Source: Candidatus Levyibacteriota bacterium (GTDB lineage: Bacteria > Patescibacteriota > Microgenomatia > Levybacterales > UBA12049). From it: a DNA stretch of 45,372 nt. Numbering within the stretch: the first letter of the stretch is position 1; each line of letters opens with the position of its first letter. The notes beneath the pieces are model-generated. The model saw only the letters and a program-made list of their open reading frames with translations. It was not told the origin of the DNA and made no database searches. A program made the translations under genes and the position numbers. Shown here piece after piece: positions 1 through 45,372 of the stretch. The stretch is taken from assembly GCA_043823085.1 (NCBI GenBank), contig JBDRBE010000001.1, positions 179,110 to 224,481 of the forward strand, in the 5' to 3' direction.

Positions 1-1
1 T

Positions 2-784
2 GCAATTTATATTATTAATGATCTTTTTGACGCCGCAAAAGATAGAATCCATCCGTTTAAAAAATTTAGGCCGATAGCTCACAAAGATATATCACAAAAA
101 CAAGCTGTAATTATTGCTGTTCTTCTGACTTTTTTTGCTTTACTCTTTAGTTTAAACATTTCTCCTGCGTTTTTTATATTGGCCCTAACCTATTTTCTCT
201 TGCAGTTTTTTTATTCAATTTCTCTAAAGCATATTGCCATTCTGGATATCATAGTTCTGGCTGTAGGCTATATTTTAAGAGTTTATGGGGGAGAAGTTAT
301 CAGCGGATTTCATATTTCCGCATGGTTACTATTAACCACTATTTCACTTTCGCTATTTCTGGCTGTCGGAAAGAGAAGATCCGAACTAACATTAATTTCC
401 AAGCACGCAGAGGCGCAAATTAAACAAACTAGAAAATCACTTTCTCATTATTCGGAAAAAATTTTAGATGTCTACGCCTCGATTTTTGCCACCTCTACGT
501 TTATTTCCTACACTCTTTTTACCTTTTTGGAAAATCCTTTAGGATTTAAGCTGTCTCTTGGAATTTTGATGCCGGAATTTTTACCGGCATTTTTACAAAG
601 AAAATGGCTTATGCTTACTATTTTCCCTGTTGTTTATGGTCTTATGCGTTATATTCAAGACATTTATGAAAAACATGAGGGAGAAAGTCCGGAAAGAGTT
701 CTACTCTCGGATAAACCGCTTTTAATAAGTGTTTTTATCTGGATAATTTTAGTTGTAGGGATTATCTACTTTATCGGACAATAG
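2..784 (+). CDS. UbiA-family polyprenyl-phosphate phosphoribosyltransferase (decaprenyl-phosphate PRPP transferase / DPPR-synthase-like); 5' end lies outside the window
   Basis: Frame is open from base 2 (AIYIINDLFDAAKDRIHPFKKFRPIA...). This gives the Asp-rich NDxxDxxxDRxHPxKxxRPIA motif, followed by LKHxxxxD, GKRxxEL and a multi-TM C-terminus, as in the Rv3806c-type UbiA branch. The TTG at 179 in the ORF track is internal. Confidence 0.8.
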   Translation, partial: AIYIINDLFDAAKDRIHPFKKFRPIAHKDISQKQAVIIAVLLTFFALLFSLNISPAFFILALTYFLLQFFYSISLKHIAILDIIVLAVGYILRVYGGEVISGFHISAWLLLTTISLSLFLAVGKRRSELTLISKHAEAQIKQTRKSLSHYSEKILDVYASIFATSTFISYTLFTFLENPLGFKLSLGILMPEFLPAFLQRKWLMLTIFPVVYGLMRYIQDIYEKHEGESPERVLLSDKPLLISVFIWIILVVGIIYFIGQ

Positions 785-905
785 ATTTGGATTTCTTGAA
801 GTGTGAAGTTGGATTTTCTTGAACTTGATTTTCTTGATTTCAAGATATCAAGATGTCAAAAATTCAAAATCAAAAATATCAAAAAAGTCTAACTTCAAGA
901 ATATC
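785..905. repeat. Low-complexity direct and inverted repeat block in a convergent intergenic region
   Basis: Three GATTT(T)CTTGA units, a CTTGATTTCAAG palindrome and a run of CAAGAT/CAAAAAT 8-mers. A 10-nt long-range inverted repeat pairs TTCTTGAAGT (793-802) with ACTTCAAGAA (892-901). Confidence 0.6.
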
Positions 906-909
906 TATT

Positions 910-1734
910 TTACTGTTTCTTAGCATACCCACTGCTTATCCAACCAAACGAACCATCGCTCAATTTGATTTTAAACCAGCCTGTTTTTTCATCTACCAGC
1001 TCGAAAATCTCATTGAGATAAACTCTACCCAATTCTGCTGAAGTGATACTCGCCTCCTGACGAATTCTTAAGAATCCGGTCGGAGTTTTAAGAATTATTA
1101 TTTTTTTGCTAATGACAGCCGATGGACTTGCAAGTGGTGTCGGAGAATTTAACGAGGCAAAATTTACTCCCAAAAATACAAGAACTGAAAGTTTATATCC
1201 TAAAACCGTTCGAATACGAATTGTTTTATCGCTGTATCCGCTTTTGGAAAGTTTTAACTCGTGGTCTGACTCGGTCAAATCTTTTGTTGAAAAAGGTGTA
1301 TTGCCAATAGAATTTCCATCTAAAAAAACTTGGGCATTATCCGGAAAAGAAACAACCGAAAGCAAAAGCATTTTTGCATCCTGCAGGGGAGAAAGACTGA
1401 TAATGCTACCCTCTGAAGTGCCGTTTGAAAATGTTCTGTCTACAACCGTCATGATAGATTTTGAAATTGTAATTTTTTCCTCAAAAGGCAGGGAAACGCC
1501 ATCGGCCGGAACTAAACGAATAGTATAATCTCCCTCTTCTAACATCTCGTCTGCACTGCATTTGCAAAGAGGAGTTTGGCCAATTACTTTATCGTCCAAA
1601 TAAACTGTACTTTTGGGAATTGATGTAACCTGCAAAGCTCCTTTGGCAGTGCTTTTGGAAGCATAAATCATAAAAAACAAAATCCCGCCGGCCAAAATTA
1701 TCAAAGGAATAATAAAAAACAATACTTTCTTCAT
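910..1734 (-). CDS. Membrane-anchored PEGA-domain / SH3b-domain protein
   Basis: N-terminal TM helix (MKKVLFFIIPLIILAGGILFFMIYA). Two PEGA-like units (VYLDDKVIGQTPL, VFLDGNSIGNTPF). C-terminal SH3b-like segment (LRIRQEAS...GWFKIKLSDGSFGWISSGY). ATG at 1734 preferred over the upstream TTG at 1761. Confidence 0.6.
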   Translation of the reverse strand: MKKVLFFIIPLIILAGGILFFMIYASKSTAKGALQVTSIPKSTVYLDDKVIGQTPLCKCSADEMLEEGDYTIRLVPADGVSLPFEEKITISKSIMTVVDRTFSNGTSEGSIISLSPLQDAKMLLLSVVSFPDNAQVFLDGNSIGNTPFSTKDLTESDHELKLSKSGYSDKTIRIRTVLGYKLSVLVFLGVNFASLNSPTPLASPSAVISKKIIILKTPTGFLRIRQEASITSAELGRVYLNEIFELVDEKTGWFKIKLSDGSFGWISSGYAKKQ

Positions 1735-1781
1735 TGATCTTTGGATATTAATATACCACAAAAACTGTTAAAATAAGAGGT

Positions 1782-2360
1782 ATGAACAAAGTAAAGGTTT
1801 TAATCGAAGGATATGCACGAGAAATAAAAGGCGGTTGGGTTGCCAGTTCAACTGTAACGTTTATAGAAAGTAACGGTAAAAAAATAATTGCTGATCCGGG
1901 ATGCAATAAAAAAAAATTAGCAGAAGCATTGGAAAAAGAAGGAATAAAAACAGGTGATATTGATTATGTTTTTCTAAGTCATAACCATTCCGATCATGTT
2001 TTTCTTGCAGCACTGTTTGAAAACACAAAACGAGTTGATGAACTTTATATTTATTCCGGTGATATTATCACCGAACATAATGGAATAATCCCCGACACCG
2101 ACCTGAAAATAATTCTTACGCCAGGCCATATGGAAGAACATTGTTCGCTTGTTATCCCTTCTCCGAAAGGAACCTATGTTGTTGCCGGAGACGTTTTTTG
2201 GTGGTATGAGAATGAAAAACAAAAAGTTATTATCGATAAACCAGATAATGATCCCGAACACATGAATCTTCAAAAGTTGATTACTTCTCGCAAAAAGATT
2301 TTAGAAATAGCCGATTATGTAATCCCCGGCCATGGGAAGATGTTTAAGGTGGAAAAATGA
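1782..2360 (+). CDS. MBL-fold metallo-hydrolase
   Basis: HxHxDH motif (LSHNHSDHV), later TPGH and GH His ligands. AAGAGGT Shine-Dalgarno upstream. Confidence 0.75.
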   Translation: MNKVKVLIEGYAREIKGGWVASSTVTFIESNGKKIIADPGCNKKKLAEALEKEGIKTGDIDYVFLSHNHSDHVFLAALFENTKRVDELYIYSGDIITEHNGIIPDTDLKIILTPGHMEEHCSLVIPSPKGTYVVAGDVFWWYENEKQKVIIDKPDNDPEHMNLQKLITSRKKILEIADYVIPGHGKMFKVEK

Positions 2361-3142
2361 TGGATCATTTTGATTTTCTCCAAAAATACATGGATCTCCA
2401 ATATGGCGTTGTGTTTGACAAATTCTTTAATTTAGGATTTGCGCGAATTGGTTATTGCGAAACGGACAAGACTACCTTTTGTAATTATACTTCAACAAAC
2501 CAGATGCTTTCACAAAATCAACTTGAACAGCTCGAGCAAAAAATGATTGCATTAAATCGCCAACCGGCAGTATATTTTGAAAACAAAAAACAATTTAAGC
2601 CTTTTATAACTTTTCTTTTAAAGAACGATTATGAAAAAGATTATGAAGATTCATGGATGTTTTATCAGAATAAAAAGATAGATGCTAACTTTTTTAATCA
2701 GGTGAAAAAGGTTGAAGGTAAAAACGATCTGAAAATTTTTTTAGCCATTTTTGACAAATGTTTTCAAGCTAATGATCCCCAAAATCCCTACGGAAATTTG
2801 GGAGATTATTTAAAAGTTGCCAAAAAGTCATGGCATCGCCATCATAAAACTGATAGGCTTGAATATTTTATAGCTTATAAAGATGATAAACCTGTTGCTA
2901 CGTCAAGCCTCAGTAATTACGGAGGGATTGGTTACATTTCCAATATTGGTTCTCTCCCCGAAGTAAGAGGCGAAGGCTTTGGTAAACTAATGACCTTATA
3001 TTCTATTTATATTTCCCAGCAACATGGAAATTCTGCACACTGTCTTTCGACAGAAGAAAAAAGTTATCCAAATGAATTTTATAAACGAATAGGTTTTCAA
3101 ACAGATTTCACCGCATTGTGTTATAAAAAAACTCCTGCTTGA
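2357..3142 (+). CDS. GNAT-family N-acetyltransferase with an uncharacterised N-terminal half
   Basis: ATGA overlap with the upstream gene. C-terminal acetyl-CoA binding-like motif (PEVRGEGFGKLM) and GNAT-like beta-strand pattern. Confidence 0.55.
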   Translation: MMDHFDFLQKYMDLQYGVVFDKFFNLGFARIGYCETDKTTFCNYTSTNQMLSQNQLEQLEQKMIALNRQPAVYFENKKQFKPFITFLLKNDYEKDYEDSWMFYQNKKIDANFFNQVKKVEGKNDLKIFLAIFDKCFQANDPQNPYGNLGDYLKVAKKSWHRHHKTDRLEYFIAYKDDKPVATSSLSNYGGIGYISNIGSLPEVRGEGFGKLMTLYSIYISQQHGNSAHCLSTEEKSYPNEFYKRIGFQTDFTALCYKKTPA

Positions 3143-3166
3143 CATACATAGAATTTTATGTATAAT
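3139..3166 (+). promoter_or_regulatory. Sigma-70-type promoter with an embedded inverted-repeat operator for the TA operon
   Basis: TTGACA (3139-3144), 16-nt spacer, TATAAT (3161-3166). The spacer holds a perfect palindrome TACATA-N6-TATGTA (3145-3162). ATG lies 10 nt after the -10 box. Confidence 0.5.
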
Positions 3167-3176
3167 AATATGTAAT

Positions 3177-3452
3177 ATGAATATACCTTTGGGAAATATT
3201 GTTTCCGTTTCTGATGTCCAGAGAGACTACCGCAAGGTTTTTGATAAGGCCAAAAAAACAAAAGAGCCGGTGGCTGTTTTTCGTGATAATAAACCCGATG
3301 TAACGATCATCGATTCAAAAGTATTTGAAGAAAGGGAAAAAAGATTAAGAGAATTGGAAATCGAAGATACTCTCCGCACTATCGAAGAAGGCAATAAAGA
3401 ATTTAAAGAAGGCAGAACAATAAAAGCGAAATCTCTCGCTGACTTCATTTAA
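3177..3452 (+). CDS. Type II antitoxin, Phd/YefM family
   Basis: 91 aa. N-terminal Phd/YefM-like pattern (VSVSDVQRDYRKVFDKAKKTKEPVAVFRDNKPDVTIID). Stop overlaps the toxin start (TAATG). Confidence 0.75.
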   Translation: MNIPLGNIVSVSDVQRDYRKVFDKAKKTKEPVAVFRDNKPDVTIIDSKVFEEREKRLRELEIEDTLRTIEEGNKEFKEGRTIKAKSLADFI

Positions 3453-3718
3453 TGATTAAAGTCCACATTGAATATTCTACAAACTTTGTCCGACAATTTA
3501 AAAAATTATCTTCAGATAAAAAGAAACAAGCTGTTAAGGCAGAGCGGATTTTTAAGAAAGATCAATTTGACCCCAAGCTCAAAACCCATAAATTAACAGG
3601 CCGCCTGCAAGGTTTCTGGGCATTTTCAATAAATTATCAAAATAGGATTATATTCAAATTTATGGGCAAAGGAAGAATTTTATTTTACAAAGTTGGCAGT
3701 CACGATATTTATAAATAG
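3452..3718 (+). CDS. Type II toxin, RelE/ParE (YafQ-like) family
   Basis: 88 aa with a THKLTGRLQGFWAFSINYQNRIIFKF...VGSHDIY pattern typical of RelE/YafQ mRNA interferases. Translationally coupled to the antitoxin. Confidence 0.75.
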   Translation: MIKVHIEYSTNFVRQFKKLSSDKKKQAVKAERIFKKDQFDPKLKTHKLTGRLQGFWAFSINYQNRIIFKFMGKGRILFYKVGSHDIYK

Positions 3719-3732
3719 GATAAAATAAATTT

Positions 3733-4350
3733 ATGGCGGAAAATATTTTAGTTTTTGGAGACAGTATTACCTACGGAGCTTGGGATAAAGAGGGCGGATG
3801 GGTTACAAGATTAAGAAGATTTTTACAAGAGCAGTCTTTGAACACTGACGAAGAACAAGGAAGATTAGTTTATAACCTAGGAGTTTCGGGTGATTCAACC
3901 CAAGATTTATTACTAAGATTTGAGTCAGAAGTAAAAACCCGATTAGATGAAGGCATAGAAACAATTATTATCTTTGCCATTGGCTTAAATGATTCTCTAT
4001 TTATAAAAACAGAGAATAAACATAAAGTTTCTCTTTCAAAGTTTGAAGAAAATTTATTAAAACTAATTACATTGGCCAAAAAATATACATCAAAAATAGT
4101 TTTTATCAGATTAACGTCTGTCGATGAAGAAAAAACTGATCCGATTCCATGGGATCCGGTTAAATCTTACAAAAATGAATACATCCAACAATATAATTCC
4201 TTACTTGAAAAAATCTGCAACCAAGAAAAAGTAGATTTTATAAAGATAGAAAAGTTTAGTAATGATTTATTCGAAGACGGTTTACACCCAAATTCAAAAG
4301 GCCACAAAATAATTTTCGAAGCAGTTAAAAATTATTTACTGAAAAAATAA
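3733..4350 (+). CDS. SGNH/GDSL-family hydrolase
   Basis: Block I VFGDSITYG, block III GLNDS, block V DGLHPN. Confidence 0.8.
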   Translation: MAENILVFGDSITYGAWDKEGGWVTRLRRFLQEQSLNTDEEQGRLVYNLGVSGDSTQDLLLRFESEVKTRLDEGIETIIIFAIGLNDSLFIKTENKHKVSLSKFEENLLKLITLAKKYTSKIVFIRLTSVDEEKTDPIPWDPVKSYKNEYIQQYNSLLEKICNQEKVDFIKIEKFSNDLFEDGLHPNSKGHKIIFEAVKNYLLKK

Positions 4351-4360
4351 ATACCACTTA

Positions 4361-4415
4361 TTACACCCCCGAGGTGTAACATTAAAACGTAGCACTTCAA
4401 TAGTTTGAACTATTG
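4361..4415. terminator. Two hairpins between convergent genes (possible bidirectional terminator)
   Basis: TTACACC-CCCGA-GGTGTAA (4361-4379) and CAATAGTT-TG-AACTATTG (4398-4415). No clean U-tract follows either hairpin. Confidence 0.3.
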
Positions 4416-4430
4416 AACTATAAATCATGT

Positions 4431-4863
4431 TTATAATTTCCCTGCGCCAACCCCTGGCAGCTCTAGTCTCTGCAAATCCCAAAAATCGTAAAGAACTGAA
4501 CCTAGATAAAGCATTATTAAACTAAAATCAAAAATGGGAAAACTTCCTATCAAATATTTTACTAAAACAGAGGTCAGCTCTAAAGAAAATCCTATCAGAA
4601 ACATTAAAACGCCTGTAGTCGTATGGGCTAGTAATCTCGATAAATATCTTTTGACAACTATTCTTTCATAAGTAAAAGCAAAATTTCCAAAACAGGCAAT
4701 TACCGCAAAAATACTTACTGCTACAAGAAAACTTCCGCTTGTAGACTTATCAGAGAGAGAGACTTATTGCGTTTAAAGAATTTTGAATTAAAAACCAAGA
4801 AAATAACAAGAAAATTACAATGGCGATATTCTTTATTAAATTTTCAATATAAACTTGTCTCAT
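4431..4863 (-). pseudogene. Multi-TM membrane protein gene split by a frameshift at an (AG)5/(TC)5 tract
   Basis: ATG at 4863 opens a 37-codon ORF (MRQVYIENLIKNIAIVIFLLFSWFLIQNSLNAISLSL) that stops at 4750-4752, inside the repeat. The +1 frame opens exactly there and runs about 107 codons to a TAA at 4431-4433 with further TM segments. Confidence 0.45.
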
Positions 4864-4926
4864 TAAAATCCCCACTTCTAGCCTAGCAGAAAATCCTTTA
4901 AGATTGCAAGATTAAATTTTCCCATC

Positions 4927-4948
4927 AAAAAACCGCGGCTTCCGCGGT
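4927..4948 (-). terminator. Rho-independent terminator of groESL
   Basis: On the minus strand: ACCGCGG-AAG-CCGCGGT stem-loop (4932-4948) followed directly by a T6 run. Confidence 0.7.
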
Positions 4949-4952
4949 AATC

Positions 4953-4986
4953 TTCATTGAAAATTGAAAATTTAAAATTGAAAATT
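4953..4986 (+). repeat. 34-nt heptamer-periodic AT-rich element, copy A (groEL 3' flank, untranslated)
   Basis: TTCATTGAAAATTGAAAATTTAAAATTGAAAATT, identical to 21303-21336. (ATTGAAA)x4 with the third copy ATTTAAA. Confidence 0.85.
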
Positions 4987-4989
4987 TCG

Positions 4990-6651
<1,662 letters not shown>

Positions 6652-6939
6652 TTATTCAACAATTGCTAAAATATCTTTTTGCTCAACTAACATCCACTCT
6701 TGATTGTTAACTTTAACTTCATTTCCGCCCCATTTTTTATACATGACTTTTTGTCCAACTTTTACAATCATGGGCATTAGTTTTCCGTCGTTATTGACTG
6801 CGCCCGAACCAATTGCCATTACTAAACCGATTTGTGGTTTTTCTTTAACAGTATCTGGAAGAACAATTCCGCTTGCGGTTTTTACTTCTGCCTCCAAAGG
6901 TTTAACAAGAACATTATCAAATAGTGGTTTTATATTCAT
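6652..6939 (-). CDS. groES: Co-chaperonin GroES (Cpn10)
   Basis: Conserved start MNIKPLFDNVLVKP at ATG 6939, with AAAGGAA just upstream. The 24-codon extension in the ORF track covers a hairpin and is not GroES-like. Confidence 0.92.
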   Translation of the reverse strand: MNIKPLFDNVLVKPLEAEVKTASGIVLPDTVKEKPQIGLVMAIGSGAVNNDGKLMPMIVKVGQKVMYKKWGGNEVKVNNQEWMLVEQKDILAIVE

Positions 6940-7004
6940 TTCCTTTTTCTGACCCCGATTTAATCGGGGCTGATTATTTTTTGCCGGCATATTTTTGATA
7001 AAAA

Positions 7005-7061
7005 ATATCACTTGTTCAAAGTGACTGCTAATTTATACAATAACTGCTATCTGTTTGTCAA
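7005..7061 (-). promoter_or_regulatory. groESL promoter followed by a degenerate CIRCE-like inverted repeat
   Basis: Minus strand: TTGACA (7061-7056), 18-nt spacer, TATAAA (7037-7032). Then TTAGCAGTC-N9-AAGTGATAT (7031-7005), which matches 14 of 18 arm positions of CIRCE (TTAGCACTC-N9-GAGTGCTAA). Confidence 0.5.
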
Positions 7062-7121
7062 TATCCTATAGTTAAGATTGCTGGTCTTGACATAATTTCT
7101 CTCCTACTATACGATAAATTC

Positions 7122-8387
7122 ATGCATCTTCTTTCGGGGAAGAGATTTGTTTTAATTGGTTTTATCGTCGTTTTGCTTACGGCAATACCTTTTACTGTTT
7201 ATCTGGCACAAAAACAGCAGGAAACAAAAAGCAAAGCCGAAGTCCTTGCAGTACTCTCCCTTCTAGAAGGCGGCGGACAATCATCTCAAGGGTCGCCGAT
7301 TACCAGAGATACCGGACAAAGCCTTGATCTTGATCTTTGGGTTGATCCGGGAAATCAAACAGGTTATGATATTCGAAATTCCGTAGTCTATGTTGGTGTA
7401 ACCATAAAATATGACAGCACAAAACTGGCCTTGAACCCATCGCAACCAGCAATACCATGCGGCGGAGTGGAAAAAGTGCATGATCTTTTCCAACCAATTA
7501 GCCCGCCAAATTGTAGCAATCCGGGCACAGTTACAGCCGCCTGGATAATAACTGACCCAAACAATGCACTTGAAGCTAAGGCTATTATTGCTAAATTTCA
7601 CTTTTTACCGATAGCTCCCACCAGTTCACCAATTGAGATAAGCTTTGATACTAATAACACAACTGTTGCAAGCAAAGTTAAAAATACTAGTCCGGAAAAT
7701 AATTCTTTGCTCTCTGCTAATTCCGCTTGGGTTACAATAAGCGGCGAGGCGCTCACCCCGGCACCGACAGCAGGGGAAGGAACTCCAACTGCAACTCCTG
7801 TTCCCGGCCAAGCAACAAATACTCCTGCTCCAACAGCTGGCACCGGAAATCCTGTTTGTACTGCATTAAACACAGATAGGACACCAAATGGAAACGCTCC
7901 TTTTACTGTATCTTTAACCGCAAACGGTAATGATCCAAATGGAACTATTAGTAAAGTCACTTTTGACTTTGGTGATGGTCCTGTCCAAAATGTAACCCAA
8001 TCAGGCGGAGTGGGAACAAATTCTGTTAGCGTTCAAGTTTCCCATACTTATCAAAATGCGGGAAGTTATAAAGCAACGGCCACATTAACTGATAATAACA
8101 ACCTCTTAAGCGATCCCACAACTTGTACACAAACAATTACTGTTTCTCAAGCCACTCCAACGCAAGCCGGAGGAGGGGGAGGAGGAGCAATATATGTTAC
8201 GGCAACGCCAACAGTTACTCCTTCCGGCGGTGCGGCAACCCCAACTGAAGTTACTGCCACAACTGAAGAAACCGCTGCAACAGCAGTTCCGACCCTAAAA
8301 CCGGGTCCAAATAATAATATTGCCGGAATTGGAATAGCTGGAATAATTACTGCAATTATCGGATCTTTGATCTTTTTGGCACTCTAG
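7122..8387 (+). CDS. Surface protein: N-terminal TM anchor, cohesin-like domain, P/T-rich linkers, PKD domain, C-terminal TM helix
   Basis: PKD-like block (FTVSLTANGNDPNGTISKVTFDFGDGP...YQNAGSYKATATLTDNNN). P/T linkers and a Gly6 run. Hydrophobic N- and C-termini. Confidence 0.6.
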   Translation: MHLLSGKRFVLIGFIVVLLTAIPFTVYLAQKQQETKSKAEVLAVLSLLEGGGQSSQGSPITRDTGQSLDLDLWVDPGNQTGYDIRNSVVYVGVTIKYDSTKLALNPSQPAIPCGGVEKVHDLFQPISPPNCSNPGTVTAAWIITDPNNALEAKAIIAKFHFLPIAPTSSPIEISFDTNNTTVASKVKNTSPENNSLLSANSAWVTISGEALTPAPTAGEGTPTATPVPGQATNTPAPTAGTGNPVCTALNTDRTPNGNAPFTVSLTANGNDPNGTISKVTFDFGDGPVQNVTQSGGVGTNSVSVQVSHTYQNAGSYKATATLTDNNNLLSDPTTCTQTITVSQATPTQAGGGGGGAIYVTATPTVTPSGGAATPTEVTATTEETAATAVPTLKPGPNNNIAGIGIAGIITAIIGSLIFLAL

Positions 8388-8388
8388 T

Positions 8389-10134
8389 TTAGGACTGCTC
8401 TATCATTGAGGAAATTACTTCTTGGGGAATAATTATTTTTGAAGCTGAAAAAAGTTTGCTTTTTCCTTTTTTTTGCTTTTCCAAAAGCTTATCTTTTCTT
8501 GTTCTGTCCCCGCCCGACATCTTTTTTAAAACATCTTTCCTAAAAGGCGCTACTTCTCCTCGGGAAAGAATTTTTCCATTTGCAACCGCCTGAATAACTT
8601 GCCGGAATTGCCTCTTTGGCAAAGATTCTTTAAGCCTGTCAACTTTGGCAATTGCTCTGTGATTAACTTCATCTTTATAAACAAGTTCCGATAAAATATC
8701 TATTTGTTCGTTATTAATTAAAATTTCCAAATTCAGCAAATCCGCTTTTTCATATCCCAAAAGATTATAATCAAGGCTGGCAAAACCGGAAGTTATACTT
8801 TTTAATTCAGATGAAAATCCACGAATAAACATACTATAAGGCATTATATATTTTAAGACAGCGTAAGCATCATGATAAGAAATATTTTCCAATCTTCCTT
8901 TTTTCTTTTGGCAAAGAGAAATAATATTACCGATAAAAGTCGCCGGCGTATAAACTAATAAATTAATATAGGGCTCAAGGATTGCACCGTCTTCTCCTTT
9001 TTGGTAGAGAACTTGAGGCATAGTTAAAAAAAGATCTATTCCCTCCTCTTGTTTTAATCGTTCTTTGATAATCTCCGCGTGTAAAAGGCCTAAAAAACCA
9101 ACTCGAAATCCGCTGCCCAAATATGCTGAATGTTCTTCGAAGTAAGTTAAAGAAGTATCATTTAAACAAATTTTATCTAAAGCTTTTCGAAGTTTTAGAA
9201 AATCATCGGAATTTTTTGGATAAATTCCATAAAAAACCATGGGCTTGGGAACTTTATACCCCGGGAGTGGTTTTACATTTGCCATTTGCCATTTGCCATT
9301 TGCCATTTCGATGGTGTCGCCCACATGGCAATCATGAATATCCTTAATCCCTGTTATTACATATCCTATTTCTCCTGTTCCCAATTTTTCCGCCGCTTTT
9401 AAAAACGGACTAAAATATCCCACCTCTTTTGCTTCTGTTTTTATTTTGGTTTGATAAAATTCCAAACTTTCTTTTTTTTCAATTTTGCCGTCAACTACCC
9501 TAACATAGGCAATAACACCTTTATGTTCGTCATAAAAAGCGTCAAAGATAAGGGCACGGAGAGGTGAGTCAATTAAACCGTGCGGCGGCGGAATTTTTTC
9601 GACAATTGCATTAATCAAAAGCTCAACGTTTTCGCCTGTTTTTGCCGAGATATAAATAATTTCTTCCTTTTTAAAACCGAAAAAATCCATCAGAGTTTTT
9701 GCAACCAGTTCTATATTGGCATTTGCCAAATCTATTTTGTTTATAACTGGAATCATTACCAAGCCAAGTTCTTTTGCACTATTATAATGAGCAACTGTCT
9801 GGGCTTGAATATTTTGTGTTGCATCAACTAATAACACCGCTCCTTCGCAAGCGGCCAATGTTCTTGAAACTTCATAAGAAAAATCAACATGACCGGGAGT
9901 ATCAATTAAGTTCAGTGTGTAAAGTTCAAAATTCAAAGTGTACTGCATGCGAACAGGAGCTAGTTTGATTGTGATTCCCCTCTCACGGCTGATAGGATTT
10001 TGGTCCAAAAATTGCTCGATCATTTTTTCTTTGGAAATTGTTCCGGTTAATTCCAAAAGCCTATCCGAAAGCGTTGATTTTCCATGATCAACATGGGCAA
10101 TAATGGCAAAATTTCTAATATTCCTTTGTTCCAT
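8389..10134 (-). CDS. lepA: Translation elongation factor 4 (LepA)
   Basis: IRNFAIIAHVDHGKSTL, DTPGHVDF and NKID GTPase motifs. LepA C-terminal domain (GGDRTRKDKLLEKQKKGK). Confidence 0.95.
   Translation of the reverse strand: MEQRNIRNFAIIAHVDHGKSTLSDRLLELTGTISKEKMIEQFLDQNPISRERGITIKLAPVRMQYTLNFELYTLNLIDTPGHVDFSYEVSRTLAACEGAVLLVDATQNIQAQTVAHYNSAKELGLVMIPVINKIDLANANIELVAKTLMDFFGFKKEEIIYISAKTGENVELLINAIVEKIPPPHGLIDSPLRALIFDAFYDEHKGVIAYVRVVDGKIEKKESLEFYQTKIKTEAKEVGYFSPFLKAAEKLGTGEIGYVITGIKDIHDCHVGDTIEMANGKWQMANVKPLPGYKVPKPMVFYGIYPKNSDDFLKLRKALDKICLNDTSLTYFEEHSAYLGSGFRVGFLGLLHAEIIKERLKQEEGIDLFLTMPQVLYQKGEDGAILEPYINLLVYTPATFIGNIISLCQKKKGRLENISYHDAYAVLKYIMPYSMFIRGFSSELKSITSGFASLDYNLLGYEKADLLNLEILINNEQIDILSELVYKDEVNHRAIAKVDRLKESLPKRQFRQVIQAVANGKILSRGEVAPFRKDVLKKMSGGDRTRKDKLLEKQKKGKSKLFSASKIIIPQEVISSMIEQS
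9281..9308. repeat. (GCCATTT)x4 perfect tandem heptamer inside lepA
   Basis: Four exact copies, preceded by a partial ACATTT. Read on the minus strand as EMANGKWQMANVK. Confidence 0.9.
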
Positions 10135-10196
10135 AAAAATGAATCTAAGTTAAGTATAACAGTATACTTTGGTAAGAAGTTAAAAGCAAATAAAAC

Positions 10197-12329
10197 TTAT
10201 GCGGCCTCTGCTAATTCTTCCTCCGCAATCTTTTCAAGGATTGGGAGATAGAGTTTTTTGATTTGTTCGATAACCATTCTGCGAGTCGTGAAATTTTTTG
10301 AAACTTCTATCATCGTCTTTTTCATCCTCATCATCCATTCGTCCTTTCTGTTATAAAACATCGGTGCAATTTCTTCTCTGAAAAACCTATACAGATCATT
10401 CGCGTCTCTTAAATCTACCATCGAAGCTTGACATTCATCCATTTTAGTTGCATCATCATCAACCCTTCCTATGCTCCATCCTTTATCAAACCACTTTACT
10501 TCATCTCCCCATCCATCAATTTCTGTTAAATGTAAATCTCCATTTAAACCAGCTTTCATGCCGCTTGTGCCGCTTGCCTCCATTTTACGCCTCGGAACAT
10601 TTATCCAAAGATCAACTCCGGAAACTAAAAGCCTTGCCAACTCCATATCATACTCACTAACAAAAACTGCTCTTTTTTTTAACCGTAGGTCTTTTATCTT
10701 ACCGTTAATACTAGCTATCATCTCCTTACTGGGTAAATCAGAAGGGTGTGCTTTACCTCCGATAATTATTTGAGTAGGATACATACTATTTCCCACTATT
10801 TCAGAAAGCTGGCTTATATCGGAAAAAAGTAAATTATTCCTTTTGTACATTGCAAATCTTCTGGCAATACAACCAGTCAAATAATCCGGAGAAAGATTAC
10901 AGCCATATTTATCATTTAAGTAAGTAATTAATCTCTTTTTTTGTTCAAGTTTTGCTTCCAATAATTCTTCGCTTGGAATTTCATATATCTTGTTAAATAT
11001 TACTGTGTTATCAAGTTCTTCTCTCCAAGCATTACCAAGATATTTATCAAAAAGATTTTGCATTGGCTCTCCAAGCCAAGTTTCAATATGCGCGCCGTTT
11101 GTAATCGATTCTATTTCTTCTTCTGGATATAACTCCCTTAATTTTTCTGTATGGATTTTGCTTACGCCATTTTTTTTGGCAGAAACATTAAGAGCAAGTC
11201 GCGTCATTGAAAAACCATATTTATCTTCACCAAGAGCGTATAACTCATCTGTACTAACCGGTCTTTCAGGCGTACTCATCCTTTGAGCAAGAGATCCCAA
11301 ATAACGATCTATTTGTTCTTTCGTGAAAAAATCCTGAACAACAATTGTGTGATTTGTAAAAACAGTTCTACCCTGAAGATACCATCCCGCTTTATCCAAA
11401 GGCATACCATTTTCCACCAAATTTGCAATTGCTTCAAGAACAGCAAATGCCGCATGCCCTTCCTGTAAATGATAAATACTCGGCTCTTTACCAAGAGCTT
11501 TTAAAAGACACACTCCGCCAACACCCAAAACTATTTCTTGTCTGATTCTTGCATCATTATCTATAGAGCTGTAAAGATGTCCTGTTATCCACTTGCCTGC
11601 TTCCTTTTCGTTTTCCGGAATATTAGTATCCAATAAATAAAGATTATTACGTCCTATGGCTACTTCCCAAGCTTTGGCAAAAACATCACCATCGCCCATT
11701 GGAATTTTTATCAGGCCAATTTTATTTCCATCTTTATCGACTGCCTCGGTCATAGGAAATTCATGACCGCACTGATCACAATATAATTCTTTTTGTCTGC
11801 CTTCGCTATCAATTTCTTGTTTAAAATATCCGCCTCGATATAAAAGTGAAACATTATCAACAGGCAAACCCATATCGCTTTCTTGACGGGCCACATCGCC
11901 ATTTAACATTCCAAGTCCTCCGGAATAAATTTGCGGGACCTTACCAATTGCAATTTCCAAACTAAATGAAGTAATCGGATGATTTTTTAAATATTCTTTC
12001 TCTTTTGGTGATAAGACTGAGGTTCTCTCAAACCAAGTATCTTTATTCAATAAATATTCCACGTAACCATTGAAAATCGCCGGGATTGATTCTTGAAATC
12101 CATTTGAGTAAACTTTGGTAGCAAAATCATTTGGTTTCATTCTTTGGAGAGCTTGCCAAGGATTATCAGAACCATCGGTTAATTTACCAAGAATCCTTCT
12201 GGCTTGTGTACCTATAGGACCGCGGTGAGAATTTCCTGCAAGCACTTGGCTTAGAAAAAGTAACTTACCTAAAACTAAAGGGTCATTCTCTGATTGCTGA
12301 CCTAAAACTCTCTCGAGAGTTGGTACCAT
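10197..12329 (-). CDS. glgP: Alpha-glucan (glycogen/maltodextrin) phosphorylase, GT35 family
   Basis: 710 aa. SGGLGMLNGD near the N-terminus and the PLP-lysine motif EASGTSGMKAGLNG. Confidence 0.85.
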   Translation of the reverse strand: MVPTLERVLGQQSENDPLVLGKLLFLSQVLAGNSHRGPIGTQARRILGKLTDGSDNPWQALQRMKPNDFATKVYSNGFQESIPAIFNGYVEYLLNKDTWFERTSVLSPKEKEYLKNHPITSFSLEIAIGKVPQIYSGGLGMLNGDVARQESDMGLPVDNVSLLYRGGYFKQEIDSEGRQKELYCDQCGHEFPMTEAVDKDGNKIGLIKIPMGDGDVFAKAWEVAIGRNNLYLLDTNIPENEKEAGKWITGHLYSSIDNDARIRQEIVLGVGGVCLLKALGKEPSIYHLQEGHAAFAVLEAIANLVENGMPLDKAGWYLQGRTVFTNHTIVVQDFFTKEQIDRYLGSLAQRMSTPERPVSTDELYALGEDKYGFSMTRLALNVSAKKNGVSKIHTEKLRELYPEEEIESITNGAHIETWLGEPMQNLFDKYLGNAWREELDNTVIFNKIYEIPSEELLEAKLEQKKRLITYLNDKYGCNLSPDYLTGCIARRFAMYKRNNLLFSDISQLSEIVGNSMYPTQIIIGGKAHPSDLPSKEMIASINGKIKDLRLKKRAVFVSEYDMELARLLVSGVDLWINVPRRKMEASGTSGMKAGLNGDLHLTEIDGWGDEVKWFDKGWSIGRVDDDATKMDECQASMVDLRDANDLYRFFREEIAPMFYNRKDEWMMRMKKTMIEVSKNFTTRRMVIEQIKKLYLPILEKIAEEELAEAA

Positions 12330-12395
12330 AAATAAAATGGTCTTTCTTCTTTAGAGTATGAATAACCTATATTTTTGTCAAGTGTCAATTTAAAA

Positions 12396-14060
12396 TCAGA
12401 CTTTTAGTCTTGTGCCGTCGAGGGCTTCTTCGCTTCCTGCCAAAATTTCTCTCCAGTTGCCGATTTTTTTGAAAAGCAAAATAAAAGTTGACGCTTCTTT
12501 TAGATTTAAAAACCAAGTAAGAAAAAGATACAAAGAAAGTCCGATAAAACTGGAGATACCGGTCAAAAGAATTAAATTAACAGTTCTTGTAGTATCAAAA
12601 ACTAACCTATCCAAAAGTTTTATAGGAATATAAAGGGCAAAACCGGTGAAAAAAGTTGCCAAAATAACTTTAAATAAGGGAACATATAAAGTTTTTTTAT
12701 CAAATCCCCCAATCCTTTTCTCTAAAAAAATCATTGAGACAACAACGTTTATAATACTCATAGTCGAATAGGCAATGGCGATACTTTCTACTCCTAAATG
12801 ATAATAAATTATAAAAAGAGAGCCTAATCCGATCATAAAAAGTGTTGTAATTATTCCAATAATTAGCGGAGTTTTTGTATCGTGAAGAGCATAAAATCCA
12901 CGGGAAATCAAAAACAAAAGTCCTTGAGCAAAAATTGCAAAAGAAAAAAAAGCAAGAGTTCGGCCAGTTAATACTGTCGCTTCCCAATCAAACTGTGACG
13001 CTCCAAAAACCAAACGAACAATGGGAATTCTTAAAACCAAAAAAAGTACCGAAATGGGCAAAATTAAATAAAACATTTGATTAAAACTTGTTATAAAGGT
13101 TATTTTAAATTCCTCCAGTCTATCTTTTTCTCTGGATAAAACAGGAAAAGCCGCTTGGGCGATAGCTTGACCGATTAAAACCATTGGCGCAAAAGCAAGT
13201 GTTTGGGCGTAATCAAAAATAACGTAATTTCTTCCGGCTTGCGGCAGAAAAGAAATAAGTGTAACAGTAATAATACCTCCCAATTGAAAAACAGCAATCG
13301 AAAGAGTTCTTGGCCACATTAAATGCACTACGTCCAAGACTCCTGGAATTTTTATTGATAAGGAAGGCTTAAAAATAAATCCAATTTTTTTAATCATTGG
13401 TAATTGCGCCACAACAAAAATTAAAGCTCCAAGAACAACGCCAATGGCTGGGGCAAAAATTCCAACAGTTGACGAAAGAGTTAAAATGGCAATAATCATG
13501 CCAAGATTGTAGAGCGCTGCGGCAAAACCGGGAATAAAAAAATGATTGTATGACTGCAAAAGAGCCGATAAAAATGCCCCGATAATAAAAAACAATTGCC
13601 CAAAAATAATAATTCTGGTTAAATTTGTCATCAGCTCCATCTGCTCTTTAGTAAATCCGGATCCTAGATTTAAAATCCCAAGAAAAACCGGCGTAAAAAT
13701 TAAAAGTATACTCGAAAAAAATATAAAAACAGAAAGGCCTAAAGTGAGAAGTGTTGAAGCCATTTTATGAGCTTTCTCCTTATCTCCCTTAGAAAGGTAA
13801 TCTGAAAATATTGGAATAAAAGCAGAAGCCAGCGCTCCGGCGATAATTATCTGAAACAGAAAATCAGGCATTTTTGTCGAAGCAATATACACTCCCAGAG
13901 TATTTGAAGGCCCAAAAATTGAAACTAACAACCTCTGACGAATTAAACCCAAAACTTGAGAGAATATGATGGTCGCCATAATGACAAAGGCTGCGGATAA
14001 TATATTTGTTTGTCGGCGCAAAAGAAGTTCTAAACTCTTTTTAAAAAAGCGGTAGGCCAT
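12396..14060 (-). CDS. murJ: Lipid II flippase MurJ (MviN family)
   Basis: 554 aa polytopic membrane protein. MurJ-like N-terminus (...AAFVIMATIIFSQVLGLIRQRLLVSIFG) and about 14 hydrophobic segments. Confidence 0.8.
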   Translation of the reverse strand: MAYRFFKKSLELLLRRQTNILSAAFVIMATIIFSQVLGLIRQRLLVSIFGPSNTLGVYIASTKMPDFLFQIIIAGALASAFIPIFSDYLSKGDKEKAHKMASTLLTLGLSVFIFFSSILLIFTPVFLGILNLGSGFTKEQMELMTNLTRIIIFGQLFFIIGAFLSALLQSYNHFFIPGFAAALYNLGMIIAILTLSSTVGIFAPAIGVVLGALIFVVAQLPMIKKIGFIFKPSLSIKIPGVLDVVHLMWPRTLSIAVFQLGGIITVTLISFLPQAGRNYVIFDYAQTLAFAPMVLIGQAIAQAAFPVLSREKDRLEEFKITFITSFNQMFYLILPISVLFLVLRIPIVRLVFGASQFDWEATVLTGRTLAFFSFAIFAQGLLFLISRGFYALHDTKTPLIIGIITTLFMIGLGSLFIIYYHLGVESIAIAYSTMSIINVVVSMIFLEKRIGGFDKKTLYVPLFKVILATFFTGFALYIPIKLLDRLVFDTTRTVNLILLTGISSFIGLSLYLFLTWFLNLKEASTFILLFKKIGNWREILAGSEEALDGTRLKV

Positions 14061-14061
14061 A

Positions 14062-14090
14062 TTGTTTTTTACAGTATATCATGCTAAAAT
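14062..14090 (+). promoter_or_regulatory. rpsT promoter placed for a leaderless transcript
   Basis: TTGTTT (14062-14067), 17-nt spacer ending in TGC (extended -10), TAAAAT (14085-14090). Then exactly 6 nt to ATG 14097, with no Shine-Dalgarno. A divergent TGATATACT for murJ lies on the other strand (14081-14073). Confidence 0.45.
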
Positions 14091-14096
14091 AACTCA

Positions 14097-14351
14097 ATGC
14101 CAGTAACAAAATCAGCAAAGAAAAAATTAAGACAAGATAAAGAAAGAACAAAAAGAAACAAAAAACTGCTTGGGACTTTGAAAGATCTTATTCACAAGGC
14201 TAAAAAAGAACGAACCCAAAATTCCGTTGAAGATGCAGTAAAAATGGCTGATAAGGCTCGGAAAAAACATCTTATTCATAAAAATAAAGTCGCAAGAATA
14301 AAATCTTCTCTTGCAAAAGTTACCGGAAAGAAAACCCCGGTTAAAAAATAA
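14097..14351 (+). CDS. rpsT: 30S ribosomal protein S20
   Basis: 84 aa, highly basic. N-terminus MPVTKSAKKKLRQDKERTKRNK is typical of S20. Confidence 0.9.
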   Translation: MPVTKSAKKKLRQDKERTKRNKKLLGTLKDLIHKAKKERTQNSVEDAVKMADKARKKHLIHKNKVARIKSSLAKVTGKKTPVKK

Positions 14352-14411
14352 TAAAATTCCCTCATTATTTCCTTTGACAAACATTCAAAAAACTTCTAGA
14401 CTTAATCTATA

Positions 14412-14948
14412 ATGATTAATTCTGTTTCTATAAATTTGGTCGGAGGAAAAAATAAGAATATTTTAGATAAATTTATAAAATGGGCACTAACAATCGGAAG
14501 AGTGGTAGTTATAGTTACCGAAGCCGTTGCCCTTGGAACTTTTCTTTATCGTTTTTCGCTTGATCAACAACTTATTGATCTTCATGGCAGTATAAAAAGC
14601 AAACAAGAAATAATTAAATTTTCAAAAAATACCGAAGATAAATATCGAAACCTCCAGGCAAGACTCTCTGCAGCCTCAAAATTATCAAATGTTGGAAAAG
14701 AAACAACTGACCTTTTTCAAAATATTTTGGACTCTGCTCCACAAGATCTTATTTTTAATAATATTATTTTATCCCAAGATTATATAAAAATTGCAGCGAG
14801 AGTTCAATCTTCAGAATCACTCTCAAATTTTATAGATACACTTAAAAAAAATCCTGAAGTGAGTTCCATAAGCATTGATCAAATAGAAAATAAAACATCA
14901 AATGCAACAATCACTGTTAGTATTACAGCTATGCTCAATAAAAAATAA
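14412..14948 (+). CDS. PilN-like type IV pilus assembly protein
   Basis: N-terminal INL(V) motif, single TM helix, coiled coil, then a C-terminal alpha/beta segment. This is the PilN architecture. Confidence 0.45.
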   Translation: MINSVSINLVGGKNKNILDKFIKWALTIGRVVVIVTEAVALGTFLYRFSLDQQLIDLHGSIKSKQEIIKFSKNTEDKYRNLQARLSAASKLSNVGKETTDLFQNILDSAPQDLIFNNIILSQDYIKIAARVQSSESLSNFIDTLKKNPEVSSISIDQIENKTSNATITVSITAMLNKK

Positions 14949-14953
14949 ATCAT

Positions 14954-15577
14954 ATGAGCTTTGTAAGCGATATTTCAAAAAACATTCCTAAAAAATATCT
15001 TGACCTTCTGCCAAAACTGCAGGAAGAAAAGACAAAAAATTTTACAACTATTACTTTTACATTAATTGCTCTATCTTTTTTTGGAATTTTTGCTATTAGC
15101 CCAACTCTTTCAACCATTGCTCAATTAAAAAAAGAGCTTACCGATAATATTTTTGTTAACGAAAAACTCCAAGAAAAAATTGTAAATCTTAGCATTCTCT
15201 CCCAAGAATATAGCCTACTGAGTGATGACCTCTCTATTATTCTCTCCGCCATCCCGCAAAAGCCAAACACTGCAATTTTAATCGGGCAGATTCAAACGCT
15301 TGCCAAAAATTCCAACATTATAATTCAAAAAATTCAATCATATGAAGTTGAATTAACCAAAAAAGCAGAAGAAACGGATCAATATTCTTCTTACGCTTTC
15401 TCCATTGAAGGACAAGCCGGATCCTACAAAGATATTAACCTCTTCCTCTCTTCGATGATAAATTTTGATAGACTTACTACAATAGACATTATCTCTGTCA
15501 ATAATCAATCTGAAAGTTTGGGAGAAGAACAAACATTAAGTTTTTCCATAAGAGGAAAGGCATATTTCAAAAGATAA
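14954..15577 (+). CDS. PilO-like bitopic membrane protein
   Basis: Short cytoplasmic N-terminus, one TM helix, coiled coil (LKKELTDNIFVNEKLQEKIVNL) and a C-terminal globular part. Lies next to the pilN-like gene. Confidence 0.4.
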   Translation: MSFVSDISKNIPKKYLDLLPKLQEEKTKNFTTITFTLIALSFFGIFAISPTLSTIAQLKKELTDNIFVNEKLQEKIVNLSILSQEYSLLSDDLSIILSAIPQKPNTAILIGQIQTLAKNSNIIIQKIQSYEVELTKKAEETDQYSSYAFSIEGQAGSYKDINLFLSSMINFDRLTTIDIISVNNQSESLGEEQTLSFSIRGKAYFKR

Positions 15578-15581
15578 TTCT

Positions 15582-15881
15582 ATGAAACAAAAAGAAATTT
15601 TGTGGTTCCTTATTTCAACTTTTATTCTTGTTGTCCTGTGGATAGTTTTAAGTATTTACCATAATTCGGTGACATCAACTATTTCGAAACCGCTAGCAAT
15701 ACAAATAATGCCAATTAAACCTAACTTTGACAAAGAAACAATCAATCGCCTCAAAGAAAGAAAAGTGATAAATCCTGTTCTCCAATTGCAAGAAAAAATC
15801 TTCATCAGTCCGTCTCCAACCGCTTCGCCTCCTAATATAACAACAATAATACCAACAATAAAAATAACTTCTTCGCCATGA
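15582..15881 (+). CDS. Small bitopic membrane protein with a P/T/S-rich tail
   Basis: 99 aa with an N-terminal TM helix. ATGA overlap with the next gene. Confidence 0.4.
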   Translation: MKQKEILWFLISTFILVVLWIVLSIYHNSVTSTISKPLAIQIMPIKPNFDKETINRLKERKVINPVLQLQEKIFISPSPTASPPNITTIIPTIKITSSP

Positions 15882-17245
15882 AAAAAACCATTTGGAATAA
15901 ACGAATCCCCACGCTGTTGGGAATATTATTAATTGCAATCGGAATTGGATTGACGTCGTTCTTGGTTCAAAGCGGAACTAATCTCATAGGAAAAGCCACG
16001 CCTTCAGAAACACCGGAGAATGTAAGAATTACCAATGTTTCGGACAATTCTTTTACTGTATCCTACATTACTTCCGAGCGTGTAACTGGAACTATTTCTT
16101 TTGGTAAAGAAAATACTTTAGGAGAAAACGTTGGCGATGACAGAGATCAAAAAGACGGAATACCAAGAAAATACAAAACTCATCATGTTACAGTCCGAAA
16201 CCTTTCAGCTTCTACAAAATATTACTTCAACATCGTTTCTGGAGAAAATTCTTTTTTGAACGACAACGAACCTTTTAATGTTACAACCGGACCAACTATA
16301 GACACCCCGCCTTCCAACCAAAATCCTGTTGTTGGAAAAGTAACTTTATTAGATGGAACCAGTCCCAGCGAAGCGATTGCTTATCTTGTTCCAAAGAATT
16401 TAGGTCAAAGTATTTCAACGACTGTCAAATCCGACGGAAATTATATTCTTCCTCTTAATGCCATAAGAAATACTGATTTAAATTCTTATCTTACTTTTTC
16501 GCAGGACACAAGTTTAGAAATGTTAATTATTGAATCAGAACAAAAATCAACTATTCTTTTGACTCCAAAACAAATAAATCCGGTTCCGCCAATAACCCTT
16601 TCAAAAAACTACGATTTTACAATTGATAATTCTCCAGTTGCTCAAATTTCCGAAAGCGTTGGTTTTCCGTCATTTTCGGCAAAACCTATTACAAAAAATC
16701 CACAAATTTTAACTCCTAAAAAAGATGAAACATTTACCGATCAAAAACCTCTTTTCAAAGGAACTTCACTTCCTGGAAGCGATATAAAAATAACCATTCA
16801 CTCCGATGAAAATTTAGAAGTAAATATCCAAGCCGATAATAAAGGGAATTGGTCTTATCGGCCGGAAAATACTTTATCTGCCGGAGAACACACCATCTCA
16901 ATTACAACCCGTGATGTAAATGGAATCCTCAAAACTATTAGTCAGTCTTTTGTCGTTTATGCACAAGGAAGTCAAGTCGACAAATCAGCCACAACTTCTG
17001 CCACGCCAACTCAGAAGATTACTCCAATAGAAACTCCATCTGTAACCCCTTCGTCATCCTTATCGCCAACTCCAATTCCAACCAGTGAACCAACAACAAC
17101 TTCTCCGCCAATAATAGTACCGGAAAAAGAAACGATTTCTCCTCCCGGCAATTCAACACTTGAAACCTTTATACTGGTCTTTATCGGGACAATTTTAACT
17201 GGTATAATTCTCTTCATTAAAACTCGCAGGAGTGCTTCTTTATGA
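15878..17245 (+). CDS. Surface protein with FN3-like and Ig-like domains and a C-terminal TM helix plus basic tail
   Basis: N-terminal TM helix. FN3-like block (PENVRITNVSDNSFTVSYIT...HHVTVRNLSASTKYYFNIVSG). Ig-like block (ILTPKKDETFTDQKPLFKGTSLPGSDIKITIHSD...GEHTISITTRD). P/T/S linker, then PPGNS + TM + KTRRSASL. Confidence 0.55.
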   Translation: MKKTIWNKRIPTLLGILLIAIGIGLTSFLVQSGTNLIGKATPSETPENVRITNVSDNSFTVSYITSERVTGTISFGKENTLGENVGDDRDQKDGIPRKYKTHHVTVRNLSASTKYYFNIVSGENSFLNDNEPFNVTTGPTIDTPPSNQNPVVGKVTLLDGTSPSEAIAYLVPKNLGQSISTTVKSDGNYILPLNAIRNTDLNSYLTFSQDTSLEMLIIESEQKSTILLTPKQINPVPPITLSKNYDFTIDNSPVAQISESVGFPSFSAKPITKNPQILTPKKDETFTDQKPLFKGTSLPGSDIKITIHSDENLEVNIQADNKGNWSYRPENTLSAGEHTISITTRDVNGILKTISQSFVVYAQGSQVDKSATTSATPTQKITPIETPSVTPSSSLSPTPIPTSEPTTTSPPIIVPEKETISPPGNSTLETFILVFIGTILTGIILFIKTRRSASL

Positions 17246-18522
17246 AAATTGCCATTATCGGCGCTGGATTAACAGGTCTTACTTTGGCATATAAATTATC
17301 TAAAAAAGGTTTCTATGTTTCTGTTTTTGAGAAAGATGAAATTCCCGGAGGTCTCGCGAAAGGATTTAAATCAGAAAATTGGCAATGGTATTTAGATAAT
17401 TATTATCATCATATTTTTACTTCCGACAGCTCAATTATAAATTTAGCAAAAGAGGTAAATATACCGATTGGTTTTCTTAGACCAAAAACAAAAAGCTTGA
17501 TTGATGGGAAAATTTATCCTCTTGATTCACCTTTAGACGTTTTGTCTTTTAAAGAATTAACTGTCTTAGAAAGATTAAGGATGGGCTTAATTCTAGCCTA
17601 TCTAAAAATAACGCCCTTTTGGAAATCAATGGAAAACGTAGCCGCGGCAGACTTTTTACCAAAAATGATGGGAGAAAAATCTTACAAGATTCTGTGGGAA
17701 CCGCTTTTATCGGCAAAGTTTGGTCAATATAAAAATCATGTTCCTCTCTCTTGGTTTTGGGCAAGGATTAAAAAAAGAAGCGCCAGTCTTGGATACCCCC
17801 AAGGCGGTTTCCAAAATCTGATTAATGAGATTAAAAATAAAGCGCAAAAAAATGGCGTAAAATTCTATTTTGAAAGTGAAGTAACTAAAATTTCAAAAAA
17901 TAGAGAAGAAATAAATCTTTCTTTTGCAAACTCGAAAAAGGAAACTTTTAATAAATTAATTGCAACAATTCCCTCACCGTCTTTTACTAAACTGATTGAT
18001 GATCTCCCAAAAGATTATATTAAAAAATTAAATTCGCTGAAATATATTTCCGCATTAAATCTAATTCTTGTCTTAAACAAACCATTTTTCCAGGACAATA
18101 CTTATTGGCTTAACGTCTGCGACAAAAGCTTTCCCTTTTTGTCCGTGGTCGAACACACGAATTTTATCGATTCAAAATATTATAACGGCGAACACATTAT
18201 TTATGTAGGAAATTATTTACCGCAAAACCATCCCTATTTTTCAAAATCCGCTGATGAACTTCTTGCAATTTTTGATCCATTCCTTAAAAGGATAAACCAA
18301 AATTATAAGTCACAAGTTATAAATTATAAGTTGATCAAGGACTATTTCGCCCAACCGGTTATTCCTTTAAATTATTCAAAGATTATTCCCTCATTCAAAA
18401 CTCCGCTAAAGAATGTTTATCTTACCAACATGCAGCAAGTTTACCCCTGGGACAGAGGCACAAACTACGCTGTAGAATTTGGGGAAAAAGTGGCAAGCTT
18501 AGTTGCTTATGAAACATTTTGA
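17242..18522 (+). CDS. NAD(P)/FAD-dependent oxidoreductase (amine-oxidase / UDP-galactopyranose-mutase-like fold)
   Basis: N-terminal Rossmann motif KIAIIGAGLTGLTLAYKLSKKGFYVSVFEKDEIPGGLA, then YYHHIF. Confidence 0.7.
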   Translation: MKIAIIGAGLTGLTLAYKLSKKGFYVSVFEKDEIPGGLAKGFKSENWQWYLDNYYHHIFTSDSSIINLAKEVNIPIGFLRPKTKSLIDGKIYPLDSPLDVLSFKELTVLERLRMGLILAYLKITPFWKSMENVAAADFLPKMMGEKSYKILWEPLLSAKFGQYKNHVPLSWFWARIKKRSASLGYPQGGFQNLINEIKNKAQKNGVKFYFESEVTKISKNREEINLSFANSKKETFNKLIATIPSPSFTKLIDDLPKDYIKKLNSLKYISALNLILVLNKPFFQDNTYWLNVCDKSFPFLSVVEHTNFIDSKYYNGEHIIYVGNYLPQNHPYFSKSADELLAIFDPFLKRINQNYKSQVINYKLIKDYFAQPVIPLNYSKIIPSFKTPLKNVYLTNMQQVYPWDRGTNYAVEFGEKVASLVAYETF

Positions 18523-20134
18523 AAATAAATATACTATCCGCTATTTGCTATTTGCTATTATACTGTTCGGCGCTTTTTTGCGCTTCTATAATCTAAATTG
18601 GGGCGCTCCATATTATTTTCATCCCGATGAGAGAAATATTGCTTCATCCATTTCTCAGCTAAATTTTCCTTGGCAAATGAATCCGCATTTTTTTGCTTAT
18701 GGAAGTTTCCCGATTTATGTTAGCTATTTTGTTGGGATTATTTTTAACTTACTATTTCAAGTAATACACGCACAAGCTTTTGACAGAAATATTTTCTTTG
18801 TTTCGTTTGAAAATGCAATTATTTCCTTAAGACTAATATCTGTATTATTAAGTATTTCAATTATTCCCTTAATTTATTTTACCGGGAAAAAATTGGGCGG
18901 AAGAAAAGTTGGTTTATTAGCGGCAATTCTTTCTAGTATTAGTGTCGGATTTATTCAATTTGCTCATTTTGGAACATTTGAAATCTGGCTAACATTTTTA
19001 AGTCTTTTATTTTTCTATTTATGTTTAAGAAACATAGAAAAAATTACCCTTAAAAATATTATCGTTTTATGCGTTGTTCTAGCTCTTCTTTTTGGAACTA
19101 AAATTTCAAGTCTTGTCATACTTCCTCTGCCGTTTCTTTTAATCATAAAAAATATAAAAGGCTATAAAAAAATCACATATTCTTTTCTTTCTCTTTTTGC
19201 GCCAGTAATAATTTTATTATTAATATCGCCTTTTTTTATTTTAGATTTCAACTCTTTTCGAGGGAGCATGCAGTATGAATCATCTGTCGCACTTGGAACT
19301 TTACCGGTATTTTATATCGGCGAATTTTTTAATTCATTGCCAATACTTTTTCAATTTACAAGAATTTACCCTTTTCTACTAAACCCAATTATTACGCTAC
19401 TTCTTATTCCTTCCATTGTCTATATCCTGTATCAATCTTTTAAAAAGAAGCTTGTTGACCATTATCTGCTATTTGCTATTTTCTCTTTGCTATTCTTTTC
19501 CCAGGCTTTTTTCTTTGCCAAATGGACAAGATATATGGTGCCGACTCTGCCTTTTATTTATTTAATGATTTCTCTTACTCTTATAAGTTTTTTAAAATTG
19601 CCGATAAAAAATGTTTTTAAAAATATCTTTTTTACATTAATAATTTTTGGAAGTTTTCTTTATACCACTTCTTATTTTATAACTGCGTTTGTAAAAGCTG
19701 ATACAAGAATTTCGGCCGCAAGCTTTGCTCAAAAAAATATTTCGAGAGATTCAAATATTTTAAGTGAGGTTTATGATCTTGGCATTACTCCATTTAATCC
19801 CCTTCTCTCAAAAATTACACTTTTTAATTTTTACGATTTAGATCAAACTCCATCAAAAGAAGATGAACTTTCTTCTTATCTTTCAAATTACGATTATCTT
19901 ATTTTGCCAAGTCAAAGAATTTTAAAATCAAGATTAATTCAACCGAAACAATTTCCTGTAGGATATAATGTTTACAAGAAAATTGTCGATGAACTTGGAT
20001 TCAAAAAAATTTACCAGTCACCATGTGATATTTTCTGTAAGATTACTTATTTAAATAATCCTGTTTTCTCTTTTGAGGAAACAGCAAATATCTTTGACCG
20101 TCCGACTGTTTTTATTTATAAAATAATGCATTAA
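18509..20134 (+). CDS. GT-C fold membrane glycosyltransferase (GT39/ArnT/PMT-like), paralog 1
   Basis: Polytopic membrane protein. Shares NLNWGAPYYFHPDERNI and NPHFFAYGSFPIY with the next ORF. ATG 18509 preferred over TTG 18503. Confidence 0.7.
   Translation: MKHFENKYTIRYLLFAIILFGAFLRFYNLNWGAPYYFHPDERNIASSISQLNFPWQMNPHFFAYGSFPIYVSYFVGIIFNLLFQVIHAQAFDRNIFFVSFENAIISLRLISVLLSISIIPLIYFTGKKLGGRKVGLLAAILSSISVGFIQFAHFGTFEIWLTFLSLLFFYLCLRNIEKITLKNIIVLCVVLALLFGTKISSLVILPLPFLLIIKNIKGYKKITYSFLSLFAPVIILLLISPFFILDFNSFRGSMQYESSVALGTLPVFYIGEFFNSLPILFQFTRIYPFLLNPIITLLLIPSIVYILYQSFKKKLVDHYLLFAIFSLLFFSQAFFFAKWTRYMVPTLPFIYLMISLTLISFLKLPIKNVFKNIFFTLIIFGSFLYTTSYFITAFVKADTRISAASFAQKNISRDSNILSEVYDLGITPFNPLLSKITLFNFYDLDQTPSKEDELSSYLSNYDYLILPSQRILKSRLIQPKQFPVGYNVYKKIVDELGFKKIYQSPCDIFCKITYLNNPVFSFEETANIFDRPTVFIYKIMH
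18531..18558. repeat. 7-nt-periodic tract ATACTAT-CCGCTAT-TTGCTAT-TTGCTAT
   Basis: Read directly; encodes YTIRYLLFAI at the start of the first TM helix of the GT-C gene. Confidence 0.6.
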
Positions 20135-20136
20135 AA

Positions 20137-22002
20137 ATGAAAAGAACAGACCGTCTTATTCTAATTATAATAATTATTATTGCCGCCGCTTTTAGGATTT
20201 ACGGACTAAATTGGGATCAAGGTTTTCACTTGCATCCTGACGAAAGAGCTATCACAATGTTTGTGATACCCCTTCAATTCCCAAGAAGCATTTTTGAATT
20301 TCTTTCTCTCCAAAGTTCTTGGAATCCGCATTTTTTCGCCTATGGTAGTTTCCCATTATATTTTTTGAAAATTTTTGGCCAAATAGCAAGCGCTTTTAAC
20401 CAAGAACTTTCCGGGTATTCTCTCTTGAATCTTTTAGGCCGTTATTTATCGGTATTTTTTGATTTAGGAACTTTGATTTTTATCTTTCTTCTGACACGAA
20501 AAATTTTTAATCAAACGCTGGGTTTTATTGCCGCATTTTTCTATGCCATTAGTGTTTTCTCCATACAGGCGGCTCATTTTTACGCCGTTGACACGCCTTT
20601 AACTTTTTTTGTTTTAATTACACTTTACCAACTTATCAGGTTCTATGAAAAACCAAGCAAAAAAAATGCAATAGTTGTCGGAATTTTCTTTGGACTTTCA
20701 CTGGCTACAAAAAATAGCGCTCTTGTTCTTCTTTCCTCCATTGGACTTTCCCTGACAGCTGATTTTTTCCTTATCCTTTTTAAAAATCCTCATCGCCCTC
20801 ATATTTGGTTTCCTCATTTCTTAAAATTTGTAAAATCGCTTATTAATGATGGAGTTATTATTGGGATTAGTACTCTTTTGACCTTTCTAATTTTTGAGCC
20901 TTATGCGCTTTTAGATTTTAAAGAGTTTTATAGACAAACCATGCAACAATATCAAATGACGCATGACGCTTTTACCTTTCCGTATACGCTCCAATATGTT
21001 GGAAAAATTCCCTATTTTTATGAATTAAAAAATATTTTTCTCTGGGGGCAAGGACCGATACTTGCGATTTTGTCTTTCCTGGGAGCATTATATTTTACTT
21101 TTATTGCAATTAAAAAATCCCGTCAAGCCCAAAGCAAACAGTCTAAAGAATTAATTATTGCTGTATTTTTTTGGTCATACTTCTTAACCGTGGGAAATTT
21201 TGCTATTGGTTTTATGCGCTACATGCTCCCCTTATATCCGCTCTTTTGCATTTTCGCAGCAGTAATTTTTTACCGGATTTTTAAAAAATTAAATTTTGAA
21301 AATTCATTGAAAATTGAAAATTTAAAATTGAAAATTATATTTTTATTGATGATCATGAGTATCCTAATTTGGCCGTTAGCTTTCATGCACATTTACACTC
21401 AACCCAATACCCGCGTCAGCGCATCCAATTGGATAATAAAAAATATTCCCCAAGGTAAAACATTGGCTATTGAACACTGGGATGACTCTTTGCCGCTTTT
21501 TGGACAAGAAAAATATAAAATATTGATTCTCCCCCTGTATGATCCGGATACCGAAGCGAAATGGTCAATAATAAATCAAACGCTTTCTCAAACCGATTAC
21601 ATTGTCATTGCTTCCAATCGCCTTTATATTCCACTACAAAAACTAACTGATTGCAATTCTCTTCCGCCAGGCAGATGCTACAAAGAAACAGCTGATTATT
21701 ATAAACGATTATTTAATGAACAGAATGTCATCTCTTCGAGCCCGAGCCTCAGAGCCGAAGGCCTGAATTTATTTCAGGATCTCAATCAACCCGAGATTCC
21801 GAAACAAGTTCGGAATGACATAAGAGGTATACGGTTTCAAAAAGTCGCAGAATTTACAAGTTATCCGACATTAGAAACCAGAAATTTACCTGTCCTTCGA
21901 AGCCTTGGCGTAGGAGGAAAATTAGAAATTGATGATTCATCGGCAGATGAATCTTTTACGGTTTATGATCATCCCAAAATAATAATTTTTAAAAAAATTT
22001 AG
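20137..22002 (+). CDS. GT-C fold membrane glycosyltransferase (GT39/ArnT/PMT-like), paralog 2
   Basis: GLNWDQGFHLHPDERAI and NPHFFAYGSFPLY motifs parallel to paralog 1. Polytopic, with a soluble C-terminal domain. Confidence 0.7.
   Translation: MKRTDRLILIIIIIIAAAFRIYGLNWDQGFHLHPDERAITMFVIPLQFPRSIFEFLSLQSSWNPHFFAYGSFPLYFLKIFGQIASAFNQELSGYSLLNLLGRYLSVFFDLGTLIFIFLLTRKIFNQTLGFIAAFFYAISVFSIQAAHFYAVDTPLTFFVLITLYQLIRFYEKPSKKNAIVVGIFFGLSLATKNSALVLLSSIGLSLTADFFLILFKNPHRPHIWFPHFLKFVKSLINDGVIIGISTLLTFLIFEPYALLDFKEFYRQTMQQYQMTHDAFTFPYTLQYVGKIPYFYELKNIFLWGQGPILAILSFLGALYFTFIAIKKSRQAQSKQSKELIIAVFFWSYFLTVGNFAIGFMRYMLPLYPLFCIFAAVIFYRIFKKLNFENSLKIENLKLKIIFLLMIMSILIWPLAFMHIYTQPNTRVSASNWIIKNIPQGKTLAIEHWDDSLPLFGQEKYKILILPLYDPDTEAKWSIINQTLSQTDYIVIASNRLYIPLQKLTDCNSLPPGRCYKETADYYKRLFNEQNVISSSPSLRAEGLNLFQDLNQPEIPKQVRNDIRGIRFQKVAEFTSYPTLETRNLPVLRSLGVGGKLEIDDSSADESFTVYDHPKIIIFKKI
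21303..21336 (+). repeat. 34-nt heptamer-periodic AT-rich element, copy B (inside a CDS)
   Basis: Identical to 4953-4986. Translated as SLKIENLKLKI. Confidence 0.85.
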
Positions 22003-22049
22003 GTTCTTGTTTTTAAAACTTTTACAGTGTTACAATCATTTTTATAATT

Positions 22050-23081
22050 ATGAAAGTTATAATTACCGGGGGTTGCGGGTTTTTGGGAGTTCACTTGGCA
22101 AGAAAACTTCTTAAAGAAAAATATTCTGTAACTCTTTTTGATCTTGCCAGTTTAGAAGCGAGAGACTTAATGGGAAAAGTAAATCTTATAAAGGGGGATG
22201 TGCGCGATAAAAAGAGTGTTGAAAAAGCAATCGAAAAAAATGATTTTGTTATTCATACTGCTGCCGCACTGCCGATTCAAAAAACAAAAGAAATAATTTT
22301 TGATATAAATATAAATGGTACGAAAAATGTTTTAGATTCTGCTTTACAAAACAAAATAAAGCGACTCATTTTTATTTCTTCAACAGCTGTCTATGGAGTT
22401 CCAAAAACTTTGCCGGAAACCGAAGATGACAGACTTGACCCAATTGGATATTACGGCCAGTCAAAAATTATTGGAGAAAATTTATGCAATGAGTATATGT
22501 CAAAAGGACTTTCGATAAATATTCTTCGCCCAAAAACTTTTTTAGGGCCAGAGAGACTTGGAGTCTTTGAACTTTGGTTTGAGGCAATTTATACCGATAA
22601 AAGAATTTTCATTTTAGGTAACGGTAATAATCGCTATCAACTTCTGGCGGTTTCCGATATGACCGACGCCATCGTTAAAGCCATGACTTGCAAGATTGAC
22701 GGTGAAACATTTAACATTGGCGCAAAAAAATTTAAAACATGGAGAAAAGATCTTGGTGCTGTTATCAAATATGCAAAATCAAAATCGAAGATTACCGGTC
22801 TGCCTGTTTTACCATCACAAATTATCTTATCTATTTTAGAAACATTGAATCTTTCCCCAATCGCCGCCTGGCACTATAAAACCCTGCCAATTAATTCTTA
22901 CGTTTCTATTAAAAAAGCGGAAAAACTCCTTAATTGGCATTCTAAAAAATCCAATGAAAAACTTTTACTTGAAAGTTATGAATGGTACAAAAAACACAGA
23001 AGTCAAGTACAGCATAGAATCGGTTTGACCCACAGGGTCGGATGGAATTTTAAACTTCTTAATCTTTTTAAAAAATTTTAA
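22050..23081 (+). CDS. NAD-dependent epimerase/dehydratase (extended SDR)
   Basis: VIITGGCGFLGVHLARKL Rossmann motif and catalytic YGQSK (YxxxK). Confidence 0.85.
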   Translation: MKVIITGGCGFLGVHLARKLLKEKYSVTLFDLASLEARDLMGKVNLIKGDVRDKKSVEKAIEKNDFVIHTAAALPIQKTKEIIFDININGTKNVLDSALQNKIKRLIFISSTAVYGVPKTLPETEDDRLDPIGYYGQSKIIGENLCNEYMSKGLSINILRPKTFLGPERLGVFELWFEAIYTDKRIFILGNGNNRYQLLAVSDMTDAIVKAMTCKIDGETFNIGAKKFKTWRKDLGAVIKYAKSKSKITGLPVLPSQIILSILETLNLSPIAAWHYKTLPINSYVSIKKAEKLLNWHSKKSNEKLLLESYEWYKKHRSQVQHRIGLTHRVGWNFKLLNLFKKF

Positions 23082-23087
23082 TAAATA

Positions 23088-23627
23088 ATGAATTTAGGTT
23101 TTGATTTTGATAAAATTTTTGTAGATTACCCGCCTTTTATTCCAAACGGAATAATTGATCGACTGTATAAAAAAAAGTCTAATGGAGAATTATTGTATCG
23201 AATTCCATCCAGGCTTGAACAAATCTTAAGACTTATTAGCCATCAATCAATTTTTAGGCCGCTTATCAAAGAAAATCTAATTTTTTTAAAAAAAATCAGA
23301 CAAAAAAATAACCATAAATACTATCTTATTTCTAGCCGATTTAGTTTCCTAAAAAAACCAACCCAAGGAATTATTAAAAAGTGTGAATTTGATAAGATTT
23401 TTAATGCCATGTATTTTAATTTCGAAAACGAACAACCGCATATTTTCAAGAATGAAGTAATAAAAAAATTAAAGATTAACAGATATATAGATGATGATCT
23501 GCCGCTTATAAAATTTTTAGCCAATGAGAATCCAAAAACATTTTTTTTCTGGCTTAATAAAAAAGATAATAAAAAATTAAGCAAAAACTTAATGGCCGTT
23601 ACTAAAATCAATAAAATCTTAAGTTAA
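23088..23627 (+). CDS. Hypothetical protein, possibly a HAD-superfamily phosphatase
   Basis: Candidate HAD motifs: FDFDKIF (DxD), LISSR, a conserved Lys region and YIDDD. The match is weak. Confidence 0.35.
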   Translation: MNLGFDFDKIFVDYPPFIPNGIIDRLYKKKSNGELLYRIPSRLEQILRLISHQSIFRPLIKENLIFLKKIRQKNNHKYYLISSRFSFLKKPTQGIIKKCEFDKIFNAMYFNFENEQPHIFKNEVIKKLKINRYIDDDLPLIKFLANENPKTFFFWLNKKDNKKLSKNLMAVTKINKILS

Positions 23628-23628
23628 G

Positions 23629-25917
23629 ATGAATCCTGTTGACTTTTTATTTGTTATCAAATGGTGGCTTGTATTTTTGATTATTGGAATTATTTTTTTA
23701 CCGCTAACTGCTAAGATTTTTTCTAGATTTTTTGATCTTGGGTATATTTTTTCTAAAATTTTTGCCTTAATTTTTATTAGCTATGCTGTCTTTCTTTTTG
23801 GAATTTTAAAAATTATTCCCTTTACTTTTCCTTTTCTTATTTTAATAATTCTTGGATTTTTAATTTTTAATTTTTACCTATTCTCCAAGAATTTTAAAGA
23901 TCTCGTTATTTTAAAAAATAATTGGAGGATATTTGCTTTCGAAGAACTGCTTTTTTTATCAACTCTTATTTTTTGGTCATATGTCCGTGGTTTTGCGCCA
24001 GATATTCATGGTCTGGAAAAATACATGGATTTTGGGTTTGTAAATTCAATTTTAAGAAGCGATTATTTTCCGCCAAAAGATATGTGGCTTACCCCATTTC
24101 CTATTAATTATTATTATTTCGGACATTTAGTTACTGCTGTTTTAACAAAACTTTCCGACATTCTTTCTATTGTTACCTATAATCTGATGCTGGCAACAAT
24201 TTTTGCCCTGACATTTACAGCCAGTTTTTCTATCGGCGCTAATCTTATTTCTAAACTAAATGTTAAACACTACAAACTATATACCATACGCTATAAGCTA
24301 TATGTTATTATTAGTGGTCTCACTTCTGCCTTTCTAGTAACTCTTGCCGGCAACCTTCATACTATTTATACTCTTTTTAAACCCTACTCCAATGAAAACC
24401 CCGTGCCTTTTTGGCAGCTTCTATTTGCCTTTGATTCATTTCCAAATTCCTATTGGTATCCAAATGCCACTCGTTTTATTTACAATACCATTCACGAATT
24501 CCCTATTTATTCTTTTGTCGTCTCCGATCTTCACGGTCACGTTTTAGATATACCAATTGTTCTTTTAACAATAGCTATTCTGCTTAGCTTAATTTTCAAT
24601 TTTCAATTTTCAATTTTCAATCAAATTAAAAATTCTAAAAATCAAAATTCATTTCAAATTTCAAATTTTAAATTTCAAATTGTATTATTAGGTTTCTTAT
24701 TAGCAGTAATGTACATGACCAACGTTTGGGATGGAATTATTTATGCCCTCCTTATATTATTTGTCTTTTTCTATCTCGCATCTTGCACTAAAAACTATAC
24801 GCTATACGCCATACGCTATACGCTGGTTATCCTTGGTTTTATCTTGTTTTCTCTTCCATTTAATTTAAACTTTAAACCATTCGCATCAGGTATTGGAATT
24901 TTATGCGCTCCGACTTTTTTAACCGATATTGGAAAAATTGGTCCGTTTCTTTTTGAAGCCAATCATTGTCAAAAATCACCTTTCTGGCAATTTTTGATTC
25001 TCTACGGATTTTTCTATTTTTGGATCATCTCATTTTTAATATATTTATTTAAAATCAAAAGTCTCGGCCAAAGGCCGATCAGTCTCTGGCTGAAAAAACC
25101 AAAAATCAATTTTAATTTTATTAGAAATTTGAAATTAGAAATTAGAAATTCTTTGTTTCCTTCTGATCTTTTTATTCTGATATTAATCTTCTTATCAACA
25201 TTACTGATTATAATCCCCGAATTTATTTATGCCAAAGACATATATCCTGCTCATTATCGAGCTAACACCATGTTCAAACTTGTCTATCAATCTTTTATTA
25301 TGCTTTCTATTTCCTCTGGATACATAACCATCAGAATTGTATCAAGCATCAAATATCAAGTATTAGGTATTAGCCTTAAGAAAAACTTATTTGCTATATG
25401 CTACTTGCTACTTGCTACTTGCCTATTATTTCTAGTATCTATTTATCCTTTCTTTGCCATTAATTCATATTACGGCGATCTGCAGATTTATAAAGGGCTT
25501 AACGGACTATCTTACCTAAAAAGTTTATACCCGACAGATTACGAGGCAATTCTTTGGCTAAATAAAAACATAAAAGGGCAGCCCGTAATTTTAGAGGCAC
25601 AGGGGGATTCATACACTGACTTTGCCAGAGTTTCTGCCAATACCGGTCTTTCGACAGTTTTGGGTTGGACAGTTCATGAATGGCTTTGGCGCGGAACATA
25701 TGATATCCCTGCTCCAAGAATTCCCGAAGTGGCAACACTTTATGAGACAAGTGATATGAATTCAACCACTGACTTAATAAAAAAATATAATATTTCTCTT
25801 GTCTTTATCGGCGATTTGGAACGCCAAAAATATCCAAAACTTAACGAACAAAAATTCCAAACTTTGGGAAAAATTATCTTCCAAGGCGGCAACACTAAAA
25901 TTTATAAAATAAATTAA
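23629..25917 (+). CDS. DUF2298 (Chlor_Arch_YYY) polytopic membrane protein, GT-C-like
   Basis: 762 aa with many TM helices. Diagnostic FPINYYYFGH motif. Confidence 0.75.
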   Translation: MNPVDFLFVIKWWLVFLIIGIIFLPLTAKIFSRFFDLGYIFSKIFALIFISYAVFLFGILKIIPFTFPFLILIILGFLIFNFYLFSKNFKDLVILKNNWRIFAFEELLFLSTLIFWSYVRGFAPDIHGLEKYMDFGFVNSILRSDYFPPKDMWLTPFPINYYYFGHLVTAVLTKLSDILSIVTYNLMLATIFALTFTASFSIGANLISKLNVKHYKLYTIRYKLYVIISGLTSAFLVTLAGNLHTIYTLFKPYSNENPVPFWQLLFAFDSFPNSYWYPNATRFIYNTIHEFPIYSFVVSDLHGHVLDIPIVLLTIAILLSLIFNFQFSIFNQIKNSKNQNSFQISNFKFQIVLLGFLLAVMYMTNVWDGIIYALLILFVFFYLASCTKNYTLYAIRYTLVILGFILFSLPFNLNFKPFASGIGILCAPTFLTDIGKIGPFLFEANHCQKSPFWQFLILYGFFYFWIISFLIYLFKIKSLGQRPISLWLKKPKINFNFIRNLKLEIRNSLFPSDLFILILIFLSTLLIIIPEFIYAKDIYPAHYRANTMFKLVYQSFIMLSISSGYITIRIVSSIKYQVLGISLKKNLFAICYLLLATCLLFLVSIYPFFAINSYYGDLQIYKGLNGLSYLKSLYPTDYEAILWLNKNIKGQPVILEAQGDSYTDFARVSANTGLSTVLGWTVHEWLWRGTYDIPAPRIPEVATLYETSDMNSTTDLIKKYNISLVFIGDLERQKYPKLNEQKFQTLGKIIFQGGNTKIYKIN
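24593..24620 (-). repeat. (TTTTCAA)x4, the reverse complement of (TTGAAAA)x4 and the same heptamer as the 34-nt element
   Basis: Four perfect copies inside the DUF2298 ORF, read as FNFQFSIFN. Confidence 0.85.
24651..24678. repeat. (ATTTCAA)x4 with the third copy ATTTTAA
   Basis: Read directly; encodes FQISNFKFQI. Confidence 0.8.
24795..24822. repeat. (CTATACG)x4 with the third copy CCATACG
   Basis: Read directly; encodes YTLYAIRYT. A degenerate relative lies at about 24268-24305 (CTACAAA CTATATA CCATACG CTATAAG CTATATG). Confidence 0.85.
25120..25147. repeat. (ATTAGAA)x4 with the second copy ATTTGAA
   Basis: Read directly; encodes IRNLKLEIRN. Confidence 0.8.
25391..25425. repeat. 7-nt-periodic tract TTGCTAT-ATGCTAC-TTGCTAC-TTGCTAC-TTGCCTA
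   Basis: Read directly; encodes FAICYLLLATCL. Confidence 0.75.
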
Positions 25918-25986
25918 TGAAAAACATTGCTCATCCTACTTAAACAACTCAATTGGCTTTATTCGTTGGTTTGTTATATTCTATTA

Positions 25987-26283
25987 ATGTTTATGTCTGA
26001 AAACGAAGGAGGCCATTCACCAGAAGGTCCTACTGAACATGCTGGGAGACGTTCTTCTCCGTCCAAGCCCCGAGTTAGGGCGGACAAATTTGGAAGACCT
26101 ATCTGGACAATCACAAATGCAAAAGGAAAAAAGGTAAAATTAAAAGGGGGAGGTTTTCTTCGCCCACCGTGCCCAGTTATTAGTGCTTTGACCGATTTTT
26201 TAGAAGAGGAGAATACAACGCCTCAATCAGAACATTTAGAAAACCCGCCACAAAAACCTAAAGAAAAACCGTCTAAAACGTAG
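25987..26283 (+). CDS. Orphan basic, low-complexity protein (98 aa), visibly more GC-rich than its surroundings
   Basis: ATG 25987 lies exactly 6 nt after an extended -10 box TGTTATATT (25972-25980). The TTG at 25927 in the ORF track is rejected. No recognisable domain. Confidence 0.4.
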   Translation: MFMSENEGGHSPEGPTEHAGRRSSPSKPRVRADKFGRPIWTITNAKGKKVKLKGGGFLRPPCPVISALTDFLEEENTTPQSEHLENPPQKPKEKPSKT

Positions 26284-26346
26284 TTTCCAGTTGATAAAAA
26301 AACACCACTCGTTACCTCTAAAAAATGATTGAGAAAGGAAGTTGAA

Positions 26347-27441
26347 TTATGGTGAAGGGTTTACAGAAACAGGGCAGTTTCCTGTTTTTATCTCGCACTC
26401 GACAAACTTTTTAATTTCGGAAAAATTGCCATTGCCAATTCTTGGAATAAGAACCCACTGATATTTAAAATCACTTGTTGTTAAAGGATTTACCAAAAGT
26501 CCGGGGCGATTATTAGCACTATCACCGTAATCTATGACCGTACTTTTAATATTTGCGTTTTTCACTTTACTAAAAAGCCTGGTAAAATCATCATACTCTT
26601 CTTGTTTAATATCTGTATCAATATGGCTCTTTAGAATATTATAAAGGGATATTATTTTAAACGGATTTAATATTGTTTGTGTGGAAAAAAGCTTGTCTTT
26701 AAAAGCCTTAATTACTTTTTCCTGTCTTTTGCTTCTGGCAAAATCGCTTCCCTCTATCCCTTTTGCGTGTCGGGAGCGGACATACTGTAAAGCAGTATTT
26801 CCATTCATAAGCATTACTCCTTTGTCAAAATGAATATTTGTGTATCGACAGGGGAAAGCTTCGAGTTGCGATGAAGCGGTAGCTAACAATTGGACTTCCT
26901 CCTCACTATGGCCGCAAATATCGTTTTCCTTTCCTTCAATAGGATACTCGTAATCATCAAAAGTATTATCAACCGCAATTTCCAACCCGCCGATTAAATC
27001 AACTGCTTTAACAAATCCGTCAAAATCAACTCTTATCGCATAATCTATTTGCTGATTTAAAACGCTTGCTACAACGGCCTTTGAAAGAATTAATCCTCCG
27101 CCTTTTCTTTTAACTTCTCCCTGATTATAAGCGTCGTTGATTTTGGCGTTTAAATCTGGAACCCAAAGATCTCTTGGAACAGAAATTAGTGTTATTTTAT
27201 TATCTTTTAAATTAATACTTGAAAAAATAATCGTATCTGTTAAACGAGGGCCTTCATGCGTTCCCCCTCCTATCCCCAACGCAAGAATATTAATATTGTT
27301 ATCTTCTTTCTTAAGCGAAATATCGCGGCTAAAGAAAAGTTGCCACAAAACAGGAGCAAATTTCGATATTTCCCGCATTCCTTGACTCAAAAAGAAAAGA
27401 GCAATAACGCCCAAAATAATGAAAATAATTTTTTTACGCAT
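26347..27441 (-). CDS. LytR-CpsA-Psr (LCP) family cell-envelope polymer transferase
   Basis: N-terminal TM helix. LCP core NILALGIGGG...RLTDTIIFSSINLKDNKITLISVPRDLWV and ALQYVRSRH. Confidence 0.8.
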   Translation of the reverse strand: MRKKIIFIILGVIALFFLSQGMREISKFAPVLWQLFFSRDISLKKEDNNINILALGIGGGTHEGPRLTDTIIFSSINLKDNKITLISVPRDLWVPDLNAKINDAYNQGEVKRKGGGLILSKAVVASVLNQQIDYAIRVDFDGFVKAVDLIGGLEIAVDNTFDDYEYPIEGKENDICGHSEEEVQLLATASSQLEAFPCRYTNIHFDKGVMLMNGNTALQYVRSRHAKGIEGSDFARSKRQEKVIKAFKDKLFSTQTILNPFKIISLYNILKSHIDTDIKQEEYDDFTRLFSKVKNANIKSTVIDYGDSANNRPGLLVNPLTTSDFKYQWVLIPRIGNGNFSEIKKFVECEIKTGNCPVSVNPSP

Positions 27442-28084
27442 TTTTTATAATGGCGACAAATTTTTGCGGATCGAGGCTTGCTCCGCCAACCAAGACTCCA
27501 TCAATGTCCGGCATTTGCAAGAATGATCCAACATTTTCCGGAGTAACACTTCCTCCATAAAGAGCTTTTACAACTCCATATTCTTCCTTTACTGTTTTTA
27601 TCACCTTGTTTGCATTTTCCGGAGTATCCGGGTTACCCGAACCAATGGCCGAAGGTGGTTCGTATGCAACGATATTTACGCTTTCCGGGACAAAAGTATC
27701 TTCATCTTGAATACAATAAATTGGAACAAGATCATATTTTTTTGCCATTACAACTTTTTTCCTAAGCTCATCGTCTGTTTCATTAAATTCTCTTCTTCTT
27801 TCCGAATGACCAATAATAACATAATCGGCAAATTTTTTAATTTGTGCACCGTTTATCTCTCCCGTATGGGCTCCCTCTTCAAAAGGTGAAATATTCTGCG
27901 CACCGAGTTTAATTTTTGAACCAATAACCAATGAGGAAAATTGAGGCAAAAGAGTAAAATCCGGACAAACAATAATTGTTACATTAGGCTTACCGCTTTC
28001 TGACAAGACTTGTTTAATCCATTCATCAATACTGCCTGTAGGACTATTCGACTTAAAATTTCCAACGACGAATGTTTCTTTCAT
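27434..28084 (-). CDS. tpiA: Triose-phosphate isomerase (short form, 216 aa)
   Basis: GNFKSN, GAQN, GAHTGE, IIGHSERR, YEPPSAIGSG, LYGGSV and VLVGGASL motifs. Confidence 0.9.
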   Translation of the reverse strand: MKETFVVGNFKSNSPTGSIDEWIKQVLSESGKPNVTIIVCPDFTLLPQFSSLVIGSKIKLGAQNISPFEEGAHTGEINGAQIKKFADYVIIGHSERRREFNETDDELRKKVVMAKKYDLVPIYCIQDEDTFVPESVNIVAYEPPSAIGSGNPDTPENANKVIKTVKEEYGVVKALYGGSVTPENVGSFLQMPDIDGVLVGGASLDPQKFVAIIKNA

Positions 28085-28123
28085 TGTGCTAAAATTACAA
28101 TACTTATTTGATAATTATACTTT

Positions 28124-29980
28124 ATGCAAGGTGATTTTCTCAAGGACTTAAACCCCGAACAACAAAAAGCTGTGATGCAATCCGATGAACCGATGATAGT
28201 GTTGGCAGGCGCAGGGAGCGGAAAAACAAGAGTTTTGACCTACAAAGTTTTGTATTTAATTTTACAAAAAAATATTGACCCACAAAATATTTTAATGGTT
28301 ACTTTTACCAATAAAACAGCCAATGAAATGAAAGAGCGCGTTCAAAAATCTCTATCGTGTAAGCCATCCGCTATAAACCATACGCCAACTATCGCTACTT
28401 TTCACTCTCTTTGCGCCAAAATACTAAGAATTGAAGGAAAATATCTTGGACTTTCAAATCAATTTGTTATTTATGATACTCAAGACCAGCTTGACGCTAT
28501 CAAAGAAGCTTTTAAACATCTTAATCTCTCTGTTAAAGACTACAAACCATCCTCAATTCTCTATACAATTTCTCAAGCAAAAAACGAGCTGATTAATGAA
28601 AAAGAATACTTAAATTTTGCAAGAGGAACTTTTCAGGCGGTTGTCGCCAAAGTTTATCCTGTTTATCAAAAAATTCTAAAAGAAAACGAGGCGCTTGATT
28701 TTGACGATTTGATTTTAAAAACAGTCCAGCTCTTTTTTGAAAATAAAAATATTTTGGAAAAATACCAAGAGAAATTTCGCTATATTCTAATTGATGAATA
28801 CCAAGATACTAATAATGCTCAATACACTCTGACAAAAATGCTGGCAAAAAAATATGAAAATATTTGCGTGGTTGGCGATTTTTCCCAAAGCATTTACAGT
28901 TGGAGAGGCGCAAATTACCAAAATCTCACAAAATTTAAGGAGGATTTTAAAAACGTCAAGACTTTTTCTCTATCGCAAAATTACCGCTCCACACAAAAAA
29001 TATTAGATGCGGCAACTTCAATCATTTCTAAAAACACAACTCATCCAATTCTAACGCTATGGACCAAAAACGAAAAGGGAGAAGATATTGTAATTTTTGA
29101 AGCAAAGAATGAACACAATGAATCAGAATACATTATTAGCAAAATGGTAGAAATTATAAGCAGCGCTTCAAATGTCAAATTCTCTGATTTTGCGGTTTTA
29201 TATAGAACCAATGCTCAATCAAGAATTATTGAAGAAGTTTTTTTACAACACGGAGTTCCTTATAATTTAATTGGCGGAACCAGATTTTACGAAAGAAAAG
29301 AAATTAAAGACATTATTTCTTATCTTCGCGCACTTGTTAATCCAAAAGATACTGTTTCTTATAAAAGGATTGAAAAACTTGGAAAAACACGTTTCAAAAA
29401 ATTCTCGGAGTTTAAAGAATCTATTGATGTTTCCAAAAAAAGAACAATAGATATTTTAGACGCTGTTATTAAAGAAACTGACTATCTTTCTCTTTATGAC
29501 GAGAAAGACGAGGAAGATAGAGAAAGACTAGAAAATATTAAAGAGGTCCGTTCGGTGGCAATTGAATTTCCAGAACTTTTGCAGTTTTTAGAAAATGTTG
29601 CATTAGTTGAACAAGAATCAATGCCGGACAAACCTGGAAAAAATAGGGTTAAAAAGGATACTGTAACTCTTATGACTTTACATGCGGCAAAAGGTTTAGA
29701 GTTTCCAATAGTTTTTATTATCGGACTAGAAGAAGGTCTTTTCCCACATTCAAGGTCTATAATGGATAAGAATGAACTTGAAGAAGAAAGAAGACTTTGC
29801 TATGTTGGAATGACAAGGGCTAAAAAGAAATTATTTTTAACTTATGCCAAAAGAAGACTATTTTTTGGGCAAAGAACATCAAACATGGTTTCCCGATTTA
29901 TTATGGAATTGCCGGAAAGTTTGCTTTCACAAAATCTCAATATTTTAACTAATATTGACGACGCACCGGAATTTTTATGA
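28124..29980 (+). CDS. pcrA: UvrD/PcrA-type superfamily 1 DNA helicase (compact, 618 aa)
   Basis: LNPEQQKAV, AGAGSGKT (Walker A), TFH, DEYQDTN, VGDFSQSIYSWRGA, QNYRS, TLHAAKGLEF and VGMTRAK motifs. Confidence 0.9.
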   Translation: MQGDFLKDLNPEQQKAVMQSDEPMIVLAGAGSGKTRVLTYKVLYLILQKNIDPQNILMVTFTNKTANEMKERVQKSLSCKPSAINHTPTIATFHSLCAKILRIEGKYLGLSNQFVIYDTQDQLDAIKEAFKHLNLSVKDYKPSSILYTISQAKNELINEKEYLNFARGTFQAVVAKVYPVYQKILKENEALDFDDLILKTVQLFFENKNILEKYQEKFRYILIDEYQDTNNAQYTLTKMLAKKYENICVVGDFSQSIYSWRGANYQNLTKFKEDFKNVKTFSLSQNYRSTQKILDAATSIISKNTTHPILTLWTKNEKGEDIVIFEAKNEHNESEYIISKMVEIISSASNVKFSDFAVLYRTNAQSRIIEEVFLQHGVPYNLIGGTRFYERKEIKDIISYLRALVNPKDTVSYKRIEKLGKTRFKKFSEFKESIDVSKKRTIDILDAVIKETDYLSLYDEKDEEDRERLENIKEVRSVAIEFPELLQFLENVALVEQESMPDKPGKNRVKKDTVTLMTLHAAKGLEFPIVFIIGLEEGLFPHSRSIMDKNELEEERRLCYVGMTRAKKKLFLTYAKRRLFFGQRTSNMVSRFIMELPESLLSQNLNILTNIDDAPEFL

Positions 29981-30978
29981 AAATAAAAGACGTTGAACAA
30001 CAAGAAAAAATAAAATTTAATGAAATTGTTAATCATCCTCTCCAGAGTTTTGAATGGGGAGAATTTAGAAAAAAAACCGGCGTCAAGGTTATAAGACAAA
30101 AATCTTTCCAATTGACCATCCATAAAATCCCCTGCCTGCCTTGGACAATCGGCTATTTACCCAAAGGAGAATTACCAAACAAAAAACTTATTGATGAACT
30201 TTTAGAAATCGGTAAAAAAGAAAACTGCATTTTTATTCAACTGGAACCAAACGCCATAAAAATTGAAGATTTAAAATTTAAAATTGAAAATTTAGGACTA
30301 GTGCCTTCTGCCCGTCCTTTATTTACCCGCTACACTTTTCAATTAGACCTAACTAAATCCCCGGAGGAATTATTAAAAAATATGCATCCAAAAACCAGAT
30401 ACAACATTAAGGTTGCGCAGAAACACAACGTTGAAATTGCCGAAGATAATTCCAATGGAGCGTTTGAAACATATCTTAAGTTAACAAAAGAAACAACCCA
30501 GCGGCAAAAATTTTATGCGCACAGTGAAAACTATCATCGTCTAATGTGGGAAACCCTTCGCCCTGCCAAGCAGGGCTCAGGGCAAGCTCTCACTGCCCAT
30601 TTGATGCTTGCAAAATATAAAAGCAGAATTTTGGCTGCTTGGATTTTGTTTGTTTTTAAAGACACTCTTTATTATCCTTACGGCGCGTCAAGTTCGGAGT
30701 ATCGAGAAACTATGGCCTCTAATCTTTTGATGTGGGAAGCAATATTATTTGGCAAAAAATTAGGTCTTAAAAAATTTGACATGTGGGGAGCTTTAGGACC
30801 AAACCCGGATAAAAATGACCCATGGTTTGGCTTTCATCGTTTTAAAGAAGGGTATGGAGGTAAATTGATTGAATTTATAGGCAATTATGATTTCGTCATT
30901 AACCCCTATCTTTATACTCTCTATAAAATCGGCGATAAAGCAAGATGGTTTTTTCTTCACCTTAAAAATGGTGCTTGA
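29977..30978 (+). CDS. FemAB-family peptidoglycan interpeptide aminoacyltransferase
   Basis: ATGA overlap with the helicase gene. FemX-like pattern (HPLQSFEWGEF..., HPKTRYNIKVA, YYPYGASS, FDMWG, GFHRFKEGYGG). Confidence 0.8.
   Translation: MKIKDVEQQEKIKFNEIVNHPLQSFEWGEFRKKTGVKVIRQKSFQLTIHKIPCLPWTIGYLPKGELPNKKLIDELLEIGKKENCIFIQLEPNAIKIEDLKFKIENLGLVPSARPLFTRYTFQLDLTKSPEELLKNMHPKTRYNIKVAQKHNVEIAEDNSNGAFETYLKLTKETTQRQKFYAHSENYHRLMWETLRPAKQGSGQALTAHLMLAKYKSRILAAWILFVFKDTLYYPYGASSSEYRETMASNLLMWEAILFGKKLGLKKFDMWGALGPNPDKNDPWFGFHRFKEGYGGKLIEFIGNYDFVINPYLYTLYKIGDKARWFFLHLKNGA
30262..30292 (+). repeat. Heptamer-periodic AT-rich element, copy C (29 of 31 identical to the core of copies A and B)
   Basis: ATTGAAGATTTAAAATTTAAAATTGAAAATT inside the FemAB-family ORF, read as IEDLKFKIEN. 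Confidence 0.75.
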
Positions 30979-30980
30979 AA

Positions 30981-32609
30981 TTATTTTGCGCTTTGGTTTA
31001 ATCCGGTTTTTGCCCTAACATTATTTGGATTTAATAAAAGGGCTTTCGAAAATGCTTCTTTTGCCGCAAGCTTATTTTCTGTTTGAAGATAAATTACTGC
31101 CAAATCAGTTAGTAAATCTGAACTCTGCGGATTTATTTTAATTGCTTTTTGCAGTTGCAAAATAGCAAGATCAAATTGTTTTTTTTGAAAATAAACAATT
31201 GCCAATCCCTTATAAGACTGCCAAAGATTAGGATTAAAATGGATTGCCTTTTGATAATTGATTATTGCTTCATCGAATTTTTCCATTTGCATTTGTATAT
31301 TGGCAAGATTATGATAGGCATCAGCATAATTTGGTTTTAATTTAATTGCAGTTTGAAATTCAAGAGTTGCGCCTTCTAAATTACCATGCCTTCCGTAAAC
31401 ATCACCAAGATTATTGTGATTGTTTGGGCTCGAAGGCGAAGTTTTTCCTGTTGCAATCCATAAGTTGTCTTCATTTTGCCAATCAATATTTCTCACAATT
31501 GTACGAATTGATAAAGCAATAATTATTAAGATAAAAACCGTATAAATAGGCAATTTTATTTTTTTTATTTCTGATAATTTTCCAAAAAAATAAGCGATAA
31601 GTACAAAAAGGCCTATAGACCCAAGATAAACATAGCGCTCAGCAACAATCCAGGAAATCTTAAAAGGAGTAAGTGCGGGAAGAAGAGAAATTATAAAAAA
31701 ACAAATCCAAAAAAAAATTTTTTTATTCTTTAAAAAACTGTAAATAATACCAATTAAAAATATAATAAAAATACATAACCTAAAAAGATATTCTTGTTGA
31801 CTGAAAATCATTTCAGAATGATAAAGGGTTAAATCTTTGGGCCAGAGTATTAATTGAAAATAAGAAGTAATTGCTATTGGAATCTGGACAAAAGAATTTT
31901 CCATTTCTAAAGAAGACGATTGAGATTGCTCGCCTGCCATTGTAAAACTGTCTTCTATTTTAGAAACGCTAAACAAAATAAAAACTGCACTTAAAATAAG
32001 GAAAATTGCTGTAATCTTCCAGTTTTCTTTTATTTTTCCAAAGCAAATTTCGAATATTAAAAAAATTGGCGATAATGCTATTGCTTTTTCAGAGGAAAGC
32101 ATTGAAAATACAAAAAAAATTAATGAACCTAGCAACCATTTTTTATTTAATGTTTTTTTAAAAATAAAGTAACTTAAAAAAGCAATCAGAAAGAAAAATG
32201 AATATTGTGCATAAACTCCTCCGGATATCCAAACAACGGATTCTATTAAAATGGGATGGACTGCAAAAAGTGACGCTGTCAAAATTCCAATTTTTGGTTT
32301 TGTCATTAAGCCAACAAGAATATAAACCAAGAAAACAGATCCCAAATGAAAAAATAAATTTGCAATTCTAAAGAAAAAAGGGTTTAGTCCAAATGTTTTA
32401 TAAGTAACAAAATATAGAAAAGACCTTAAGAGAGATAACGGATGCGAAATTAAATAATCAATTGTCCAAGAATCTGCATGAATAATAATACCACGGTCAT
32501 CAGAAACAAAATCATTATTAAAAGAATTAAAATAAGAAGCAAAAACAAGGAAAAAAAGTAAAATAAAATAAATTTTATTTTTTTTGATGAAGTTTTTTAC
32601 CAGAAACAT
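30981..32609 (-). CDS. Membrane glycosyltransferase-like protein (GT-C/PMT_2-type N-terminal half) fused to C-terminal TPR repeats
   Basis: About 10 TM segments, then four or five TPR units (YADAYHNLANIQMQMEKFDEAIINYQKAIHFNPN...). This is the TMTC/PMT-TPR architecture. Confidence 0.65.
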   Translation of the reverse strand: MFLVKNFIKKNKIYFILLFFLVFASYFNSFNNDFVSDDRGIIIHADSWTIDYLISHPLSLLRSFLYFVTYKTFGLNPFFFRIANLFFHLGSVFLVYILVGLMTKPKIGILTASLFAVHPILIESVVWISGGVYAQYSFFFLIAFLSYFIFKKTLNKKWLLGSLIFFVFSMLSSEKAIALSPIFLIFEICFGKIKENWKITAIFLILSAVFILFSVSKIEDSFTMAGEQSQSSSLEMENSFVQIPIAITSYFQLILWPKDLTLYHSEMIFSQQEYLFRLCIFIIFLIGIIYSFLKNKKIFFWICFFIISLLPALTPFKISWIVAERYVYLGSIGLFVLIAYFFGKLSEIKKIKLPIYTVFILIIIALSIRTIVRNIDWQNEDNLWIATGKTSPSSPNNHNNLGDVYGRHGNLEGATLEFQTAIKLKPNYADAYHNLANIQMQMEKFDEAIINYQKAIHFNPNLWQSYKGLAIVYFQKKQFDLAILQLQKAIKINPQSSDLLTDLAVIYLQTENKLAAKEAFSKALLLNPNNVRAKTGLNQSAK

Positions 32610-32611
32610 GT

Positions 32612-33130
32612 TTAAAATATTTTATAGAGATATAAATTATTTTCCTTATCTTCTTTTGCCAACGGGAGATTAATTTCATATCTATAGCTTACAAGTTTTG
32701 TCCCTTTTTTAAGTTCTTTTTTAAATTTCGGCAAAAGTAAATTAAGAGTTTTTGGCACAAGATATAAAAAGATTACAGAAGCTCCTGATAGATCTTGATT
32801 AAAAAAATTGTCTCTTTTAATTTTAACCTTATGAGAAACTCCGTTGATTCTAATTAAAAACTTTGAAATAAAAAAACGCAATGGGTCGATTTCTATCCCG
32901 ATTCCTTTAGCCTCAAATTCTTTTGCCGCAATAATTAAAGCAGTTCCATCGCCCGATCCTAAATCAAAAACAATATCTTTATCCGTTATCTTTGCCAACT
33001 TACACATTTTTCTGACGGTTTTTCCCGATGTTTTCCACCATGGCGCCCAAGGACTGCCCGGAGGCCAAACCATCGAAAGAATAATAAGCAAAATAATAAT
33101 TGACGTAAAAAGAACAAGATTAAAAATCAT
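32612..33130 (-). CDS. Class I SAM-dependent methyltransferase with an N-terminal TM helix
   Basis: Motif I VFDLGSGDGTALIIAA. ATGA overlap with the upstream gene. Confidence 0.65.
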   Translation of the reverse strand: MIFNLVLFTSIIILLIILSMVWPPGSPWAPWWKTSGKTVRKMCKLAKITDKDIVFDLGSGDGTALIIAAKEFEAKGIGIEIDPLRFFISKFLIRINGVSHKVKIKRDNFFNQDLSGASVIFLYLVPKTLNLLLPKFKKELKKGTKLVSYRYEINLPLAKEDKENNLYLYKIF

Positions 33131-33747
33131 AAATTTGAGGATTTTCTGCTACCCATAAATAGAAGATAAGGGATAATTCCTACAAAATTAATAAAAGCAG
33201 AAATTAAAAATAAAATTTGAAACCCATAAATTTTGGCAATAAACCCGCCCAAGGATGCGGCAAGCGCCATTCCAATTAGAGCCACCGCATCATAAATCCC
33301 CCATTCCGCCACGCCTTTACCTTTATCCAAATGATCTGTAAAAAGAGAAAATTTAGCCGGAGAAGCAAGGCCAAAACCGATTCCAATTAAAGCATAAAAA
33401 AGATAAAAATTAAAAATTGTTTTAGTTATTAAAAATCCTAAATAGGAACAGCTGATAATCAGCATTCCCAAAATTATAAATATATATTTTTTAAAATCCT
33501 TTGCATCTAATAACAGTCTTCCGCTTATCAGCTCAAAAATAATTCTTATTACAAGATATAAAGAATAAGCCGTTGCTACAATTTCAATATTTCCGCCCTT
33601 AATATCCCTAATAACAAAAATAGCAAAAATCGGCGCAATAAAATTCCAGGCCGACCAAAAAAAACTTTCGGAAATAATAAAAGCCTTGACTGAATTATTA
33701 ATTTTAAAATGCGAGAGATGTTTTCCGATAAATACTTCTTTAAGCAT
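33127..33747 (-). CDS. Six-TM MFS-like half-size transporter
   Basis: 206 aa with six hydrophobic segments. Roughly half the length of a canonical 12-TM MFS protein. Confidence 0.45.
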   Translation of the reverse strand: MLKEVFIGKHLSHFKINNSVKAFIISESFFWSAWNFIAPIFAIFVIRDIKGGNIEIVATAYSLYLVIRIIFELISGRLLLDAKDFKKYIFIILGMLIISCSYLGFLITKTIFNFYLFYALIGIGFGLASPAKFSLFTDHLDKGKGVAEWGIYDAVALIGMALAASLGGFIAKIYGFQILFLISAFINFVGIIPYLLFMGSRKSSNL

Positions 33748-33799
33748 AAATTTATCTAGTAGATTTATTCTAACATAAATTATTCATGGAGTGACTTTT

Positions 33800-34270
33800 C
33801 TAGTTTAGGATAACGACGTAAAAGTTTAGAACAGAAGCAAAACCTACCCAAAGAAGATAAGGAATTAAAAGATAAGCGGCTGGTTTTGAAATTTCAAAAA
33901 ATTTAATTATTGTTAATAAAATCACTATCCAAAGCACGGTAATCTCAAGAAATGCAAACAAAGGCGAATGTAAACCAAAGAAAACAACTGACCAAAGGAA
34001 ATTCAAAAAAAGCTGTCCGAGGAAAAATCCTACAGCAATTTTAACTTTTTTACTTCTTAATCCATCTCTCCAAACTAAAAACAACGAAACTCCCATTAGA
34101 AGATAAAGAGTTGTCCAAGCCGGACTAAAAACCCAAGCCGGTGGGTTAAATGAGGCCTTATTTAAGGTTATGTACCAATTATTTACTGACGGCGTTGTTA
34201 ATATCGCTCCCGCTAACCCTATTAATTGACAAAATACAACAAAGACAATTAGTCTCAAAAAACTTTTCAT
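33800..34270 (-). CDS. tspO: TspO/MBR family tryptophan-rich sensory protein
   Basis: 156 aa, five TM helices. WYITLNKASFNPPAWVFSPAWTTLYLLMG and W-rich loops. Confidence 0.85.
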   Translation of the reverse strand: MKSFLRLIVFVVFCQLIGLAGAILTTPSVNNWYITLNKASFNPPAWVFSPAWTTLYLLMGVSLFLVWRDGLRSKKVKIAVGFFLGQLFLNFLWSVVFFGLHSPLFAFLEITVLWIVILLTIIKFFEISKPAAYLLIPYLLWVGFASVLNFYVVILN

Positions 34271-34296
34271 TTATTATTGAGAAAGATAAATGATTT

Positions 34297-34483
34297 TTAT
34301 TTTTTGGCATACATCATGTAGGCCATGTAAAGGGCTGAAAGTCCAACCAAATCGTAGACATAGTTAGAAACTCCGCCAAATAAGGTTGTTACTAAATTAA
34401 AATCTAGCAAACCAACCAGCCCCCAGTTGTGCACCTACGAGAACGAGTACGCCTGCAACAGTTCCGAGTGTTCCACCTTTCAT
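34297..34483 (-). pseudogene. Small hydrophobic protein gene apparently frameshifted at a G5 run (28-aa ORF as it stands)
   Basis: Strong Shine-Dalgarno AAGGGAGGTGAG, 5 nt, then ATG 34483. MKGGTLGTVAGVLVLVGAQLGAGWFARF stops at 34397. The +1 frame is open across CTGGGGGCT and continues ...LVGLLDFNLVTTLFGGVSNYVYDLVGLSALYMAYMMYAKK to a stop at 34297. Confidence 0.35.
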
Positions 34484-34610
34484 TTATTCTCACCTCCCTT
34501 CGCATGAATATAATCTATAGTTTTTGAAGAAAATTTGCGGAAAAAAAAGAGCCTCATAAAATGCCCTGCCTAAAAATAGCGTAGCAAAAAGAAAAAACAA
34601 TTGCAACTAA

Positions 34611-35171
34611 TTAAGGCTTAATAATTAAGGAGGCCGAAACTACCAAGAAAATTCCAATAGCATTTAAGATAAAAGACACCAATAAAAATTTATAGGTTTT
34701 CATTTTAGAAATTCCCATAAGTGTTATCCCAAGTTCATCTGGAAACGGCGAAGCAATAATAATTGCGCCAATAACCGGCAGTGTCCAATTAAAATACTTT
34801 GAATGAAGTATTTTTATAAAATGATGCTTGTTGTCAATCTGACTATAAATAACCTCTAATTCTTTATCTAAATTATTTTTAATAAATCTAAAAATTGCAA
34901 AATCTCCAAAAACCGCACCTAATCCTGCAACCAAACCAATCTCTATCGGAGATAGAGTTTCTGCAAGAATTAGTAAAATAAGTGCGCCTGTGGCAACAGT
35001 AAATGTTGAAACAAATAATATGCCTGCAAAAAAAGCTCCCAGATAACCTAAGGTTCCAAGATTAATTAAAACCGTATGGAACATTTCTATTTTAGAAAGA
35101 AAAAAAGCAATGAATACCCCTAAAAAAACCAGTGTAAGGTTTTTGTATTTCCAATGCTCCCAATAACTCAT
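34611..35171 (-). CDS. Integral membrane protein (about 5 TM), family not recognised
   Basis: 186 aa and hydrophobic. ATG 35171 lies 6 nt after TGATATACT (35186-35178 on the minus strand). Confidence 0.5.
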   Translation of the reverse strand: MSYWEHWKYKNLTLVFLGVFIAFFLSKIEMFHTVLINLGTLGYLGAFFAGILFVSTFTVATGALILLILAETLSPIEIGLVAGLGAVFGDFAIFRFIKNNLDKELEVIYSQIDNKHHFIKILHSKYFNWTLPVIGAIIIASPFPDELGITLMGISKMKTYKFLLVSFILNAIGIFLVVSASLIIKP

Positions 35172-35221
35172 AAATTTAGTATATCAAAAAAGGATTATAT
35201 ATTATTCTAAACCCTTCTTAG

Positions 35222-35746
35222 CTAAGCATATAAATTTTTGTGGAGAAAGCGCGCAAGAGCAAAAGCCACACCGTGTTTTACTCCCTCGCGCCTTGTTACA
35301 ACTCCTTTGGTTAAAAGACCAAACATTCCAATTCCCTCTCCAATTTTTTTTGTCCCAAATATTAAATCTATTGCCTCTTCCAGAGTTTTCCCTTTTTGAA
35401 TATGCGATAAAACTTTGTCTGGCAACACCAGTCCGCCAGATGCTCCAACTCCTATCTCTCCTTTTCTGTTAATGATAATCACCATTGACCGTTCAAACCA
35501 TCCATAACTGTATTTATGCAGTCCTCCCTCAATTCCTACTCCAAATTCAGCACATTCGACTTTCTTTAAAGCTTTTTTTGCGCGCGTCAGCGCGCCATTG
35601 AAAATTTCTTCATCGGTTTTTGGCTGGTCGGAAACTCCGGAGGAAACCTTGATTCCTTTTACAATTACATTTTTAAAGTGATGAGAAAAAACATCTTTAA
35701 CCGGATCAATCTTGGTCTGGTTTTTGGACCCAACGGCAATAATCAT
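35222..35746 (-). CDS. yjjX: Inosine/xanthosine triphosphatase (YjjX / DUF84 NTPase family)
   Basis: MIIAVGSKNQTKIDPV..., GVSDQPKTDEEIFNGALTRAKKAL, GVGIEGGL. ATG 35746 preferred over TTG 35773. Confidence 0.75.
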   Translation of the reverse strand: MIIAVGSKNQTKIDPVKDVFSHHFKNVIVKGIKVSSGVSDQPKTDEEIFNGALTRAKKALKKVECAEFGVGIEGGLHKYSYGWFERSMVIIINRKGEIGVGASGGLVLPDKVLSHIQKGKTLEEAIDLIFGTKKIGEGIGMFGLLTKGVVTRREGVKHGVAFALARFLHKNLYA

Positions 35747-35753
35747 AGCGGAG

Positions 35754-36074
35754 TTAAGATTGCTTGATGACAATTAACAAAATGAAAACTAAAACAAGAT
35801 AAATACCAATCCAGCCCATTGTCCAAAAAAGAAGAGGAAAAGCTTCTTTGTATCTTTTTTCCCAAAACAAAAATCCTGCCCTGCCCAAAACCAAAAGAGC
35901 GGAAATTACTGCTGAAAAAACAAAAATTAAAAGGAGAAGAATGGGACCTAAATAGTTATCAACCTTACCAAACATTTGATTTCCATAAATAAAAATCAAG
36001 GAAACCAAACCAATGTAAACAACTAAACCGGTTGCTTGCAGAAAAGCCAGAAAAGGAAGGGAGAGTTTTCTCAT
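35754..36074 (-). CDS. Small three-TM membrane protein
   Basis: 106 aa. ATG 36074 lies 6 nt after TGGTAAAAT (36089-36081 on the minus strand). Confidence 0.45.
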   Translation of the reverse strand: MRKLSLPFLAFLQATGLVVYIGLVSLIFIYGNQMFGKVDNYLGPILLLLIFVFSAVISALLVLGRAGFLFWEKRYKEAFPLLFWTMGWIGIYLVLVFILLIVIKQS

Positions 36075-36101
36075 CTCTTTATTTTACCACAATTTATGAG
36101 A

Positions 36102-37397
36102 TTATTTTTGAAAAATGTGTTTTTCGCGCGACGCTTGTTGCTGCCATTTTGAATTTTGGCGAGTTGAAATTTCTATTTTGTGGGCTGCAATTTCTGCTTT
36201 TTCTTTGGCTTTTTGGACATCCGGGTCTGTTGCCAAAACTATTCCCATGCGCCGATTAATGTGCGCTTCGTTTTTGCCAAAAAGTAAAATTGTAACTCCA
36301 TCTTTACCCAAAGCGCTGGTTAAATTTTTGTAAACAGGATCAAAACCTGAAACCGGCGAAAGAATAACATGCGATGCGGCCGGAGTAATTAATGAAACAA
36401 CATCAAAGCCAAAACGTTTAATTGTCGGAATTGGCAAACCGGTTATTGCCTTAACGTGTAATGCCGCTTGCGAAAAACCAATCTGATGAGATGCAAAAGT
36501 AACCATACCTGTATCATGTGGTCTGGCGCTGCATTCATTTGCCCAAACCATATCGCCCTTAACAAATAATTCACAACCAAATACTCCAACTCCCCCAAGG
36601 GAATCGGTAACTTTTTTGGCAACTTCATAAATCTTTTTTTCGGCACTTTCACTAATTTCTGCCGTTTGCCAACTGGAATGATAATCTCCTCCTCTTGTTT
36701 GATATTGTCCAACCGGATGGCAAAATGAAGTCTTGATTTTTCCGTTTTCGAAATGGCGAACAACCAATTCCGTTACTTCCAAATCAAAATCAATATTTTT
36801 TTCAACAATTAATTTATCGGCTGACCCGCGAGCATTTTCGTGAGCTTTTTCAAAGGCTTTTTGAATATCTTTTGCACTATTTACTTTTGAAGACCCACTG
36901 CCTGATGAATCCTGAATTGCTTTTACCCAGCAAGGAAAACCTGCATTTTGGCAAGCTTTTTTTAATTCACTCAAAGTTTTGACATAATAATATTTAGAAA
37001 CCGGAACACCGGTTTTAACAATCATTTCGCGTATACGCTGCCTTTGCATTGCCGTGTATGTGGCTTTGGCATTTGGAATAACATTAAAACCTTCTTTTTC
37101 CAATTCAAATAAAACATCCAAATTTATCGCTTCAATTTCCGGAACAATATAATCCGGCTTTTCCCGCTCAACAACCGAACGCAGAAAAGCGGCATCTTTT
37201 AGATTACCAGTGTAACTTCTGTGAGCAACCTGCTGTCCAGGAGCACCTTCGTAGCGGTCAACGGCAATGGTAAAAAAACCAAGCCGCATTGCCTCAATAA
37301 TTACTTCCTTGCCTAATTCTCCCGCCCCCAATAACATTATCTTTGTTGCTTTAGCGCTAAGTGGTGAAAAAATAATCTCCCGCTTCATAAACGACAT
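36102..37397 (-). CDS. purT: Formate-dependent phosphoribosylglycinamide formyltransferase (PurT, ATP-grasp)
   Basis: KIMLLGAGELGKEVIIEAMRLGFFTIAVDRYEGAPGQQVAHRSY aligns closely with the E. coli PurT N-terminus. SARPHDTGMVT and GKNEAHINRRMGIVLAT also present. Start is ATG 37397 or 37388; the TTG at 37424 is unlikely. Confidence 0.85.
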   Translation of the reverse strand: MSFMKREIIFSPLSAKATKIMLLGAGELGKEVIIEAMRLGFFTIAVDRYEGAPGQQVAHRSYTGNLKDAAFLRSVVEREKPDYIVPEIEAINLDVLFELEKEGFNVIPNAKATYTAMQRQRIREMIVKTGVPVSKYYYVKTLSELKKACQNAGFPCWVKAIQDSSGSGSSKVNSAKDIQKAFEKAHENARGSADKLIVEKNIDFDLEVTELVVRHFENGKIKTSFCHPVGQYQTRGGDYHSSWQTAEISESAEKKIYEVAKKVTDSLGGVGVFGCELFVKGDMVWANECSARPHDTGMVTFASHQIGFSQAALHVKAITGLPIPTIKRFGFDVVSLITPAASHVILSPVSGFDPVYKNLTSALGKDGVTILLFGKNEAHINRRMGIVLATDPDVQKAKEKAEIAAHKIEISTRQNSKWQQQASREKHIFQK

Positions 37398-37433
37398 AAT
37401 AAACGATTTATCTTGAATTTGCAACGGATGCTA

Positions 37434-38714
37434 TTACGGACTCTTGCTTTTATTTTCCATAATCTCCCGTAGTTTGGCAATTGCTTCATTTTTAAGTTGC
37501 AACACCCTTGATTCAGAAATGCGCAATTCTTTGCTAACTTGTTTAAAAGTTGCTCCTTCAAGGAAGTGTCTACGTATAATCACTGCTAAACGTGGGGTTA
37601 ATGATTTCATTGCTGCGTATAATTCATGTACTCGTTCTTGCTGCGATCTGTTTTCTTCCATTGCTAATAAATGTTCTTCTGGCCTCTCCAGCTGGTTCGG
37701 ATCTACGATTGCCACATCAGTTCCATTATCTATAGCTCTTAATTTTGTTGGTCGTAGCCTACTCATCAAAATTATACGTGGAAGCTGTTTTATTTCCTCA
37801 ATTCTTTCTGCAGATAATCCGGTTCCCAAAGCTAATTCTTCAATTGTAGGCTGTCTACCATTTGCTACCTCAAACATGCTTTCAAAATCATTAATCTTTT
37901 TTTTGGTTTCATAAATTGATCTTTTTCCTGGATTTGCGTCTCTAATCATATCCCTTAATCTCCATCCAACTTTGCTGCGTGCAAATGTTAAGAATTTTGA
38001 TCTTGAGGGATCAAACGCTTCAAAAGCTTTGATTAGACCAATTCTACCTTCTTGAAAAGCATCCTCATCGGGGATACCGGCAGCACGTAATTCCTCAGCC
38101 AAACGACGAACACAAGACCAAACCAATCCGTCGTACTTTTGCACTTTATCTCCCAACATAATTTTTCTAATTTCATAAATTTGCTCTTCTCCTGCAATCA
38201 TTAATTGTCTATCTAGGGCCTCCTGAATTTTAGATTCACTACCTCCTTGAAAAGTAGTAACGACTTGTAAAACACTTTCATTAACAATTTGCCTTAAACT
38301 CCTTGCGTGTCCCCCGTAATTCTCTTCTAATTGAGGTTGTATATGCAACAACAGTCTTTGACAGATAGCTTGATGTGCCCCTTTTCCATCTTCTATCCTC
38401 TTTTTTACTGTACTAATTTGCAATGCTGGAAGTCTGCTAGGTAATATTACATAACCTCTAATGTATTTACTTCCTTCAAGAATTTCTTCAACCTCTTCTT
38501 TTAGTCCTTGCGGAGTCATTGACCATGGTTGCAATTTCGTTCTATTTATTAAAGTTGCTCTTGCCATTCTTGCTTCTTTCAAAACCGACCATAAACTTTG
38601 AAAAACCTGTTTTGGAGAACTTTCGATCATGGGCTCGACTGCGGATTGACTTTTTCCGAAAATTGCCCCCTGTTTAAGGGGATGTACACCTCTTTCTAAA
38701 ATAGAAGACACCAT
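37434..38714 (-). CDS. Sigma-70-family RNA polymerase sigma factor with an uncharacterised N-terminal extension of about 200 aa
   Basis: Region 2 (AFQEGRIGLIKAFEAFDPSRSKFLTFARSKVGWRLRDMIRD), a region 3-like segment and region 4.2 HTH (TFKQVSKELRISESRVLQLKNEAIAKLR). Confidence 0.8.
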   Translation of the reverse strand: MVSSILERGVHPLKQGAIFGKSQSAVEPMIESSPKQVFQSLWSVLKEARMARATLINRTKLQPWSMTPQGLKEEVEEILEGSKYIRGYVILPSRLPALQISTVKKRIEDGKGAHQAICQRLLLHIQPQLEENYGGHARSLRQIVNESVLQVVTTFQGGSESKIQEALDRQLMIAGEEQIYEIRKIMLGDKVQKYDGLVWSCVRRLAEELRAAGIPDEDAFQEGRIGLIKAFEAFDPSRSKFLTFARSKVGWRLRDMIRDANPGKRSIYETKKKINDFESMFEVANGRQPTIEELALGTGLSAERIEEIKQLPRIILMSRLRPTKLRAIDNGTDVAIVDPNQLERPEEHLLAMEENRSQQERVHELYAAMKSLTPRLAVIIRRHFLEGATFKQVSKELRISESRVLQLKNEAIAKLREIMENKSKSP

Positions 38715-38970
38715 ATTAAAAAATTATTAATAGCAAATCTTAAACCGTTTCTATTCAAATGTCAAACTATTGGTACTACAAGTCTAAGAACAAATTAGAG
38801 AAAGATTGGGAGAAATTTGGTAAAATGAGAATCCCTAAAGTTTTTGAAGATGTAAGTGCTTTCTCAAATTATCGGTGTTAAACGCCAAGTAAAACCACAT
38901 TTGTTAATTATACTACTTGCATTCAAAAAATCCGAAGAACGTAAGAAATTTCTGATAAAATAAATTAAGC

Positions 38971-39717
38971 GTGAAAATTGATTTTTTAATGCTATCTTTA
39001 GCTTTTACAATCCTTTCAGGGATTCCTCTTTATTTGTATTTCCGCAAAAAAATGAGTCAGAGAAAAATAAAATATATTAAGGTTGAAAAAAGAGTTGTTA
39101 AATTAACATTAATTAATATTATTCTTACTCTTATTATTACTGTCCAGCTTTTGGGCATCTTTATTAACGTTTTATTGCGAAAAAATTCTTACGATATGCC
39201 AACTATAATTTTATCAATATTTTTTATAACTACCGGCTACCTTATATTTTATGGCGCAGGAATGTATATTACTTCAATTGTTATTGAAGATTACGTAAAG
39301 TCTGCTTTTGAAAAAAATAAATCTTTATTTATTCCTCTTCAAGTAATTAAATTATTTCATGGTCCGCTTAGTCATATATTGCTCTACTGCGGCTGCCTTT
39401 TTGCACTTTTAGAGCTGTCTCTTCTTGATTATATCCGACCAGCGATGCTTGATTCTTCTGCTATTCCCATTCCTATTATCTTGGGACTTTTGGGCGGAAT
39501 ATTCTGGACGGCTTGCGCAATTGCTAGTAAAACATATAGATATCAATTGGTCGTTGTAATATTTTGCATAGTATTACTTGGATCTTTATCTATTTGGCAA
39601 GGAATAAATATAATTCTCTTTCCTATTTATTCTTTTTTCTTTAATGTCTGTATCGCTTTTATAATATCTTTTGTCTTCTATGTTAAAATCAACAGGTTTC
39701 TAAAAACTCATGCATGA
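38971..39717 (+). CDS. Polytopic membrane protein, family not recognised
   Basis: 248 aa with about 7 hydrophobic segments. GTG start at 38971 (or ATG six codons downstream). TGATAAAAT lies upstream at 38953-38961. Confidence 0.45.
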   Translation: MKIDFLMLSLAFTILSGIPLYLYFRKKMSQRKIKYIKVEKRVVKLTLINIILTLIITVQLLGIFINVLLRKNSYDMPTIILSIFFITTGYLIFYGAGMYITSIVIEDYVKSAFEKNKSLFIPLQVIKLFHGPLSHILLYCGCLFALLELSLLDYIRPAMLDSSAIPIPIILGLLGGIFWTACAIASKTYRYQLVVVIFCIVLLGSLSIWQGINIILFPIYSFFFNVCIAFIISFVFYVKINRFLKTHA

Positions 39718-39838
39718 AAAAGTAGCTATTCTTGTAAATCCGAAGACTCGTGGTGAGTTTTGCCGAACAAAATCCGTAGAAAAATTTCCGACTTTTCAAG
39801 GACTAAAACCTGCCCGCCTTTTAAAGTTTAATATATGT

Positions 39839-40555
39839 TTATTTTACCAGCAACTTAAATAACCACCCAAGCAAACTGCCTGATTGTTCCTCAAGATTGA
39901 CGCTATCTTGCAGGGCGGTGTTTTGCTCAGTTAACGCTTGAATTGTTTCCTGAACCATGATAATGTCGCCTTGGTTGGTCAGTTGGTTTTGCAACTGCTC
40001 CAACTGTTGAATCCGCAATTGGTTTTGTTCCATCTGCTTTTGCATATTCTTCAAGGCTTGATAATCAGAACCTATGAGTAATTTGAGCAATTTGCCCCTA
40101 CTTTCAACCTTCTTAAACTCTGCTTGTATTTGAGTTTGAGCTTGGTTTTGCTCCTGAGCAATCTGCTTAACTTGTTCGCCGATACCACCCGTTGTCCTTA
40201 TCTGCAGCAGCTCTTGAGCTTTCTGAGCAACCATACTCATACTTTGGACAGCTTTTTGGTTACGATTCTGCAATCCTTCTCCCTGTCCATCCCCAAGACT
40301 TTCCTGTTCTTGGTTCTGAGTTTGAATCTGTTTATCCTCTCCCTGATTTTGAGTTTGAACTTGATTTTGATTCTTTACTTGATTACCAGTAGGAGATGTA
40401 GAATCTTTTAACTGCTGTTGTGTTTGGTTTTGTTGCTGAACTTGTTGGCCAATATTAGTATTTTGTGCTCCTGCCTCGTTATTCTTAGCTACAAAGACTG
40501 GAGGAAATAAACCAAAAAATAAAAAGGCCGGAAGAACAAATATCATTTTTTTCAT
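39839..40555 (-). CDS. Secreted Q/N-rich coiled-coil protein
   Basis: Strong Shine-Dalgarno GGAGGGAGGTG before ATG 40555. Signal peptide MKKMIFVLPAFLFFGLFPPVFVA. Long QNQ-rich low-complexity and heptad-like segments. Confidence 0.55.
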   Translation of the reverse strand: MKKMIFVLPAFLFFGLFPPVFVAKNNEAGAQNTNIGQQVQQQNQTQQQLKDSTSPTGNQVKNQNQVQTQNQGEDKQIQTQNQEQESLGDGQGEGLQNRNQKAVQSMSMVAQKAQELLQIRTTGGIGEQVKQIAQEQNQAQTQIQAEFKKVESRGKLLKLLIGSDYQALKNMQKQMEQNQLRIQQLEQLQNQLTNQGDIIMVQETIQALTEQNTALQDSVNLEEQSGSLLGWLFKLLVK

Positions 40556-40705
40556 CAATTTCACCTCCCTCCTTTTTTAATCTTAGCATAAAAAAATCTA
40601 AATTCCATAATCCTAGCCTTACAAAGAGTTTTTAGAATTCTGTGTGAAAACCAACAAACTTCCGCCTAATCTTTAAATGATATAATATTACTGTGAGTTT
40701 GGATA

Positions 40706-41716
40706 CTATTGCTCACTCGTAAAATAATCAAAAGCTCCTTTTGACACTAAAGCTATTCTCTCTTGAGCGCCAAGCGGAGAATCGCTTTCGGACATTACTA
40801 CAATAATGTAATCTCCAAAATCTGTATAAACTATTCCTGAATCATGCTTAAAAAAATCAATTTCTCCGGTTTTGTGAGCAATGCTTAAATCTTTTGGCAA
40901 ATATTTTGGCAATCCGTTATTCAACTGCTGATTTTTTAAAAGATCAATCATCTCTATAGTATATTGTTGATTGACAAGTTCTCCTTTACTTTTTTCACTA
41001 GAAAAAAGCAAGCTTTGCTTATATAGTTTTTCATAAAAAAGGGCAATGTCAGAAGCTGTAGCTGTTGGAAAATCACTATTAATACCCACCCTTGACTCTG
41101 TAAAGCCATTTTCTTTTAAGAAGGTTGCCACAGAGGATAATTTTACCTTTTCTGTTAAAAGCAAAGCAGCATAATTGTGAGAGATCGTGATCATCTGGTA
41201 CAAGGCATCATAAACTGTAAATGTTACTGTTCCTTCTGTTTCTTCCGCAGAATCAGGATCAATCTCAAATTTTTGATTTAACATAGCTACATCTTCACTC
41301 AAAATCTGGTCTTCTTTTAACTGTCCGCTTTGGATTTGTTTATAGACAGTTGTCATAATCCAAAGCTTATACAAACTTCCGGCTTCAAATACTTTATGTT
41401 CATTAGCATAGTAAGACTGCCCATTTTTTAAATTTTTAATAACAATTCCATAGGTTCCTTTTGTTCCTTCCAAAGCATTGTCCACGACCTCTTTTAGGGA
41501 ATTACTTTCCGTATAGGTTGGACTTACTTGAGAGAGAGGATTAATTATAACAACTGAATCATTTGTTCTATTTGCAGAAGAGCTTTGCTCATTTTTGATG
41601 AATTGATTGAAAACCACATATAAACAGATTGTTCCTGCAAAGATAAATAACAGGATTATAATCAGCTTTTTCTTTCTTTTCCTTTGGCGCCTCAACTGAA
41701 AATCCATATTAATCAT
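40706..41716 (-). CDS. Membrane-anchored class A beta-lactamase-like serine hydrolase
   Basis: SxxK (SLYK), SxN (SHN) and KTG (HKTGE) motifs at the expected order and spacing. Basic N-terminus plus a TM helix. Confidence 0.7.
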   Translation of the reverse strand: MINMDFQLRRQRKRKKKLIIILLFIFAGTICLYVVFNQFIKNEQSSSANRTNDSVVIINPLSQVSPTYTESNSLKEVVDNALEGTKGTYGIVIKNLKNGQSYYANEHKVFEAGSLYKLWIMTTVYKQIQSGQLKEDQILSEDVAMLNQKFEIDPDSAEETEGTVTFTVYDALYQMITISHNYAALLLTEKVKLSSVATFLKENGFTESRVGINSDFPTATASDIALFYEKLYKQSLLFSSEKSKGELVNQQYTIEMIDLLKNQQLNNGLPKYLPKDLSIAHKTGEIDFFKHDSGIVYTDFGDYIIVVMSESDSPLGAQERIALVSKGAFDYFTSEQ

Positions 41717-41846
41717 CTTAAATATGCAAGTTGAGAAATAGCTGTATCCTTTTTTAAAGTCTATCGCAATACGAGTAATAGTTTAACACAAACTCTTCTT
41801 AAATACTTCAACCCTACTAAGTATAGAGGAGTGATATAATTTTAGT

Positions 41847-41924
41847 GTGAATAAAAATTGGTCTGCAAAAGTTACAAAAACTAGCATTGCCTTGGATTTG
41901 GAAGAGGGGGCTGTCATCGGCTAG
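41847..41924 (+). pseudogene. 25-codon remnant resembling the N-terminus of DUF3175-family proteins
   Basis: GTG-NKNWSAKVTKTSIALDLEEGAVIG-stop. The KxWSxxVTxxSxALDLExG pattern recalls the DUF3175 N-terminus (from memory, not searched). The rest of the family sequence is absent. Confidence 0.3.
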
Positions 41925-42292
41925 AGGTTCTTTAATTTCTTTACACTGTACCGTTTTTTGTATGGCATCCTCAAAGGCTTCAAAAAAGTAAAGTTGGAAC
42001 CAGGTTTAGTGGGAACATATTTGTGTTTATATCTCACGCCTTTTTGATAGTCTTCCTTGCCCAACGAAGCCTTCGACGAAGCTTGATCCATATCAATCAT
42101 CTTACCGTTGAAGTAAATCTTGACATATTCTGGTGGTCTGCCTTCATCGTCCAAATAAATCACTGAATAGGTATATCTCTGGCAAATAGGAGTATCAGGC
42201 TTATCCTCGGCAAATAATTGATTAGAGGTAAAAAAACCGGTAAATAAACATAATATTCACAAGACTAAAAAAGCTCTGAATGTTTTTGCCAT
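41921..42292 (-). pseudogene. Small secreted protein gene interrupted by an in-frame TGA inside its signal peptide
   Basis: ATG 42292 gives MAKTFRAFLVL-TGA(42259-42257)-ILCLFTGFFTSNQLFAEDKPDTPICQRYTYS, running in the same frame into the 80-aa ORF 41921..42163. TATAAT lies 11 nt upstream of ATG 42292. Confidence 0.45.
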
Positions 42293-42355
42293 TCTATATC
42301 TTTATTATATATACTTTAATTAAATTAATAAAGCTGTTTGTGTTATATTTAAGAT

Positions 42356-43543
42356 ATGGATACTCCAATGAAGTCTTTGATATCGTCAGGAAAATATAAA
42401 TATTTTTCCAAATTAATCGATAAATATCCTAACTTTTTTGTTTTTGTTAAAAAATACAAATTTCCGGTTGTACTGCTTATCTCATTCATCGTAATTTTTA
42501 CCATCGTAGTCTTTAGCTATTCCTTGATAACCCCTAACAGTTCTGATTCTAAAAAACCAGCAGCCACTCTCCAAAAAACAAGTACAGTTTCTGAATCTTC
42601 CAATAATAATCTGCTCAAAACTGCCTGTTCTAGCGCCATCAATGATTATCCCGAATGGACGAAGGCTGATACCGACTTGATTATTTGGGAAAATCCTGAT
42701 AAAAATTTTTATTTCCGTAATTCTCCGGAAGATGATTCAGCTAAGTTAACTAGCCCTGTTCCTTCTACAGAAACATTGGCCGATATGGATTTTATAGGGC
42801 TAAACGAAATCAGCTATGCAACAACTGGAGACAATAATTGGAAAATAAGCACGCTCAAATTAAATGGACTGGGTGCTTATGACAATTCCCTGATTTATGA
42901 AAAGGCTAAAGCAGTTTCCTCTATAAACACTTCTCCGATTAGCAAAAATGAATATGCGGTTCTTATTATCAATGGAAACAAGGGTGTTTTAAAGCATATA
43001 AATACAAATAGTTCAAAAGAGGAAACTATATTAGAACTACCTTCTATAAATACCAAAAAGGTCAAATTAGCCGTGTCCCCAAAAGGAACTTATGTTTATT
43101 TACTTCAAAATGATAGTTTAATATTTTTTGAAATCGCTTCAAAAAAGCAAATCGATAAAATAAACTCTGCCGGAAGTGCTGTTTGGGTTGGTGACGAGTA
43201 TGTGCTCTATTCTGGCACTGAAGGAACTTATGTTTACAATCTCAAAACGAAAGAAAAAAGCAAGCTAGACAATCCTGGGGAAGTTACAGAATTGACATTC
43301 AATCCCAAAGAAGGTGGAATAATTGCTTTTAATGAAAGTGGTAATACTAAAATTGTTAACTGCCAAACATGGCAGATTATAAACACAAAACAAGGGGCTG
43401 AATTAAAAACTTTAACTAGTGAAAAAACAGCTATCACCCAAGAAGGAAACCAGTTTGGCTTCTGGAGATTTAAGGATAATGATTGGGGAGTCAAAATTCT
43501 CGAAGAAAAATCAAAATATGTAACTATTTGGCAAAGATATTGA
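42356..43543 (+). CDS. Membrane-anchored protein with a beta-rich (possibly propeller-like) ectodomain
   Basis: 395 aa with a TM helix at residues ~36-56. No motif recognised. ATG lies 6 nt after TGTTATATT (42341-42349). Confidence 0.5.
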   Translation: MDTPMKSLISSGKYKYFSKLIDKYPNFFVFVKKYKFPVVLLISFIVIFTIVVFSYSLITPNSSDSKKPAATLQKTSTVSESSNNNLLKTACSSAINDYPEWTKADTDLIIWENPDKNFYFRNSPEDDSAKLTSPVPSTETLADMDFIGLNEISYATTGDNNWKISTLKLNGLGAYDNSLIYEKAKAVSSINTSPISKNEYAVLIINGNKGVLKHINTNSSKEETILELPSINTKKVKLAVSPKGTYVYLLQNDSLIFFEIASKKQIDKINSAGSAVWVGDEYVLYSGTEGTYVYNLKTKEKSKLDNPGEVTELTFNPKEGGIIAFNESGNTKIVNCQTWQIINTKQGAELKTLTSEKTAITQEGNQFGFWRFKDNDWGVKILEEKSKYVTIWQRY

Positions 43544-43560
43544 TTACTTCGAATAAGAAA

Positions 43561-44352
43561 ATGATGACTAGCAATATTAAACTTGCAGGACTCGTTATTA
43601 TAGGTTTGATCTTGGCAGCTGCAGTTTATTTTTTTGTTATTAATTCATCAAACAAAAATAAAGTGATTATTCCCGATAATCCTTTAAGTCGGATTTGTGC
43701 ACAGGTTACTGATAAGCATAGACAATATTATTGTTTGGCGATAGTAAATAAAGATAGTGATTTGTGTAACAAGACAGCGGAAGATGGCATATTGGCTTGT
43801 CGGGCTATTGTGGAAAATAACCCGGAATTATGTCTCAAGGTTGAACCGCCCATTCAGAAGAAAACCTGTGTTAATGAAGTGGCGAGGGTAAATGATAATA
43901 TCACCTCCTGCGATTTTGCCGATGATAAAAAAGACTGCGTAGGGTCTTATTTAGCAGGACTCTACTGGGATGAAAAGTTTGATTTAATGGATAAAAAGTA
44001 TTGTGATATTTTTCCAAATGATGATAAGAGTTGGTGTCTAGCACTGGTAACCCAAGATAAATCCGTGTGTGGCAATAATCCAGCTTGCCTTTCTTTATTT
44101 ATTCAACCATTGTCTTTTTGTGATAATCAGCAAATGTCAAAAAGCAAAGGTGAATGCTTGCGCGATAGAGCCATGACCAAAAAAGACCCCGCCATATGTA
44201 AACTAATTAACGATACCAACGATCGAGACAATTGTTATTTTAATATCGTGGGACATATAAACCCCGATATATCTTTCTGTCCAAAAATATCTGATCCGGA
44301 ATTAAGACAAGAGTGCCTGGCAAATGCAGCTGTAAAGTTACTTATTAAATAA
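43561..44352 (+). CDS. Membrane-anchored cysteine-rich helical-repeat protein
   Basis: ATG 43561 (MMTSNIKLAGLVIIGLILAAAVYFFVI). About 9 units of ~25 aa, each usually carrying two Cys (e.g. ICAQVTDKHRQYYCLAIVNKDSDLC, AICKLINDTNDRDNCYFNIVGHINPDISFC). Confidence 0.55.
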   Translation: MMTSNIKLAGLVIIGLILAAAVYFFVINSSNKNKVIIPDNPLSRICAQVTDKHRQYYCLAIVNKDSDLCNKTAEDGILACRAIVENNPELCLKVEPPIQKKTCVNEVARVNDNITSCDFADDKKDCVGSYLAGLYWDEKFDLMDKKYCDIFPNDDKSWCLALVTQDKSVCGNNPACLSLFIQPLSFCDNQQMSKSKGECLRDRAMTKKDPAICKLINDTNDRDNCYFNIVGHINPDISFCPKISDPELRQECLANAAVKLLIK

Positions 44353-44466
44353 ATTTCTAATTGGTGGGTATAAGCAATCTCACTTAGTTCTCTAACCTTG
44401 GCCAGAGAATCGTAACTCTAATATAATCATTCAACAACGGACAAGCGAAAGAAAGATTAAAATTAA

Positions 44467-45033
44467 TTAATTGTTTTGGGGAGGGGGCATAATTTCAATA
44501 GTCCCCATAATTTGATCTCGAACCTCATCACTAACTAGATTATAAAATTTAAAAGAATAAAGAATATTGGCTTTTTTACCTTGATAGACAGTAAAAGGAG
44601 GGCTATTTGAATAACCTTGGGGGAAACTATAAAAATCCCAAGTCAGACCATTGATAGTTTTATTATCTTGAGGACTAGAACCAACAAAATTTAAAGCTTC
44701 TTCTGGTGCGAAGACGCTCTTGGCCATAAAAATGGCTTGAGCTTTTTGACTTTTTTCTAAGATATTAATTTGTAAATAATTCGGAGCTAAATCTTTAAGT
44801 TCTTCTGTTGTTAATTCCGAAGGATATTGAAAGTGAAGACGATAATCAAGATTCTCATATGTTTTCCAATTTAAATTCTGTTCTGGGGCAGAATGGCTCG
44901 TTTCAGTTTTTGCAGAATCATTTTCTTTTAGGACAGACTTATCTTTGTTTTGAATTTTTGGAATAACCAAGACAAAGGCAAACACCAAACCAGCCACAAG
45001 CAGAACAAGGATAAGTAAGCCCTTGCTAAACAT
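44467..45033 (-). CDS. Hypothetical membrane-anchored or secreted protein
   Basis: 188 aa with an N-terminal TM or signal segment (LLILVLLVAGLVFAFVLVI). No recognisable motif. Confidence 0.45.
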   Translation of the reverse strand: MFSKGLLILVLLVAGLVFAFVLVIPKIQNKDKSVLKENDSAKTETSHSAPEQNLNWKTYENLDYRLHFQYPSELTTEELKDLAPNYLQINILEKSQKAQAIFMAKSVFAPEEALNFVGSSPQDNKTINGLTWDFYSFPQGYSNSPPFTVYQGKKANILYSFKFYNLVSDEVRDQIMGTIEIMPPPQNN

Positions 45034-45263
45034 AAATAAAGCTTGACAGAGGGTAGCCTATTTGTCAATATTTATTCTTTGTAAAAGAGGTCAAAAAATC
45101 AATCTCTTTCTTTGATGTTTATATTAAGTGCTATCTTGCTCCCTGTTCGTAGTTTTGCTCGGATTTGACAGTTTGTCTCAAACTTCAAGTAGATTTATAC
45201 TGATTTTGATGCTAGAATACGAATACATTCCGCCGAGTCAAACTCGGCTGGAACGTTTGACGT

Positions 45264-45338
45264 TCCGCGGTAGCTCAATGGTAGAGCGAGTCCCTGTTAA
45301 GGACGAGGTTCGAGGTCCGAGTCCTCGCCGCGGAGCCA
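45264..45338 (+). tRNA. tRNA-Asn (anticodon GTT) with encoded CCA
   Basis: Manual cloverleaf: acceptor TCCGCGG/CCGCGGA, D-arm GCTC-AATGGTA-GAGC, anticodon loop CTGTTAA, T-arm CGAGG-TCCGAGT-CCTCG, discriminator G, CCA. The ends resemble E. coli tRNA-Asn. Confidence 0.85.
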
Positions 45339-45372
45339 ATTAGGGCATGCCTATGTGACCGTATTCCCTATT

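Follow-up and report, generated by a model that had tools for sequence, protein, structure and literature searches.

Heptamer arrays at the groEL and GT-C loci

Short tandem arrays of 7-nt units lie beside or within groEL, lepA, and genes for GT-C, DUF2298, and FemAB-family proteins in the window, the 45,372-nt stretch of an AT-rich (34% GC) Levybacteria genome that was analyzed here. The initial annotation of this DNA drew attention to a 34-nt sequence, TTCATTGAAAATTGAAAATTTAAAATTGAAAATT, said to occur base for base at two sites. A window search returned exact matches at 4953 to 4986 (copy A) and 21303 to 21336 (copy B), both on the plus strand, compared to none in 100 dinucleotide-preserving shuffles. 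The core, described at first as (ATTGAAA)x4 with ATTTAAA as the third copy, is an array of (ATTGAAA)x4.4 with ATTTAAA as unit 3, and an irregular TTC prefix lies ahead of it. Identity between copies A and B ends exactly at the borders of the 34-mer, and the flanks are unrelated. Both sites were exact as claimed, but a third had been overlooked. This copy C, TTGATTGAAAATTGAAAATTGAAAATTGAAAATT, occupies 24591 to 24624 on the minus strand (feature 24589 to 24624), has 2 mismatches to the 34-mer, represents the pure G form, and is translated in reverse orientation as LIFNFQFSIFN within the DUF2298 ORF. About 4 ATTGAAA-type copies are present in the 45-kb window. Folding of the 34-mer (minimum free energy of −1.4 kcal/mol, z = +0.7) agreed with its description as nonpalindromic, in that the sequence is unstructured and without self-complementary arms, and the sole match in an Rfam search was tRNA-Asn.

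Copy A is untranslated and lies between the stop codon and the terminator of groEL (Cpn60; 4990 to 6645, minus strand), as originally placed. It begins 3 nt past the groEL TAA stop and ends just ahead of an intrinsic terminator hairpin on the minus strand (ACCGCGG-AAG-CCGCGGT, 4948 to 4932) that is followed by a T run, and the groEL transcript carries its reverse complement. The same stop-array-terminator order is found downstream of groEL in independently assembled relatives, where arrays of other heptamer units occupy the same place.

Copy B lies within a plus-strand gene (20137 to 22002) encoding a 621-amino-acid GT-C protein (PF13231 PMT_2, glycosyltransferase family 39-like). The proposed in-frame reading SLKIENLKLKI was borne out, with (N)SLKIENLKLKI forming amino acids 389 to 400 in a hydrophilic loop that has a hydrophobic segment on either side, and the T in unit 3 changes an in-frame TGA to TTA. 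Most orthologs are about 570 amino acids long, and the excess in the 621-amino-acid protein consists of several mini-inserts. In the ortholog alignment that the initial annotation had suggested, the 11-amino-acid segment was missing from all 31 aligned GT-C proteins; the same loop contained mostly nothing, or in some cases other arrays or inserts. A C-terminal hot spot in the same gene contains a degenerate (ATTAGAA) array (21870 to 21930, plus strand) split by a 30-nt GC-rich insert (21889 to 21918), at a position where GT-C orthologs have a pure (ATTGGAA)4.3 array. No inverted repeats were detected between 21600 and 22002 at the thresholds used. The GT-C genes of the closest syntenic genome, CP066685.1 (L298), encode proteins only ~20% identical to the one in the window.

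An assembly artifact, flagged earlier as something to exclude, is unlikely, because the GT-C protein aligns with its orthologs both before and after the element at 21303 to 21336 and because the groEL stop-array-terminator order recurs in independently assembled relatives.

Additional arrays in the window

Heptamer units in the window include ATTGAAA, ATTAGAA, ATTTCAA, CATTTGC/TATTTGC, CTATACG, and TTGCTAC. The DUF2298 gene contains several of these arrays, all listed here on the plus strand. A composite of (AATTTTC)4.7, an A-rich spacer, and (ATTTCAA)4.4 spans 24589 to 24681; its DNA is 93 to 97% identical in three other Levybacteria genomes, and the composite (AATTTTC)n-spacer-(ATTTCAA)n is found in DUF2298 of four genomes as well as in the GT-C gene of another. 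A (CTATACG)-type array at 24792 to 24824, read as KNYTLYAIRYTL, matches the CP066685.1 ortholog at 34/36 nt and is also present in a second relative (L300). An (ATTAGAA)4.4 array at 25120 to 25150, read as IRNLKLEIRN, deviates from its unit only where an in-frame TAG has become TTG, and is missing from the four other DUF2298 orthologs compared (L298 to L301). A (TAYTTGC)5 array at 25388 to 25422, read as LFAICYLLLATC, lies in a hydrophobic segment and is partly missing in L298. Its unit family is also that of arrays at 18534 to 18559 and 19463 to 19494.

Two more arrays were read in frame outside the GT-C and DUF2298 genes. An ATTGAAA/ATTTAAA array in the FemAB-family ORF (30257 to 30292, plus strand), read as IKIEDLKFKIENL, also has its in-frame stop removed, and its last 20 nt are common to the 34-mer when the sequences are compared by reading; no period-7 array was detected in the FemAB gene of the syntenic L298. 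A perfect (CATTTGC)x4.7 array on the plus strand (9271 to 9308) lies in the minus-strand gene lepA, is read as EMANGKWQMANV, and makes this segment 4 amino acids longer than in Aquifex LepA.

Period, length, and placement of arrays

Period-7 arrays built from many different units are specifically enriched in the Levybacteria genome and its relatives. In the window, six strong runs were found at period 7, compared to none at any other period from 4 to 13 and none in shuffles. Across 474 kb surrounding groEL in 80 relatives, 10 arrays were found at period 7 versus 0 to 3 at periods 4 to 6 and 8 to 13; the 8 arrays at period 14 in this set were largely identical with the period-7 ones. In a 1.59-Mb sample from which ascertained unit families were excluded, arrays of at least 4 units numbered 104 at period 7, versus 1, 5, 11, and 5 at periods 5, 6, 8, and 9. 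Over all loci sampled, 74 canonical heptamer units were represented.

Array length has a mode of about 30 to 35 nt (~4.5 units) in coding and noncoding DNA alike, within a range of 4 to 13 units. A frame constraint in steps of 3 units was considered as the cause of the 4.4-unit mode and was ruled out by the equal mode of noncoding arrays. Among nonascertained arrays (from the window and mostly CPR loci), 57% were inside ORFs and 43% were noncoding, and since only 17% of random positions are noncoding, arrays are enriched outside genes. Arrays are located in the gap from stop codon to terminator and in permissive loops of proteins.

The arrays of this genome and its relatives arise at the DNA level, as supported by a periodicity of 7 nt rather than 3 and by the same core appearing in dozens of unrelated ORFs. 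The initial annotation had proposed either an element dispersed at the DNA level or a process generating repeats that ORFs tolerate in frame. Both the DNA-level origin and the tolerance stand, and a repeat-generating process fits better than a discrete element, because there are no inverted repeats, target-site duplications, or constant ends and because many units behave alike. The precedent it cited, the Rickettsia palindromic element (RPE), applies to the in-frame peptide insert as a consequence, but not to the palindrome or the constant ends (26 prefixes are found on the 31-nt core). Copy number in the window was above the shuffled level, and none of the aligned orthologs had the same peptide at this position.

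Recurrence in other genomes

Outside this genome, the 31-nt core was found in 74 stretches, most of them from CPR, and was usually in frame (xLKIENLKLKI), in unrelated genes, with 26 different 3-nt prefixes and varied suffixes. The exact 34-mer matched 8 genome and 22 metagenome stretches, which represent ~19 distinct sites in at least 11 gene families and several CPR phyla. For example, its hosts include Fmt, PrmC, CCA-adding enzyme, a thioredoxin-reductase-like gene, DUF2298, and GT-C in Moran-, Roizman-, Levy-, and Parcubacteria. Many of these copies have similar upstream sequence, in the form TTTGAAAATTTAAAAATTGAAAA. No common target-site duplication was present in the flanks of the ~19 sites, and a 2-nt duplication, which would bring the insertion into frame (34 + 2), was ruled out by eye. 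An array tends to take the place of a loop of about its own length, not to lengthen that loop.

The 31-mer did not vary between orthologous sites of TsaD (6 loci), PrmC, CCA-adding enzyme, and T9SS-CTD proteins whose flanks had diverged, although this conservation is biased by a sample ascertained through exact matching. Conservation was therefore retested on DUF2298 orthologs found by protein similarity. Arrays common to the four Levybacteria DUF2298 orthologs were 97 to 100% identical in DNA (61/63 to 64/66 nt), compared to 67 to 72% gene-wide, and their codons were unchanged at 38 of 41 conserved residues, compared to 51% elsewhere (21.4 expected; P < 1e−5). Unit number was equal in the four diverged genomes, and all arrays were in frame; arrays were also gained and lost between close orthologs. 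Arrays shared between genomes are thus nearly invariant, even at synonymous sites, which shows that they are not neutral filler. Homogenization within and between arrays, together with each unit position being read in all three codon positions, could account for this invariance.

Stop codon avoidance and probable copying between loci

An array within an ORF survives only if it lacks an in-frame stop. Pure (ATTGAAA)n contains TGA in all three forward frames. For copy B and the arrays at 25120 and 30257, the pure consensus would read SLKIEN-stop-KLKI, IRN-stop-KLEIRN, and MKIEN-stop-KLKIEN, and the real arrays deviate exactly there. The G>T change in unit 3 of the 34-mer removes precisely the in-frame stop, and the arrays at 25120 and 30257 obey the same rule. 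In other genomes, T variants fall at whichever unit is in frame. Thirteen arrays that begin one unit further upstream (prefix TAA) have T both in that unit and in unit 3, three units apart because the frame requires that spacing. Reverse-oriented and noncoding arrays, in comparison, are mostly pure (85/120).

Noncoding copy A nevertheless has the T that suits a coding array, as well as the irregular TTC prefix seen in copy B, a combination suggesting that copies A and B are related by copying and are not independent, with one written from the other or both written from a common array. For a noncoding array, the estimated chance of the GGTG pattern is ~1%, and that of the TTC prefix is 2 to 11%. 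A Moranbacteria genome (PFVN01) also has two TTC-type copies at unrelated loci, one noncoding and one in PrmC. The likely route of transfer would be ectopic gene conversion or templated repair between arrays sharing heptamer-periodic homology, most likely in the direction from coding to noncoding DNA.

Origin of the arrays

The 34-mer is probably one member of a genome-wide population of STRR-like heptamer mini-arrays that are purged of stops in ORFs, copied between loci, and evolving in concert. On the basis of the literature, initial array growth may have occurred by slipped-strand synthesis with a 7-nt step. Simple slippage, however, predicts monotonically falling lengths instead of a ~4.5-unit mode in noncoding DNA, and stepwise +7-nt growth in essential ORFs would pass through frameshifted intermediates. 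In addition, the exact TTC-bearing 34-mer recurs at ~19 sites and in no fewer than 11 gene families, more often than independent growth would predict, and these sites in several CPR phyla hint at the spread of a preformed unit. Unrelated host genes across four groups of bacteria, the shared upstream similarity, the occurrence of one composite in four DUF2298 genes and in a GT-C gene elsewhere, and differences in presence or absence among orthologs are all consistent with the 34-mer, or a longer composite of ~57 to 95 nt that contains it, being a discrete nonautonomous mobile element (a miniature RPE or MITE) spread horizontally among CPR. We consider such an element unlikely, as the sequence is unstructured and has no terminal inverted repeats, a consistent target-site duplication was not seen, its 34 nt are not divisible by 3, the ends of the 31-nt core vary, and arrays tend to substitute for a loop of comparable size. 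The same size and behavior are seen for at least 70 other heptamer units, and a Pfam search of 8 window ORFs revealed no transposase-like gene beside the copies. Independent origin of copies A and B, through local slippage of an ATTGAAA seed and convergence by AT-biased mutation and stop removal, would be in keeping with the AT-rich genome, with the 74 recurrences of the GGTG 31-mer behind varied prefixes, and with each of the three frame phases having its own T pattern. This origin is very improbable when nothing selects the T of untranslated copy A and noncoding arrays are overwhelmingly pure; the common TTC prefix and the matching ends make chance less likely by another factor of ~10 to 50, and the Moranbacteria genome repeats the same pairing.

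Synonymous-site conservation, read above as concerted evolution, could instead reflect a sequence-specific function. Arrays might be signals kept by selection or molecular drive, either of a DNA-uptake type or as arrays bound by a DNA- or RNA-binding protein in 3' untranslated regions and inside messages. CPR bacteria are believed to rely on DNA uptake, nucleotides are conserved across four genomes, the 31-mer is identical at orthologous sites in the exact-match-ascertained sample, and the groEL layout is conserved. Yet many unrelated unit sequences act alike, the unit at the groEL site varies between relatives, ~4 ATTGAAA-type copies in 45 kb are far under uptake-signal densities, and arrays come and go between close orthologs, all of which makes a functional signal quite improbable. 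Phase variation is the least credible explanation. A 7-nt unit is not a multiple of 3, so that adding or dropping one unit would throw genes for envelope glycosylation out of frame, and arrays are dense in genes with envelope functions (GT-C, DUF2298, and FemAB), but the same arrays are found in housekeeping genes (lepA, TsaD, PrmC, Fmt, and CCA-adding enzyme), copy number is equal in four diverged genomes, tracts are short and interrupted, and all arrays seen are in the ON frame.

Heptamer arrays might be something other than passive products of slippage, and we tentatively raise the possibility of an active, length-measuring process that writes and maintains arrays of ~31 to 34 nt whatever the unit. 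Candidates could be templated patch synthesis, gene conversion, or an uptake-and-recombination drive. If it exists, such a process would install identical arrays in unrelated genes of CPR and other phyla while keeping synonymous sites invariant, and would amount to an unrecognized DNA-level remodeling of protein loops and 3' untranslated regions. The coding-adapted substitution in a noncoding copy provides a handle on sequence transfer between arrays. In CPR envelope proteins (GT-C and DUF2298), and even in housekeeping enzymes, a measurable part of the variation in length derives from DNA-level mini-arrays and not from protein evolution, and low-complexity array peptides such as LKIENLKLKI, NFQFSIF, and LEIGNWK can mislead homology searches. 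Arrays can also lead to chimeric joins when short reads are assembled, as at one sampled locus (L035).

Comparison with known repeats

Although the initial annotation did not recognize the 34-mer as part of a described family, tandem arrays of heptamers belong to a class already described in bacteria (STRR; Mrazek 2007, as cited in PMC4692102). Such repeats have been known in cyanobacteria since 1990 (Mazel 1990, as cited in PMC4692102) and are over-represented across many bacteria (Mrazek, Guo & Shah 2007, as cited in PMC4692102), and heptameric simple sequence repeats show a preference for ~4 units, a location near stop codons, and a reported connection to polymerase slippage (PMC4692102). 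The arrays described here share with this class the head-to-tail 7-nt unit, the excess of period 7, several unit families per genome, the ~4-unit size, proximity to stop codons, and frequent intergenic placement. They differ in that 57% of the nonascertained Levybacteria/CPR set are within ORFs and translated with in-frame stops repaired, units are AT-rich, and identical arrays recur in unrelated genes and phyla. Literature searches found nothing linking heptamer repeats to CPR or to coding regions, or containing these peptides or DNA strings, and the in-frame, concerted behavior in CPR appears to be undescribed.

The Xanthomonas and Nostoc heptamers GGGNATC and GGGGAYT also prefer arrays of ~4 units and lie within 50 bp of stop codons, and related species have them at corresponding intergenic sites although their sequence varies (Rehm et al. 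2015, PMC4692102). Those units are G-rich and under-represented in coding DNA, and their four-unit preference was ascribed to G-quadruplex formation (Rehm et al. 2015, PMC4692102). Levybacteria arrays are incapable of forming G-quadruplexes yet have an equal length mode, which argues against the published explanation.

Like RPEs, the arrays are short in-frame repeats in permissive regions of unrelated protein genes and differ in presence among orthologs, but RPEs are palindromic, discrete, and ~100 to 150 bp, whereas these are 31 to 34 nt, nonpalindromic, and periodic, with variable ends. Small dispersed repeats are reportedly nested in Nostocaceae heptamer arrays, a finding attributed to Elhai and colleagues in 2008, and those very small GC-rich inserts resemble the one at 21889 to 21918 in the ATTAGAA array, although here the lineage and sequences are different and both layers are translated. 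USS/DUS motifs of Pasteurellaceae and Neisseriaceae are likewise short, found in coding and terminator-proximal DNA, identical at orthologous sites with diverging flanks, and tolerated in permissive protein regions; USS, however, is a single motif at ~1 per kb, compared to many units at lower density here. Within ORFs, the repeat units of Borgs are reportedly multiples of 3 and form long arrays, whereas a 7-nt unit causes every frame to be read in turn. In both cases, perfect tandem repeats at the DNA level make new low-complexity protein segments, as described for Borgs (Schoelmerich et al. 2023, PMC9879509).

Exact identity between a coding and a noncoding array

The 34-mer TTCATTGAAAATTGAAAATTTAAAATTGAAAATT, a TTC prefix followed by 4.4 ATTGAAA units of which the third reads ATTTAAA, occurs exactly at 4953-4986 (copy A) and 21303-21336 (copy B), both on the plus strand. 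This confirms the 34/34 match between a noncoding and a coding site reported in the initial annotation; no match was found in 100 dinucleotide-preserving shuffles. The flanks of the two copies are unrelated, and identity is limited exactly to the 34-mer. Copy B lies in a plus-strand ORF (20137-22002) encoding a PMT_2 (GT-C) membrane protein and is translated as SLKIENLKLKI (amino acids 389 to 400), a hydrophilic dip flanked by two hydrophobic segments. Copy A begins 3 nt past the TAA stop of groEL (4990-6645, minus strand) and ends immediately before the terminator hairpin (4948-4932). The 34-mer itself has no secondary structure and no Rfam match. Copy C (24591-24624, minus strand) differs at two positions, its prefix being TTG rather than TTC and its third unit having G in place of T, and an array at 30257-30292 has its last 20 nt in common with the 34-mer.

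A stop-codon rule governs array sequence

Because 7 and 3 are coprime, each frame of an array runs through all unit phases, so that pure (ATTGAAA)n has TGA in every forward frame, once in each third unit. The sole consensus deviation of copy B, G to T in unit 3, turns the in-frame TGA into TTA. The array at 30257-30292 obeys the same rule, and the sole deviation of the (ATTAGAA) array at 25120-25150 is a TTG where an in-frame TAG would fall. In other genomes the T is located in whichever unit is in frame; for example, the patterns GGTG, GTGG, and TGGT (the variable base of successive units) yield LKIENLKLKI, IENLKLKIEN, and NLKLKIENLKF, respectively. Thirteen arrays with an extra upstream unit (prefix TAA) have a second T in that unit, at the three-unit distance that the frame demands. 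The reverse orientation, (AATTTTC)n, encodes NFQFSIF and is stop-free in all frames; reverse-oriented and noncoding arrays were mostly pure (85 of 120 sampled).

Period-7 arrays form a wider population

The 34-mer is no isolated oddity, and heptamer arrays recur in the window (GC, ~34%) and its relatives. The window GroEL is 82 to 88% identical to GroEL of Levybacteria/Levyibacteriota metagenome-assembled genomes (MAGs), and a Levyibacteriota genome encodes a DUF2298 protein with 69% identity to that of the window; these identities place the source among the CPR (Microgenomates) bacteria. Within the window, Tandem Repeats Finder located roughly 12 heptamer arrays, and an X-drop scan found six strong runs at period 7, none at other periods from 4 to 13, and none in shuffles. 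Across 474 kb around groEL from 80 relatives, there were 10 arrays at period 7 versus 0 to 3 at periods 4 to 6 and 8 to 13; the 8 arrays at period 14 were for the most part the period-7 arrays counted again. In 1.59 Mb of low-GC loci, counted after removal of unit families previously searched for, arrays of at least 4 units numbered 104 at period 7 and 1, 5, 11, and 5 at periods 5, 6, 8, and 9. Array length in this census had a mode of 30 to 35 nt (~4.5 units) in coding and noncoding DNA alike, and 43% of arrays were noncoding, compared to 17% of random positions. At least 74 distinct unit sequences were present.

A second recurring unit family, (Y)ATTTGC, was found at 9271-9308, 18534-18559, 19463-19494, and 25388-25422. 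Read forward, it encodes hydrophobic YLLFAIC-type peptides in membrane segments of both GT-C genes and DUF2298, while the reverse reading is a hydrophilic ANGKWQM in LepA, suggesting that the encoded peptide must fit the local protein environment.

Insert hot spots in GT-C genes

The copy B segment was present in none of 31 aligned GT-C orthologs (mostly 560 to 600 amino acids). In a few, the same loop is occupied by other arrays (FSIFNFQFS...ISNFKFQI in P0008 and KKFSIFNFQFSI in P0042), and further orthologs have an insert of another kind, SLHALRLVGMT, there. A C-terminal hot spot is filled in orthologs by LEIGNWKLEI, LEIRNLKLEI, or LSIFNFQFSI (the reverse reading), or is free of arrays; LEIGNWKLEI comes from a pure (ATTGGAA)4.3 array whose nucleotides are the same in two genomes. 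Stretches of at least 10 amino acids that a pure heptamer array could encode exactly occurred in 13 of 120 GT-C and 33 of 120 DUF2298 homologs.

Other inserts were observed in the window gene that carries copy B. A 30-nt GC-rich insert at 21889-21918 (CCTGTCCTTCGAAGCCTTGGCGTAGGAGGA, encoding PVLRSLGVGG) is nested in a degenerate ATTAGAA array, an arrangement reminiscent of Nostoc, where small dispersed repeats lie within heptamer arrays; the corresponding point in orthologs is taken by a pure (ATTGGAA)4.3 array or by GC-rich inserts of other sequence (ACPPMLGFCRRG, ALPVLEGSLPNG). A 36-amino-acid in-frame insert at 21721-21828, QNVISSSPSLRAEGLNLFQDLNQPEIPKQVRNDIRG, which most orthologs lack, is encoded by imperfectly palindromic DNA whose termini are GTCATC...GGAATGAC. 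Other orthologs and DUF2298 genes contain similar inserts (NVILNSFQ..EIPKQVRND; NVILASERSERVQNL), and the 36-amino-acid insert seems to belong to an additional family of in-frame mini-elements, this one palindromic. An epimerase gene (22050-23081) and a 179-amino-acid ORF (23088-23627) separate the GT-C genes from DUF2298 in the window; both are missing from CP066685.1 (6932-12145), which is otherwise syntenic with 18503-25917 and whose two GT-C genes are only ~20% identical to those of the window.

DNA-level conservation of DUF2298 arrays

Since identity at orthologous sites is biased when sites are ascertained by exact-match searches with the 31-nt core (the 34-mer without its prefix) or the 34-mer, the comparison was redone on DUF2298 orthologs found by protein similarity (CP066685.1, L299, L300, and L301). 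Gene-wide nucleotide identity was 67 to 72%, with the same codon at only ~50% of conserved residues. The shared arrays at 24589-24681 and 24792-24824 were the best-conserved windows of the entire gene, with 33/33, 32/33, and 34/36 identical positions versus CP066685.1 and 61/63 to 64/66 among the window, CP066685.1, L299, and L301. Within them, 38 of 41 conserved residues used the same codon, compared to 21.4 expected (P < 1e-5 by simulation). Arrays at 25120-25150, 25388-25422, and ~24280 were absent from the other orthologs compared or replaced by different inserts in L300. Arrays are thus either almost invariant or exchanged wholesale, which we interpret as concerted evolution. Homogenization within and between arrays would act together with the reading of each unit position in all three codon positions from one unit to the next, which leaves no site fully silent. 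A sequence-specific function or molecular drive could also lie behind this conservation.

Other insert types were present in DUF2298. A small hairpin-type insert at 25060-25098 (TCGGCCAAAGGCCGA core, encoding SLGQRPISLWL) adjoins an ATTAGAA array and belongs to a 25-amino-acid segment missing from the CP066685.1 ortholog. A recurrent palindrome-encoded peptide, (D/E)SGQARMT (TCTGGACAAGCCAGA), occupies several L300 DUF2298 loops in which other genomes have heptamer arrays, and is found in GT-C ortholog P0010. These loops act as hot spots where mini-inserts of several unrelated families accumulate.

Origin and distribution of the 34-mer

Copy A is untranslated, yet it has the coding-adapted T, the irregular TTC prefix, and ends identical to copy B. 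Using frequencies from sampled arrays and the 31-nt-core set, the chance of GGTG in a noncoding array is roughly 1% and that of a TTC prefix 2 to 11%, so an independent origin of the two copies is of order 10^-3. By rough estimates, about nine genomes in the core set have at least two GGTG copies, and ~0.1 genomes with two TTC copies would be expected by chance versus two observed: the window and Moranbacteria PFVN01, where two TTC-type 34-mers lie at unrelated loci, one noncoding and one in PrmC. The simplest reading is that copies A and B are linked by interarray transfer through ectopic gene conversion or templated repair, the most likely donor being a coding array and the recipient the groEL spacer. 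This spacer has housed a heptamer array for a long time; the order stop-array-terminator is found at groEL in many Levybacteria and other Microgenomates with other units (AATTTCT, GTTSAAA, AATAGTG, TCAGTTG).

Exact 34-mers were found in 8 species-representative genome stretches and 22 metagenome stretches, representing ~19 distinct sites, nearly always in the forward frame within unrelated genes (Fmt in three orthologs, PrmC, CCA-adding enzyme, a thioredoxin-reductase-like gene, DUF2298, and GT-C). The 31-nt core occurred in 74 genome stretches, mostly CPR with some Bacteroidales, Cloacimonadota, and Armatimonadota; 53 of the 74 were in forward ORFs of at least 100 amino acids, as xLKIENLKLKI. 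It was preceded by 26 different 3-nt forms (TAA, 13; TTC, 8; AAA, 7; and others). Pure (ATTGAAA)n is spread over many phyla and is present in GC-rich genomes and on viral contigs.

The initial annotation took the match to indicate either a dispersed element at the DNA level or a templated process that generates repeats, and named the Rickettsia palindromic element (RPE) as the precedent for selfish in-frame insertions. The TTC subfamily is overrepresented and has upstream similarity in common, and a composite (AATTTTC)n-spacer-(ATTTCAA)n is found in both DUF2298 and a GT-C gene, as might be expected of a discrete RPE- or MITE-like element. However, ends are variable, inverted repeats and target duplications are lacking, 34 nt is no multiple of 3, and arrays often take the place of a loop about as long as themselves (e.g., in TsaD, in T9SS-CTD proteins, and at the GT-C C-terminal site). 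A discrete selfish element therefore has a low probability, and the DNA-level origin is supported in the form of a repeat-generating process.

Several features of the database matches were observed alongside. In the 1,068-nt metagenome contig L035, the sequence to the left of the 34-mer is that of the PrmC locus in L005/L019 and the sequence to its right is that of the L003 locus, the 34-mer being the exact junction; the most likely cause is a chimera formed across the shared repeat during short-read assembly. Pure (ATTGAAA)4-13 arrays lie in contigs of 50 to 68% GC from Bacteroidales, Acidobacteriota, Nitrospirae, Planctomycetota, and IMG/VR; GC-rich or viral contigs with such arrays include L009-L016 (viral), L040, L054, L068, L079, L113, and others, and L015 has two arrays 870 nt apart with a common GC-rich left flank, GCCGTGCCCGTGGT. 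Many MAGs titled "uncultured Gammaproteobacteria" (L159-L238; TPA_asm, binchicken/SRP coassemblies) encode GroEL 70 to 88% identical to that of the window, and those examined (e.g., L004 and L043) have a CPR-like GC content of 37 to 38%; they appear to be taxonomically mislabeled.

Comparison with known heptamer repeats

Arrays may be generated by 7-nt slippage and maintained by gene conversion, an account that leaves the ~31- to 34-nt length mode and the cross-phylum recurrence of identical arrays unaccounted for. Heptameric simple sequence repeats are a recognized but poorly understood class. As cited by Rehm et al. 2015 (PMC4692102), Mrazek et al. (2007) found them overrepresented in bacteria, and three heptanucleotide families have been described in Calothrix. 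In Xanthomonas and Nostoc, G-rich heptamers show a preference for four units and for positions no more than 50 bp from a stop codon, and related species share the sites while the repeat sequences differ (PMC4692102). All of these listed features are found again in the arrays described here. Unlike the G-rich heptamers, the present arrays are AT-rich, so their four-unit preference does not come from G-quadruplexes. A literature search found no paper tying heptamer repeats to CPR and none with these peptides or DNA strings. Compared with the known repeats, the in-frame coding arrays, stop repair, interlocus transfer, and synonymous-site conservation appear to be new aspects.
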